Origin: Calditrichia bacterium
GTDB taxonomy: Bacteria; Calditrichota; Calditrichia; JAJRVZ01
Assembly: GCA_963777955.1 (NCBI GenBank)
Contig: CAVZSQ010000015.1
Span: 192,001 to 256,000, forward strand
Length of the DNA: 64,000 bases
Reading direction: 5' to 3'
Made by a program: the position numbers and the translations under genes
Part shown: one piece after another, positions 1 through 64,000 of the stretch
Layout of the letters: every line of letters starts with the position of its first letter
Position numbering within the stretch: position 1 is the stretch's first letter
The notes under the pieces: generated by a model
Database searches by the model: none
What the model saw: the letters and a program-made list of their open reading frames with translations, nothing else
What the model was told of the DNA's origin: nothing

Positions 1-196
1 CCACGGTCCGTCCGCCGGCACTACGGGCGCCCTTGCAGGCTGCTTCCATGACACCCCCTAATCCGCCACAGACAACGGTATACCCTCTCCTGGCCAATTC
101 CTGACCAGCCTGAAAAGCCAGTTCATATACCTGTTGATCACAACTGCGTGCCCCGATGACAGCGATCATCAATTGCACCCCTTCGGCCGGCCGCAT
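1..196 (-). CDS. TIGR00725/LOG-family Rossmann-fold protein, N-terminal part (runs off the window edge; not in ORF track)
   Basis: Manual translation from ATG at 196 (overlaps asnS TGA): [65 protein letters not shown]; GGxxGxMEA motif of the LOG/TIGR00725 family. Confidence 0.85.
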   Translation of the reverse strand, partial: MRPAEGVQLMIAVIGARSCDQQVYELAFQAGQELARRGYTVVCGGLGGVMEAACKGARSAGGRTV

Positions 197-1491
197 CAGG
201 GATAAATCCGCTGCATCAGCCTGGGAAACGGAATCGCTTCCCGTAAATGCTTCAATCCGCAGATCCAGGAAACTGTACGTTCAATACCCAGACCAAAACC
301 TGAATGCGGAACCGAACCGTACCTGCGTAAATCAAGATACCATTGAAACGCATCTTCAGGCAATTTATGCGCACGGATTCGCTGCAGCAATGCATCATAA
401 TCATCTTCGCGCTGGGATCCGCCGATGATTTCACCATACCCCTCCGGTGCCAGCATGTCCATGGCCAGGGCATACGACTCGTTCTGCGGATCACGTTTCA
501 TATAAAAAGCCTTGATAGCTGCGGGATAATGGTGCACGATAACCGGCCGGTCAAATTTTTCAGAGATAACTGTCTCGTCTGCTGCACCGAAATCGCCGCC
601 GTAGGTAAAGTCGGCATTAACCTTTTTCAGAATTTCCACGGCCTCGTCATAATGTATTCGTGGAAATGGCGTCTCAATTTTTTCCAGTTTACCGACATCC
701 CGTTCCAACTTCTGCAATTCCGGCAGCCTGTTTTTCAATACGCTCTTGACCATATGTGTGACAAATTCTTCGGCTAATTTCATATCGTCGTTCAGATCAT
801 AAAAAGCAACTTCCGGTTCGATCATCCAGAATTCTGTCAGATGGCGGCGGGTCTTTGATTTTTCGGCGCGAAAGGTCGGACCGAAACAGTATATTTTCCC
901 AAAAGCCATGGCCGCCGCTTCCCCGTATAATTGTCCGGACTGAGTCAGATAGGCATTGCTGCCGAAGTAATCGGTGGAGAATAATGTGGTAGTACCTTCG
1001 GCTGCATTGGGAGTGAAAATCGGAGTATCGATCAGGACAAAATCACGGCTGTCGAAGAATTCCCGGGCGGCGCGGATAATTTCATGGCGGATGCGTAAAA
1101 TAGCATGCTGTAAAGAAGAACGAATCCACAAATGCCGGTGATCCATCAGGAAATCGGTGCCATGATCTTTTTTGGAAATAGGATAATCCTGGGCCAGTTG
1201 CAGGATCTCCACTGCAGTAGCCTGAATCTCATAGCCGATTGGAGCACGGGGGTCCTTTTTTACCCTGCCGGTCAGGCGACAGGAACTTTCCTGCTGGATC
1301 AAGTCAGCGTTCTGAAATGTTTTTTCAGATACATCCCCTTGAAACACCACACATTGAATAGTTGCCGTACCATCCCGCACCAGTAAAAATCTTAGTTTAC
1401 CGCTGGACCGTTTGTTATAAAGCCAGCCCTGCAACGTCACTTCCTGATTTTCATATTGAGCTACATCTTTAATATAGATATTATCCGCCAT
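196..1491 (-). CDS. asnS: Asparagine--tRNA ligase
   Basis: OB-fold N-terminus, class II motifs ([52 protein letters not shown]). Confidence 0.97.
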
Positions 1492-1550
1492 GTCTGGTCC
1501 ACCCTGCTGTCTGATTGTCAGAATCGTTAAAGAATATTCTTTAGTATTTT

Positions 1551-1579
1551 AATTTAGCAATTAGCCATATTGTATTCAA
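1551..1579 (-). promoter_or_regulatory. Putative sigma-70 promoter for asnS
   Basis: TTGAAT-N17-TAAATT on the minus strand, with TGn extended -10. Confidence 0.5.
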
Positions 1580-1647
1580 GGGATTCTTAAACCGCCGTTA
1601 TGGTCGGTTTTGCTGCTCGATATGAAAGAATCGCAAATCCGCTGATT

Positions 1648-2487
1648 TTATTTAGTCAGTATGATCGGTTTCAGCGCTTTACGCATTACCTGCACCGTCG
1701 TACTGCCAATGATCGCTTCGCGGATACGGGAATGGCCGTAACTGCCCATTAACAGCGCTGTAGGTTGCGGACTTTTTTCAGTTATCTGTATGAGCACAGT
1801 GGCAGGGTCTCCGCCTTCCGACCGAAGATTCATGGTGATTTGATAAGGCTGCAAATAATTTCTGGCTTCGCTCAGGATATTCGCACGCTCGAGTTCTTCC
1901 TCGTGTACCGAGACCACTTCCAGTGGTAGTTTTAATTCCTGGGCCAGATATGCGGATAGTTTGAGCGCCTGGGTACCCGATTCACTGCGGTCATAAGCAC
2001 AGGTGAGAGTTTTGAACGGCAGATAAGTTTTATCCACAATCATTAAAGGGGTCTGTATCTGGCGTGAGACCGCCTCCAAGGTAGCGCCAAGTAACCGGTC
2101 ACCCCAGCGGGCGTAATCACCTCGCGCACCCATGATGACCAGGTCCACCTGCCTGGCCAGTTCACAGATCATTTCAACAGGTGAACCTTCCAATTTACCG
2201 CTGTCGAAACTAAGCCCTGCTTTTTGTATCCTCTCCCCTACTTTGCCGAGTAAAGTATCTGCACGCTCATTATGAAATTTATGCGATTCTTCATGAAACA
2301 TATTTGAAGGAATCACCGGCATATATCCTTCGGCACCCGTGTTCAATACCCAATCATAGATGCGCACATCGACAATGCTATAGGCACGGATATGTGCTTT
2401 TAACTTCTGAGCCAGATCCAGCCCATAAGTAACAACTGCAGCAGTATAAACAGATCCGTCGACAGCTAAAAGTATGGATTTAATCAT
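1648..2487 (-). CDS. Universal stress protein (tandem UspA domains)
   Basis: ILLAVDGS start, DLVIMGARG, LLMGSYGHSRIREAIIGSTT motifs. Confidence 0.92.
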   Translation of the reverse strand: MIKSILLAVDGSVYTAAVVTYGLDLAQKLKAHIRAYSIVDVRIYDWVLNTGAEGYMPVIPSNMFHEESHKFHNERADTLLGKVGERIQKAGLSFDSGKLEGSPVEMICELARQVDLVIMGARGDYARWGDRLLGATLEAVSRQIQTPLMIVDKTYLPFKTLTCAYDRSESGTQALKLSAYLAQELKLPLEVVSVHEEELERANILSEARNYLQPYQITMNLRSEGGDPATVLIQITEKSPQPTALLMGSYGHSRIREAIIGSTTVQVMRKALKPIILTK

Positions 2488-2505
2488 GGCCTTCTCCTCA
2501 ATTAA

Positions 2506-3507
2506 TTAATCCCTGTTTTCGATCTTTGATTCACGGGTCATTAATTCCTGCACGGCTTTGAGGGGTGATTTATCTGCATATAATGTTTTATACACTTGTT
2601 CAGTTATAGGCATCTCTACCTTTTTATGCTGAGCGAGTTCAAAGGCCGACGCGGTGGTATAAACTCCCTCGGCCACCATGACCATGTCTTTTAATATATC
2701 CGTCAATTTGCGGCCCTTGCCAATTTCTTCGCCGACAAAACGATTCCGGGAATGCCGGCTCATGCAGGTCACGATCAGATCGCCCATCCCGGACAGACCT
2801 GCAAAAGTATCCGCATTAGCTCCACATTTAATCCCCAGACGCGTAATCTCAACCAGTCCACGGGTCATCAATGCTGCTTTGGTGTTATCGCCAAATCCGG
2901 CACCATCACATATTCCGGCAGCCAGAGCTATGATATTTTTAAGTGCACCACCCAATTCGACTCCAATGACATCGAAATTAGCATATACACGAAATGTTGG
3001 AGTACTGAACAGGTTCTGGACCAGTTTGGCTACATTCTCTGCATTACTGGCAGCAACTACTGCGGTGGGAATATTTCTGCTGACTTCTTCAGCATGACTG
3101 GGACCGGATAGTACGGCAATCTTGTCAACGGCAATACCGCCCACCCGCTGTAAAACTTCTGACACCCGCAACAAAGATTTTTTCTCGATCCCCTTGGCCA
3201 CACTCACCCAGATCGTTTCGACCGGGATATTCTCACGGATCTGTTCTAAAACGGGACGAATAACCTGGGAAGGTACAGCGACGACAATAACTTCAGCCCG
3301 GGTTAAACTATCTTCCAGCGAATTGCTGAAGGCAATTGATGCCGGGATATCTACACCGGGCAGAAACCGTTTATTCTGACCGGTATTTTTAATATTTTCG
3401 ATATCCTCTTTTTCATAGGACCAGCAGGAAACCTGGTGGTGATTCTGGTTGAGAATCAAGGCCAGACTGGTACCCCAGCTACCGGCACCCAGTATCGAGA
3501 CCTTCAA
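2506..3507 (-). CDS. gpsA: NAD(P)H-dependent glycerol-3-phosphate dehydrogenase
   Basis: GAGSWG Rossmann motif, LSGPSHAEEV, ELGGALKN, GDLIVTCMSRHSRN. Confidence 0.97.
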   Translation of the reverse strand: MKVSILGAGSWGTSLALILNQNHHQVSCWSYEKEDIENIKNTGQNKRFLPGVDIPASIAFSNSLEDSLTRAEVIVVAVPSQVIRPVLEQIRENIPVETIWVSVAKGIEKKSLLRVSEVLQRVGGIAVDKIAVLSGPSHAEEVSRNIPTAVVAASNAENVAKLVQNLFSTPTFRVYANFDVIGVELGGALKNIIALAAGICDGAGFGDNTKAALMTRGLVEITRLGIKCGANADTFAGLSGMGDLIVTCMSRHSRNRFVGEEIGKGRKLTDILKDMVMVAEGVYTTASAFELAQHKKVEMPITEQVYKTLYADKSPLKAVQELMTRESKIENRD

Positions 3508-4163
3508 GCAGAACTCTCTTTCTTAGTGAATGATATTTTATTTTCATTACCCTGGATCAATCGTTTGATATTCTGGCGATGAGTGAAAATGATCAACAGT
3601 GCTAATAAGATACTCAGGACGATCATAGCAACAGGAATTTCCAGATGCAAGAGTAATTTATCAGCCAGTAAGATAATTGGCAGTAAAATGGCACTGATTA
3701 TTGAACCCAGGGAAACATAGCGTGTTTTTGCTACTATGAGTATAAAAACTATCAGGCAAATTAAAACTGGAAAGGGTTGCAGACCCAAAACGACCCCGGC
3801 TGCTGTACCTACCCCTTTTCCTCCCCGGAATCCGGCAAAAATAGTCCAGATATGGCCGAGTATGGCTATTATCCCGGCCATGATTTGCCAGTAGATGCGG
3901 GAGTCCGTATCGGACCATAATTGTGGAAACAGACGTATAAGCAGCCAGGCGGCTAAAAATCCCTTCAGGATATCAATTATTAACACAATCAGGCCGGCCC
4001 GCCAGCCCAGTACCCGGAAAACGTTAGTTGCACCGGCATTACCACTGCCGTGTTGGCGTATGTCAATGTTTTTTAAAACCTTGCCCGCAATGATTGCGGT
4101 CGGTACAGACCCTAATAAATAACCGGCAGTGGCCAGAATTATTATGGCAAATACATTATCCAT
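3504..4163 (-). CDS. plsY: Glycerol-3-phosphate acyltransferase PlsY
   Basis: YLLGSVP, DIRQHGSGNAGATN, FRGGKGVGT, HRQNIKRL motifs; multi-TM. Confidence 0.96.
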   Translation of the reverse strand: MDNVFAIIILATAGYLLGSVPTAIIAGKVLKNIDIRQHGSGNAGATNVFRVLGWRAGLIVLIIDILKGFLAAWLLIRLFPQLWSDTDSRIYWQIMAGIIAILGHIWTIFAGFRGGKGVGTAAGVVLGLQPFPVLICLIVFILIVAKTRYVSLGSIISAILLPIILLADKLLLHLEIPVAMIVLSILLALLIIFTHRQNIKRLIQGNENKISFTKKESSA

Positions 4164-4284
4164 TTCCTTGTCCTTAAGAGCAAATCCTCAAGAATCAAAA
4201 CCTGTCAAAAATATAAGGAATATTTAAAAGAATTTCTTATTATTTAATTTATCCAGTAAAGTATTCAAAAAGTGGCCGGGCCGG

Positions 4285-4316
4285 CAGGCCAGATCAGTAA
4301 TTGATGGTCTGGCCTG
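4285..4316 (-). terminator. Hairpin downstream of the response regulator, possible terminator of the accessory operon
   Basis: caggccaga (4285-4293) / tctggcctg (4308-4316) 9-bp perfect stem; U-tract is not immediately adjacent. Confidence 0.4.
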
Positions 4317-4349
4317 AGCGGAATAATATTGATTACCAGGATTTAGAAT

Positions 4350-5750
4350 TTATTTATTGGTTATGGACAGTTGTTTTAATTTTCTGCACAACCATTCCCT
4401 GCTGATTCCCGCCTCCTCGGCGGTCTTTTTCATATTCCAGTTATGCTTATTCAGCAGTTCGGTGAAGTATATTCTGTTGAATTCGTCAAGGGCCTTCGGA
4501 TGTTTGCTCTGCAAAATCGCATCGATCTCCCTGTGTCCGGTTATCCGGTTCCGGTTATGAAACTTGCGCTGTTGTTTGAAGCGTAAATCGGATGGATGTA
4601 TTATATTTCCGGTACAGAATACGAAAGCATCTTCAATGATATTCCTTAATTCACGGACATTTCCGGGAAAAGTATAATTTTTCAACTGGGCCAGGGCCGG
4701 ATTAGAAAGCACCAGTTGTTTATTGCGCTGGGTATTGAATTTTTCGAGAAAAAATAAAGCCAGCGGTTCAATATCTTCCGGGTGTTCACGCAGGGGCGGA
4801 ATGGTGATTTTAATGACGTTCAACCGGAAAAAAAGGTCTTCCCGGAATCTGTTACGATGTACGAGTTGTTCGATATCCCGGTTCGAGGCAGCCAGGATCA
4901 TGACATTGACGCGGATGGGGCGTTTACCGCCGATACGATAAATTTCTTTTTCTTCAAGTGCCCGCAGCAACACTCCTTGCAGCGGCATGGGCAGTTCACT
5001 GATTTCGTCCAGGAACAAAACACCTTCATGAGCCTGTTCGAATTTTCCCTGCCGGCTGGCATAGGCTCCGGTGAAAGCTCCCCGCTCATGCCCGAATAAC
5101 TCGCTTTCCAGGAGATTGTCCGGAATCGCAGCGCAGTTGATCGGTATGAAGGGGGCATAATTGCGTTTACTCAGCATATGGATAGTCCGGGCAAACAGGT
5201 CTTTACCGGATCCGCTTTCTCCTTCGATTAAACAGGTCGCATGGGCGTCCTCGGCGATCTTCAATACCTTGCCCATCAGTTCCTTGATTTGCCTGGACAG
5301 GCCGATTATCTGGTAGTCGTTGAATTGCTGGCGCACGGTCTGGCGCAATATCTCATTTTCAATGGTCAGATGCTGGAGTTCTTTCTTTCGTTTAATCAGA
5401 TTTTCAACGCGGATCATCAATTCATCGAGAGTGAATCCCTTGACAGCGAAATCATCGGCACCTGCCTGTATGGTGGCAACCGCATTTTCCACCGACTCAT
5501 ATGCAGTCATAGCCAGAATAAGCGGCCGGTACATTTGATTGCGGGCGCATTTGATTACCGCTAAACCGTCATTTGCTTCGGGAAACATCAGATCGATAAT
5601 CACTGCATCGAATTCATCAGTTTCAATAAAATTAAGAGCTTCCTCTTTGGTATCAGCGGTTATGATTTCGAGCCCCTCCTGTTCCTGCAAATGAAAGCGG
5701 ATACCTTTGAGGATCGTCTCGTCATCATCACCAATAAGAATCCGGTACAT
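4350..5750 (-). CDS. NtrC-family sigma-54-dependent response regulator (receiver + AAA+ + Fis-type HTH)
   Basis: Receiver (ILIGDDD...IIDLMFP), Walker A GESGSGKD, intact GAFTGA, Walker B LFLDEI, FPGNVRELRN, C-terminal HTH NMKKTAEEAGISREWLCRKL. Confidence 0.95.
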   Translation of the reverse strand: MYRILIGDDDETILKGIRFHLQEQEGLEIITADTKEEALNFIETDEFDAVIIDLMFPEANDGLAVIKCARNQMYRPLILAMTAYESVENAVATIQAGADDFAVKGFTLDELMIRVENLIKRKKELQHLTIENEILRQTVRQQFNDYQIIGLSRQIKELMGKVLKIAEDAHATCLIEGESGSGKDLFARTIHMLSKRNYAPFIPINCAAIPDNLLESELFGHERGAFTGAYASRQGKFEQAHEGVLFLDEISELPMPLQGVLLRALEEKEIYRIGGKRPIRVNVMILAASNRDIEQLVHRNRFREDLFFRLNVIKITIPPLREHPEDIEPLALFFLEKFNTQRNKQLVLSNPALAQLKNYTFPGNVRELRNIIEDAFVFCTGNIIHPSDLRFKQQRKFHNRNRITGHREIDAILQSKHPKALDEFNRIYFTELLNKHNWNMKKTAEEAGISREWLCRKLKQLSITNK

Positions 5751-5777
5751 ATGTTCTACCTTATCTGCTGATACTCG

Positions 5778-7160
5778 TTAAACCGGTAAAATGACCTTGA
5801 AGATGGAACCAACACCCGGTTGGCTGTCAACCTGGATTTCACCGCCATGCAGGTTAATGGTTCGTTTTACCATGGCCAGGCCCAGACCGTGCCCCTGGTT
5901 TTTCATAGAAAAAAACGGGCGGAAAATTGCCTGCAATTTTTCCTTAGGGATACCGCAGCCGGAATCGCTGACAATAATATAAATCTTTCCGGACCATTCC
6001 GTGCTGACCGATACTTCGCCCTTCTCCCGGGTTGCTTCCAGCGCATTCACAATGAGATTTTTTAGCGCCATGAATAACAGGCGGGGATCACCGTTAAATA
6101 TAGGTATATTAGGATCATAATTTCTATTTTTTATTACAGAATTGTGGTTGCTGACCTCGTCGATTGCCTTATTGACCAGGGTGTTGATATCAATAGCTTC
6201 CCTGTTCAATTCTGACGCTTTAGCCATATCCAGAGTCCGGCGTACAAAGACTTCAACCTTTTGCGAAGCCGAGAGGATTTCCTCGCTGTATTTACGTAAA
6301 GGACTGTTTTCCTCTAATCGTCGATTCAGTCCGTCCGCCAGCAAGTGGATTCCGGTCAGAGGATTTTTCAGGTCATGAATTATGTACGAGGCAAATTCGC
6401 CGATCATGATCAATCCCTCGTGGGCGCTGCGCTCATTAATCAGATTCACCAATTGAGCGGATAATTGATTCAGCGAATGAATCATCTGGCCGATTTCATC
6501 TTCACCGTAACCGGTGATGGCCTGATCGAATTTACCCTGGCCATAGGCCCGGGCCAGATTAGAAACAGCGGTAATCGGTTTAACCACCCGGCGGGCCAGA
6601 TAATATGAAAGAATTATACTGAAGATAATGGCCAGCAAACCTATACCGGCAATGGTACTGAAGAGTCCGGTAAACAGATTCTCAGCCAGATATTGAATGC
6701 GGACCGTACCGATTCGTCTATTCAATTGCAGCACGGGTACATAGGTTTCCCAGACAGTTTGATCGCGCTCATCGGTCAGACGCATGAGTTGCAGTTTGTC
6801 TGTCTGCATCGCCTGCACAGTTAATGAATCGCTACAGGTAATACCGCGTTGGCCGGGATCATCGGCGGCAATGACTTTTCCGCTGGAATCCAATAATACG
6901 ATGGATAAAATATCCCGGCTTTCCATCATGCTGTCGATCAATAACTGAATCACGGCATAGTCATCGAGCAGGATGGCATTTAAACTGGTATAGGCCAGAG
7001 TTTTAGCTAAACGGAATGCTTTATCTTCTGCCTGTTTGCGTATCGTATTCTGCTGAAATAAATAGATGGCCATGGAAATCAGCATAATAATCAATGCGGT
7101 CAGACCGGCAAAATAAAGGAAAAACTTCGAGCGCAATTTCAGCTTTTGCCAGATATTCAT
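5778..7160 (-). CDS. Membrane sensor histidine kinase (2 TM, periplasmic Cache-like domain, HAMP, HisKA, HATPase)
   Basis: H-box IIHDLKNPL, N-box KNLIVNALEA, G1 DSGCGI, F-box IFRPFFS, G2 GHGLGL; HAMP KPITAV...DEIGQM. Confidence 0.95.
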   Translation of the reverse strand: MNIWQKLKLRSKFFLYFAGLTALIIMLISMAIYLFQQNTIRKQAEDKAFRLAKTLAYTSLNAILLDDYAVIQLLIDSMMESRDILSIVLLDSSGKVIAADDPGQRGITCSDSLTVQAMQTDKLQLMRLTDERDQTVWETYVPVLQLNRRIGTVRIQYLAENLFTGLFSTIAGIGLLAIIFSIILSYYLARRVVKPITAVSNLARAYGQGKFDQAITGYGEDEIGQMIHSLNQLSAQLVNLINERSAHEGLIMIGEFASYIIHDLKNPLTGIHLLADGLNRRLEENSPLRKYSEEILSASQKVEVFVRRTLDMAKASELNREAIDINTLVNKAIDEVSNHNSVIKNRNYDPNIPIFNGDPRLLFMALKNLIVNALEATREKGEVSVSTEWSGKIYIIVSDSGCGIPKEKLQAIFRPFFSMKNQGHGLGLAMVKRTINLHGGEIQVDSQPGVGSIFKVILPV

Positions 7161-7165
7161 GATAT

Positions 7166-8659
7166 TTAATTGTGTTTATTCAATATAACTGAATTAAAGT
7201 CTAAAATTTGATATGGTGACATGGATATATGCTTGATCCTTTCTGAATCTACTGCGAAATGCGGTATAACATGGTCCAGAAAAACTGCCGGCGTCTCGGC
7301 CAGAATTATCGAGACGATTTCTTTGTAGATTTGATTTCGTTCGTTCATGTCATATTTAGTCTCGGCCAGGTCTAATAAACTATCGACCTTGGAATTATAA
7401 TACTTCAGTGAATTCGCCGGAGATTTCGAATGGAACAGTGTCCATAAAAAATACCAGGGATCGCCGATTATATCGCTGTCATAGGCGTCAAAAAACATCT
7501 GTGCACGATCCGACATAATTGCGCCTATATGTTGAGGCCAGTTTTCGGATTCTTCGGTCTGCAGATATATTCCCGAAGTACGCAACTGTGCTTTTAATAG
7601 TTCAATCCAGGTATGGCGGGAACTTTTATTGGATAGCAAGAAAAAGCGGGTAACCAGGTTACCCTGAAATCCAGCTTCCTTGAACATCTTGCGGGCGAGA
7701 GCGAGGTTCTGGCCTGCCTGGACCGCTGTCCCTAAATTATAAATGGGCGGTAGCGGTCCCACGGCTGGAATTGCATTCCCGCGGTTGGAGTTATAAACCA
7801 GCCGAGGAATATTCAAGGCATATAAAATAGCTTTACGTATACGGGGATCGTTAAAAGGGGCCGCCCGATTATTGAAGCCAATAAAAATTACGTTTAAGGG
7901 CTTATTCGACACATAGTCTATCTTGCCGGTCCATTTCAACCGGTCGATGATCGATCCTGAAATAAGATAAACAATATCTACTTCCCTGTCCTCAATCGCA
8001 TAGGCTGATGATTCATAGTTGCTGTACAGAATGAATTCAATCTTTTTTACCTGTGATAATTTCTGCCAGCATTCCGGATTCTGTTTGAGGATTATTCTGG
8101 TACTGCCTTGCTGCTCATGTATAAAATAAGGGCCGGTTCCGTTACGGTTTTTATTTTTTTCTGTCATTGGCGATTGAATCAGCATGACATAAGGCGAACA
8201 CAGCGCATATAAAAACGGAGCAAAATCATTCTTTAACTGTATTGCAAAAGTCAGGGAATCAATCACGGCTACCTTTTTAATCCGGCCCTGCAGTAACCAA
8301 TTACTTTTTTCGCTGCGGTAGCGTTCTATGCTGTAGAGAATATCATCCACACTCAGCTGATGCCCGTCCTGGAAACGGACATCAGGCCTGAGTGTGAAAC
8401 GATAGATATTACTGTCAGGATTGACGGTCCAGCGCATAGCCAGATTGGGTAAAATAGTCTGGTAATCTGAATCCAACCGTAACAGGGTTTCATAAATCTG
8501 GCTTTGGATTTGCACATCATAAACCCCGTCATGATAGACCGGGTCAAATCCGTGTGGCATCTCCTCGATAGCCATGCGGATAGTTTCCACATCTGCGCAT
8601 GTCCAGGCCAGGACACTACTGCTAATAAATAAAAATATTTTCGTTATTTTTACTTTCAC
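7166..8659 (-). CDS. Family-5 (OppA/DppA/NikA-like) extracellular solute-binding protein, no permease genes adjacent
   Basis: FDP, IYETLL, PNLAMRW, FTLRPDVRFQDG, NGTGPY, PFNDPRIRKAI, Y.NSKVDSLL motifs; N-terminal signal ending in a possible lipoprotein Cys (AWTC). Confidence 0.92.
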   Translation of the reverse strand: MKVKITKIFLFISSSVLAWTCADVETIRMAIEEMPHGFDPVYHDGVYDVQIQSQIYETLLRLDSDYQTILPNLAMRWTVNPDSNIYRFTLRPDVRFQDGHQLSVDDILYSIERYRSEKSNWLLQGRIKKVAVIDSLTFAIQLKNDFAPFLYALCSPYVMLIQSPMTEKNKNRNGTGPYFIHEQQGSTRIILKQNPECWQKLSQVKKIEFILYSNYESSAYAIEDREVDIVYLISGSIIDRLKWTGKIDYVSNKPLNVIFIGFNNRAAPFNDPRIRKAILYALNIPRLVYNSNRGNAIPAVGPLPPIYNLGTAVQAGQNLALARKMFKEAGFQGNLVTRFFLLSNKSSRHTWIELLKAQLRTSGIYLQTEESENWPQHIGAIMSDRAQMFFDAYDSDIIGDPWYFLWTLFHSKSPANSLKYYNSKVDSLLDLAETKYDMNERNQIYKEIVSIILAETPAVFLDHVIPHFAVDSERIKHISMSPYQILDFNSVILNKHN

Positions 8660-8721
8660 CTACCAACAAATATTTTTAAGTATACACGACTATCATTTTA
8701 CTAATGCTGGAGAGCCTGTTT

Positions 8722-8841
8722 CTACTCAATCGTACGTGCGGCTATTCTCTGACATTGAGCCAGCACTTGTGGTGTAAAAGTAACGAACATGAAAAGCAGA
8801 ATCCATGCTTTTTTGATCCGGCGAAATAATTTCTTGTACAT
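8722..8841 (-). CDS. 39-aa small secreted peptide / putative RiPP or autoinducer precursor (not in ORF track)
   Basis: AAGGAGG RBS (8847-8853) 5 nt before ATG; MYKKLFRRIKKAWILLFMFVTFTPQVLAQCQRIAARTIE*; basic n-region, hydrophobic h-region, P-x-V-x-A cleavage-type site; lies between the radical SAM and binding-protein genes on the same strand. Confidence 0.8.
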   Translation of the reverse strand: MYKKLFRRIKKAWILLFMFVTFTPQVLAQCQRIAARTIE

Positions 8842-8877
8842 ATAAACCTCCTTGTTTAGATGGGTTAAAATGTTAAA

Positions 8878-10273
8878 TTAATTTTTGGATATCTTCAGCA
8901 GTTGTCTGCTAAAATTATTTCTAAGTCCGGCTGCAGGTCTGCTGTGCGACCGGTTTGAGAGATTTTTTTTCCAGCCGGAAAATTTCTTATAAATTTTATT
9001 TTCCAGCCGGGCCAGTTTCAGGCGCCAGGCGGTCAATTTTTTCAGACGAAAATCGTAGCCGTCGTACCAGTGATCAGAGGTTAACAGACCCGCCTGCTTA
9101 TATTGTCGGTAAGACAAACTGCCCCGGTACAATTCCAATCGTTCATTGATGGAAATCCTGCAATTCTTACTGTTGAAATATTTTTTCTGGACCATGAATA
9201 ACACGAAGTACTGTTTGATCAGATCGCGCAGGCGGGTATAAGCGTCAGCCAGGATCACCGAGACGATACAATCAATTTTCAACCGCTTTAAAGTGATCAA
9301 GGCCTTCAGATTCTGCCGTACCGTGGTTCCCTTGCCAAAACGGTTCAGTTGATCCTGATCGAAAGACTCAACCCCCAGAAAAACACGTTGTAAACCTGAT
9401 CTTTTAAGATGTATCAAGACCTGGCGATCGATTGAATCCACCCGGCACATCATTTCAAAACTGACCGACAGGTTCCGCCGGGCCAGTTCGGCGGCCAGAA
9501 TTTCGGCACGTTGACGGTTGTGTACGCCGCGGGTTAAGAAATTATCATCATTCAGAATGAAATAGGTGCAGCGATAAGTTCTGGCCAGGTGCTCCAGTTC
9601 ATCTACAAATTTTGCGATGGAACGGCTGCGCCATTTTTTACCCGGACTGCTGGTGTAAAAAGAATTGATGTCGCAAAATGAACAATTCCCCCAGCAACCC
9701 CGCGAAGCATAAACCCGCAGGTGACCTGTTTTTTTAATCAGCCTGTCGGCATATTTGCGATCGACCATGGGCAGACTGTCCAGATCGTAAATAAGGGGCC
9801 GGGGAGGATTATGCCGCAACTGCCCATTAAGACTGATATGAAATTCCCGGAATCCCGGTCAGAGGTTTATGGCCCCGACCTGCAAGGGAATACATCAAGT
9901 CCAGCAGGGTATACTCCCCTTCTCCACGTACAATAAAATCGATGGCAGGTACATTTTTTAAAAGTTCATCGGCATGAAAAGTTGGGAAATATCCACCAGC
10001 TAGCACAGGTCCGCTGAAACCGGTCTGTTTTATCTGTTGAATCAAGGACAGCCCCTGCTCTTTAGTCTGATCCAGCATGGAAATCCCAATAGATTTTGGT
10101 TGTATGTGACGCATTTTTTGTATGACAGCCGGGATATCCAGATCTTCCAGTACCATATCCAAGGTGTCAACCTTGAAACCGTATTGAGTAAGAAAGGCCT
10201 TCAAACTGGCAATACCCAGATGTTCACTGATAACATCGCTCTTAACACCAGGATGAATTAACAAGAGATCCAT
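8878..10273 (-). CDS. B12-binding domain radical SAM enzyme (class B methyltransferase-like); one gene split by a 1-nt frameshift near 9830
   Basis: N-part has a cobalamin-binding domain (HLGIASLKAFL, IGISM, GGYFPT, DFIVRGEGE); C-part has ASRGCWGNCSFC (CxxxCxxC), DDNF, RVD, FLGVES. Removing one base gives ...GISYQLNGQLRHNPPRP. Likely start ATG at 10273 after AGAGGGA RBS. Confidence 0.9.
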
Positions 10274-10304
10274 AATAATCCCTCTAAAAGATGAAAAATA
10301 CATA

Positions 10305-10320
10305 TGCCATATTCATGCCA
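10305..10320 (-). promoter_or_regulatory. Sigma-54 (-24/-12) promoter for the radical SAM operon
   Basis: TGGCATGAATATGGCA: GG-N10-GC spacing, close to the TGGCAC-N5-TTGCW consensus, ~30 nt upstream of ATG 10273; a GAFTGA activator lies downstream in the same gene cluster. Confidence 0.8.
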
Positions 10321-10349
10321 TTTTATTGTAAAAACGACAACTCCAATAA

Positions 10350-10362
10350 TATGAAGTAGTTA
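10350..10362 (+). promoter_or_regulatory. Possible IHF binding site between enhancer sites and the sigma-54 promoter
   Basis: TATGAAGTAGTTA, one mismatch to WATCAANNNNTTR, at the position typical for sigma-54 promoters. Confidence 0.4.
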
Positions 10363-10405
10363 GCCAATCCAGGCTTTCGAGCATAAATTATAAGATCAAA
10401 AAAAG

Positions 10406-10488
10406 TGTGAACGATCGATCAAAAAAATTGACCGATCGTTCACACTCGGTATGAACAATCGGTCAAAAAATGAGAACAATCGTTCACA
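10406..10488. promoter_or_regulatory. Four tandem 18-bp palindromic sites (consensus TGTGAACGATCGTTCACA), probable enhancer (UAS) array
   Basis: tgtgaacgatcgatcaaa (10406-10423), attgaccgatcgttcaca (10427-10444), tatgaacaatcggtcaaa (10450-10467), tgagaacaatcgttcaca (10471-10488); spacing 21, 23 and 21 bp. Confidence 0.8.
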
Positions 10489-10828
10489 CGGATGGGAAGT
10501 CCCGCACTTTTTTGCAACTTTTTTGAGATAAAGCTGAATATACGATATTAGAAATTCGGCTCTTCACTGATATTTTGAGTTGTTTTTGCAGTTCAAAGAA
10601 TGCTCTCGGTCAATTCCAGGGCAAAATAATTCTTGTATATAAATATTTAATAAACAATATCTTATATATTTATTGTCTTATCGGCGATTTAAAAATTCCG
10701 GGAAAAATTAAAACGATTCAATGGAGCAGATATCTATCCGAAGGGCTTAAAAAAAATTATAAATTTTTTTCAAAATATTTAATAAAAATTAGATCAATTT
10801 AATCGCTTAACTTCCGGTAAACTTAAGC

Positions 10829-10850
10829 AGTGTGAACTTTTGTTCACACT
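10829..10850. promoter_or_regulatory. Fifth copy of the TGTGAAC-N4-GTTCACA palindrome (distal site, or purM terminator hairpin)
   Basis: agtgtgaac-tttt-gttcacact perfect 9-bp inverted repeat with the same 18-bp core geometry. Confidence 0.55.
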
Positions 10851-10898
10851 AGCCGACGTGAGACACAATTTATCGGACAATTTGATGGATTAGCCGGC

Positions 10899-11889
10899 TT
10901 AAATAACCCCGCCAATGAGATAAGGTTGGAACTTGTCGGCTTTAATCAGCCTGTAAATTGCCTCAGTATCCACTGCCCTGACAATAAAGACCAGGCCGAT
11001 CCCCAAATTAAAGGTATTGCGCATATCTGATTCAGGGACCTGGCCCAGACGCTTTATCATCTTGAATATCGGAGGCCAGGACCAGGCCTGCCAATCTACC
11101 TGCAGTGATAATCCTGCCGGTAACAGGCGTTTGGTATTACCTATGATGCCACCACCGGTAATATGGGCTATCCCTTTAACCTGAACCCTTTTTCGTACAG
11201 ATTGGATCAGGTGAAGATAACTCAAATGGACCTGTAACAATTCAGCGCCCAAAGTACACCCCAGCTCGGGAATATAACTATCCACTTTTAATTTTTTAAG
11301 CAATATCCTGCGGGCCAGGGAATAGCCATTGGTATGTAAACCGCTGGAATTAACTCCGACCAATACATCTCCCCTTTTTATTTTTTTACCGTTAATGATA
11401 TTCAGCTTTTTCTACCACACCGATAATGGTACCCGACAGATCATATTCGCCCTGGCGGTACAGGTCGGGCATCTCCGCTGTCTCGCCGCCGATCAGGGCG
11501 CAATGATTATACTTACAACCGCGTACAAAACCTTTAATTACATTTTTAAAAGTTGCTGTTTCTAATTTTCCGGTGGCGAAATAATCCAGGAAAAAAAGCG
11601 GCTGCGCTCCGCCCACGGCAATATCGTTGACGCAATGATTTACTAAATCCTGGCCGATCGTATCATGTTTATCCATCAGGATAGCGACTTTTAATTTGGT
11701 CCCCACGCCATCCACGCTGGAGACCAGCACCGGTTGCCGGTACATACCCTTGTTGAAACTATACATTCCCCCAAAAAGACCCAGTTCAGTCAATACCTGG
11801 CGGCTATAGGTGGAATGAACCATTTTTTTAATCTGTTTTATGGCCAGGTTCCCCTTTTCGATGTCAACACCCGCCTTACGATAAGTCAT
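10899..11889 (-). CDS. purM: Phosphoribosylformylglycinamidine cyclo-ligase (frameshift near 11395)
   Basis: MTYRKAGVD, DGVGTK, GQDLVNHCVND, GGETAEMP in one frame; SSGLHTNGYSL, AHITGGG, TFNLGIG in the next. Confidence 0.95.
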
Positions 11890-11913
11890 TTTCACCTGCA
11901 GTATCCTCAGCAA

Positions 11914-12462
11914 TTATTCTATTATTAAGTCCAATGGTAATTTTAACTGTCGCAGATACTCATTACGGACCTGGTTAAAAAATTCCAATATCTGCGCTTG
12001 ACGATAATCCGGATAAGTCCAGGTCTGAATTTGAAATGATTGCTGCCGATAACAGAGATGCACATCTCCGTAAATGCCCTGCCCTAAATAGATCCGGTGT
12101 GAATAATCTTTGGTGGTGGCTAATAATACTTTAGCCGAAGTAATATAACCCGGATCGACATTGACCAGGCGCTTACCCTGCGAATTCTGTTTCTGCTCAA
12201 ACTCATTGGTACTTAACTTAATACCGGGTAAAGATTCTGGTATTATCATCCCGTTAAAAGCCACAATCAGCTTCGAAAGATCCGGGCCCATTTCATCTTG
12301 ATAATAGTCAGTGAACCGGGAAAAATTATATACTTCTGATTTAAACTCAATGGCAGCCAGGAGGCCGGCGATCCCGCTTAACAGGTCATCCCTTTTCACA
12401 GTACTGGCATATGTTACGGCAGCAAAAAGTTTAACCGGTACATGAGGTTTTACTTTTCCCAT
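11914..12462 (-). CDS. DUF4416 family protein
   Basis: TDYYQDEMG, RLVNVDPGY, LATTKDYSHRIYLGQGIY, WTYPDY motifs. Confidence 0.85.
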   Translation of the reverse strand: MGKVKPHVPVKLFAAVTYASTVKRDDLLSGIAGLLAAIEFKSEVYNFSRFTDYYQDEMGPDLSKLIVAFNGMIIPESLPGIKLSTNEFEQKQNSQGKRLVNVDPGYITSAKVLLATTKDYSHRIYLGQGIYGDVHLCYRQQSFQIQTWTYPDYRQAQILEFFNQVRNEYLRQLKLPLDLIIE

Positions 12463-12505
12463 TAAAATTTCAAGCAGTAATTCAAGTATGGATTACAATG
12501 CCGCT

Positions 12506-14296
12506 TCAGACCTGGTACATCTTTTCGATTTCATTCTTGAATTTTTCCAGAACCACTTTTCGTTTTATTTTCAGAGATGGGGTAAGTTCACCGGTCTCAA
12601 TGCTGAATGGTGCATCGGTGAGAATGAAATCTTTGATCGATTCATAACTGGCCAAACCATTATTAATATTATCAATATCGCTCTTAAATAATTGCCGGAC
12701 AGCGGGCAGGCTTATCAATTGACGCCGGTTTTCAACGGTAATACTATTATCTTTGGCCCATTTTTCAAGAGTTTCAAAAGCAGGTACTATCACGGCTGCG
12801 CAGAAACGTCTTTTATCACCTATAATTATAGCCTGCTCAATAAATTTACAGGTCACGAGTTGGTTCTCAATGGGTTGTGGAGCGATATTCTTGCCTCCGG
12901 ATGTAACAATTATATTCTTTTTCCTGTCGGTAATGGTAAGAAAGCCCTTTTCGTCGATAAAACCGATATCACCGGTATGAAACCACTTTTCCTCATCGAT
13001 TACTTCCCTGGTTTCATTCTCTTTATTAAAATAGCCCAGCATCACGTGGGGACCCCTGGTCAATATTTCACCATCCTCGGCGATTTTTACCTCGATGCCC
13101 GGTATTACCTGACCTACCGTACCAAACCGAAACTGCTCTTCTTTATTCACAGTAATCACCGGCGAGGTTTCGGTAAGGCCATACCCTTCGTAGATCATCA
13201 GGCCGGCAGCTCCAAAAAACTCGCCGATTTCCCTGGCTAAGGGAGCACCGCCCGATACAAAAAACCGCAACCTGCCCCCCACCCGCTCGGCTAACTTGCT
13301 GAAAACCAGTTTGTAGGCCAGATTTCGTTTAAATTGCAGGGTGGCACTGATCGGTTTTTTATTCATTACACATCCGATGTACTCTCTGCCCACCCCGATA
13401 GCCCAGTAAAAAATTTTGCGCTTTAAGTGGGATCCGCTTTCGACACTTTCCAGGACCCGGGCATAAATTTTTTCATATAACCTGGGTACGCTGGTCATTA
13501 CCGTAGGTTTTACTTCCCCCATATTCTGGGCTACCGTATCGATGCTCTCGGCATAGGCAATAGTCGATGCGCTGTAACAGGCCAGATAATGACCGGCCAT
13601 CCGTTCAAAGACATGGCATAAAGGTAAGAAAGAGAGAAATATATCTGTCTCATCGACATGCAGGCATTGCAAGGCACCTTCGATATTACTCATAAAATTA
13701 CCATGGGTTAACAGGGCGCCGCGTGGTTCTCCGGTAGTGCCGGAGGTGTAGATGATGGTAGCCTGGTCGGCTAAACTGGTTTTGGCAATTTCATTTTTTA
13801 TAAAATCGGGATTTTGTTTTAATAAATCTTCGCCCTGATTCATCAATTGCGCCAGGGTCATATACTGGCCATTGCCTGCCTCGGCATCGAATAAAATAAT
13901 GTTTTTCAAAGCCGGACAGTGGGCTTTAACTGATTCCAGTTTGGTCAACTGGATCCGGTTGGAACAGAGTACAGTTTTTGCCGCTGAATCTTTGAGCAGG
14001 TATTCCACCTGGTTAGGCAGCAAAGAGGGATAAATGGGGACATTGATCGCACCCAGCATAAGGATAGCGTAATCAGCAAAAGCCCATTCATAGCGGTTTT
14101 CGGAAAGCACGGCTATTTTTTCACCGCGTTTTACACCCAGAGTATTAAGTCCGGCGGCGATTCTCTTTACTTGCCCTAAAGATTCATTAAAACTGATGGA
14201 TTTATATTGACCTTCATGTTTGTACATATAGGCGCTGCGCTCCTGCATCCGCTCAGCATTTACTACAAACATTTCTGCTAAATTTTTAAAACGCAT
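12506..14296 (-). CDS. fadD: Long-chain fatty acid--CoA ligase (AMP-binding)
   Basis: IIYTSGTTGEPRG, EGYGLTE, WFHTGDIG, TDRKKNIIVTSGGKNIAP. Confidence 0.9.
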   Translation of the reverse strand: MRFKNLAEMFVVNAERMQERSAYMYKHEGQYKSISFNESLGQVKRIAAGLNTLGVKRGEKIAVLSENRYEWAFADYAILMLGAINVPIYPSLLPNQVEYLLKDSAAKTVLCSNRIQLTKLESVKAHCPALKNIILFDAEAGNGQYMTLAQLMNQGEDLLKQNPDFIKNEIAKTSLADQATIIYTSGTTGEPRGALLTHGNFMSNIEGALQCLHVDETDIFLSFLPLCHVFERMAGHYLACYSASTIAYAESIDTVAQNMGEVKPTVMTSVPRLYEKIYARVLESVESGSHLKRKIFYWAIGVGREYIGCVMNKKPISATLQFKRNLAYKLVFSKLAERVGGRLRFFVSGGAPLAREIGEFFGAAGLMIYEGYGLTETSPVITVNKEEQFRFGTVGQVIPGIEVKIAEDGEILTRGPHVMLGYFNKENETREVIDEEKWFHTGDIGFIDEKGFLTITDRKKNIIVTSGGKNIAPQPIENQLVTCKFIEQAIIIGDKRRFCAAVIVPAFETLEKWAKDNSITVENRRQLISLPAVRQLFKSDIDNINNGLASYESIKDFILTDAPFSIETGELTPSLKIKRKVVLEKFKNEIEKMYQV

Positions 14297-14351
14297 AAAT
14301 CCTCCGCATATTTTGAAAAGGAAGGAAGGCTACAAAGAATTATTTTTTGAA

Positions 14352-14380
14352 AATATAGGTAAGCCTGAGAATTGAATCAA
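14352..14380 (-). promoter_or_regulatory. Putative sigma-70 promoter for fadD-DUF4416-purM
   Basis: TTGATT-N17-TATATT on the minus strand. Confidence 0.55.
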
Positions 14381-14383
14381 TAC

Positions 14384-15628
14384 TTATGTATTTTTCTTTT
14401 GACCTGCAATCTTTTGCCTTAAGCGCTGCAGGCGATGCCGGAATTGGTTTTGTTCAACATGATAAGTATCTGCATCCGCAGTGCTTAATTCAGCCATCAA
14501 ATCCAGATATTCCAGGGCTTGTTCGGTATGGAATTTCGCCTGAACCAGATCGGCTTTATAATGTTCATAATATTTGGCCAGTTCTTCATGGGCGAACAGG
14601 GTATTTTTACCCAGGCGTATCAATTCATGCCAGATTGATTCAGCCTGTTCCCATTTACCTGATCGTTTCAGCAACAGGCTGAACGCTGTCAAGGTCAGGT
14701 CGGAAGGAAGATTGCCCCTGTTTCTGATTTGCTCCAGGAAAACCGCCGAACGATCCAGATCCAGGTTTCTGATTGCAACGTTGCACAGGTTCTGCAATTC
14801 CTGCTCATGCAGCGATTGCTGATCAGCAATATTTTCCAACCAGTTAAAATGAAATAATAACCGGCCCAGGGTGAGAATGTCCTGCTGATTATGCTCAATT
14901 ACACGCAGTATATCCGCGGTGTTTCCGGCGCGGATGAATTCGAAATAAACCTGCGGGATCAGCGCACCGGGAATGTCATTTACCCGGGAAAAATTAAATA
15001 TGCGGGTTTCAATATTGTTCAAGCTGCAGGATTCTAACAGCGTTTTCCAGACGCGCCGTGCCGGATGCAGCAGGTCCAAATGCCGGTACGCTCTGAATGG
15101 ATTCTCAAGTCTGTTCATGATAAAACGGTTATTCAGTACCGGATAATCAAAAGACTTGCCATTAAAGGAAACCAATATATTTTTTCCGCTAAATGAGCGG
15201 ATCAGTTCCAGAAAGGCCGTATTCTCCAGGCCGTAATCGGGCAGGAAATATTGAATGATTTCGAGGCCATGTGCGCTGAAGACTCCGAATCCCAGCAGGA
15301 AAGGAAACGTGCCGGTCCCGCCTGCTAAACCGGTGGTTTCAAGATCAAATAAAACGGTATCGCTGAGTGAAACCTGTTCAGTGAATTCTCTCCGCGTCAA
15401 TACCGGCAAATGGATGGACGGACTGCTGCCGGAGGCAAAGTCCTGCTTTGCTTCAGGCCAGAAGGAGGCATAAGGGTATTCCTTTACGATGCGGATTACT
15501 GTTGGAGAATCCGGATTGAGCGGGTATCCCCCCGATTGCAGGCATAACTCTTTGATAGGAATCGCTGCTTTTGGTTGTGGAACAGTACCGGCAACTTTGT
15601 ATCTTTTCAGTTTTTCGATGATGTCCAT
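14384..15628 (-). CDS. YprB/MrfB-like DEDDh exonuclease (RNase_H_2) with C-terminal TPRs
   Basis: FDLETTGLAGGTG, SFNGKSFD, HLDLLH, HNQQD; ELAKYYEH TPR; directly downstream of an MrfA-like helicase. Confidence 0.85.
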   Translation of the reverse strand: MDIIEKLKRYKVAGTVPQPKAAIPIKELCLQSGGYPLNPDSPTVIRIVKEYPYASFWPEAKQDFASGSSPSIHLPVLTRREFTEQVSLSDTVLFDLETTGLAGGTGTFPFLLGFGVFSAHGLEIIQYFLPDYGLENTAFLELIRSFSGKNILVSFNGKSFDYPVLNNRFIMNRLENPFRAYRHLDLLHPARRVWKTLLESCSLNNIETRIFNFSRVNDIPGALIPQVYFEFIRAGNTADILRVIEHNQQDILTLGRLLFHFNWLENIADQQSLHEQELQNLCNVAIRNLDLDRSAVFLEQIRNRGNLPSDLTLTAFSLLLKRSGKWEQAESIWHELIRLGKNTLFAHEELAKYYEHYKADLVQAKFHTEQALEYLDLMAELSTADADTYHVEQNQFRHRLQRLRQKIAGQKKNT

Positions 15629-15667
15629 GACATAAGGAACTTAGTGCTTCTTCGGTGTATCCCAGGT

Positions 15668-17933
15668 TCAGAGCAGGGCTTTCAATATTTTCTGTGCGCT
15701 GGCTTTTCCATACAACCCCGCTTCAAGCGGCGGTCCGATACAGGAAGGACAGCCATTCTCACAACTGCAGCTGCCGATGTGATCGAAGACGGTCTGGAAG
15801 ATCAGGTTATCCAGATTATAGACTTTTTTACTCAGTCCCACTCCACCCGGATACTTATCATAAACATAAATAGTCGGCTTGTTGGAGAATGGCGAACGAA
15901 CCATAGGTACCACGCTGATATCGTTCCGGTCGCACATAATATACAATGGTATCAGGTTTTGCAGAACATAAGCGATACCCTTAATGCCCTCCCCGATCAC
16001 CGATTCCTGAAAGTAGGGATCGGAGAACAGTTGTTCGGGAAATTCAAACCAGGCTGAGGTGGAATGCATTTCCATTTCCGGCAGAAAAATTCTACCCATC
16101 CCGACGTTCTCATGCGTAAAGAATTTTACTTTTTTAAAAGAGGTGGCCACGGTAGTAACCGCAACTTCACCCAGACATTTTTTATAGCGCCGGGCTATCA
16201 ACTCCTCCTGATCAACCTGCAATACTTTAAGATCGGTTTTGGCAATTGCATCCGTATAATAATCGCATTCGGTCTCGCTGACATAGGCTTTCTTGCCTTC
16301 CCAGTCCAGTTCGTTCACCTGGAACTGCCGGCTTTCATGCAGGTAGATTGCTTCCTTGTGGACTAACAGCGGAGCAGAAAACAGATCCACTTCACCAATG
16401 ATCCGGTTATTATCTGATTGATTGATGATGACCACATTATTGGGATTGGCATTGCGCAGGCTTACTTCATCCGCAGGAAAAACTTCCTGCATCCAGAAAT
16501 ATTTGCCCGTCTGTTTCTCTCAGGATGCGTTCATCACGGAGATACTGCAATAGTTTCTGGGTGGCATCGGTACCAAAATGTTCCTCGGTGGTAAACGGCA
16601 GTTCGAAGGCGGCACATTTAAGATGACTCATCATCACCAGCAAATTATTGGCATCGATATTGGCGGTTTCGGGATTTTTACCAAAAAAATAGGAGGGGTG
16701 CTCAATAATGTACTGATCCAGGGGTGCGCTGCTGGCCACCATTATTGAGACTGAAGTAGTCTGACGCCTTCCGGCTCGTCCGGCCTGTTGCCAGGTACTG
16801 GCAATACTGCCCGGATATCCGGATAGTATCGATAAATCAAGTTGACCGATATCGATGCCCAGTTCCAGGGCATTGGTACTGACGACTACCTGGATACTGC
16901 CATCGCGTAATCCGCGTTCGATCTCCCTGCGTTCATTGGGCAGGTAACCGCCGCGATAACCCCGGATTTTATTGGGTTCAATTTTCAAGGATTTGGCAAC
17001 TTCCTTAAGATAGGTTACCAGAATTTCAACATTAAGCCTGCTGCGGGCAAAGACGATGGACTGTATGCCTGTCGGCAGGAACAGCCGGACTATTTTTCTT
17101 ATTTCATTCAGTACCGAATTGCGTATGCCCAATTCCTTATTTACCACGGGGGGATTATAAAAAATAAAATGTCTTTCCCCGCTGGGAGCGCCGTTTTCAT
17201 CCACAAGTTCCACCGGTGCTTCGATAACTTTCGCAGTTATTTCTTCCGGATTGGCAATAGTAGCAGAGCAACAGATAAAGACGGGATGACTGCCATAGAA
17301 TTCACAGATACGCTTCAACCGCCGCAGCACATTGGCCAGATGGCTGCCGAAAATACCTTTATAGGAATGTATTTCATCGATGACGATATATTTTAAATTC
17401 TCAAACAATTTGATCCACAAGGTATGATGAGGCAATATTCCCTGATGCAGCATATCGGGATTGGTCACGACTATATGCCCGGCCGAGCGGATGGTCCGGC
17501 GCACATCTGCCGGTGTATCTCCATCGAAGGTATAGCACAGAATGCGCTCCCCTAATCTTTCGATCAGATCGTTTAATTCATGCACCTGATCCTGGGCCAG
17601 GGCTTTGGTCGGAAACAGATACAGCGATCTTTGTTCGGGATTTTTCAGCAAATTGCACAGAACGGGCAGATTATAGGTCAGGGTCTTGCCCGAAGCGGTG
17701 GGGGTGACGACCACAACATTCTTACCCTGCTGAATTTTCTCAAAAGTCAGGACCTGATGCCGGTAAAGTGCAGAAATTCCACTTTGTTTCAAAACCTGAA
17801 TAACCTTATCCGGAATAGAGTCCGGAAAGGGGGCATAAACGGCTGACTGGGCGGGAATAGTTTTCCAGGAAGTTACATTGCGTGTGAATTCAGGTTTGGA
17901 GCCTAAATATTCAATTAATTGGGCAAGGTTCAT
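15668..17933 (-). CDS. YprA/MrfA (Hrq1/SftH-like) DEAH helicase with C-terminal DUF1998 Cys domain; frameshift near 16490
   Basis: TPTASGKT, PTKALAQDQ, DEIH, SATIAN, QQAGRAGRR; C-terminal CDRNDI...YPGGVG...CSCENGCPSC. Confidence 0.92.
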
Positions 17934-18023
17934 TCAAACCCTAATAACAGCATAAATTTACCTGCTTACACCCGCAGCGATCGACGTGCAAGGTTGTCGG
18001 CAGGAATATCGCTCGAAGATAAT

Positions 18024-19351
18024 TTATAAACTCGCCATAGCGGCGTCGATCTGTTCAAGTACTTTGGATAAACTAAAATCTTCGTTTTTCTGATCCAGAT
18101 CGAGTTCATAGATATCATAATTTCCACGGCGATCACTGTGAAATAAAATTTTCCGGCCATCCGCTGAAAAAATCGGATTTAAATCATCAGCCGGATTTGC
18201 GGTCAGCTTTTGTTCATTGCTGCCATCACTATTCATCATATAAATTTCATAATTGCCGTCACGGTCCGAGAAGAAGACCAGGCGTGTGTTGTCAAAATTA
18301 AGATCCGGAGCAACATTATCAGCAGGCATACCGGCACTGATTTGCTGAACGTCTGCAGTATTTGGAGTCATTTTATATATGGCATAATTCCCGTCCCGGT
18401 TGGAATCATAATACAGGGCATCTGTTTCGCCGCCCGACATTACGGGTCCGCCATCCATTTGTTCACCCTTGGTGAGTTCCTGTTGAAAACTGCCATCCGT
18501 TTCCATTATGAAGACATGGCTGAATAATTCAACCGGACTTACATCTCTCAAGTCATTTCTCTCTGAAACAAAGGCAATAAACTTACCATCGGAAGAAAAC
18601 CGCGGGCGCCAGTCATTGGAACTATTGGCGGTTAAATTGATTTCGCGGTTGGCCGAACGGTCATATACATAGATGTCTCTTAATTTTTGATTATAATCCA
18701 CATCCCGATGATCATCCTGGTTGGAAGTGTAAACAATTAATTTAGAGTCGGGCGAATAATCCGGATTTTCTTCATCCGAAGTTTTGAAAGTCAACTGGGT
18801 GCTGCTCTGGGCGGCCAGGTTATATTCAAAAATATCCCAGTTGTTTCCCTGGTAGGTCTGATACAGTATTTTCGTGCCATCCGGCGAGTATACACCGAAA
18901 GCTTCCGGCGCAGGACTGGCAATAATGGGAGTCACTTTATACAAGTCCAGGAATTTAGGCGCAATGCGAGACAGGTACTGCTGGCTATCCAGTCCGAGTA
19001 AAATTTCTTTATAGGCCTGGTATGCTTTTTTTCTTTCCCCGATTTTCAGTGCTAAATCCGCATAATTATATTTCAGGTCTGTCTGGGTGGGATTAATGCG
19101 CAGGGCCTCTTCATAGGTTTGCAGGGCTTCCGTATCGCGGCCGATCTGCTCATATTCTTTCGCCAATTGATACCGCCATTCCATTTTATTCGGTTCATCC
19201 TCAATATGCTTGCGCAGTTCAACGATACGGGCGTTGGATTCTTTTTCCAGAACTTCACGGGACATGGCCTTCACTACCCTTCCTGGCATTACCGCAGGCC
19301 GCAATCACAATCATTAGCAGACAGACTGACAAAAATTTTTAAATATTTCAT
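18024..19351 (-). CDS. TPR + TolB-like (PD40 repeat beta-propeller) lipoprotein; 5' end frameshifted
   Basis: SPDG/PD40-type repeats, SDRDGNYEIY; upstream RBS AGGAGGAG + ATG at 19351 and an out-of-frame lipobox LLMIVIAAC. Confidence 0.8.
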
Positions 19352-19377
19352 GACTCCTCCTGAGGAGAAATTTATTA

Positions 19378-22300
19378 TTATTTTATCTGTTCTATCCGTT
19401 TTTGCGCTTCTTTTTTCAGAACCATATCAATTCCCGGCCTTTTGATGATCTCTTCGTACATGCGAATTGCTTCATCATTACGGCCTAGTTTCTCATACGA
19501 CTGCCCGGAATAATATAAAGCACTTGCTTCCCATTGTAATTTGGTTTTACGGGAAAGAAATGGTATTTTAACAAATTCAGTAATGGCTGTTTCATACTGC
19601 CCCACCTGGAAATAGGCCTCGCCGATATAAAATTGAATCTCCGGTTCCTGTTCACTGTCCGCCAGTAATTTGGTCTCTTTCAGTAATTCGACAGCCTGCT
19701 CCACCTGGCCCAGCTGAATATAGGCTCTACCCATCAGGATCTTTTTATCAACCAGGTCATTAGCCTGGGGGTAATCGCGGATATAATCCCGGGTCAGCGC
19801 CAAAGCCGCATCCCAAAAATTAACAAAAGTATAGGCTTTAATCAAGTTACTCATTACTTGCGGCTTGAGATCTGCGTTTAATGGTTTATCCAGGGCGCTT
19901 TTAAAACTGGACAAAGCACTTTCATATTTTTCAGAGCGGAAGTAGATGGTACCCATCGTATTCAAAACTGCACCCAGATTATCGCTGTTGGGATAAAGAC
20001 TGGCGAATTGAGTTAAGATGGCCAGAGCATCCTCATGCCGGTTCAGCGTCAGATAGGTTAAAGCCAGCGCATAGTCGGCGTCATCGACATAACTGGTTTT
20101 GGAGTATTTGTCTTTAACGGTTTTGTAATGCTTGACCGCAGCATCATAATTGTTATGTTGCCGGTAATACTCGCCGAATTCATACTGGAATTCAGCCAGA
20201 GTATTCGGTGCTGTCTTTAAATTTTTTATTATAGGCACTGATTGCGGTTTCGGCCTGCTGCTTCTTGCCGTCTCTGATTAAAGCAATGACATATCTGGCG
20301 GCAACATTTATTTCTTCCGGTTTTCCCGCGACCAATTTTTGCAGGTCAGCATAACTCTGGGCAGCTAAATCATTTTTCCCGGTGTTCAGATAAGTCTGAG
20401 CGATATTACTTAAAGCTTGTTGATAGCGTTCTGCATCGGAGGCAGTGACTTTGTTAAAACTGGTGATAGCGCTGCCGGGATCATTGAGGGTAAGATAAAT
20501 TTCGCCCAGCAGAAAATGGGCGGCATCGGAATATGGTCCCTGCGGATCCCAGGCCAGATAAGTGGCTAAATATTTCTGAGCGTCATCCCACTTTTTCAGA
20601 GCTGAGTAAGCACGTCCCAGTTTATATATTACTGATTTTTGAGCCGGTGATACAAATTCCCGGTTTAATACGACGTCGTCCAGCGCAATGGTTTTCAACT
20701 GGTTTTTATATAATCCGATGGCTGCATCATACTGACCTGAAAATAAATAAGTATCGGCAATCAGAGATTGATCTGCTTCTGCCTGCCGCGTATAATAATA
20801 ATCATCCCGCAACTTGCTGAATAACTGGCCGGCTTCCTTATAACTGTCCTTTTCCATATAAATCAAACCCAACTCATGTACAGCCCGGGCAGCAGTGCTG
20901 GAATTGGGATAAGAACTGATAATGCGGCGGTAATCATCCGCAGCATTACCGGTTTTTAATTTCTGACTGATCATCGCCCGGTTATAAAGATAATCGGGAT
21001 AAGCCTGGCTCACGCTGTATTGCTTGCTCAGCAGGTCATAGGTTTGATAGGCATCCGTCAGGGTGGAGTCATTCTGGGCATATAGTGCGGCCAGTTGCGC
21101 GTACCAGGTTTCACGATTCTTGCTGGTTTTATATTTTTCCAGCAGTGTCTCCAGATAACCAATTTGTTTGCGCCGCGGCGATTTTTCGGCGGCAATTCCT
21201 ATCTGCACAAAATCCCAGGCCAATTGGTCCGGCTGACTGGAAGTACCGATATTGCTCATCGCCTCACTCAGATTATCCTTGGCTTTTTTCAGGCAGGATT
21301 CAGTTTCAGCTGCACTATTTTCCCGGCGCTCAGCCAGGTGCCAGTAAGTAAGACCGATCTGCTGCAGCACATCAGTGCGCACGGACTGACTATCGGCACT
21401 GTTCAATGCATTCTGAAACTGGAGCAAAGCACTGTCGTAATCTTTCAGATTCTCGAATAATTTGCCCAACTGTACCTGCAGTTTACTGTCTGCCTGTTTG
21501 TTGATCACATTACCCAGCAGTACTGCCAAATTACTGAAGCCGACACTCTGATCAACAATTTTATACCTTTCTAAGTAGGTCAGATTCTGCTGAGCCTGGG
21601 GCAGGAAATCACTGCTGGCATACTTTTCGACTATTTCCCGGTATATCCTGGCACTTTCGGCATTTCGTGACAGTTTTTCACAGGCTAGTGCATATTCGTA
21701 AAGCAGATCGTCCTTCTCAGCAAATTTTTCCTCGGTATATAAATCAGGCTCGATATCGCGGATAATGGACAGCCAGTCATTTCTGCTCTTATAAAAAGCA
21801 ATCAGAGTAATCTTATCCTGGCGGTTAAAATGCCCTGCCGACTTAAGATAATTTAACGCAGCAATACCCTGCTCATATTTGTTGAGATTCAACAGCCACT
21901 CGAAAAATAATTGCTTGGCTTCCTTAAATCCAAAACTACTATAATAACTGGAATCGCCGAGAAGTTCTTCGAGATACTCGGTACCTTTCGACAGATTTTT
22001 TTGATTGGACCAGCATAAGGCACCTTTCAGACGGCGCACCACATAAGCGGTTTCCTGTTTGTCTACCGCACTCTGATCGTATGCTTTTAAGGCCAGGCCG
22101 AATTGTTTAGCCAGATAATAAGCATCACCTAACTTCTCCTGCAAGCTGTGCTTTCAGGATTGCCGGCGGATTTGAATTGATGCCCTGATTGAGTACTTTC
22201 TGGGCGTCAGTGTGCCGGTTTTGCACCAGATAAACCTGCGAGAGCGCCAGGGCAGTTGATTGATATACAGAACTTTTATTATAGCGGTCGCAGATCTTCT

Positions 22301-23015
22301 GGTAGTACTCGACAGCGCTGCTCAAATACCCACTGGTCCGGTCCATCTCACCCAGCGCATAGAGTGCCTGTGCTTTTAACTGATCGCTGCTATTACTATC
22401 CAGCACTTTGTTCATCTTTTCAATAGCTTTGCTGCGCTCCCCTTTCTGGATGAATATCGTGCCATGATCCAGCACAGCAGAAAAATATTCCGGAGATTCT
22501 AAATAGCGGTTCTGGATTAAAATGTAAAGTTGCTCGGCTTTATCCAATTCCTGTAACTTCTGATAGGCCTCACCGGCGCGCAGAATACTCTTGGCAGCCA
22601 CCGCATGATCCGGATGCAGATTCTTTACTATTTCATAGGACTTGGCGGCTTCTTCATATTTACCCAGCAGGGTGTAACATTCACCCATCATGTACCAACT
22701 GTCGGCAGCCCGCGAACTGCTGGGATAATTGACAGCCACACCCTGAAATTCCACCCGGGCGTTGGAATAATCCTTGAGGTTATAGAGGCTTAAGCCGGTA
22801 TAGTAGGCTGCCTCAGCCACCCGGTTACTGTTGGGATAACGATTGGTAAAGCGGGAAAATTGTTTAGCGGCTAATTCGTAAAATTGTTCATCGAATAATT
22901 TCAGGGCATATGAAAAATCATCACTTTCTGAATTTACCTGGGCAGAAAGTATGGTCAGGCCCGAGAGCAATACAATAAACGTAATAAGATTAAACTGGCA
23001 TTTGCATAATTTCAT
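19378..23015 (-). CDS. Large secreted multi-TPR protein (~1200 aa), split by frameshifts near 22135 and 20220
   Basis: Three consecutive overlapping ORFs, all with TPR/BamD-YbgF-like repeats (YPNS..A.Y..G); signal peptide LSA|QV. Confidence 0.85.
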
Positions 23016-23018
23016 AAG

Positions 23019-25235
23019 TTACTCATCAAGTTCCACGGGAGTTAGATTTGCATACTGGGCAATTAATTTTTTATGAATGTTGCCCTCGAAGTTAACCGAA
23101 ATTTTCATTTTATCGCCATGCCCTTCGATACCGACTACCTTTCCCCGGCCGAACGTTTCATGATAGACCAGGGTGCCGATTGCGAAACCGATATCACTCT
23201 CCTGAGACATTTCATGATGCCGGAAATAGTCCAGTACCTTTTTACGGTGCGATTGTTTGCGCTTTTTGGAATAAATACGCTCTGTTTTGCGGGAAGTTCG
23301 CAGTTCGGTGAATTCCGGAGGTATTTCATCGAGAAATAGAGAAGGTTCATTGCTTACTACACTATTGTACTTTCTTCTGCTGCGGGCAAAACTGAGATAT
23401 AAATTATCCTGAGCCCGGGTCATGCCCACGTACAACAAACGTCTTTCTTCTTCAAGTTCAGCATGCTCGGCTGTGTTGCGTTGCAGTGGAAACAGACCCA
23501 TTTCCAGACCGGTGATAAACACTACCGGGAACTCGAGTCCTTTAGCCGAATGCAGGGTTAACAGAGTGATTGCATTTTTGTCTGTTTCATATTCATCGAC
23601 GTCGGACATCAGGGCGACTTCTTCCAGGTATACGCTCAAGCTATTATCTTTCTTTTCCCTGGTTCTTTCCGCGGTAAAATTTTCAATCGAATTGAATAAT
23701 TCATAGATATTTTCCAGACGGTTCTCGCTCTCATACTGATCGTATTCATTTTTAATGTGAGTCATGATTCCGGTTTCCTGCGCCAGGGATGAGGCCAGTT
23801 CCGCCGCCGAGATATCTTTACTGAGCGCCCGGTACTTCTTGATCAGATCGTAAAATTCAACCACCCGGTTGGACATTCCTGCCGAAATTGAAGCTATTTC
23901 AGTGACCCGGCCCATACCTTCGAACAGGGATATTTTTAGTGTCTCAGCATATTTCTCAATCTTGTTGACTGTAGTCTCCCCTACACCCCGCAGCGGAAAA
24001 TTGACTATACGACGCAGACTCACGCTGTCGGCAGGATTGGTGATTACCTTGAGATAGGCCAGGATATCTTTTATTTCCTTGCGCTCATAAAATTTTAGTC
24101 CCCCCACCACCGCGTAGGTCAGGGCATTCTTGCGCAATTCATCTTCCAGGGCTCTGCTCTGCGCATTAGTCCGGTATAAAATAGCGATATCCCGGAAAGT
24201 CCGTTTGTTGGAGTACATTTCATTATGAATGATTTCGACCACCATCTTCGCTTCTTCCGTTTCATTCTCAGCTTCCATGATAACGATGGGATCGCCTTTT
24301 TGTTTGTTGGTAAACAGGGTTTTACCCAGTCGTTCCTGATTATGCGCTACAACTGCATTGGCCCCTTGCAGTATGTTCTTATTCGAGCGATAATTTTCCT
24401 CCAGTCGGAATATACAGGTATCGGGAAAATCTTTATCAAAGTTCAGAATATTATTTATATCGGCGCCGCGCCAGCGGTAAATGGACTGATCTTCGTCTCC
24501 CACCACGCAAATATGGTTATCTTTATGCGCCAGACGGTGGACAATCTGATACTGGGGTTTATTGGTATCCTGGTACTCATCGACCAGTATGTACTGAAAT
24601 TTCTTTTGATACTTGCGCAGCAGTTCCGGATATTGATCGAACATTTTTAGCGGTACCAGCAGCAGATCATCGAAATCCATGGCGTTATTTTCAATTAAAT
24701 AGTGATTATAACGCCTTAATACCTCGGCCAGACTCTGTTCGAACTCATCTTTGGCCTTTTTTTCGATTTCTTCCGGTGTGGCCATCATATTCTTAGCATG
24801 GCTGATCCGTGTCTGATACAATTTGGGCGGATAAACCTGTTGTGGTATATTGAGGGAACTCAAAACCTTGCGCACCGCGCTGACCTGGTCGTCGGTATCG
24901 TATATCACAAAATTCCGGTTGTACGGCAAGCGCTCCGCTTCCACACGCAGAATACGGGCAAAAATCGAGTGGAACGTACCGATCCACAATTTATTAAAAT
25001 CTGTTTTAATCAGGGAGGTCAGGCGGTCACGCATTTCCTGGGCTGCTTTATTCGTGAAGGTCACGGCCAGGATACGTCCGGCATCTACTTTTCTTTTCTG
25101 TACGAGATGAGCAATGCGATAGGTAAGAGTACGCGTTTTGCCGCTACCTGCTCCGGCCAGGATCAGCAGATGCTTTTTCTCGCTGGTAACTGCTTTTTGC
25201 TGTTCCTGATTCAGATCTTTCATATTGAGCAACAT
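23019..25235 (-). CDS. pcrA: ATP-dependent DNA helicase PcrA/UvrD
   Basis: AGAGSGKT, TFTNKAA, VDEYQDTN, VGDEDQSIY, LEENYRS, HSAKGLEF, EEERRLLYVGMTRA, C-terminal Tudor-like domain. Confidence 0.95.
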   Translation of the reverse strand: MLLNMKDLNQEQQKAVTSEKKHLLILAGAGSGKTRTLTYRIAHLVQKRKVDAGRILAVTFTNKAAQEMRDRLTSLIKTDFNKLWIGTFHSIFARILRVEAERLPYNRNFVIYDTDDQVSAVRKVLSSLNIPQQVYPPKLYQTRISHAKNMMATPEEIEKKAKDEFEQSLAEVLRRYNHYLIENNAMDFDDLLLVPLKMFDQYPELLRKYQKKFQYILVDEYQDTNKPQYQIVHRLAHKDNHICVVGDEDQSIYRWRGADINNILNFDKDFPDTCIFRLEENYRSNKNILQGANAVVAHNQERLGKTLFTNKQKGDPIVIMEAENETEEAKMVVEIIHNEMYSNKRTFRDIAILYRTNAQSRALEDELRKNALTYAVVGGLKFYERKEIKDILAYLKVITNPADSVSLRRIVNFPLRGVGETTVNKIEKYAETLKISLFEGMGRVTEIASISAGMSNRVVEFYDLIKKYRALSKDISAAELASSLAQETGIMTHIKNEYDQYESENRLENIYELFNSIENFTAERTREKKDNSLSVYLEEVALMSDVDEYETDKNAITLLTLHSAKGLEFPVVFITGLEMGLFPLQRNTAEHAELEEERRLLYVGMTRAQDNLYLSFARSRRKYNSVVSNEPSLFLDEIPPEFTELRTSRKTERIYSKKRKQSHRKKVLDYFRHHEMSQESDIGFAIGTLVYHETFGRGKVVGIEGHGDKMKISVNFEGNIHKKLIAQYANLTPVELDE

Positions 25236-25238
25236 GGA

Positions 25239-26291
25239 TCATCTACTCGGTTTAAGGGTTCGATTCCGTTGATAGACTTCACGTCTTATTTTATCAAATT
25301 TTGCTTTTTCCTGCACATGTTCCACAGCACTTCTGGTAAAAGTATGCCGTCCATCTCCCCGGGCTACAAAATATAAATAATCAGTTTGGCGCGGGTAAAT
25401 CGCAGCCATGATAGATTTTCTGCCAGGATTATTTATCGGACCCGGAGGCAGACCGTGATACTTATAGGTATTATAAGGATTATCTATCTCCAGATCCTTT
25501 AAGAGTAAACGTCGAGGTGAATCCTGAAGAATATACTGAATAGTCGGGTCTGCTTGCAATTTAATTCTGTGCAACAGCCTATTATGATATACCGAAGAGA
25601 TAGTCGCTCGTTCATCATCGAAAATGGCCTCGCCTTCAATAATCGAAGCCAGGGTGAGAATCTGGTGAGGCGTAAAATTTAAACGGTCTAATTGAACCTG
25701 TACCGTATCGGAAAAAATCTGCAGGCACTTTTTGACCAGCAGATCAACAATTTCCCTTTCAGACGTATTCCAGTAGAAATAGTATGTATCCGGTAAAAGA
25801 TAACCTTCAAGTGACCGGGCGGCCACTCCCAACCGGGCAATTACCTGCTGATCATAACACAGCGCTTTGAATTTTTCCGGATCTATGTTGAGTTCCTGCT
25901 GTAACTCAGCAGCAATCTGAGGGATGCACCACCCTTCCAGCAAGGTGACCCGCAATTCTTTATTATGTGCAGTGGATAGGAAAGTGACCAGTTGGGGATA
26001 ATTAAGATCAGCCGGTACCTCAAAGTATCCTGCTTTCAAGGAGCGGTCCCGCTGCAGGGTTTTGGCCCAGAACAGGAAGGTCTTTTTATCGCCAATCAAC
26101 TGCTTGCTCAATAATGTATCAGCTATAGCTTCGATATCCACCCCTTTGGGAATCTTCACTACTTTTATCTCTGCGGACCTGATCTGAGCCGGTAACTGGA
26201 AATAATCCACCAGCCGGGCTACCACAATGGGGATCAGCAGTAAAGTCACAATTAACAGATACCATGCAATTTTCCTGATTATCAGTTTCAC
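25239..26291 (-). CDS. mltG: Endolytic transglycosylase MltG
   Basis: LEGYLLPDTY, LASIIEGE, LQADPT, PYNTY..GLPPGPINNPG, YLYFV. Confidence 0.95.
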   Translation of the reverse strand: MKLIIRKIAWYLLIVTLLLIPIVVARLVDYFQLPAQIRSAEIKVVKIPKGVDIEAIADTLLSKQLIGDKKTFLFWAKTLQRDRSLKAGYFEVPADLNYPQLVTFLSTAHNKELRVTLLEGWCIPQIAAELQQELNIDPEKFKALCYDQQVIARLGVAARSLEGYLLPDTYYFYWNTSEREIVDLLVKKCLQIFSDTVQVQLDRLNFTPHQILTLASIIEGEAIFDDERATISSVYHNRLLHRIKLQADPTIQYILQDSPRRLLLKDLEIDNPYNTYKYHGLPPGPINNPGRKSIMAAIYPRQTDYLYFVARGDGRHTFTRSAVEHVQEKAKFDKIRREVYQRNRTLKPSR

Positions 26292-26324
26292 TGGCCCATC
26301 CGCCGTAGCAGCACTTCCTGCTTT

Positions 26325-27362
26325 TTATTCCTGAATAAGGTTGACACGGTTGGTGAATTCTATCAGTTTTTCCAGTTTGTTCAGGGCCGCTCCGGATTCA
26401 ATCGACTGGCGGGCGCGACTGATACCTTCCCAGATAGAATCAACTTCGCCACCCACCTTTATAGCCGCACCGGCATTGAGCAGAACAATATTCAGGGCGG
26501 CCGAAGGAACTCCATGCAATACATCCATCAATAGGCGTTTGTTGTCTTTAATCGATTGAGACTGGATGTTTTGAATGGGAGCAGTTTCCATGCCAAAGTT
26601 ATCAGGACGGATCATGTATTCATAAATATTGTCATCAACCAGTTCACAGATGATGGTAGGACCGCTGATCGAGATCTCATCAATGCCTTCACAGCCGTGC
26701 ACGGCCATTACCTGTACAGATCCCAGTTCCTTTAATACTTCCACCACCAGTCGCACCAGACCCCGGTCGTATACTCCGATCAACTGCCGCTTGATACCGG
26801 CCGGATTGGTCAGTGGATTGAGAATGTTAAAAATGGTGCGGACACCGATCTCTTTCCTGGGTCCCAGGGCATAACGGCCGGCTGTCTGCAATCTGGGTGC
26901 AAACAGGAAGGCAATGCCGATTTCGTTCAAACAGCGGGACAATTCGCCCGGTGATACATCAAGGTTGACCCCCAGAGCCATTAATACATCAGAACTTCCG
27001 CATTTACTGGAGATCGACTGGTTGCAGTGCTTAGCTATGACCACACCGGCACCGGCGGCTACCAGGGCTGCTGCGGTGGATATATTAAAAGTATTGAGAT
27101 TATCCTCTCCGGTGCCACAGGTATCAACCATGTCATCAATTTTTGCAGGCACACGCAGGGTTTTAGTATTTATCGCCTCCACAACACCCGCGACCTCTTC
27201 GACAGTTTCTCCCTTCATTCTTAAGGCAACCAGGAAGGCTGCAATCTGTGCATCGGTAGCCTCCCCGTTCAAAAGTTTCAACATCAGTTTTTTACTTTCA
27301 GCCCGGTTTAAATTCTTACCCTGAATTAAATTATTGATGGCGGTTTGCATGATGTTGGACAT
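26325..27362 (-). CDS. trpD: Anthranilate phosphoribosyltransferase-like protein (some motif substitutions)
   Basis: DTCGTG, TFNIST, AKH.N.S.SS..GS.D, RTIFN, LTNPA, GIDEIS, LNAG. Confidence 0.8.
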   Translation of the reverse strand: MSNIMQTAINNLIQGKNLNRAESKKLMLKLLNGEATDAQIAAFLVALRMKGETVEEVAGVVEAINTKTLRVPAKIDDMVDTCGTGEDNLNTFNISTAAALVAAGAGVVIAKHCNQSISSKCGSSDVLMALGVNLDVSPGELSRCLNEIGIAFLFAPRLQTAGRYALGPRKEIGVRTIFNILNPLTNPAGIKRQLIGVYDRGLVRLVVEVLKELGSVQVMAVHGCEGIDEISISGPTIICELVDDNIYEYMIRPDNFGMETAPIQNIQSQSIKDNKRLLMDVLHGVPSAALNIVLLNAGAAIKVGGEVDSIWEGISRARQSIESGAALNKLEKLIEFTNRVNLIQE

Positions 27363-27378
27363 AGCTTTTACCCGGTCT

Positions 27379-28221
27379 TTATTTTATATTAAACTTTTGT
27401 TTATACTGTTTAACTAATAAAGACATCTGTTCATGTACAGGTATGGATTCTGTCAAATTAATGCAGGTTTGATCTATTTCCCAGCCTGCGTTTGATCTTG
27501 TAACCTGCAGTAAAGCTACACCTTCGCCATCCCGGCCCGATCCGAGAATAGTAGTATTACCAATCAACTGGGCTGAAGGGTATTGTTCATGCCCCAGCAA
27601 AATTAAATCTAGTCTGGGATATTGCCGGGCTAAGGTATTGGCTTCCGCTAAGGTTCCGTGGTAGATCATACAATTAAACGTATTTGTATCGTCTTCCGGA
27701 AAGACGGGAAGTATTTTGTCCAGCTGCAGGTAATCCGGTTTGGGTATAAAAGAAAAACATGCCGGAGATAAGTAGGCGGAGATATTAATCCGCTGTGATT
27801 TAAAGTTAAAGGTCCGGACAGCCGATCTGGATTGTCCGGTATTGGCTGCAAACCAGCTCTTGCCCAGCAAAGTCTGAATCCGGGCAGTGAATTGCTCATT
27901 CTCCACAAATTCCTGGTCACCCGGTACAAATAGATCAAAATGCAATAACCGCAATGCTTCCAGCATGGCGGTATTCAGAGGTAAGAAAGAATAAGAATTG
28001 AAGTAGTCGCCGCCGCTGAGCACCAGAAGATCCTGATATTTTTCACGGGATTGTTCAATGACCGTCATTAGCCGGTCCACCCCGCCAAGCGGTTCTTTAC
28101 CGCATCCGCAATTTTCCAGTGTACCGTTAATATTGGCAACATAGAGAATGGTAAATGAAGCCTGAGCCGGCAGTATCAGCGGGATCAATGAAACGATCAG
28201 GATAATAATTACTTTGTACAT
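27379..28221 (-). CDS. Secreted UshA/5'-nucleotidase-like metallophosphoesterase-fold protein with CGC motif
   Basis: ANINGTLENCGCGKEPLGG, SGGD, PGDQE, LILLGH; signal peptide. Confidence 0.7.
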   Translation of the reverse strand: MYKVIIILIVSLIPLILPAQASFTILYVANINGTLENCGCGKEPLGGVDRLMTVIEQSREKYQDLLVLSGGDYFNSYSFLPLNTAMLEALRLLHFDLFVPGDQEFVENEQFTARIQTLLGKSWFAANTGQSRSAVRTFNFKSQRINISAYLSPACFSFIPKPDYLQLDKILPVFPEDDTNTFNCMIYHGTLAEANTLARQYPRLDLILLGHEQYPSAQLIGNTTILGSGRDGEGVALLQVTRSNAGWEIDQTCINLTESIPVHEQMSLLVKQYKQKFNIK

Positions 28222-28239
28222 GCCTCTGGCCTGTTTTAC

Positions 28240-29515
<1,276 letters not shown>

Positions 29516-29697
29516 GATCACTCGCTGGATTTAATTTATTTCCCGCAAAAAAACACCCTCCGCTACTAAATTGCCTGACGCTCTATAAAACTTTTTCGCA
29601 CATCGGAGGGTTATAGGATAAAATAGTACGTCTAACTTCGCAAGTATATGTAGTATATGTGCTTTATCCAGTCAGAATGTACAGTTAATCCCGGCGG

Positions 29698-30033
29698 TCA
29701 GAACGAAGCAACTGCTTCTTCGAACGTACCGCATATATGAAAAACCGTATTTAATTTTGTCGATTTAAGCAAGGCCAGCACTTTATCAGGAACATGGATC
29801 AGGCGAAGTCCGCCTTTATTATTTTGCAGCAGGGTAACTGCACCGATCAGAATACCCAGGCCCGAACTATTCATCAATTCAACATTTTTCAGGTTGATAA
29901 TTATCTTGATCTTTTTCTCATCGATCAGCCGGTTGATGGCATCGTTTATTTCAGTCGCTTCGGGCCCGCCCATAATTTTTCCGGTCAGGGCCAGGGTAAC
30001 CAATCCTTTTTCTTCGCTGACAGTATACTTCAT
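29698..30033 (-). CDS. STAS-domain anti-sigma factor antagonist
   Basis: INLKNVELMNSSGLGILIG phosphorylatable-Ser motif. Confidence 0.88.
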   Translation of the reverse strand: MKYTVSEEKGLVTLALTGKIMGGPEATEINDAINRLIDEKKIKIIINLKNVELMNSSGLGILIGAVTLLQNNKGGLRLIHVPDKVLALLKSTKLNTVFHICGTFEEAVASF

Positions 30034-30043
30034 ACCTTATCCC

Positions 30044-30954
30044 TTATTTTTGTTTGGCAGGCCGTAAATGCCAATCGACTACCAGGGCGGTGGCTATCCA
30101 GATACTGGAATAGGTTCCGATGATGATACCGAAAATCAGAGCCAGCGAGAAATCACGCAGTACTTCTCCGCCGAAAAAGAATAGTACCACCACAACCAGC
30201 TAAGGTAGTCGCAGAGGTGATGATCGTCCGGCTCAGGGTTTCATTAATACTGCGGTTGACAATCGCCACATATCCTGCCGAATCTTTGGCCCGCACTCTC
30301 AGATTTTCTCTGACCCGGTCAAATACCACAATTGTATCGTTAATCGAATAACCGATCAGGGTAAGCACGGCCGCGACGAATCTGGGAAGATATTTCGATA
30401 TCGAGTACAGAAAAGAATTCCAATGGTTATCAATGAGTCATGAAACAGAGCCAGGATGGCAGCCACTGCCATATTTGAACTGAAACCGCCACATGATATA
30501 GATCAGCATCAGCACCATCGCCCAGAGTACAGCATATAATGGCATCTGTGATCAATTCTTTACCGATTTTAGGACCGACTTTTTCAACCCGGGCCTCGAT
30601 AAACGGATTATCCGGTAAGACTTCTCGGATAATAGGTTCAATGATCGGAGCCAGTTCCTCGCCTTCCTTTTTGATATTGGCCCGAATGACGACTTCGTTC
30701 TAACGCACCATAATGTTTTATTTCACTATCGCCATACCCCGCGGCGGAAAGTCGCGGAACGGATTTGTTCGATCTGTACATCCTTTTCAAATCTTAATTG
30801 AAGCAGAGTACCACCGGTGAAATCCACATTATAGCGCGGACCACCGTGCATGATCAGGGAAATAATACCGATTAACAAAAGAGTGGCACTGAAAATATAT
30901 CCATATTTTCGTTTACCTATAAAATCGAAATTAGTATTCAGTAGAAAGTTGCAT
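30044..30954 (-). CDS. secF: Protein translocase subunit SecF (several frameshifts)
   Basis: Fragments across frames: [68 protein letters not shown]; immediately downstream of secD. Confidence 0.9.
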
Positions 30955-30977
30955 TTTAAATAGGCTCCCTGGCTAAA

Positions 30978-32857
30978 TCAGATACTCAATCGTTGAACAT
31001 TCCATTTTTCAATTAAATAATCATAAATCAATCTGGTAATGATAATGGCGGTGAACATACTGGTAACAAGTACCAATCATCAGGGTCAAGGCAAATCCTC
31101 TTATCGAGCCGGTACCGAACTGTGTATAAAACCACTCCGGCAATAAAGGTGGTAACATTGGAATCCAGGATAGCCCGGAAAGCATTGCTGTAGCCCTGAT
31201 CGACAGCTGCTTTGATTGTTTTGCCGTGACGAAGTTCTTCCCTGATCCTTTCATTGATCAGCACATTGGCATCGACCGACATACCCATGGTCAGGATGAT
31301 ACCGGCGATACCGGGCAGGGTCAAAGTGGCGTTAAAGTAAGCCATAACAGCCAGTATAAATAAAATATTGGCGAACAGCGCTAAATCGGCTATGACACCG
31401 GACCAAAGGTAATATATAATCATAAACACAGCGACAATGATGAAACCCAGTAACGCTGAAAAACTGCCCTGATTAACGGAATCCCGTCCCAGCGAAGGAC
31501 CGACAGTCCGTTCTTCAATTGTTTTCACCGGCGCAGGTAACGCACCCGCCCTCAAAACTATGGCCAGGTCCTTCGCTTCCTCCATTGAATTTAATCCGGT
31601 GATCCGGCTGCGACCGTCGCGGATCTTTACCTGGATTTCCGGAGCCAGGTACACTTTATTATCCATGATGATCGCCAGGCGTTTCTTGATATTGGCACCG
31701 GTTACGCGGGAAAAGATACGGGCACCTTCATCGTTTAAGGTCAGGGATACTTCAAATTTTCCGATGGCATTGGGATCCATCTGGCTGCCGGTCATGGGAT
31801 CTGCTTCGGTAATGGTTTCACCGCCCAGTTCCGTCTGGCTGAAAACCAGGTAAAGTTCATAATAACGATCATACTTGGCTTCGGATCCCCACAGGTATTC
31901 AGCGGATCCGGCTTCATCACTGATAATTTTTTTGACTTGCGGTAATAATAATAGCTGTCTGAATTTTGCTTCCTTCTCGATAGGCACCAGGATTACCTGC
32001 CGGTTGTTAGGATCCTGGAAAAACATATTTGCTTCAAAAAATGCAGATTGACCCGATACAGAATCTATGACTGTCGTATCACGCCGGGATTCGCCGAATA
32101 ATTTATCCAGATTGACCGTACTGTCGCCGGTGGATTCTTCTTCCTCCCCCTGGATCATCGTACTGTCCGAGGGTGTTACCTTCGACTGAATAAATTTAAA
32201 CAGTTTATCCGAAACATTAGCGCAGATTTCAGGATCACGCAGCAGACGAAATTCCAGTTTGGCTGTTTTACCGATCAGTTCACGCACCCGTACCGGATCG
32301 GTGATCCCTGCCAATTCAATGATAAGACGGGAATCCCCCTGCCGCTGAATAATTGGTTCGGCCACGCCGAATTGATCAACACGGTTAGTAAGAATTTCCA
32401 GGGCCCGGGTGACGGTTTCGGAGGACTGGGTGCGCAGATATTCAATAATTTTTTCTTCCGTATTCAATTCACGGCTGCCGTAATAGCGCATCAGGTTGCT
32501 GCCGGCAACCTGTAAATTGGTATTCAACACGCCTATGAAATCTTCGTTACTGTCCTCGGTCTCAGCAGCACTCTTGTCCAAGGCGGCAGTGAAGATTTCA
32601 TTCTTGTTTTTAGCCAGTTGATTCAGCAATTCTTTAATATCAACTTCCATCACAATATGCATGCCACCCTGTAAATCCAAGCCCATATTAATCGTTTTCG
32701 ACCTGAGTTTAATCATGGCCTTCTTATCCTTAACTTCCATGGCAGCAATCTGCTCTTTAGTCATGGAGGATAATTGATAGGTCGGATAAAGCAAGTAAAT
32801 AGCTAACAGTACTGCCAGGGTGATAAATATAAATTTAACTGTAATACTCGTCCGCAT
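30978..32857 (-). CDS. secD: Protein translocase subunit SecD (frameshifts near 31040-31120)
   Basis: GLDLQGG, RVDQFGVAEP, LRAGALPAP, TVGPSLG, TLPGIAG, DANVLINERIREE, DSNVTT; true end ITRLIYDYLIEKWNVQRLSI* at 30978. Confidence 0.95.
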
Positions 32858-32914
32858 TCAAACTACTCCTTTTTTCTGCTTAGGCGCACAATATTTTATA
32901 TTAAAAAGATTTAA

Positions 32915-32943
32915 AATTTAATTTTATAGTCTATTAAAGTCAA
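32915..32943 (-). promoter_or_regulatory. Putative sigma-70 promoter for secDF
   Basis: TTGACT-N17-TAAATT on the minus strand. Confidence 0.55.
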
Positions 32944-32987
32944 TGAAAATAAAGATTTCTTTCTTTGGTTTATCCGGGTTTTTGCTG

Positions 32988-35091
<2,104 letters not shown>

Positions 35092-35187
35092 TTATTTATC
35101 GTAACAAGACCGAATATCTGATGATTATACTTGCAGTAAAAGAACAATACCTGCGGCAGAATGGAATTCCGGTCAGGGAAATTAAAG

Positions 35188-35216
35188 TTGATTTTCCAGG
35201 TAAAATTTATTAGTTT
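35188..35216 (+). promoter_or_regulatory. Putative sigma-70 promoter for the plus-strand operon
   Basis: TTGATT-N17-TAGTTT upstream of 35246. Confidence 0.4.
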
Positions 35217-35245
35217 TACAATCCGAGTAACATAATATTTAATAA

Positions 35246-35857
35246 ATGTTTATAAAAAAAATAGTTCAGGGATTATCAATTGTAACCTTAATCGTTTGTT
35301 GCACAAATCCCTTCGAAACGCGGTCTGTGGAAAAACCCGACACCGATAAAAATTCCGATATTTTTAATCAACCGACCAGCTGTGAAGTCGTGCTGAGCAA
35401 TTTCCGTTATGCTCTGATTCAAAAAAATGTATCCAATTATATGAGTTGTTTTATCGATACCAGTTTCGTTCAGTCATTTGTTTACGGGTTCAAGCCCGAC
35501 GAAACTTTTCCTCCCGAACGATTTCAGGGTTGGTCTTTAATCGATGAAGAGAATTATTTACGTAATGTTATAACCGAAGCCGGTACGGGTATGGTCAGTT
35601 TTGAGTATGTCGATGCTGTCGACGACATCACGTTTACCCCTATCTCAGCAGCAATCGATTCCGTGCAAACTTCACCATTTGAATATAAACTGCAGGTGGA
35701 GCTGGACAGCCTGGTCACTTTTTCCGGCATTGCCAGAATGAAGCTGGTAAAAAACTCTAATTCATTGTGGGCGATCTATTATTGGGAAGATACACGGAAT
35801 GCAGAGGGTAATCCCAATACCTGGTCCTTGCTCAAATCTATTTACAGGTTTAATTGA
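35246..35857 (+). CDS. Hypothetical lipoprotein
   Basis: Signal peptide with lipobox-like IVCC, then TNPF; paralogous to the next ORF. Confidence 0.75.
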   Translation: MFIKKIVQGLSIVTLIVCCTNPFETRSVEKPDTDKNSDIFNQPTSCEVVLSNFRYALIQKNVSNYMSCFIDTSFVQSFVYGFKPDETFPPERFQGWSLIDEENYLRNVITEAGTGMVSFEYVDAVDDITFTPISAAIDSVQTSPFEYKLQVELDSLVTFSGIARMKLVKNSNSLWAIYYWEDTRNAEGNPNTWSLLKSIYRFN

Positions 35858-36369
35858 TGATGCGCAGCGGATTTTTCATTGGCATACTATTGGTTATTTG
35901 CGGGTGTGACAATCCCTTTGCACCTGCTTTGACCAAAAGCAATCAGCAGGTGTTCAATATTGTTACCCAGCAACGCTCCCCGGTCGAGGCCCTGACTAAT
36001 TTCCGCTATGCCTATGCTTTTAAAGATTCATTGATCTATAGTGATTTACTGGACAGTACATTTATTTTTTTATCCAAGAATTACGGCACTAATCCCCCCA
36101 CGGATATTAACTGGGGGCGTGATGTAGATATTAAAACCACGATTGGACTATTCCGGCATTTTGAGATACTTGAATTGATCTGGGGTACCATTTTATTTTA
36201 TGAATACAGCCTGGACTCTGCCCAATCCGAGATAAAAGTAACTTTTCAACTTACATTTGATGGCGGAACGGAAATCCCGACACTGAAAGGCGAAGCTTTA
36301 TTTAATTTTCAGAAAAAATCATCGGGACGCTGGACCATCACCAGGTGGGAGGATTTATCAAGTTTTTAA
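35854..36369 (+). CDS. Hypothetical lipoprotein
   Basis: Lipobox ICGC then DNPF; shares NFRYA and W.I..WED with the upstream ORF; 4-nt overlap. Confidence 0.75.
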   Translation: MMMRSGFFIGILLVICGCDNPFAPALTKSNQQVFNIVTQQRSPVEALTNFRYAYAFKDSLIYSDLLDSTFIFLSKNYGTNPPTDINWGRDVDIKTTIGLFRHFEILELIWGTILFYEYSLDSAQSEIKVTFQLTFDGGTEIPTLKGEALFNFQKKSSGRWTITRWEDLSSF

Positions 36370-36386
36370 TTCAAGGGGAGGTATAA

Positions 36387-37103
36387 ATGGGTAGGCTTGC
36401 TGTCAATATCGATCAGATTGCGGTGATACGGAATATGTTTGCTGATGTGGTACCTGATCCTGCTCATGCGGTTGTACTGGCAGAACTGGGCGGCGCTGAA
36501 TCAATCGTATGTCATCTGCGGGAAGATCTGCGCACTGTTAATGAACGTGATATAAAAATTATCCGGGAGATCTCAAAAACCCATCTCAACATTCGCAGTG
36601 CGATCAATAATGATATGGTAGGGAAATTATTGAAAATTAAACCCGATATGATCACCTTTGTCGCTTCTGCCTCGGATCTCTCCTGGGAACCAAAACCTGT
36701 CTTTATTGAAAGTCAATCGGAACAACTGAGTAATCATGTGGCAGATCTACGGGCCAATAATATTTTATCCAGTATTTTAGTCGAGCCGGAATTGAATCAG
36801 ATCAAAATGGCTGGTAAATTAGAGTTTGATTACATTGAATTGACAACTGAACGGTATACCGCAGCCGATGATCTGGATCAGCAAATAGCCGAATTAGAAA
36901 CAATCAATAATGCGGTTCTGGCGGCAAACCGGCTGGGTATGGGTGTCAATGCCAGCGGCAAATTAGAACAGGAGAATGTCGGGGATCTGGCCAAAATCAG
37001 CAATATCGATGATTTAATAGTCGGACAAGCGATCCTGATCAAAGCACTGTCATTGGGCTATGAGCAGGCAGTGCGGGATTTCATTAATTTAATGAACAAA
37101 TAA
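36387..37103 (+). CDS. PdxJ (pyridoxine 5'-phosphate synthase)-like protein with degenerate active site
   Basis: LAVNID, PDP, HLRED, IEL, GMGVNA fold motifs present, but several catalytic residues are substituted. Confidence 0.8.
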   Translation: MGRLAVNIDQIAVIRNMFADVVPDPAHAVVLAELGGAESIVCHLREDLRTVNERDIKIIREISKTHLNIRSAINNDMVGKLLKIKPDMITFVASASDLSWEPKPVFIESQSEQLSNHVADLRANNILSSILVEPELNQIKMAGKLEFDYIELTTERYTAADDLDQQIAELETINNAVLAANRLGMGVNASGKLEQENVGDLAKISNIDDLIVGQAILIKALSLGYEQAVRDFINLMNK

Positions 37104-37139
37104 AATTGACTGTCTAACCAGCACAATAAACCGGGTTGT

Positions 37140-39734
37140 ATGCCAGGAAAAAATAATTCACCGCTAGATTTTAAGGTACAATCCAGACCGTTAATCCAAC
37201 AAGCAAATACTTTATTGCTTTTGAGCATCATCTTGACACTCTGGCAATCCGGTCAGGCCCGGGGTGCTTATGCGGATCTGCTACAGAAAAACAATCCCGA
37301 TCCGATAGTCCTGCTTGATCAGGACTGGCAGGTCAGGATTGATGATAATCAGAATACACAAACTGTTGCCCTGCCCTATTTTGTACAGGAACCGGTGGAA
37401 CAACTGTCTTTCTCAAAAAAGTTTTTAATTGCCGATACACTGCGGAATTATAATCTGCGCATCTGTTTTCTTGGTCTCAACGGCGTGGCTACCATAAAAA
37501 TTAATTCCAAGTCAATCCGCAAGCATCTGAACCTGCTCTCCAGTTTTTTTGTAGATATCCCGGCAGATTTATTGCAACCCGGGGCAGAAAATATACTGGA
37601 GATAGTTCTTGTTCCTGCTGCTGAATATGAACAGAGTATTCCACAGGTCGTACAGGTTTTCCGGGCACCTTCCTGGCTGGGAATTCTTCGTGAAATATAC
37701 CTGGAATTCATTCCTCCGCTTTCCGTTTCCAATTTCAAGTACGCTTTCACAGCTAATCGGTTGAATTATTCTTACACCGTTTCTTTTCCAAAAACCGATC
37801 GGAGCGAGCCTGGTACAAATCCGCAAATTAAAATACTGGAGAGATTACTTACTCCTGATTTGGCCAGCATGGCCCTGGGTACGGCAGAGATCATTATTTC
37901 CGGTGATCAAGAAAATGTCGAGCACGAATTCCTGCTGCCCAATCCGGTCAGCTGGACGCCTCAGACCCCGGGAATCTACTGGCTGGAACTTGTACTGAGC
38001 GTGTCCGGACAACAGGAAAAGATATACCGTTTCCCGGTCTATCGCCGCCAGTTGCAAATTGTCTCCGGCAGTATCCAGGTAGAAGGTGCGCCCTTTTTGA
38101 TGAAGGGTATAAGTTACCGGGAAATGTATTCCGATCCCCGGGGTCGCCCCCTGAAATTCAATGAGTTCTACCGTAAACTGCAGGCGGACTTGCAGACCAT
38201 TAAGCAACTGGGTTTCAATACCGTACGTTTTCCTGCCGAACCTCCCCATCCTTATTGTGCCTATCTGGCGGACTCCCTGGGATTATTCATTCTGGTAGAA
38301 AATGGAATCTGGCGATTGCCTGCCTCGAATCTGATTCAAGATTATTTAATCCAGGCCAGCTGGGCTTTGGCCGATGAGATTTTACTGACTTTCCAGCAAC
38401 ATCCCTGTTTGCTGGCTCTGGGGATCGGGCAGGAGATCCCGGTGCATTTGCCGGAGGCCCGCAAATATTTGACATATTTGACCGATTATCTGGATCAACG
38501 CAATAAAATCTTACGCTACATTGCTCCGCTGGATTATACACAATTGCCTTCGGCAGATAACCGTGTTGATTTTTACCTGATTGATAAGTATGATCAGGGC
38601 ATCTTTGATTTACTTGATTCAGCACCGGTATTTAACCGGTTAATGACGGTCAATAAACCTGTTATACTGGGAACAGTAGGTTTCAGGGCCCCCCTGCCCG
38701 CGGATCAGGATTCTCAGCGGCAGAATGAGTATCAGATCAGCCGGGCTCAGCGATTTTTCAAACTCTACCAGCCCTATGCGGATAAATGCGGGTTCATCTG
38801 GGACAGTTATCAGGACTGGTGGGCAGCCGTACCGGTTTCAATCGGCCGTAAAGTCACAGAGAGCGGGTGGATCTATCCTTATGGCTTATTGACCTATACG
38901 GGAGAAAAAAGGGATCTGTATCAGAAGTTGCCGGCTTTCATGAATTTTGATTTTTCAGAAATCTTTGAAGAAGCGAAAGATTCCAAATCGTCCAATTTTT
39001 TCAGTATCTCCACTTTTATCTGTTCGCTTATATTTCTGCTGTTCTATCAGCGGAATTACCGTTTTAAAGAAAACATTAAAAGATCGTTAGCACATCCTTA
39101 TGGATTTTTTGTGGATCTGCGGGACCGGCGTATTATCTCCATTTTAAATTCAACGGTTATCGGTATCTTCTCCAATTTAATGGTGGCAATTTTACTGGCG
39201 GCACTGGCCTTCTATTACCGCGATAATCTGTTATTTGAAGAGGTGGCTACCGTGATAACGGTTCCCCTGGGGGCAAAAGAAATCTACCTCACTATTCTGC
39301 AGAGTCCCCTGCGGACTATGCTGTTTATTTCATGCTGTCTGTATCTGGCGCAATATATGGTGGCGTTGCTGTTGAGATTCATGAATTTTTTTACCGAAAC
39401 GAAACCGCGGTTCCGGCAATTAGTGGCCATGTGCAACTGGGCTGGAGCGCCGCTGATTTTATTGCTGCCGTTGAGCATGTTCTCTCTGCACCTGCTGCCT
39501 AATGCCGGCATGCCCAGTATGATCTATTATGTGCTGATCATCTTTTTCTGTTGGTACAATTTTCGCCTGGGCAGCGGGATCAGGGTATTTTTCCTGATAC
39601 ACTCTTATAAGGTACTGTTGATACTGGTCTTGATCTATGCAATCCCAGTCTGTATCTTTTTGTTTTTGAACGGAAATAATTATGAGCTCATTGATTATCT
39701 GAGTTTACTGCGCGAAGCGGGAAATTTATTTTAG
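37140..39734 (+). CDS. GH2-like (sugar-binding + Ig + TIM barrel) protein with C-terminal multi-TM domain
   Basis: WTPQTPGIY, GFNTVR, DSLGLFILVE, HPCLL..GIGQE, YGLLT...K; about 6 hydrophobic segments at the C-terminus. Confidence 0.75.
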   Translation: MPGKNNSPLDFKVQSRPLIQQANTLLLLSIILTLWQSGQARGAYADLLQKNNPDPIVLLDQDWQVRIDDNQNTQTVALPYFVQEPVEQLSFSKKFLIADTLRNYNLRICFLGLNGVATIKINSKSIRKHLNLLSSFFVDIPADLLQPGAENILEIVLVPAAEYEQSIPQVVQVFRAPSWLGILREIYLEFIPPLSVSNFKYAFTANRLNYSYTVSFPKTDRSEPGTNPQIKILERLLTPDLASMALGTAEIIISGDQENVEHEFLLPNPVSWTPQTPGIYWLELVLSVSGQQEKIYRFPVYRRQLQIVSGSIQVEGAPFLMKGISYREMYSDPRGRPLKFNEFYRKLQADLQTIKQLGFNTVRFPAEPPHPYCAYLADSLGLFILVENGIWRLPASNLIQDYLIQASWALADEILLTFQQHPCLLALGIGQEIPVHLPEARKYLTYLTDYLDQRNKILRYIAPLDYTQLPSADNRVDFYLIDKYDQGIFDLLDSAPVFNRLMTVNKPVILGTVGFRAPLPADQDSQRQNEYQISRAQRFFKLYQPYADKCGFIWDSYQDWWAAVPVSIGRKVTESGWIYPYGLLTYTGEKRDLYQKLPAFMNFDFSEIFEEAKDSKSSNFFSISTFICSLIFLLFYQRNYRFKENIKRSLAHPYGFFVDLRDRRIISILNSTVIGIFSNLMVAILLAALAFYYRDNLLFEEVATVITVPLGAKEIYLTILQSPLRTMLFISCCLYLAQYMVALLLRFMNFFTETKPRFRQLVAMCNWAGAPLILLLPLSMFSLHLLPNAGMPSMIYYVLIIFFCWYNFRLGSGIRVFFLIHSYKVLLILVLIYAIPVCIFLFLNGNNYELIDYLSLLREAGNLF

Positions 39735-39749
39735 GTAAGAAATCGATTT

Positions 39750-42700
39750 ATGTATCTGTCAAAACTGGATATCTTCGGCTTTAAATCTTTTGCGCAAAAG
39801 ACACATCTTAAATTCAACGACGGTATTGCCTGTCTGATCGGACCCAATGGTTCCGGTAAGTCGAATATTGTCGATTCGATTCGCTGGGTACTGGGCGAGC
39901 AGAAGACCAGCACCCTGCGTACCGATCGCATGGAAAGTGTCATCTTTAATGGTACGAACAGCCGTTCACCCCTGGGTATGGCCGAGGTATCCCTGACAAT
40001 TCAAAACACTAAGAACATCATTCAGAGTCCCTTCAGCGAAGTTGTTGTCACCCGCAGGCTCTACCGTTCCGGGGAAAGTCATTACCTGTTGAATAAAATG
40101 CCCTGCCGGCTGAAAGATATTCAGGATTTATTCATGGATACCGGTATGGGCGCTGATTCCTATTCCGTGATCGAATTAAAGATGGTGGAGAGCATTATCA
40201 GCGAGAATCCCGGTGAACGCCGGCATTTATTCGAAGAAGCAGCCGGTGTTACTAAATATAAATTCCGCCGTAAATCCGCATTGCGCAAACTGGAAACAAC
40301 CCAGCAGGACATGAGTCGTATCAGTGACCTGATCGCCGAAATCAACCGGACGGTCAACAGTTTATCGCGCCAGGTCGGCAAAGCCCGGCATTACCTGCGC
40401 TATAAAGATGAATTGAAAAAAGCGGAAACAGACCTGGGCCGTTATCGCTTCGGGCATTTCAATACCGAAGTAAATAATTTGCAGCAGCAACTGGATGAAG
40501 TGCACCTGATCAAAGAAGACACCAGTCAGCAGATTACACTTGAGGAAGCACTACTGGAGGATTATAAACGGGAAATTATTCAGAGTGAAGAGAACCTGAG
40601 AAAATTGAATGATCAGTTGTACCAACTGGATGAAAAAATTCATCAACTCAAGGAAGAGGAAGCCGTAGCCACTACCCGTAACCTGGCCATCCATGAAAAT
40701 ACAAAACGCAATCATGCCGATATTGCTGAATATACCCAGAAGATACAAAACGGCCAGCAACTCCTGCTGGAAGCACAGCAAACGTTGGGCCGGATCCGGA
40801 CGGATTTCGACCAGGCGGCTCTGGGTTTTAATAATCTGGAACAACAGTACCAGAAAGATGCAGAACAGTTGAGGCAGGAAAAACAGAGTTTAGATCAGGA
40901 AAATAAAACCATCCGGGTCCAGGACGAGGAGATGCGTACCCAAAAGGAGTTGCTGCAGGAGAAAAGTTTTCAATATAAAGTGAACCAGGATAAGGTACAT
41001 GCGATTAATCTCGAGGATCAGCACAAAATCACGCGGGAAAAAGAAATCGATTTGCGCTTGAGTGAATTGAATACCACGAAAACGACTCAACAGCAGGACC
41101 GGGACAAGATCCTGCTACAGATTAATTCTGCAGGCGAGCAACTGAACTCACTGGCGGAAAATATTACCCGGCAAATCGAACAACTCCATAAACTTGAAGT
41201 GCAACTGGAATTCACCACTACCCGCATCCATTTTTTTGAACAAATAATATCCAAGTATGAAGGACATGACCAGAGTACCCGTCTGGTTATGAATCAGCGT
41301 GCTGATTTTTCCGGAGTGCATGGTCCCCTGGCGGATTTTTTACAGGTGGATGACCGCTATCGGCCGGCGTTCGAAGTCTGCCCTGGGGGACATGCTGGAC
41401 TATCTGGTAGTCGATGATGTGCAGACGGCCAAAACACTCCTGCGCCATATCGAAAAAGGAAAACAGGGGCGCATCACCTGTATTCCGCTTAATCTGGTCA
41501 GTAAATTTAAACTAAGCGAAAACTATATTCCCGGACAATTGCAGGCATTGAGTAACCTGCTGCAGTGTCCTGAAATATATCTGAAGATTTTTAAGATTCT
41601 TTTGGGGGATATGGTTCTGGTCGCAGACCTGGATGAAGGTATTGCCCTGGCTGAACAGTACCCGGAATTACGGGTGGTGACCCACTCGGGCGAGATTATC
41701 GCCCATTCGCATCTGATTTCCGGGGGGACAAAAACGAGTGATGAGTTTTCGCTGTTAGGCCGCCGCGAACAACTGGCCAAAGTACGGCAGGAAAAGTCGC
41801 AGTTGGAGACAGATCACGAGAAAATCCGTACCGGCATAAGCGAACTGAACGACAGGCAGGATCAGCAGCACCGCGATCTGGCCGGCCTGAATTCACAACT
41901 CGAACATGTTCTGGCGCAGCTAAAAGATCTGGAGCGCGATGAATTACAGTTGCAGTATGAAAAGGATTTTATCCGCCAGAATCATGATAAACGCAGTTTT
42001 GATCTCGCCGGTTTGCAGCAGCAGCTGCAAATTCTGCAAACTGAAATCGGACAGATGACAGAATCCTGCCAGGGACTGCAGGACAGTTTACAGGTTAAGG
42101 AAAACCAGTATAGTCAGGCCCTGGCCATATTGGAAAATAAAAACAACGACCTGCAACTGGCGGCTCTGCAGGTCCAGGAGGCCAGGCTGCAACTGGAAAC
42201 GCAAAAAAACCAGATCAACAACCGCCAGGCGGATATTGTACGTACCGAACAGACGATAACTGAATTGAATGAACAGATCCGGAAACGGCAGGTCGAAATC
42301 GAAGAGATGCAGCTGCAGCTGCAGCAACTGGCCGAACGTAAATTACAACTGGAACAGGAAAAAATAGGTATCTGGCAAAACCGCGACCAGCTGGAAAAAG
42401 AAAAAGACAAAATTGCCCAGCAGTACCATGAACTCAAGGATAAAATTTTAAATCTGGAAACTCAGATCAAGCGTTTTCGTAAACAACATGATACATCGCT
42501 GGAACGTTCACGCCAACTTGAACTGAGCATCCAGGAATTGCAGATGAAATCGTCAGCGCTCAAGGACCGTTTAAAGGAAGAATATGAAGAAGACATCAGC
42601 GTGGGCATCGCTTTCGACAGTCTGAACGTTGAAGAAACTCAGCAGCAGATCGAGCATTTAAAATTGAAGATTACTCAACTGGGCCAGGTCAACCCCCTGG

Positions 42701-43272
42701 CGGTAAGTGAATATGACAAGGAAAAAGAACGATTGGATTTTTACACTAAACAATATAATGATCTGCTGGAAGCAGAAAAAACCCTGCGTGAGACGATTAA
42801 AAAAATAAATATCACGGCCCGTAATCAGTTTATCGAAACCTTCAATCAGATCAAACAGAATTTTGAAGGTGTTTTTAAGAATTTTTTCGAGAACGGTGAA
42901 GGCACCCTGGAATTGCAGCAGGAGTCTGACCCGCTGGAGGCGAATATCGAGATCCTGGTCCGGCCCAAAGGCAAGCGCTTGCAAACCATTGCCCTGTTAT
43001 CCGGCGGTGAAAAAACGTTGACCGCTATCTCCCTGCTTTTTGCAATTTATCTTGTAAAACCAAGTCCATTTTGTATATTAGACGAAATAGACGCTCCCTT
43101 GGACGATGTGAATATTAACCGTTTTACCAACGCCCTGAAAGAATTTTCCAAAGATACTCAGTTCATTGTGGTCACCCATAATAAACGAACCATGGAAGCG
43201 GCCAGCACTCTTTATGGTGTTACCATGGAAGAAGAAGGACTTTCAAAATTAGTTTCTGTCAAATTTAACTGA
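39750..43272 (+). CDS. smc: Chromosome segregation protein SMC (frameshift near 41375 in the hinge)
   Basis: GFKSFA, GPNGSGKSN, FEEAAG, long coiled coils, hinge, LSGGEK, PFCILDEIDAPLD, VVTHNK. Confidence 0.96.
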
Positions 43273-43300
43273 ACCTTAATATTTAATCGGGAAACATCAT

Positions 43301-44701
43301 ATGAAAAAACTAATCATCAGTGCCGGGATTATCATCAGTTGTTGCATACAGCATGCTCCGGCCCAGGTGGATTTTATTCCACTCCAGGTCGATTATGCCT
43401 GTTTTAAAGGCAGCACTAAAACCTATACAGAAATCTATCTTTCATTCGCCCAGAATTCGTTGATCTATAGTCCCAAAGATTCCCAATACGTTGCCCACTT
43501 CGATCAGGCTCTTGAAATAAAACAACAGGATTCTGTGGTTCAATCCATCCAGAGGAATTATAAGAATTCCATTATTAATCCGAACGAAATTAATCGGACG
43601 AACCAGTTCATAGATGTGTTTGCTGTAGAACTGCAGCCGGGAACTTATCAATTGCTGGCTGCCATCCATGATCAGACCTCGCAAAAAACGGGCGATTATG
43701 CGCTGGAGCTCACTATACCTGATTTTGATCAGGATTTCGCAGTAAGCCATCTGCAACTTTCCACCAGGATAGAAAAGACAGACCGTGAATCGAATTATAA
43801 CGCCAAGAATAATATCGAGATTATGCCTAATCCTTCCTGTACCTTTGGTCTGGGCTTTCCCATGCTTTATTTTTATTTTGAAGTATATAATCTGAAAATC
43901 GACAGTGTGGGAAATAACAAGTATTCCTATCATTATTACATCACGGATGCCGAAGGCAAGCGCCTGAGAGATTATCCGGAGAAAACCAAATCAAATAAAA
44001 CGAATACCGTTGCCGAAGCTACCGGGTCCAATGTGATCACCCTGAATTCCGACACCTATTACCTGAACCTGGAAGTCGCAGATCTTTTAGCAGATAAGAC
44101 TTCAGCTACCAGGAAGAAATTCACTATCGATAAACCGGCCAGACAATCTGCCGAGAAACAAGGTGACGGAGCTGTGGCAGAATCCAACGAATATCTGAAT
44201 TTTACGGAGCAGGAACTAAAAGCTGAATTCGAGCGGTCCCTGTACATTGTCCTGCCCGAAGAGAAAAAGATATTCAACAAGCTGGACCCGGAAGGAATGA
44301 AAAAATTCCTTTCTGAATTCTGGAAACGCCGTGATCCTGATCCCAGCACACCCGTCAATGAATTCAAGCGTACTTATTTTGAGAATTTGCAATTAGCCAA
44401 TGCCCAGTTTTCTTCCAATTTTAAAGAAGGCTGGCGTACCGATCAGGGGCGCGTATTGCTGATTTATGGCCGCCCCGATGAAATTGAACGTAATCCCAAT
44501 GCTATCAGTACCCAACCCTATGAAATCTGGCATTATTATTCACTGGAAGGCGGCTCCGAGTTTATTTTTGGTGATTTGAGCGGAAACGGTTATTTTGAAC
44601 TGCTGCATTCGACCTATCGTAATGAGATTAAAGATTATAACTGGCAGTCACGCCTGGGTGGCTTAAGATCAGGTAGTTCAAGTTCGGGTTTTAATAATTA
44701 G
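43301..44701 (+). CDS. GWxTD domain-containing secreted protein
   Basis: FWKRRDPDPSTPVNE, GWRTDQGRVLLIYGRPDE, YEIWHY; signal peptide APA|QV. Confidence 0.9.
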   Translation: MKKLIISAGIIISCCIQHAPAQVDFIPLQVDYACFKGSTKTYTEIYLSFAQNSLIYSPKDSQYVAHFDQALEIKQQDSVVQSIQRNYKNSIINPNEINRTNQFIDVFAVELQPGTYQLLAAIHDQTSQKTGDYALELTIPDFDQDFAVSHLQLSTRIEKTDRESNYNAKNNIEIMPNPSCTFGLGFPMLYFYFEVYNLKIDSVGNNKYSYHYYITDAEGKRLRDYPEKTKSNKTNTVAEATGSNVITLNSDTYYLNLEVADLLADKTSATRKKFTIDKPARQSAEKQGDGAVAESNEYLNFTEQELKAEFERSLYIVLPEEKKIFNKLDPEGMKKFLSEFWKRRDPDPSTPVNEFKRTYFENLQLANAQFSSNFKEGWRTDQGRVLLIYGRPDEIERNPNAISTQPYEIWHYYSLEGGSEFIFGDLSGNGYFELLHSTYRNEIKDYNWQSRLGGLRSGSSSSGFNN

Positions 44702-44717
44702 CGGGTGGTATCCAGGA

Positions 44718-45590
44718 TCAGAAATTTGGTTTATACTTTATTTCGCCCCAACCAAGTTTTTCGCGTAAGATCGTAAAAAATTCGTGCTCAGGGGTTTGTA
44801 CCAGACGTACATAATACTCTGCCTTCTGTAACCTTATTTCAGTTTGCAGCGGAAAAGTGCCAATCATCTGTCCATCGCCAAAAATATTAAATTTACCATG
44901 TTCGCTTTCAATCTGGATGGATATTTCAAATTCATCCGAAATTATGATGGGCCGGTTGCTTAAAGTATGCGGGCAGATCGGATTGATGATGAAACTATTG
45001 GTCGAAGGCGCCACAATGGGTCCGCCGTTGGCCAGCGAATAGGCAGTAGAACCAGTCGGTGTGGAGATAATGATACCGTCAGCCAGATATGAATTCAACA
45101 GGTATCCGGCCACTTCCGTACGGATGGTGATTAACCTGGAAAAGCCCGCTTTATCGATCACAAAATCATTTAAAAAATACCTTGGTGCCTGCTGATTGAT
45201 CGTCAGTTTTAATAAACTTCTCTGCTCCACCTTCAATTTAGATTGAAAGTAATCGTTGATATGCAGCCAGGCCTTTTCAATCGAAGAAGAAGTCAGGAAA
45301 CCCAAGCCGCCTAAATTGATCCCTAAAATTGGTATTTCATAACTGCCGATTATCTGAGCAGTATGTAATAAGGTGCCATCACCGCCAAATGAAGTAATTA
45401 ATTGGACTGATTTTAACATGGTGGTAGTGTTAACACACTCGATTGCCGCAGGGATTTCAGCGCCTAACCGGTGAATTTCCTTATCGACAAAGATCTTATA
45501 ACGCTTAAGATCACCACCTGCGAAGAATGTTTCAAGCGCAGTTTTAATCACCGGCTTGTTGATGTTGGCAATTATACCAATTGAATGCAT
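44718..45590 (-). CDS. nadK: NAD(+) kinase
   Basis: GGDGTLL, NLGGLGFL, LND, ADGIIISTPTGSTAYSLANGG, PICPH. Confidence 0.95.
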   Translation of the reverse strand: MHSIGIIANINKPVIKTALETFFAGGDLKRYKIFVDKEIHRLGAEIPAAIECVNTTTMLKSVQLITSFGGDGTLLHTAQIIGSYEIPILGINLGGLGFLTSSSIEKAWLHINDYFQSKLKVEQRSLLKLTINQQAPRYFLNDFVIDKAGFSRLITIRTEVAGYLLNSYLADGIIISTPTGSTAYSLANGGPIVAPSTNSFIINPICPHTLSNRPIIISDEFEISIQIESEHGKFNIFGDGQMIGTFPLQTEIRLQKAEYYVRLVQTPEHEFFTILREKLGWGEIKYKPNF

Positions 45591-45631
45591 AACTTGAAAT
45601 AAATAGTTAGTTAAAGTAATTATTTAAATAA

Positions 45632-45856
45632 TTAAGTATCCAGTGGCTCAACTTTAAAATCAGATTCATCTTTTCCGCTGATTTTTTTAATTTTTTCTTC
45701 TACTTCTTTTAGCCTGGACATGCAAAAATTTATAATCTGCGATCCTTCTTCGTAATATTTAAGCATTTCATCAAGTTTTATATCACCGCGTTCCAGTTGA
45801 TTGACGATTTCTTCCAGCCTGGTCAGGGCTTCTTCAAATGATTGTTTTTTTGTCAT
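45632..45856 (-). CDS. xseB: Exodeoxyribonuclease VII small subunit
   Basis: SFEEALTRLEEIVNQLERG..L...YEEG. Confidence 0.95.
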   Translation of the reverse strand: MTKKQSFEEALTRLEEIVNQLERGDIKLDEMLKYYEEGSQIINFCMSRLKEVEEKIKKISGKDESDFKVEPLDT

Positions 45857-47039
45857 GGTATTTTTTTAACACTTTACTTTGTATTCCACCATCCCTTAAT
45901 TTCAGTTCAACAGTATCATTTATCGATACTTCCTCTACAGAAGTAATCAGCAGATCATCTTTAAAGACCAGAGAAAAACCCCGGTTCAGTACATTCTGCG
46001 GATTCAAAGCCTGTAAATGAGCATGTACTCCGGTTAATTTATCCCTGGCGTTTGAAAGATAGATATCTAAGCCATTATAAAATCTATGAGTTAGCTCATC
46101 GATACGTTGATTATATTGCGATATCAGGTCGGCAGGTCGCTTGAATCCATAACTTTTCTTTAAATTTTTGACAGAATCTTTCAGAGTTCTCAATTGTTTA
46201 ATAATCAGATTTTGTATGTTTCCTGCGGAATTGAGCAGATGCTGCCGGAGTTCTGCCTCATCGGCGGTCACTAATTCAGCCGCGGCTGAAGGAGTAGGTG
46301 CTCTTAGATCTGCAACAAAATCGGCAATAGTGAAGTCAATTTCATGTCCAACTGCCGAAATAATAGGGATTTTCGATTCAAAAATCGCCCTGGCGACGAT
46401 TTCTTCATTAAAAGGCCATAAATCCTCCAGGGAACCACCACCCCTGCCTATAATTAAAACCTCAGCTTGGCCATGCCTATTCATCGCCCGGATGGCCGCA
46501 GCTATTTCAGCGGCTGCCCCGTCGCCCTGAACCTTTACCCCATAAAGCAGCACACCGCGTGAAGGCGAGCGGCGTTTTAATACTGAAATTATATCCTTAA
46601 TCGCTGCACCGGTTGGCGAAGTGATAATGCCAATTGTATCCGGATAGGCCGGGATCTCCTTCTTGTATTTCTTATCAAAAAGACCTTCCTGTAATAATTT
46701 CTGCTTTAACTGCTCAAACTGAATCTGCAGATCGCCGATTCCGGATAAAATCAGGGACAGGATGTCGAACTGATAACGCCCGGCTTTCTCATAAACCTTC
46801 ACATTGCCTAAAGCACGTACCTTGGCGCCATCTTTTATCTCAAAGCCGATACTTTCAGCCCTGTTTCGCCACATCACACAGGCAATCTGTGCATCCTGAT
46901 CTTTGAGAGTAAAATAAAGGTGCCCGGAATAATGAGGTTTATAATTTGAAACTTCACCCTCGACCCATAAGGCAGGAAAACTATCTTCCAGCAGCACTTT
47001 TATATTGCGAGTCAGAGCAGAAACGGTATAAACTTGCAT
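45834..47039 (-). CDS. xseA: Exodeoxyribonuclease VII large subunit
   Basis: WVEGEVSN, SGHLYFTLKD, RGGGSLEDLWPFN, SAVGHEID, APTPSAAAE; start likely MQVYTVS. Confidence 0.96.
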   Translation of the reverse strand: MQVYTVSALTRNIKVLLEDSFPALWVEGEVSNYKPHYSGHLYFTLKDQDAQIACVMWRNRAESIGFEIKDGAKVRALGNVKVYEKAGRYQFDILSLILSGIGDLQIQFEQLKQKLLQEGLFDKKYKKEIPAYPDTIGIITSPTGAAIKDIISVLKRRSPSRGVLLYGVKVQGDGAAAEIAAAIRAMNRHGQAEVLIIGRGGGSLEDLWPFNEEIVARAIFESKIPIISAVGHEIDFTIADFVADLRAPTPSAAAELVTADEAELRQHLLNSAGNIQNLIIKQLRTLKDSVKNLKKSYGFKRPADLISQYNQRIDELTHRFYNGLDIYLSNARDKLTGVHAHLQALNPQNVLNRGFSLVFKDDLLITSVEEVSINDTVELKLRDGGIQSKVLKKYHDKKTII

Positions 47040-47108
47040 TAAACCACCACGGACCGATCTTCTTACAGCAGTGATGACGGGACCAAAACTTCCCGCCATC
47101 ACGACTTT

Positions 47109-47204
47109 TTATCTTATTTTCTTTTTATGCCGATCTTTCCTCAAGCGTTTTTTTCGCTTATGCGTCGCCATCTTATGTCGTTTCCGTTTTTTACCACTTG
47201 GCAT
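47109..47204 (-). CDS. Small ribosomal protein bS22 (AURKAIP1/COX24/mS38 family), 31 aa; not in ORF track
   Basis: AGGAGG RBS then MPSGKKRKRHKMATHKRKKRLRKDRHKKKIR*. Confidence 0.9.
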   Translation of the reverse strand: MPSGKKRKRHKMATHKRKKRLRKDRHKKKIR

Positions 47205-47230
47205 GGACTGGTTACCTCCTTTCCAGGAAT

Positions 47231-49083
47231 TTAAAAACTGCCTTCATCGTTGCGGACTTTTAAGCGGTCGCCCGGTTTTATCATATTTGATCTTTTATTA
47301 TTCCAGAGTTTTAATTTTTCAATGGTAATATCATAATGCTGGGCAATATCCCACAAAGTCTCCCCTTCGGTGACGATATGATAATTTTCACCGGTACTTA
47401 GTTCCGGTGGTTTTTCTTCCTTCTGGTCGGCAAACAGGGATGTTTCAGGTACCCAGATATCCAGTTTTTGATTCGGATAAATATATTGTCCATAATACAT
47501 CCCGTTCCATTCGCGGATCTTGCCTGCACGGGTATTAAACCGCTCGGCGATTTCACCCAGGGTATCACCTGCTTTGACAATATATTTGACCTTTTTGTAG
47601 CCTTTTAAATCGACTGCCGCCCGGGCTTTTTTCTTTCCGGAACTGCTGGGAACTGAACTGGCCAGCGTATAATAATTCTTGTTCTTGGGTACTGGCAGTA
47701 CGATATCCTGGTTAACCCTGATTCGTGTACCGTTCAATTTATTATATGTCTTCAATATCTCTAAGGTGGTACCGTATTTTTTCGCAATATCAGAAAGGGT
47801 CTCCCCTTTTTTCACGATGTGTCTGACCCAGGATCGCTTGCTTTCAGCAGGTATTTTGTTGTATTTTTCCCAGAACTGTGCTTTTTTACCCGGGGGTATG
47901 TTTAAAACACAGAACTCGACATCGGGAGGTGTGCACCAGCGTAGAATAGCCGGATTCAACTCTTTGATCACCTCAAAGGTAGTATCAGCGCATTGGGCTA
48001 TCATTTCCAAATCGATGCACTCTGAAATCAGCACTGTATCCGTGATAACCGGTTCCATTTTTTCCACATAAAATCCGTATTTTTTGGGATTAGACGCCAT
48101 AATACTGGCTGCGATATATGTCGGTACATAGTTCCGGGTTTGTCTGGGCAGTCTTTTTAATTGCCAGAAATCATCGGTATTATATTGCCGCATGCGGTTT
48201 TCGATCTTGCGGGGATTACAGTTATAGCCGGCCAGCGCCAGATACCAGTCGCCGAATCGCGCATATAGATCTGACAGGTGCCTGGCTGCCGCCTGAGTCG
48301 ATAAATACGGGTCTTTGCGTTCATCGAGCCACCAGCTGGTACGTAAACCATAGGCGCTACCGGTTCCTTTGATAAATTGCCAGATACCGGCAGCCCGGGC
48401 ATAGGAATAAGCTTTGGGATTCAAACCGCTTTCGATCATCGCCAGATAAAATAGTTCCTCGGGCAGGCCATGTTCTTTCAGTATCTTGCGTATTAATTGT
48501 TCATATCTGCCCGTGCGTTCCAGCCAGGCGGTAAAGACCTTGCGGCCCCGGGTCTGAAAATATTTGATAGCCAGTTCGACCTTGGGATTTATTTCCAGTG
48601 GAATGGCCGTTTGCAATGAATCTGACCCGAATGATGCAACGCCCATGCTGGTTGAATCACCGAATGTTTCCTCTTCAATATCTGACAACTCTTCCAGTAC
48701 TTCTTCAGCCTGCTGGTCGAAGGCTTCCTGCGGAAAGACGGTATCATAATCAGCCGTAATCTTTTTGAACAGACTATCAAAGGTTGACCATTCGCTCAAA
48801 GTCAATTTGGTCTCCTCATCGAAATTGGAAACTACCCCGAAGGCATTGTCGAAGTAAATACGGGCACCCAGTGTATCTTTGAATTGCAGAGAATTCAGCG
48901 CATGCTGATAATAAAGGTATAAAGAGTCAATCGCTGTTCTGATCTCTTTGGATAGAGTATATTTTGGCCGGTACATTCTTATCAGTAAAACCCGCACTTT
49001 TGCTCTGCGGAACAGTGTTTATTCGCGGTGCTGCAACTCAATAACATGATCATGAGAACAATCAAACACACTCTATAAACCAT
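47231..49083 (-). CDS. mltD: MltD-like lytic murein transglycosylase lipoprotein with three LysM domains (5' frameshift near 49000)
   Basis: LAMIESG, AAGIWQFI, ALAGYN, QTRNYVP, three LysM repeats; out-of-frame start MVYRVCLIVLMIMLLSC (lipobox) at 49083. Confidence 0.88.
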
Positions 49084-49135
49084 AAACCATTCCTTCTGTT
49101 TTAGTCAATATTCTGCCCTGCTGGATCAAGACGAT

Positions 49136-49609
49136 CTACTTGCTGTTGCGTATTTTTTCGATTAATCTCGAGGTAGATCTGTCTGCAATGACTGGAACAG
49201 TAATGACTTTACCGCCCCGGCGTTCTACTACATCCCTGCCTACGATCTCCTCAATTCTATAATCGCCACCTTTGATCAAAACATCAGGCAGAATTTCAGA
49301 GATTAATTGCAGGGGCGTATCTTCGCCGAAAATGCAGACGGCATCTACCATTTGGAGTTGCGAAAGAATATAGGCCCGGTCCTGCTCACTGGTGAAAGGA
49401 CGGCTGGCGCCCTTTAGACGCCGGACTGACAGGTCTGAATTTAAACCGATGACCAGGATATCACCATATGTTTTGGCAGCGGCCAGATACTCCAGATGGC
49501 CCCGGTGCAACAGATCGAAACAACCATTGGTAAAGACGATCTTTTTCGCACTGGAACGCCAGACTGCGCTTTGTGTTTTTAGTTCTGTTAAACTATAGAT
49601 TTTGCCCAA
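49136..49609 (-). CDS. rfaE2: D-glycero-beta-D-manno-heptose 1-phosphate adenylyltransferase
   Basis: FTNGCFDLLHRGH, GLNSD.SVRRLKG..RP, KGGDY, STS. Confidence 0.95.
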   Translation of the reverse strand: MGKIYSLTELKTQSAVWRSSAKKIVFTNGCFDLLHRGHLEYLAAAKTYGDILVIGLNSDLSVRRLKGASRPFTSEQDRAYILSQLQMVDAVCIFGEDTPLQLISEILPDVLIKGGDYRIEEIVGRDVVERRGGKVITVPVIADRSTSRLIEKIRNSK

Positions 49610-50600
49610 GACAGGCCTTGATTAGTTTCTGTTTTTCAATTGGCACAATGCCCACTTCTTCACAAACGATTCCAGCCGCATAATTTGCAATAGTCGCCGC
49701 TTCGGCATAGGAAGCTCCACCGTTCAGGGCAGCGGTCAGGGTGCTGATTACAGTGTCACCGGCACCTGAAACGTCGGCCACTTTTCTGACCCTGGTGGGT
49801 ATGTGAATCATTTCACCTCTTCCCTCCATTAATGACATGCCGCTGGCACCCCGGGTGAGCAACAGGCAATCTGGTGTTAATTTTTGCATTAATTTCTGGC
49901 AGGCGTTCCGCAAATCGTATTCAGACCTGATTTTAACTGCCAGCGCTTCCTCGGCCTCTTTAATATTCGGTTTGAATACTGTCACATTTTTGTAGTGCAA
50001 AAAATTATGAAACTTGGGATCTACAGTTATCAATAATTGCTGTTTGCGGGCCAGGTTAATACTGCGCTCGATTAATTGCGGCGTAAGAACACCTTTATTA
50101 TAATCCTGAAAAATAACTGCACTGCATCGAGGCATATGTTTTTTTAATTGCCGGTAGACCCGTTCTTCATCATATTCATCAATATTTTCATTCACTTCGC
50201 GATCGACCCGGGCAATGTGCTGAGTATGGCCGATGATCCTGGTTTTCACTGTGGTTGGACGGTTTTTATGCTGAATCACCGCAGAAACTTCAAGATTTTT
50301 TTGATGCATTAGTTTTTTAAAAGCCGCACCCATGGCATCAGTGCCAATTACACCGACAAGTACCGGGATACAGCCCAGATTTGATACATTCAAAGCCACG
50401 TTGGCGGCACCACCGAGATTTAAATGCTGTTCTTCGATTTCGATTATCGGTACGGGCGCCTCAGGAGAAATACGAGTCACCGATCCGACCAGATATTCGT
50501 CCAGCATAATATCACCAATGACCAGGATCCTTTTGCCCTGGAGTGTTTTGAATATCTTTTCCAGCCGTTTTCGAGAAATAGTGAGCAACCATAACCTCAA
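49593..50600 (-). CDS. rfaE1: D-glycero-beta-D-manno-heptose-7-phosphate kinase
   Basis: GDIMLDEY, RISPEAPVP, GGAANVA, QDYNKG, DVSGAGDTV. Confidence 0.95.
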   Translation of the reverse strand: MRLWLLTISRKRLEKIFKTLQGKRILVIGDIMLDEYLVGSVTRISPEAPVPIIEIEEQHLNLGGAANVALNVSNLGCIPVLVGVIGTDAMGAAFKKLMHQKNLEVSAVIQHKNRPTTVKTRIIGHTQHIARVDREVNENIDEYDEERVYRQLKKHMPRCSAVIFQDYNKGVLTPQLIERSINLARKQQLLITVDPKFHNFLHYKNVTVFKPNIKEAEEALAVKIRSEYDLRNACQKLMQKLTPDCLLLTRGASGMSLMEGRGEMIHIPTRVRKVADVSGAGDTVISTLTAALNGGASYAEAATIANYAAGIVCEEVGIVPIEKQKLIKACLGQNL

Positions 50601-50743
50601 TGTAAAATATGTACTAATTTAAAGATTGAATAGATCTTTCTCAACCATATTTTTTCCGTTAACTCTATATTTTTCCTTGTGTTCGAATAAAGTATGGAAT
50701 CCGTGATGGCAACCGAGAATCAGTCGGTTGGTGGTATTACCAG

Positions 50744-51034
50744 TCAGTCCAGTTTACTGAACTTCTTCTTAAATGCTGTGCCAAACAATTCTATAAAGGC
50801 GAATAAAAGCAGATTGAATACGCCCAGCAAGAAAATAATTTTAACCAGGATAGCCAGATAGGGGAGGTCAAAATTAGGCAGGATTACAACCGCTAAAGCA
50901 CTGATCCCGATAATCCAACTCATTATCTTTAATAATAAACTGAATCTTCGTTCGACCTGCTCTGATATTTTTACTTCCTGTTTTGCCGCTACGGCGCCGG
51001 TGCTTAATTTCTTATTTTTCTGCTTGTTAGACAT
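50744..51034 (-). CDS. Small hypothetical membrane protein (2 TM)
   Basis: 96-aa ORF with GAGGG RBS and two hydrophobic segments. Confidence 0.7.
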   Translation of the reverse strand: MSNKQKNKKLSTGAVAAKQEVKISEQVERRFSLLLKIMSWIIGISALAVVILPNFDLPYLAILVKIIFLLGVFNLLLFAFIELFGTAFKKKFSKLD

Positions 51035-51054
51035 ATTTCCCTCTGCTCTATATC

Positions 51055-52719
51055 TTATAATCCATCTTTGCGCGGATCACTCCAGCCGCTCCATTCCTGG
51101 TAATGCCTGTCCCACATGATTGCCTGGACATCTCCCAGCACACTCACCACTTTAATGCTGTGCCCCTGCTGTGTTAATTTCTGCAGTACATCGCTGGAAA
51201 AACCATTTACTTCGACAGCAATCGAATCAGGCAGCCATTGGTGATGAAAACGGGGTGCGCAAACCGCCTGGCGAATATTCATTTGATGGTCAATTACATT
51301 GGAAATCACCTGGGCGACTGTAGTGATTATGGTGGCTCCTCCGGGCGACCCAAGGATGAGAATTGTAGAATCGGATCGGGTGACAATAGTCGGCGACATT
51401 GAACTCAGCATTCGCTTGCCGGGAGCGATAGCATTAGCTTCACCGCCTGTCAAACCAAATGCATTGGGGACTCCGCTTTTAAGCGCGAAATCATCCATTT
51501 CGTCATTTAACAGGATTCCTGTACCTGCGATTACCACACCTGAACCGTAAGAATCATTGAGAGTATATGTATTGGATACCGTCATTCCCCCGGCGTCTAC
51601 TACTGAAAAATGGGTGGTTTGATCGGATTCTACTATTGTCGGGAAAGTGGCAGTGCTTGGCCGGGCATAATTAGGATTTATTGAATTAAATATTTTTTTC
51701 CCGGTGGATTTTGAGATGAGTGACTCGATCGGCATATTAATAAAATCAGGATCTCCCAGAAACTTGGCCCGGTCGGCATAAACCTGGCGTTCGATCTCAA
51801 CCCAGTAATGAATCAGTTCTGAACTGTTATGCCCTGATTTCCGCACATCGATGTTTTCCAGGGCATTGAAGATTTCGGCCAGCAGTACCCCTCCGGAACT
51901 GGGGGGTGCGGCTGAATAAATGGTATATCCCCGGTAATCGATGGAAATTGGTTTACGCCAGACGGCTTTATATTGTTTAAGGTCCCGGGCAGTAATAAGA
52001 CCGCCATTTTTTGCCATGGCAGTAATTATTTTTTCTGCCGTCAGGCCTGTATAAAATCCCGCGGCGCCCGCCGTCTGGATTATCCGCAAAGTTGAGGCCA
52101 GGTCTTTTTGAAACAGGGTATCATTCTCAGCCAGTGGTTTTCCTGCTTTGCTAAAAATTTCGCGACTTCCGGGAAACTGTTGCAGCAGGTCAAATTTTCT
52201 TTTCAGAGACAATGCCATACGACGGTCAATAATTATACCATTTCGAGCGAGATCGATAGCAGGCTGCAAAAGATCTGACCAGGGTAATCTGCCAAAACGC
52301 CGGTGGGCTTCATAAAACCCGGCAACCGTCCCGGGAACACCGCAGGCCAGGTATCCGCTCAGTGACGAATTCGGAATGACCTGGCCCAGGCTATCCAGAT
52401 ACATTGCGGGAGAGGCCGTCAGGGGTGCTCTTTCACGGTAATCAAGCATGGAGGCCTCTCCGTGCGGGAGCCGGATCAGCATAAATCCACCGCCGCCTAT
52501 ATTCCCGGCCTGGGGATACACTACTGCCAGGGCAAATCCTGTCGCTATAGCAGCATCAACCGCGTTGCCCCCATTTTTTAATATGGCGTTGCCAATTTCA
52601 GCAGCGCTGCTGCGGGTGGCCATGACCATGCCGCTTTTAGTATAAAGCGGAACAAGGGACTGTGACTGGATTTCGGTAATATATAAAAGCAGAATTGAGA
52701 TATATAAAATATATTTCAA
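51055..52719 (-). CDS. ggt: Gamma-glutamyltransferase
   Basis: GGNAVDAA, GNIGGGGF, DYRERAP, catalytic QTTHFS, LNDEMDDF, PGKRMLSSMSPT, GSPGG. Confidence 0.95.
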   Translation of the reverse strand: MKYILYISILLLYITEIQSQSLVPLYTKSGMVMATRSSAAEIGNAILKNGGNAVDAAIATGFALAVVYPQAGNIGGGGFMLIRLPHGEASMLDYRERAPLTASPAMYLDSLGQVIPNSSLSGYLACGVPGTVAGFYEAHRRFGRLPWSDLLQPAIDLARNGIIIDRRMALSLKRKFDLLQQFPGSREIFSKAGKPLAENDTLFQKDLASTLRIIQTAGAAGFYTGLTAEKIITAMAKNGGLITARDLKQYKAVWRKPISIDYRGYTIYSAAPPSSGGVLLAEIFNALENIDVRKSGHNSSELIHYWVEIERQVYADRAKFLGDPDFINMPIESLISKSTGKKIFNSINPNYARPSTATFPTIVESDQTTHFSVVDAGGMTVSNTYTLNDSYGSGVVIAGTGILLNDEMDDFALKSGVPNAFGLTGGEANAIAPGKRMLSSMSPTIVTRSDSTILILGSPGGATIITTVAQVISNVIDHQMNIRQAVCAPRFHHQWLPDSIAVEVNGFSSDVLQKLTQQGHSIKVVSVLGDVQAIMWDRHYQEWSGWSDPRKDGL

Positions 52720-52814
52720 GACCTGTACCTTTTTATCTCAGTTTGAAAACAGATTTCATATCTTTTTCAAAAGTATCCTGCGGATATTCAATTATTCCGC
52801 ACACTGTGCCGTCC

Positions 52815-53672
52815 TTAATTACTATCATGGGTACTGTCCGCGATACTATCCGCTGCTACTGGCGCTTTAAGTTGTTTTAATCTTCTGGCGGCAATTCCGC
52901 TTGAATCGATCAGTAAATAAGATACAATCAGGCTATCGGTACTGACCCGTTGGGCTGGTTTATCATTTAAGGTGAATTGAAGTCCATCAGCCCGGCCGAT
53001 AATAAATTCAAAGGTTTTAGCGGCATTTGTGGTCATCTGCTTGCCGCGTTTCAGCATATATTCCGCGGTATCATGCTTGTCCCGCACAATCCTGAACCAT
53101 GTACTGCGGAGTCCATATATCAATAAATTCAATTTTTTTTCGTCGAGTTGCACTGTAGCGGCGGTATCGACCGGAGCCGGCGGCTGCAGACTGGCGGCAA
53201 TGGACTGAACATCTATTTCTTTGACCGGTGCAGTCGCTTCGGTTTGCACGTTTTCAGTACTGCTCAACAGGAATACCAGTATAATCAGTATTATTACAAA
53301 AGGAATAAAAACAAAAATATTTTTCGATTTGATTATTGATTTGTATTCCAGAATGGTTGCCCATTTCCCGGTTTTTCCGGCCGCTGGCGGACTGGTAATT
53401 GCCAGATCGCGCGGCTGATTTCTGATCTGGCTGCGCAAGCGGTAAAACTGCTCCATGTATTCTTCTTCGTCAAGTGCAAGCGCCCTCAGGTAAGAGCGGA
53501 AAAAAAGATGATCATAGGCAGCGGGTAATTCCTGTAATTTTCCCTGTTCAATCGCCTCCAGGTATTTAATCTGAATGCGGTATTTCCGGGCGATATCAGC
53601 CAGCGGTACGCCCTTTTCTTCCCGCTGTTGTTTTAACTTTAAAAATAATTCGTTTCCGGAAATAGTACCCAT
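52815..53672 (-). CDS. RodZ-like protein (HTH + TM + DUF4115-type domain)
   Basis: N-terminal HTH (REEKG..L.DIA...RI..YLEAIE.G), single TM, C-terminal TWFRI...G. Confidence 0.8.
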   Translation of the reverse strand: MGTISGNELFLKLKQQREEKGVPLADIARKYRIQIKYLEAIEQGKLQELPAAYDHLFFRSYLRALALDEEEYMEQFYRLRSQIRNQPRDLAITSPPAAGKTGKWATILEYKSIIKSKNIFVFIPFVIILIILVFLLSSTENVQTEATAPVKEIDVQSIAASLQPPAPVDTAATVQLDEKKLNLLIYGLRSTWFRIVRDKHDTAEYMLKRGKQMTTNAAKTFEFIIGRADGLQFTLNDKPAQRVSTDSLIVSYLLIDSSGIAARRLKQLKAPVAADSIADSTHDSN

Positions 53673-53675
53673 AGT

Positions 53676-55379
53676 TCACACTAAGTTCAGGTCCCTGATT
53701 CTCATCTGGATAGTCGTCTGACCATTCCAGGTATTTTCCTCAATGACATAAGCCGCATCCATCTTCTGGCCATACGGTTTAATCTCGTTTTTGAGTTTCC
53801 CGAAATTATAAGCAATGGCATCGATGACGATGCCGTCATTTTTCACCTTCAATTTTAAATGGTTATTGCCCAGGACTCCGACATCGCCTAAGATTTCAAT
53901 ATTACGGGTGACAAAAATTGGCCGCATATTTTGTGGACCATAGGGTGCCAGCAGTTTAAGCCATTTTAAAAATTTGGCATCCAGTTGTCGCAGAGATATT
54001 TCCGATTCAATTTCCAGGGTAGGGGTCAGATCGTTTTCATTTATCATCTGGTCAGAAAATATTTGCATCTGGTTGCGCAATAAATCTATATTTTCTTCGC
54101 GGACTGTCAGGCCGGCGGCAAATTTATGACCGCCAAAATTATCCAGCAGGTTGCGCATGGAATTCAGTGCCTGATAAATATCAAAATTAAGTGTGGAGCG
54201 GGCTGACCCTTTACCGATACCGTCTTTTAATGAGATTAAAATAGTCGGCCGGTTGAACCGTTCCATAATTCGTGAAGCGACAATACCTATGACACCCGGA
54301 TGCCAGTCCTTTTTGGCCAGTATCAGAACTTTACTGATATGCAGGTCGATACTCTCTTCAACTAATCGCAGTGCTTCCTGACAGGTGGTTTCATCGATAT
54401 CCCGCCGGGTTTTATTTTCCGATTCAAGTACTTTCGCAATACTGCGCGACTGTTGCAGGCTGGAGGAGGTCAGCAGGTGCACTGCTTTTTTGGCGCTGGA
54501 CATACGCCCTACCGCATTTAATCTGGGCGCCAGTACAAAAACGATGCTGGAGACATTGACTTCCTTGCCCAGCATGGATGAACTTTCCAGCAAGGCGAAA
54601 ATACCGTGACGGGGATTGGAATTAATAATTTCCAGCCCATATCTGACAAAGACCCGGTTTTCATCCAGCAAGGGAACGATATCTGCCGCTGTACCGATGG
54701 CTACCAGATCCAGATAAGGCTCCAGTTCCGAGGAGTGGTATCCCAGATTGGCATATAAACCCTGCAGTAATTTGTAGGCCACCCCGACACCGGCCAGTTC
54801 TTTAAACGGGTAAGTACATTGTTTTTGCTTGGGATTCAGGATAGCATAGGCTTCGGGTTTCGTTTCAGCAGGTTCATGATGATCACAGACGATTACATCG
54901 ATTCCCAGATCCTTGGCTTGTTTTATTTCCAGGTTGGCGGTAACACCGCAATCGGTGGTAATAATTAGATTGATACCCTTGGAAGCAGCAAATTGAACAC
55001 CATATTCTGATAAGCCATAACCTTCGGTGATACGGTTAGGGATATAAAAGGAAACTTTGCCGCCCAGTTTAAATAAAACATCATATAACAGCGAGACCGA
55101 AGTAATACCATCCACATCATAATCACCATAGATAAGTATATTTTCCCCTTCCCGCAGAGCCGTAATCAGGCGATTAACCCCTTTATCCATATCGTACATC
55201 AGAAAAGGATCGTGCATATGATCCAGTTTCGGGGCGAGAAAGTTATTGATACTTTCCGGGGTTAACAGATTACGTTCCAGCAAGAGCCGGGCCAGGATGG
55301 AATTGATTTCGTTCTGGGATTGAATGAGAGATATAGAATTTTCTTCACCAGGTTTCTTTAAGATCCACCTGTAATTCAT
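53676..55379 (-). CDS. recJ: ssDNA-specific exonuclease RecJ
   Basis: GDYDVDG, TTDCG, CDHH, LAGVGVA, GTAADIVPL, PRLNAVGR, GGHKFAAG. Confidence 0.97.
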   Translation of the reverse strand: MNYRWILKKPGEENSISLIQSQNEINSILARLLLERNLLTPESINNFLAPKLDHMHDPFLMYDMDKGVNRLITALREGENILIYGDYDVDGITSVSLLYDVLFKLGGKVSFYIPNRITEGYGLSEYGVQFAASKGINLIITTDCGVTANLEIKQAKDLGIDVIVCDHHEPAETKPEAYAILNPKQKQCTYPFKELAGVGVAYKLLQGLYANLGYHSSELEPYLDLVAIGTAADIVPLLDENRVFVRYGLEIINSNPRHGIFALLESSSMLGKEVNVSSIVFVLAPRLNAVGRMSSAKKAVHLLTSSSLQQSRSIAKVLESENKTRRDIDETTCQEALRLVEESIDLHISKVLILAKKDWHPGVIGIVASRIMERFNRPTILISLKDGIGKGSARSTLNFDIYQALNSMRNLLDNFGGHKFAAGLTVREENIDLLRNQMQIFSDQMINENDLTPTLEIESEISLRQLDAKFLKWLKLLAPYGPQNMRPIFVTRNIEILGDVGVLGNNHLKLKVKNDGIVIDAIAYNFGKLKNEIKPYGQKMDAAYVIEENTWNGQTTIQMRIRDLNLV

Positions 55380-55407
55380 ATGATCTCCAATCTTTTTTTA
55401 AAGATTG

Positions 55408-55833
55408 GATCCGGAGAAATTCGATAAGCCGAATTCTGTATCCCGGTTACCCGGGACAGTAATCATTCATCTTGCCGGTCCATCACTGAACCGGTCACGC
55501 GATCTACCCAGGAGTCTGCTTGAGTTCAGCACGAAATGCGGCATTTCGTATTCCTCGATTAAAGAATTGCTCCTCTATTTGATCTTGCATCAGACAGGGT
55601 TTGTCGTGCCTTTGCCATTATGGTACCTCGTCAGAGGTATTCCCCGTGGAACAAAGCGGTGAGCTCTTACCTCACCTTTTCACCCTTATCCCGAGTTAAC
55701 GGGACGGTATGTTTTCTGTGACACTTTCCGTCCTCGAATCAACTTCGAAGCTCCTGAATTTCTCAGGATGTCTGCCCTTTGATGTTCGGACTTTCCTCTC
55801 CTTTCAGAGCGATTACTTGAATTTCTCCGGATC
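55408..55833 (-). ncRNA. rnpB: RNase P RNA (bacterial type A)
   Basis: GAGGAAAGTCC near the 5' end, AAGGGTGAAAAGGTGAGGTAAGAGCTCACC, ACAGAATTCGGCTTA near the 3' end; terminal P1 stem gatccggagaaattc/gaatttctccggatc. Confidence 0.95.
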
Positions 55834-55849
55834 TATTTATTTTACTTAT

Positions 55850-56563
55850 TTATTCTGCATTTTTATCCCAGATCAGGATTCTGCCGCAGGATTCACAGTG
55901 GAACATCCGTTTCATCCCGCGAATCTCCACCACTGTCTGGGGAGGAATAAATGAATAGCACCCGCTGCAAACACCTCCATTGCAATAAGCGACGGCCATG
56001 CCCTTTTTAGCATCACGGATTCTCTCATAAGAATTGATCTGCTGGCTGGTTAAATGGTCGGCAACAATGCTGCGCTCCTGGCGTAAAAGATTTTCTTCTT
56101 CGGCCGATGCCGATATTTTTTCCTGCAATACGGCATTATTTTCATCAAATTCCTTCTTCAACTGAACCAATTCCTTCTCGATTGTTTCATTCGAACCTGA
56201 TAATTTTTCCATGGTCTCCTGGGAATGCAAAATCTTATTTTCAAGTTCCCGGATATTTTTCTTCACATTATCGGTTTCATTGGCTATGGCATCGTACTCT
56301 TTATTGGTTTTTACCTTATATAACTGGTTCTCGTATTTTTCCAGCTGATTATTATGGGTTTTTAATTCTAATTCCAATTTTTTTATTTCTACTTTTAGTT
56401 TGCTGAATTCTTCTTTCTGCGCTACCACCTGGTTTTGCCGTTCACTTATTTTATTCCGCAATTCTTCGACAATTCTGGGCAAATCTCCTTTTTCCTGCTG
56501 TACCTTGTCCAGTTTGAGATCAATTTCCTGTAACTCGATAAGAGAATACAATGTATTCTGCAA
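55850..56563 (-). CDS. C4-type zinc ribbon coiled-coil protein (CT398/CdsZ, DUF164-like)
   Basis: LIELQEID start, KTNKEY, long coiled coil, CSGC...CESCGRIL. Confidence 0.9.
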   Translation of the reverse strand: MQNTLYSLIELQEIDLKLDKVQQEKGDLPRIVEELRNKISERQNQVVAQKEEFSKLKVEIKKLELELKTHNNQLEKYENQLYKVKTNKEYDAIANETDNVKKNIRELENKILHSQETMEKLSGSNETIEKELVQLKKEFDENNAVLQEKISASAEEENLLRQERSIVADHLTSQQINSYERIRDAKKGMAVAYCNGGVCSGCYSFIPPQTVVEIRGMKRMFHCESCGRILIWDKNAE

Positions 56564-56583
56564 CTTTTTCCTCCCGCAACGCT

Positions 56584-56620
56584 AAAAAAAAAGTGCAACC
56601 AGCCGGTTTGCACTTTTTTT
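56584..56620. terminator. Intrinsic terminator downstream of the tRNA (A/T tracts on both sides)
   Basis: aaaaaaaagtgcaacc-agcc-ggtttgcacttttttt hairpin. Confidence 0.75.
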
Positions 56621-56686
56621 AAACTGTATACTGAATCAGATTACTTGTCTTGTTAGTTTTTGTTCCCATAAGTACAGTCAAAATTG

Positions 56687-56760
56687 TGGGCCCACAGGGA
56701 CTTGAACCCCGGACCAGCCGATTATGAGTCGGCTGCTCTAACCAGCTGAGCTATGGGCCC
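56687..56760 (-). tRNA. tRNA with CAT anticodon, most likely tRNA-Ile2 (lysidine type); CCA not encoded
   Basis: GGGCCCATAGCTCAGCTGGTTAGAGCAGCCGACTCATAATCGGCTGGTCCGGGGTTCAAGTCCCTGTGGGCCCA cloverleaf; D-arm and anticodon arm resemble Ile2; lacks the GGG/CCC anticodon stem and C1:A72 mismatch of initiator tRNA. Confidence 0.9.
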
Positions 56761-56824
56761 CTTTTTCGTTATTTAGTGACCTCAAATCAGGCGATTGTTA
56801 ATTTAATTGTAAACCCTTAAAAAA

Positions 56825-59272
56825 TCAAGCCTTGCCTGATCTTTTACTGCTTTCCGGGTTGACCATGATCATGTTCTGCTCAACAGTGTTACTGAAACGC
56901 TTCAATTGTTCAATGCCCTGCTTTACTCCTACGACCAGATAGGGAGCCCTCATAACTTTGTTATCATTGCGGACTTTAATATCTTCAGTTGTTGCTGAAA
57001 TATGTATCAAAAGATTACAATCAGCAGGCATTTTATTTTGTTCTGTAAAAAAATATTTTGGTTGAAAGGCAAAATACTCATAAAAAAAATCCTGTATATA
57101 AGAAAATTGTCCTTTAAGGACAGTAGCGATCGCTACCGCCAGGCACCCGGAACTGTTCATAACAGAATAATAAAAAAGTTTTTCCCAAAATGGATTAGGG
57201 CAGCAAGTGAACTCCATGGTCTGCTTCAGGTTTTTTACGCTGAAGGTCACTGCGCGCACCGTTGCCGGAATGTTTAGTGAACTCCGGATACCATGCTGAT
57301 GGCTGCCACTCAGACAGTGCTGCCGCGAACCATAACTAAAATTGATCTGGTCAATAAACTGATTGTGGCGATTTTTTGACCAGCCCGCCAGTTGGATCTG
57401 CCGGACAGCGTGCCGCGGCCATAAATGCATCTCGCGGCCCTGCCGGTCCCAGATTTTTATCAGCATTTCGGGATCTGTATTTTTTACCTCGTGATAGTGA
57501 ATCATTTTCTGATGGGCCGGCCAATCGCTGACCTGGCCATCTATGCTTAAATCTGCAGTACTCTTTCTTTTCTGAATGGTGATTTGGTACCGCCGCTTTT
57601 TAAATATCCACCTGAACCTTATGTCGCTGCACTGTACTTCTGCTTTAGGCCACAGCCAGGGCCAGGAAACTCTATAACCGGAACTGTGTATTTCCATGCG
57701 TTGGTCGGTCGGGGTATGCTGCGGATAAAATGGTACATCAGCATAAACCGAAATTTGGTGCTGACCGCTATCCACAAAACAGTGAATCCTTTTATCAATC
57801 CTGAAGCGGAATTTATCAGCTGAAACATACTGTACATAGAAACGTTGGCCGAATCTGCTCAGACGCAATGAACTCTGATCAAATAAATTTAAATTCTTGC
57901 CGGTATAATTTTGCTGGGACCCGTCCTTAAAATTAAAGGCTGAATCCGTATTAAAACGCTTTTGTATTTGTTGCTGCAAAAGAACAAACAGACGTAGAAG
58001 CGGGACAGTTACTTTCTCCTCAATCTTACCGGCTAATGTGTTAGCAAATGGGAAATCATGATAAAGACTGAGCAGATACAGAATTATAAATTTTTCCGGA
58101 TTCGATTTTAATTCCCTGATCAATCTGCTTTCAAACAGCGGCAATGATAAGCGGTTCCAGCAGCGTTGAACAGTATCGGCTGTGATGTCGCTGGCGACTC
58201 CGCCTGAAAAATAACTCCGGTACAGAATCTGCTCTGCACTTAATTCAGCGCTGTTTGTTTCTGCGCAACCGGAATTCTCCAGGCAACCCCGGAAAAGATC
58301 GTCAGCATCGAATTCCGCACCCGGCAGGGCGTGTTCAGCAACCTCTGTACTTAAAGAATTTCTGAGGCGGTAAAATATAAACAGCAACCGGGAAGATTTT
58401 TTAACTGTATTAAAATTGTCCTGCAGCGCCTGGTGGATTTCCCGCAGCAATTTCCAGTTATTGAAATAGAGGGCAATTTCAACCGCCCAGGTCAGTATCA
58501 GTTGATAACGTTGTGGATTATTTAATATTGTCCGGGCGATGTTCCAATCGGGAGTTATCGCTTTTTGCCGTGTCCACCATTCATCAAGTTCACGCTGAAC
58601 CGTACGATCGTTAGTGGAATAATAATTTCTGATATGTTGGTGATCTGCCGTCGCGGTTAAAGATTTAAGTAATTCATAAATGGGTGTGTCGAATGCTGTG
58701 CTGGCCGGATCATCGTTCAGAGAAATGGCCACCAGCAGATAAGCAATTTGCTTGGAAGCGGAGTGGGTTTTTAGTATTAATTCATTTTTCCCGCTCCCCA
58801 GCTGAAGGTCAGACTGAGTCGCCCAGCAATAATTACCGGTCTGAAAAACATTCTGACGAAGTTCCAGCACAGTTTCTGATTCGGGAAAAGAAATATGTAC
58901 AGTCTGCTCAGATTCCTGTTTCTGTATAATAAACATCCGGTATAATTTTACATCCTTGCCCCAGTCATAAAAATCGATAATATCGGCTATAAAGGAAGGT
59001 GAACTGAGATAGGAATGATAAAAAGGAGTACCGGCAATCCTTTTTATGGAGCCCAGAACTGTTGCTGATCCATCTTTAACGGGAATAGAAAATACTGCCT
59101 GTTGGGGCGCTTGCTGATCCGATTGCAAAGTAACCTGCAGCGGATTGGTTATTCCCAGTGTATCGTGCTGCAGCAACAATGACAATTCAAGACCGCCGAT
59201 TTCAATTTGATTGTTGCGGCAATCCGGACTGTTAAATGTTTTTTCTGCAATCCATTTTTGAATGGTTTCCAA
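56825..59272 (-). CDS. Large hypothetical protein (815 aa), no recognised motif
   Basis: Long uninterrupted ORF co-oriented with rseP; the true start may lie slightly upstream. Confidence 0.65.
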   Translation of the reverse strand: METIQKWIAEKTFNSPDCRNNQIEIGGLELSLLLQHDTLGITNPLQVTLQSDQQAPQQAVFSIPVKDGSATVLGSIKRIAGTPFYHSYLSSPSFIADIIDFYDWGKDVKLYRMFIIQKQESEQTVHISFPESETVLELRQNVFQTGNYCWATQSDLQLGSGKNELILKTHSASKQIAYLLVAISLNDDPASTAFDTPIYELLKSLTATADHQHIRNYYSTNDRTVQRELDEWWTRQKAITPDWNIARTILNNPQRYQLILTWAVEIALYFNNWKLLREIHQALQDNFNTVKKSSRLLFIFYRLRNSLSTEVAEHALPGAEFDADDLFRGCLENSGCAETNSAELSAEQILYRSYFSGGVASDITADTVQRCWNRLSLPLFESRLIRELKSNPEKFIILYLLSLYHDFPFANTLAGKIEEKVTVPLLRLFVLLQQQIQKRFNTDSAFNFKDGSQQNYTGKNLNLFDQSSLRLSRFGQRFYVQYVSADKFRFRIDKRIHCFVDSGQHQISVYADVPFYPQHTPTDQRMEIHSSGYRVSWPWLWPKAEVQCSDIRFRWIFKKRRYQITIQKRKSTADLSIDGQVSDWPAHQKMIHYHEVKNTDPEMLIKIWDRQGREMHLWPRHAVRQIQLAGWSKNRHNQFIDQINFSYGSRQHCLSGSHQHGIRSSLNIPATVRAVTFSVKNLKQTMEFTCCPNPFWEKLFYYSVMNSSGCLAVAIATVLKGQFSYIQDFFYEYFAFQPKYFFTEQNKMPADCNLLIHISATTEDIKVRNDNKVMRAPYLVVGVKQGIEQLKRFSNTVEQNMIMVNPESSKRSGKA

Positions 59273-59331
59273 ATCCGGCCTGATTGAATTTATATTTTCG
59301 GCTATAGGAATATTGCTTATCCACCTGTTCT

Positions 59332-60639
59332 TTATAGCAGCAGGCGCCTGATGTCAAGATAAAGAACGTAGACTATCAGGCTAAATAATATTGCCATACC
59401 GATCTGTTGTACTACCAGTTTGACTTTTACTGATAACGGTTTCCGGGTAATAGCCTCGATCAACAAAAAGGAGAAATGCCCGCCATCGAGTGCCGGTATG
59501 GGCAGAATATTTATAACAGCCAGGATCGCACTCAGCGAAGCGATCAAGGTCCATAACGCTTCCCAGCCTATTTTGGCGGCTTCGCCGGCAATTTTACCGA
59601 TAGTAATCGGTCCGCCGAGAAGTTCACTGGCTGGTTTGGCTCCGCTCAGTACCCACCAGAAACTTTTTATATTTAAGGCGATTAAATTAATTGTATCGTC
59701 TAGGCCATTAATAACAGCTTTTGGCAAAGTAACCTGATGGTACTCCACATACGCTTCCACACCAATTTTTCCAACGGTAATTGAATCACCTTCATTTACT
59801 GACTGTGGTGCGAGCCGGGCACTAAATGTTTCCCCGTTGCGGTACCAGCTCACCAGGATGGTGTCGGCGGGATGACTGCGAATAAGGTTGGTCATCTCTA
59901 ACCAGTTCTTAACCGGAGTGCCGGCGATTTGTACTATTTCATCACCGTATCTCAAACCCGCCCGTGCTGCGGGCATACCCGGAACGACCTTACCCACTCG
60001 CGCCGAAGACATATAACCGATGTCAAGAAATTCCGCATTTTTATCTTTAAACCATTCTTGCTGATATTTGAGTTCCATATCCTGGTTAGCGCGACTGATT
60101 TTAAATACTATATCCCGGTTCAGGTTGTTAATAAATTCCCGGTTGACCGCTTCCCAGTTTTTGACCTCGACTCCATTAATAGCCAGTATCCGGTCTCCCA
60201 CCTTAAATCCAATACGCTGGGAGATACCCTCCGATCCAACTATACCAATTTCAGTAAAGGGCGTAATTTTTTCACCCTGTACATAATTCAGAATGGTTAA
60301 CACCAGGATCGCCAATAATAAATTCATGACCACACCGGCGACAATTATAATCATTCGTTTCCACACGGGTTTGGAATTGAACTCATAGTCTGCACCGGTA
60401 AGTTTGGTATCCATACTTTCATCGATCATGCCCGACATCTTGACATATCCACCGATTGGAATTGCCGAGATGCAATAATCGGTATCCCCTATTTTACGGC
60501 CAAAGAGCCTGGGTGGAAATCCGATCGAAAATCTTTCTACCCTTACCCCCATCCACTTGGCGGCCAGGAAATGACCCAATTCATGAATGAGCACCAGGAT
60601 TCCAAAAACAAAAATGATCGCTAATATAGTTATACCCAT
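59332..60639 (-). CDS. rseP: RIP metalloprotease RseP
   Basis: HELGH, FSIGF, GGYVKM, two PDZ domains, NILPIPALDGGH. Confidence 0.96.
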   Translation of the reverse strand: MGITILAIIFVFGILVLIHELGHFLAAKWMGVRVERFSIGFPPRLFGRKIGDTDYCISAIPIGGYVKMSGMIDESMDTKLTGADYEFNSKPVWKRMIIIVAGVVMNLLLAILVLTILNYVQGEKITPFTEIGIVGSEGISQRIGFKVGDRILAINGVEVKNWEAVNREFINNLNRDIVFKISRANQDMELKYQQEWFKDKNAEFLDIGYMSSARVGKVVPGMPAARAGLRYGDEIVQIAGTPVKNWLEMTNLIRSHPADTILVSWYRNGETFSARLAPQSVNEGDSITVGKIGVEAYVEYHQVTLPKAVINGLDDTINLIALNIKSFWWVLSGAKPASELLGGPITIGKIAGEAAKIGWEALWTLIASLSAILAVINILPIPALDGGHFSFLLIEAITRKPLSVKVKLVVQQIGMAILFSLIVYVLYLDIRRLLL

Positions 60640-60680
60640 CTCTAACCTGCTTTCAGCATAATTTCCTGTTTAGAATAACG

Positions 60681-61857
60681 TCAATTTTTGACATTTTGTT
60701 TCCGCGCGATGATTTCCCGGGCATTTTTACGGGCCTGCTGATCAGCGCTGATACAATCATCCAGGGTGCGGATTTCCTGCGCCTGATGAGCGGCCAGTAC
60801 CGTTTCAATAATATGGGGTATATCAAGAAAACCGATCTCATGGCCGAGAAATGCAGCGACAGCGATTTCATTAGCAGCATTCATGGCCGCGGGATAGGTC
60901 TTGCCCGCTTGCAGGGCCTGATAGGCCAAGGCCAGACAGGGAAATTTTTCAAAATCCGGCGGCTCAAAGGTCAAAGGCTGCATGCTTGTATAAATCCATT
61001 TGTAATTGCTTCATTGGCAGGCGTTCCGGATAACTCAGAGCATACTGGATGGGAATTTTCATATCCGGTACACCCAGTTGTGCCTTAATTGACTGATCGG
61101 CAAATTCAACCATTGAATGAATGATCGACTGCGGATGAATGACCACCTCGATTTTTTCAGCCGGGACATTGTACAGCCAGTGGGCTTCGATCACTTCCAG
61201 CCCTTTGTTCATTAAAGTAGCAGAATCAATGGTTATTTTTGCTCCCATCTTCCAGTTAGGATGATCCAGGGCCTGTTCCGGTGTTACTTCTCTGAGCTGC
61301 ATTCTGTCTGTATTTCTGAAAGGACCGCCGGATGCAGTCAGGATAATACGTTTAATTTCATTTTGTTCCTCTCCGCGCAGACACTGCCAGATTGCACTGT
61401 GCTCACTGTCAATGGGTAATAATTGCACCTGCTGACGTTGCAGCAGGGTCTTGATTAGTTGCCCCGCAACCACCAGTGTTTCTTTATTTGCCAGTGCTAT
61501 GGCACTACCATACTGAATGGCCTGGATCGTCGGTCGAAGTCCTGCGAAACCGACAAAAGCATTTAAGAAAATATCCGGACGACAGACCTGTAAAACCTCG
61601 TCCAGTCCTTCGCTTCCGTACTTTAATATCGTCCGGCCGGACTGCCTGATCTCTCCGCACTGTCTGAAAGCGTCAAGATTATAAATGACCGCATATTCCG
61701 GCGTAAACTGTTTAATTTGTTCGAACAGCAGGTCGATGTTCTGATTGGTAACCAGGGTGCTTATCCGGAATTTATCCGGATGCGCCCGTACGACTTCAAG
61801 TGTACTTTTCCCGATAGAACCGGTTGAACCGAGTAGAAATATTTTTTTCATTATCAT
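60681..61857 (-). CDS. dxr: 1-deoxy-D-xylulose-5-phosphate reductoisomerase (frameshift near 60975)
   Basis: [51 protein letters not shown]-terminus LTFEPPD..KFPCL..NAANE in the next frame. Confidence 0.96.
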
Positions 61858-61893
61858 GTTCCAGTATGACCATGGGATAGCAGCGCTGATCCA

Positions 61894-62775
61894 TCAGAAT
61901 GAAATCATCAAGCCGCCGGCGATTGAATTATAAAATCCCAGATTATAATCAAGATGTACATTCAGGATCATCAGGGTGTAACTTAAACCCAGGCACATCC
62001 GCCAGATGTTTTCCCCATCCATCGAGATTACACCGATGGCATTGTTGCCGACCCCCTCCAGCCTGGCAGTGTCAAACTTCAAGGCGGTTATTTCATAACC
62101 CAATCCACCATAAAATTCCAGTGATTTATTCAATACAGGACCGGAAGCCTGGATATTCATACCGAAAGTAGCGGAATTCAACCAGCTTTCAACCTTCATC
62201 GTCTGATAAATCGCCTGGACACTGACATTAAGCGCCATCAGGTATTTGGGCAGCATATCGGTAAATCCGAATTTAATCCCGGTTCCCAGCAAACGAATAT
62301 CACCAATTTCTTTCCAGTGGTACTGCGATCCACGGATTAAGAATTCCACATTCGAAGTCAGACCTAAATTTAACTGGAGTTGAGGAAGATAAAACTCCTT
62401 TAATCCGCTGCCTGAAATTCCACTTGTATCTGCGGCCGTCGAAGATTCACCTCCCAGGAAGGTCGGTTTCAGTTCTCCACTGAATCGGAAGGTTTTTGCT
62501 TCTGTTGGAATTTTCAGGTAAACAGCTGTCAGGCCAAGATCCAGATGTGGAAATTGCTTGATATAACCGCGGTGAAAAAGCCCTCCGGACATGGCTGAAC
62601 CGAAAACATTTACCAGGGATTGTGTATAGCCGGTCAGGTAGTTTTGTCCAAGCCGGTTATTCAGAATAGCGGCTAATTCAGTTTCAAGATCATTTTGTTC
62701 CTGGGCCAGCAAGCTCCCGGAATTACCGGTAAAAAATATCCCCCCTAATACAATCAGTATACCTATGCGTTTCAT
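61894..62775 (-). CDS. Secreted/outer-membrane beta-barrel-type protein (DUF6588-like)
   Basis: Signal peptide LLA|QE, alternating beta-strand pattern, C-terminal Phe (GLMISF). Confidence 0.6.
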   Translation of the reverse strand: MKRIGILIVLGGIFFTGNSGSLLAQEQNDLETELAAILNNRLGQNYLTGYTQSLVNVFGSAMSGGLFHRGYIKQFPHLDLGLTAVYLKIPTEAKTFRFSGELKPTFLGGESSTAADTSGISGSGLKEFYLPQLQLNLGLTSNVEFLIRGSQYHWKEIGDIRLLGTGIKFGFTDMLPKYLMALNVSVQAIYQTMKVESWLNSATFGMNIQASGPVLNKSLEFYGGLGYEITALKFDTARLEGVGNNAIGVISMDGENIWRMCLGLSYTLMILNVHLDYNLGFYNSIAGGLMISF

Positions 62776-62821
62776 AACTAATCTTTCCGCTCAGAAATCA
62801 TTCAACTTTGCTGGATTAAAA

Positions 62822-63637
62822 TTACAGTGGTATTATAAAATTCCGGACTTTTGTTCTTTCCGTTTCGGTTACATCTTTAAAATTTATAGAAATAGTAAGT
62901 GATAATTCAAGCTGTTTTATCATAGATTCTATTATTTTTTCAGTACTTATATGATCAGGTCTGATCTGCCCCAGTGTCATGGTCTTGGTGTCAATTTCTG
63001 CCATAATGCGTTCACGCTGTTGCGTTGAACTGCTGATGAATTCAGTCAGACGAGCGTGAGTGTTCCCGAGTAAAATAGAACCGTGCTGCAGAATGCAGTT
63101 CGGATAGATTCTCTGAGCACTGCCTGCCACTTTTTTCCCCTGGTATTGGATCTCACTGTAGGCTGAATGAGTAAAACATAAGAAATCCTCGGCCGCGGCC
63201 CGTGGAGTCGGGAGCTGAGTATGTAACTGCTGCGGAGTTACAGAAAAACCCAGTGATTGCAGAGCTGCAGTAATTACACCATGCAGGAATTCATATAATT
63301 CCCGTGGTGGCATAAAATCCGGAGCAAATACAGCACTGTAGGTCAATTCCTCGGCGTGCAAAATTGCCCTTCCGCCGGTTGGACGGCGGACCATGTCATA
63401 TCCTGCCTGTGTTAACCGCTGTTTCAGACTAAGATCGGCGGCCTGGTGAAAACCCAGGGAAAGACAGAATGGCTGCCAGCCATAAAAACGGATAATGCCT
63501 GAATCGTGCCGGTCAAAACTGCTGGCCAGATAATGATCAAAGGCCATATTAAACTGACCGGTGTATGATTGGTAGGGTATGTACCGTATTTTTAAGACAG
63601 GAGTACGATCAGGTTTTGCGGATGACACCACGCTCAC
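62822..63637 (-). CDS. Lipoate--protein ligase A / LipM family protein
   Basis: NMAFD, RFYGW, LSLG, VRRPTGGRAILH, KKVAGSAQ, LQHGSI. Confidence 0.9.
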   Translation of the reverse strand: MSVVSSAKPDRTPVLKIRYIPYQSYTGQFNMAFDHYLASSFDRHDSGIIRFYGWQPFCLSLGFHQAADLSLKQRLTQAGYDMVRRPTGGRAILHAEELTYSAVFAPDFMPPRELYEFLHGVITAALQSLGFSVTPQQLHTQLPTPRAAAEDFLCFTHSAYSEIQYQGKKVAGSAQRIYPNCILQHGSILLGNTHARLTEFISSSTQQRERIMAEIDTKTMTLGQIRPDHISTEKIIESMIKQLELSLTISINFKDVTETERTKVRNFIIPL

Positions 63638-64000
63638 ACGATTTGATAAAAGTCAGAATATACTGAATCTCAGGGCTGGGCGGTAATTCATCTTCGATTT
63701 TTTGCAGCGCTTCTTTAAGCAGCAGTTTGGATTGAAACAAAAAACGATAGGCCTTTTTTATCTGGTGCATTGTTTCCGGGGTAAAACCACGGCGGCGCAA
63801 ACCGATCACATTCAATCCACCATAGCGGATAGGTTCGCCCAGGGCCAGGATATAAGGCGGAATATCCTTGGGTATTTTGCAGCCTCCGGCGATGAAGCAA
63901 TGACTGCCGATTTTTACGAACTGGTGAATTGGTACTAATCCGCCGATTCCTACAAAGTCTCCCACGGTTACATGTCCGGCCATGTTCACGCTGTTTGCAA
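63609..64000 (-). CDS. lpxA: UDP-N-acetylglucosamine acyltransferase, C-terminal part (5' end outside the window)
   Basis: AGHV.VGD, HQFVKIG, KDIPPY, GLNVIGLRRRGF, ERGVIR. Confidence 0.95.
   Translation of the reverse strand, partial: ANSVNMAGHVTVGDFVGIGGLVPIHQFVKIGSHCFIAGGCKIPKDIPPYILALGEPIRYGGLNVIGLRRRGFTPETMHQIKKAYRFLFQSKLLLKEALQKIEDELPPSPEIQYILTFIKSCERGVIRKT

Follow-up and report, generated by a model that had tools for sequence, protein, structure and literature searches.

Gram-positive bacteria use peptide autoinducers for quorum sensing and Gram-negative bacteria small molecules, according to excerpts of PMC8895600. In agrBDCA of staphylococci, one operon holds a maturation enzyme, a precursor of 40–50 amino acids with an N-terminal amphipathic leader, a kinase and a regulator; the operon drives its own promoter by positive feedback, and a hypervariable block gives rise to allelic specificity groups (excerpts of PMC10482373). 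The locus described here shares this plan and differs in its parts: AgrB is a membrane peptidase that forms a thiolactone, whereas here we find a B12 radical SAM enzyme; AgrC is itself the peptide receptor, whereas here a variable family-5 solute-binding protein (SBP) stands apart from a conserved kinase; and AgrA is a LytTR regulator, whereas here the output is a sigma-54 activator (same excerpts of PMC10482373). Pfam searches of the operon found no AgrB-type membrane peptidase, only B12 and radical SAM domains, and a sCache–HAMP kinase with a sigma-54 activator takes the place of a direct-sensing AgrC-type kinase with a LytTR regulator. Calditrichota, the host phylum here, are diderm.

The LuxP–LuxQ–LuxU–LuxO pathway also has a solute-binding co-receptor of a kinase and ends in a sigma-54 activator, in Gram-negative bacteria, but its signal is the small molecule AI-2, with neither a precursor gene nor a radical SAM enzyme. 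Its kinase, LuxQ, is of the hybrid type, and Qrr small RNAs, not the sensor operon, form the output (excerpts of PMC8050422 and PMC8895600). CBP, itself a member of the SBP_bac_5 family, controls the kinase ChiS, and AioX is a signalling-associated SBP on the sCache-like kinase AioS; their ligands are environmental chitin oligosaccharides and arsenite rather than self-made peptides, and the excerpts of PMC8050422 describe no allelic cassette. ApyD and the TIGR03975 and NF050148 families place the same B12 and radical SAM architecture beside a small precursor, but ApyD itself carries an RRE and has P450 and MNIO genes as neighbours, none of which is in the operon (excerpts of PMC11002830). By analogy with B12 radical SAM RiPP enzymes, the shared chemistry would likely be C-methylation. 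Precursors of about 40 amino acids with basic and hydrophobic N termini are also found in Phr/Rap, SHP/Rgg and RaS-RiPP systems, in which Opp-family binding proteins are involved. Phr/Rap and SHP/Rgg signals are imported by an Opp permease and read by cytoplasmic RRNPP proteins, whereas here the reader is a membrane kinase and no OppB-type permease was found in five of five carriers; Pfam searches found no RRNPP gene in the operon. At streptococcal RaS-RiPP loci, the modified peptide is the output and not the signal. We found no description of a system like the present one in the literature searched, which comprised main texts only and few subscription papers, so that an entry in genome-mining tables is possible. 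Together with the allele exchange between close strains described below, the locus suggests that a bacterium with two membranes has a peptide quorum-sensing system not described before.

Gene order, conservation and the radical SAM enzyme

The window (the whole 64-kb stretch of DNA that was analysed) carries the system block on its minus strand between plsY and purM. As the initial annotation had reported, five co-oriented and tightly spaced genes lie between these neighbours, in the order enzyme–peptide–SBP–kinase–activator. The intergenic gaps measure 36, 62, 5 and 27 nt. The annotation's overall interpretation, a sigma-54 circuit that encodes its own peptide signal, modifying enzyme, receptor and activator, is partly supported. 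The features are as follows.

10831..10848, no strand: perfect palindrome TGTGAAC-N4-GTTCACA, distal to the array and probably a site for the activator
10406..10488, no strand: four degenerate 18-bp palindromes at spacings of 21, 23 and 21, probably the enhancer at which the activator encoded by the operon binds
10305..10320, minus strand: sigma-54 (-24/-12) promoter TGGCATGAATATGGCA, by pattern match and conservation in homologues
9827..10273, minus strand: radical SAM gene, half that encodes the B12-binding domain (PF02310, E = 5e-18)
9831..9833, no strand: a single surplus base compared with related strains, causing a frameshift that is most likely an assembly error, by contig comparison
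8878..9819, minus strand: radical SAM half (CxxxCxxC) of the cobalamin-dependent enzyme (PF04055)
8722..8841, minus strand: ORF of a 39-aa peptide, a probable signal precursor, by homologues and third-position bias
7166..8659, minus strand: orphan family-5 solute-binding protein (SBP_bac_5), a probable receptor, by Pfam, structural relatives and the missing OppB-type permease
5778..7160, minus strand: membrane histidine kinase, sCache_3_2–HAMP–HisKA–HATPase_c, by Pfam
4350..5750, minus strand: NtrC-type activator, REC–Sigma54_activat–HTH_8 with GAFTGA intact, by Pfam and motif

Among 86 Calditrichota genomes, the enzyme is present in 23 and the peptide in 21; 20 of the peptide genomes have a full-score enzyme and one has an enzyme fragment at a contig end. 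At an enzyme identity of at least 46% we assembled 38 loci, 4 duplicates among them. The genome scan, with two short patterns, took in 80 of 185 matches and the metagenome scan the matches listed, so that the system may also occur outside Calditrichota. The peptide directly follows the enzyme in 28 of the 38 and in 3 is separated from it by a receiver gene (one of these loci is cut by a contig end); the remaining 7 stop at a contig end or gap. It remains beside the enzyme in rearranged loci, and at L224 a tandem duplication covers enzyme and peptide only, the SBP not being included. The 26 more distant enzyme loci gave no SBP, kinase or activator match. The initial annotation had named homologous loci without the small ORF, or with the radical SAM gene parted from the SBP, kinase and regulator genes, as evidence that would speak against it; in the homologous loci, the small ORF and this gene order are kept, as are the promoter and the palindromes.

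The predicted B12 radical SAM gene is present, but its frameshift in the assembly had been overlooked: the full gene (10273-8878) is split into two frames, with the B12 half ending at 9827 and the radical SAM half at 9819-8878. The break is most likely an assembly indel and no real lesion, because the surplus base at 9831-9833 is missing from 4 of 4 covering contigs of related strains (three other DNA runs), a homologue 91% identical to the enzyme is an intact protein of 464 aa, and the window has four further split genes, ligA, dxr, smc and purM. The likely start is the ATG at 10273, which is preceded by AGAGGG and matches the position at which homologues begin MDL or MDI; the mechanical ORF start is 10303.

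Both hallmarks of cobalamin-dependent radical SAM enzymes, a B12 domain with GxSxL, GG and GE and the CxxxCxxC motif, occur in the family: the cysteines of CxxxCxxC, the GG and the GEGE are invariant in 37 of 37 sequences, and the Ser of GxSxL is present in 35. In a fold search, the predicted enzyme model matched OxsB, TsrM, MgmA, CysS and TokK; OxsB is the closest solved structure and its substrate is a nucleotide, which counts against reading the enzyme as a peptide maturase. Pfam gave no PqqD match, and hence no RRE domain, in either enzyme half or in the operon, a further point against that reading. PqqD/RRE is present in sister-clade enzyme clusters: both of the next-nearest enzyme loci that were scanned have a PqqD gene, in one case together with a SPASM enzyme, an ABC transporter and a Cys-rich small protein. 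Every operon protein fell below NCBIfam family cut-offs (the radical SAM half scored 57 against a cut-off of 750 for TIGR03975 and 58 against 282 for NF050148), and a protein atlas search with the enzyme returned generic B12/radical SAM clusters only. In TokK-type radical methylases, a Trp sits on the lower face of the cobalamin and the cysteine motif reads Cys-X3-Cys-X2-Cys-X-Trp (excerpts of PMC9204698). This signature is absent from the enzyme family, which has GxSxLD and, in 37 of 37 sequences, an Ile two residues past the last Cys; methylation may still be compatible with its absence. TsrM, initially cited as a modifier of ribosomal peptides, instead methylates tryptophan according to the same excerpts of PMC9204698. 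That the enzyme acts on the 39-aa peptide is reasonably probable, given the L224 duplication, the pairing kept in rearranged loci and the PqqD genes at the next-nearest loci.

The peptide and its orphan binding protein

The peptide ORF (8841-8722) has a GGAGG ribosome site and encodes a basic amphipathic leader (residues 1–12), a hydrophobic stretch (15–23) and a variable tail. Its homologues comprise 30 distinct variants of 38–40 aa, all of which have Ser or Thr at position 21; a conserved Cys or acidic tail is absent among the 30. The peptide is under coding selection, all 8 pairs compared showing third-position bias, and is usually single copy. No paralogue was found elsewhere in the source genome, and a protein atlas search with the peptide gave no usable match. 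We rejected the possibility that the ORF is the frameshifted start of a longer gene because the 30 homologues stop at 38–40 aa.

The peptide had been proposed to be secreted, Phr-like and Sec-exported. The window peptide does have a plausible signal-peptidase site, but the family has no common (-3,-1) position: by a crude rule, 23 of the 30 peptides have a site of some kind, at differing positions, and 7 have none. The N terminus is an amphipathic basic helix, closer to the AgrD leader. The operon has no recognizable gene for an exporter or a protease, which, like the missing common cleavage site, counts against a secreted signal. A prepilin-type leader was rejected, as Phe17 is frequently preceded by Leu, Lys or Pro and position +5 lacks a Glu.

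The SBP is a DppA/GsiB-like family-5 protein with a lipobox-like Cys near its N terminus. Its nearest solved relatives are dipeptide-, glutathione- and heme-binding types, from which a long peptide ligand is not predicted, and SapA, described for antimicrobial peptide resistance, is among its solved relatives. An OppB-type permease (PF19300) was not found in 5 of 5 carrier genomes tested (control, 11 of 14), and on this ground we rejected an ordinary transporter subunit; the orphan SBP is probably a receptor. It very probably couples to the kinase and probably has the 39-aa peptide as its ligand. A complex prediction for SBP residues 23–495 and peptide residues 10–39, each with an alignment, gave a score of 0.02 and a mark of 0.32, which speaks neither for nor against binding.

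Joint exchange of the peptide tail and the binding protein

Support beyond the reach of the initial annotation came from close strains, between which the peptide tail and the SBP have been swapped jointly. Loci L047 and L112 have 97.8% nucleotide identity in the enzyme and about 98% across promoter and enzyme; in the peptide, 46 of 48 nucleotides are identical over codons 1–16 and 40 of 69 over codons 17–39, the SBP is 58% identical, and the best breakpoint lies at codon 15–16. Between L047 and L039 one breakpoint falls at codon 16 and the other close to SBP residue 400, past which identity is 91% in the SBP end and 87.5% in the kinase, the periplasmic domain of the kinase being 98% identical as protein. 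The enzyme tree groups L047 with L112 (95/90), the SBP tree groups L039 with L112 (100/99), and the peptides group like the SBPs (L039 and L112, 87%, versus 72% and 69%). Across 21 loci, the similarity of peptide residues 17–39 tracks SBP identity with the enzyme controlled (r = 0.40, permutation P = 0.0005; a Mantel test, which treats kin as independent and overstates the association), and the reverse comparison gives no tracking (r = −0.10). Other close locus pairs display gradual SBP divergence only. The clear mosaic is one trio of related loci, two of them seemingly from one sampling campaign, and may include a chimeric assembly. A Phr-like C-terminal pentapeptide was rejected as the sole signal: it cannot account for the swap, because L039, L047 and L112 share their last five residues and differ in their SBPs. 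As in agr, a hypervariable block joins peptide and receptor, clearly so in the one trio; agrB lies partly within the hypervariable cassette, whereas here the enzyme lies outside the swapped segment, which counts against the parallel.

An autoinducing peptide circuit with specificity types is the likely reading of the locus, and it is fairly likely that the signal passes between cells. A periplasmic peptide would meet the producer's own receptor first, which would weaken density sensing and counts against such a circuit. The modified peptide might instead stay in the producer's periplasm and serve a self-sensing switch that reports whether the cell can run the cobalamin/iron-sulfur reaction, given B12 supply and anoxia, and then keeps itself on; domain content and a lipobox-like Cys place both the receptor and the sensor of the kinase in the periplasm, the operon has no visible exporter gene, and targets in relatives include PAS hybrid kinases. 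We consider this unlikely, as a private sensor explains poorly why matched peptide–receptor alleles are swapped between close strains. In another reading, the peptide would sit in the membrane as a small regulator of the SBP–kinase complex, on the model of MgrB-like small-peptide feedback, with the SBP sensing a small molecule, possibly enzyme-made, as in LuxS/LuxP/LuxQ. Its fixed length, hydrophobic core, single conserved helical face and lack of a conserved cleavage site would suit this role, as would a DppA/GsiB-like SBP and OxsB as the nearest solved enzyme; however, enzymes 99% identical should make the same metabolite, yet their SBP partners are only 49% identical, the kinase is 94–98% identical while the peptide changes, and enzyme and peptide were duplicated together with the SBP left out, which renders it quite unlikely. 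An antibacterial or surface-active product, with the SBP as matched immunity or sequestering protein and inducer input on the model of bacteriocin-type autoinduction, is very unlikely: toxin–immunity pairs also move as cassettes, the peptide is cationic and amphipathic, and SapA is among the SBP's relatives, but the cationic portion is the conserved leader and not the variable part, the peptide is mostly single copy and has no visible dedicated exporter, and the distal targets are regulators and secreted proteins.

Regulatory sites and the proposed circuit

The activator proved to be of NtrC type with GAFTGA intact, as first described, and the locus has the parts of a sigma-54 enhancer-binding two-component system: REC–AAA+–HTH with GAFTGA, a -24/-12 promoter, upstream sites, and rpoN in the source genome. 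TGGCATGAATATGGCA at 10320-10305 is the sole match to TGGCAYRNNNWTNGCA in the window (0.09 expected by chance), and such a match occurs in 9 of 100 shuffles. Because the window match is weak alone, the promoter call rests on conservation; a GG-N10-GC-like site, by a loose pattern, is found at 29 of 35 homologous loci having upstream sequence, and it is chiefly in this way that the proposed GG-N10-GC promoter at the operon head holds. The upstream palindromic array likewise stands and is kept in homologous loci. TGTGAAC-N4-GTTCACA palindromes are located at 10406, 10427, 10450, 10471 and 10831, five of seven window matches at no more than 3 mismatches (1.9 expected; 7 reached by 1 of 100 shuffles). 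With a weight matrix built from other loci, paired sites occur genome-wide only at the operon promoter, and not at all in the reversed genome; no target promoter beyond the operon's own was found in the source genome, which counts against a wider regulon here. The exact tandem TGTGAA-N6-TTCACA occurs in 14 of 86 genomes (reversed-pattern control, 0), 13 of them with the enzyme and one with a kinase and activator 92–95% identical. In relatives it marks extra target promoters, which serve PAS hybrid kinases, secreted proteins and a protein consisting of a receiver alone. The recognition helix, SREWL, is clade-specific, and in one lineage helix and site differ jointly; it is very probable, from these patterns, that the activator binds the tandem sites.

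In the proposed autoinducing circuit, basal transcription from the sigma-54 promoter would yield the 39-aa precursor, held at the inner membrane by its basic amphipathic N terminus. The cobalamin radical SAM enzyme would modify a position common to all variants, most likely by C-methylation, with Ser/Thr21, Phe17 and Ile38 as candidates, and host export and proteolysis would release a fragment within residues 17–39. In the periplasm, this fragment would be bound by the orphan family-5 lipoprotein, whose conserved C-terminal part would then switch the Cache-domain kinase; the kinase would in turn phosphorylate the NtrC-type activator. Acting on tandem TGTGAA-N6-TTCACA sites, the activator would induce its own operon and, in relatives, also the further targets named above. 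The full proposal, diderm peptide quorum sensing composed entirely of parts that Gram-positive systems do not use, with a cobalamin radical maturase, an exchangeable family-5 receptor, a sigma-54 regulon and pherotypes that arise by swapping tail and receptor together, we hold at slightly less than an even chance. If true, it would provide a peptide signal with specificity groups in a mostly uncultured diderm phylum, a receptor design in which specificity resides in a swappable binding protein and the kinase is conserved, and signalling tied to cobalamin chemistry. The locus set also offers 30 natural candidate substrates for one type of B12 radical SAM enzyme, and L039, L047 and L112 are three natural peptide–receptor alleles in near-identical backgrounds, which makes the central claim directly testable in E. 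coli.

A CRP site was rejected as the identity of the palindrome, the spacing of which is two bases longer than in the CRP consensus. The lone activator in a genome of the same genus (G001) was rejected as an orphan or loss remnant; it is a paralogue, because G001 also has the kinase–activator pair, 92–95% identical, at a contig start. By score, the palindrome at 10831..10848 doubles as a terminator-like hairpin after purM.

The operon and its conservation

Our ORF and domain searches of the window bear out the initial annotation, which had placed five genes between plsY and purM, headed by a -24/-12 promoter and an array of palindromes:

Minus strand, in gene order: B12-binding/radical SAM protein (the enzyme), 39-codon ORF (the peptide), family-5 solute-binding protein (SBP), sCache-HAMP histidine kinase, REC-AAA+-HTH activator
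10320-10305, minus strand: -24/-12 site, from a pattern search
10406-10488, upstream of the operon: four palindromes
10831, upstream of the operon: perfect palindrome

The intergenic gaps are 36, 62, 5 and 27 nt, the activator contains GAFTGA and the genome encodes rpoN. On the minus strand, the palindrome pairs at 10403-10447 and 10828-10851 are additionally scored as terminator-like hairpins, which could stop transcription running on from purM. One additional base near 9831-9833 breaks the enzyme gene; because this base is absent from four of four related contigs (three runs), a homologue 91% identical to the window enzyme is unbroken, and breaks also occur in ligA, dxr, smc and purM, the frameshift is most likely an assembly indel. 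Indels are frequent in this assembly: purM (10899-11913), ligA (32988-35091), smc (39735-43272), dxr (60681-61893) and a DEAD-box/MrfA-type helicase (15668-17933) each lie in two ORFs.

The initial annotation had singled out the small ORF, the linkage of the enzyme to the sensor genes and the promoter for checking in homologues, and all three persist. In a core set of 38 loci, 4 of them duplicates, the peptide gene lies directly after the enzyme gene, behind a ribosome site, in 28 and after an inserted receiver gene in 3; the remaining 7 stop at a contig break or gap. The SBP, kinase and activator come next in most core loci where the sequence extends that far; in locus L049 different genes come after the peptide, and the sensor genes sit on a separate contig. 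A sigma-54-like site lies upstream of the enzyme in 29 of the 35 loci having upstream sequence. At 26 more distant enzyme loci, no match to the SBP, kinase or activator was found.

The enzyme clade is tight (45 of 50 protein matches at at least 51% identity, the next dropping to 34–37%), and among the matches listed a genome scan gave 21 loci at at least 46% enzyme identity, all labelled Calditrichota save two labelled just 'bacterium'. Across 86 Calditrichota genomes, which are incomplete and related to one another, the enzyme occurs in 23 (fragments in two more), the peptide in 21 and high-scoring members of the SBP clade in 19 (fragments in five more). Exceptions to this co-occurrence mostly fall at contig ends; genomes G056 and G090 yielded no member of the SBP clade, and their enzyme contigs stop just past the peptide or enzyme. 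Judged from these genome comparisons, the operon is a real, conserved system, and we found no description of it in the literature searched, the coverage of which was incomplete.

Several loci depart from this layout. L021 (7100-8490; genome G004) has its SBP gene broken into many pieces and L013 (6472-7964; G002) into three, through either decay or assembly error. L044 (8060-8453) has two tandem peptide genes between two receiver-only genes, the second copy spanning an assembly gap, and in L049 an AraC-type HTH gene follows. Both loci represent a variant lineage, in which an ORF of 8 codons, conserved and preceded by a ribosome site of its own, separates a receiver gene from the peptide gene (L044 ~7960-8000; L049 ~1930-1960). 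The enhancer and promoter block occurs twice in L340 (G027; 946-985 and 5359-5398), the extra copy 4.4 kb upstream of the operon. G003 (80% complete) gave no hit to the enzyme, the peptide or the SBP clade; there, a related kinase without a periplasmic domain (349 aa; L352, 1372-2977) lies beside a related activator.

A peptide matched to a solute-binding protein

The 30 distinct peptide sequences are 38–40 aa long and share Ser/Thr21 (30/30), Ile/Leu/Val38 (30/30) and Phe17 (27/30). Eight close pairs have 45, 25 and 115 differences at codon positions 1, 2 and 3, and by such coding signals the ORF is a real gene. A basic amphipathic pattern runs through residues 1–12 (net +4 to +6), and residues 15–23 are hydrophobic; no signal-peptidase site is common to the 30 peptides, and Sec export is therefore not established.

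Nucleotide identity between loci L047 and L112 stands at 98.6% upstream, 97.8% across the enzyme gene and 46/48 across peptide codons 1–16, beyond which it falls to 40/69 in codons 17–39 and 58% in the SBP gene. L047 and L039 share this first break and have a second near SBP residue 400, past which identity returns to 91% (kinase, 87.5%). At the protein level, the SBPs are 49% identical in L047 and L112 despite 99% in the enzyme, and 57% in L047 and L039 despite 98% in the kinase sensor. In trees of 18 loci (duplicates and partial SBPs excluded), enzyme and SBP topologies conflict on this trio and the peptides agree with the SBP. Among 21 non-duplicate loci, similarity of peptide residues 17–39 tracks SBP identity once the enzyme is accounted for (r = 0.40, P = 0.0005, inflated by kinship) and does not track the enzyme once the SBP is accounted for (r = −0.10). 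By these comparisons, each peptide is matched to its SBP, and the mosaic resembles the hypervariable block of agr (excerpt of PMC10482373). Weighing against this, the mosaic is clear in this single trio, two members of which appear to have been sampled in the same campaign, and in other close pairs the SBPs diverge gradually.

The SBP is DppA/GsiB-like, carries the clade motifs IDRLKW and NRGNA, and, in 24 of 26 sequences, has a Cys at or before residue 45. A role as a transporter part was rejected, as an OppB-type permease was found in none of five carriers of the system, compared with 11 of 14 controls. The SBP is a probable sensor; SBP–kinase pairs are established and include a family-5 example, CBP–ChiS (excerpt of PMC8050422). 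That its C-terminal part remains with the kinase in the cassette swap suggests that this part is the surface contacting the kinase.

The enzyme and the proposed circuit

The enzyme has an invariant cysteine triad and cobalamin motifs, and its model (pLDDT 85) best matches OxsB, then TsrM, MgmA, CysS and TokK, all at ~15–22% identity. Both diagnostic tryptophans of TokK are absent and a domain search found no RRE; motifs therefore do not reveal which reaction it catalyses. Most members of this class are considered methylases (excerpt of PMC9204698). Several observations tie the enzyme to the peptide. Enzyme and peptide adjoin in every locus readable through, and the peptide is retained beside the enzyme in rearranged loci. 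In L224 the two are duplicated jointly, without the SBP (tandem copies at 3958-7529 whose proteins are 68% identical); the first copy encodes a peptide of 36 aa that ends differently, and no enhancer sites were seen ahead of that copy. Given that different tails (residues 17–39) are served by a near-identical enzyme, its target should be a position common to the peptide variants.

A further link to peptide modification is that sister enzymes (36–42% identity) lie in clusters with PqqD genes in both loci scanned, and the one scanned in full also has a SPASM enzyme, an ABC transporter and a Cys-rich small protein. This apparently unclassified RiPP-like cluster (L051, L126, L128-L131) comprises an ABC transporter, one or two B12 enzymes, a SPASM enzyme, PqqD and a Cys/Gly/Ala-rich protein of 180–190 aa.

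We propose, as the likely reading, that the operon is an autoinducing modified-peptide circuit with specificity types. A self-sensing cofactor switch is improbable, and a membrane feedback peptide, with a small molecule as the ligand, slightly more so; an antibacterial peptide with matched immunity and sensing is the least probable. The autoinducing circuit is predicted to work as agr and com do, although by membership criteria it is neither an agr nor a Phr/SHP-RRNPP system, and it would have in common with LuxPQ–LuxO the route from SBP through kinase to sigma-54 (excerpts of PMC8050422 and PMC8895600). If true, it would be a new form of peptide quorum sensing.

Probable activator sites and targets

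An exact tandem match to TGAA-N6-TTCAYA is present in 14 of the 86 genomes, of which 13 carry the enzyme and the last a close kinase and activator; reversed-pattern controls gave zero. The sites of the window are degenerate and outside the strict tandem pattern, yet rank top in a weight-matrix scan of its genome. The recognition helix of the activator, SREWL, is conserved; one variant lineage has TRQWL or SRSWM and the site TGTAAAC-N4-GTTTAC (1 of 86 genomes), a joint change that counts as one event. The palindromes are the probable binding sites of the activator.

The window locus has no receiver gene, and the weight-matrix scan revealed no second target promoter in its genome. In relatives, additional site clusters lie before a receiver-only gene that is located downstream of the activator and in many cases has a PAS hybrid kinase after it; in two genomes such clusters precede NarL-type regulators. 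In genome G007, eight further contigs carry site clusters, four having a sigma-54-like site at a distance of 67–79 nt, facing beta-helix proteins, a PAS kinase and a DUF6443 protein. In G001, a paralogous activator (60% identical; L344, 1041-2936) is solitary behind tandem sites, and a further site with a sigma-54-like promoter faces a bifunctional ATP sulfurylase/APS kinase gene.
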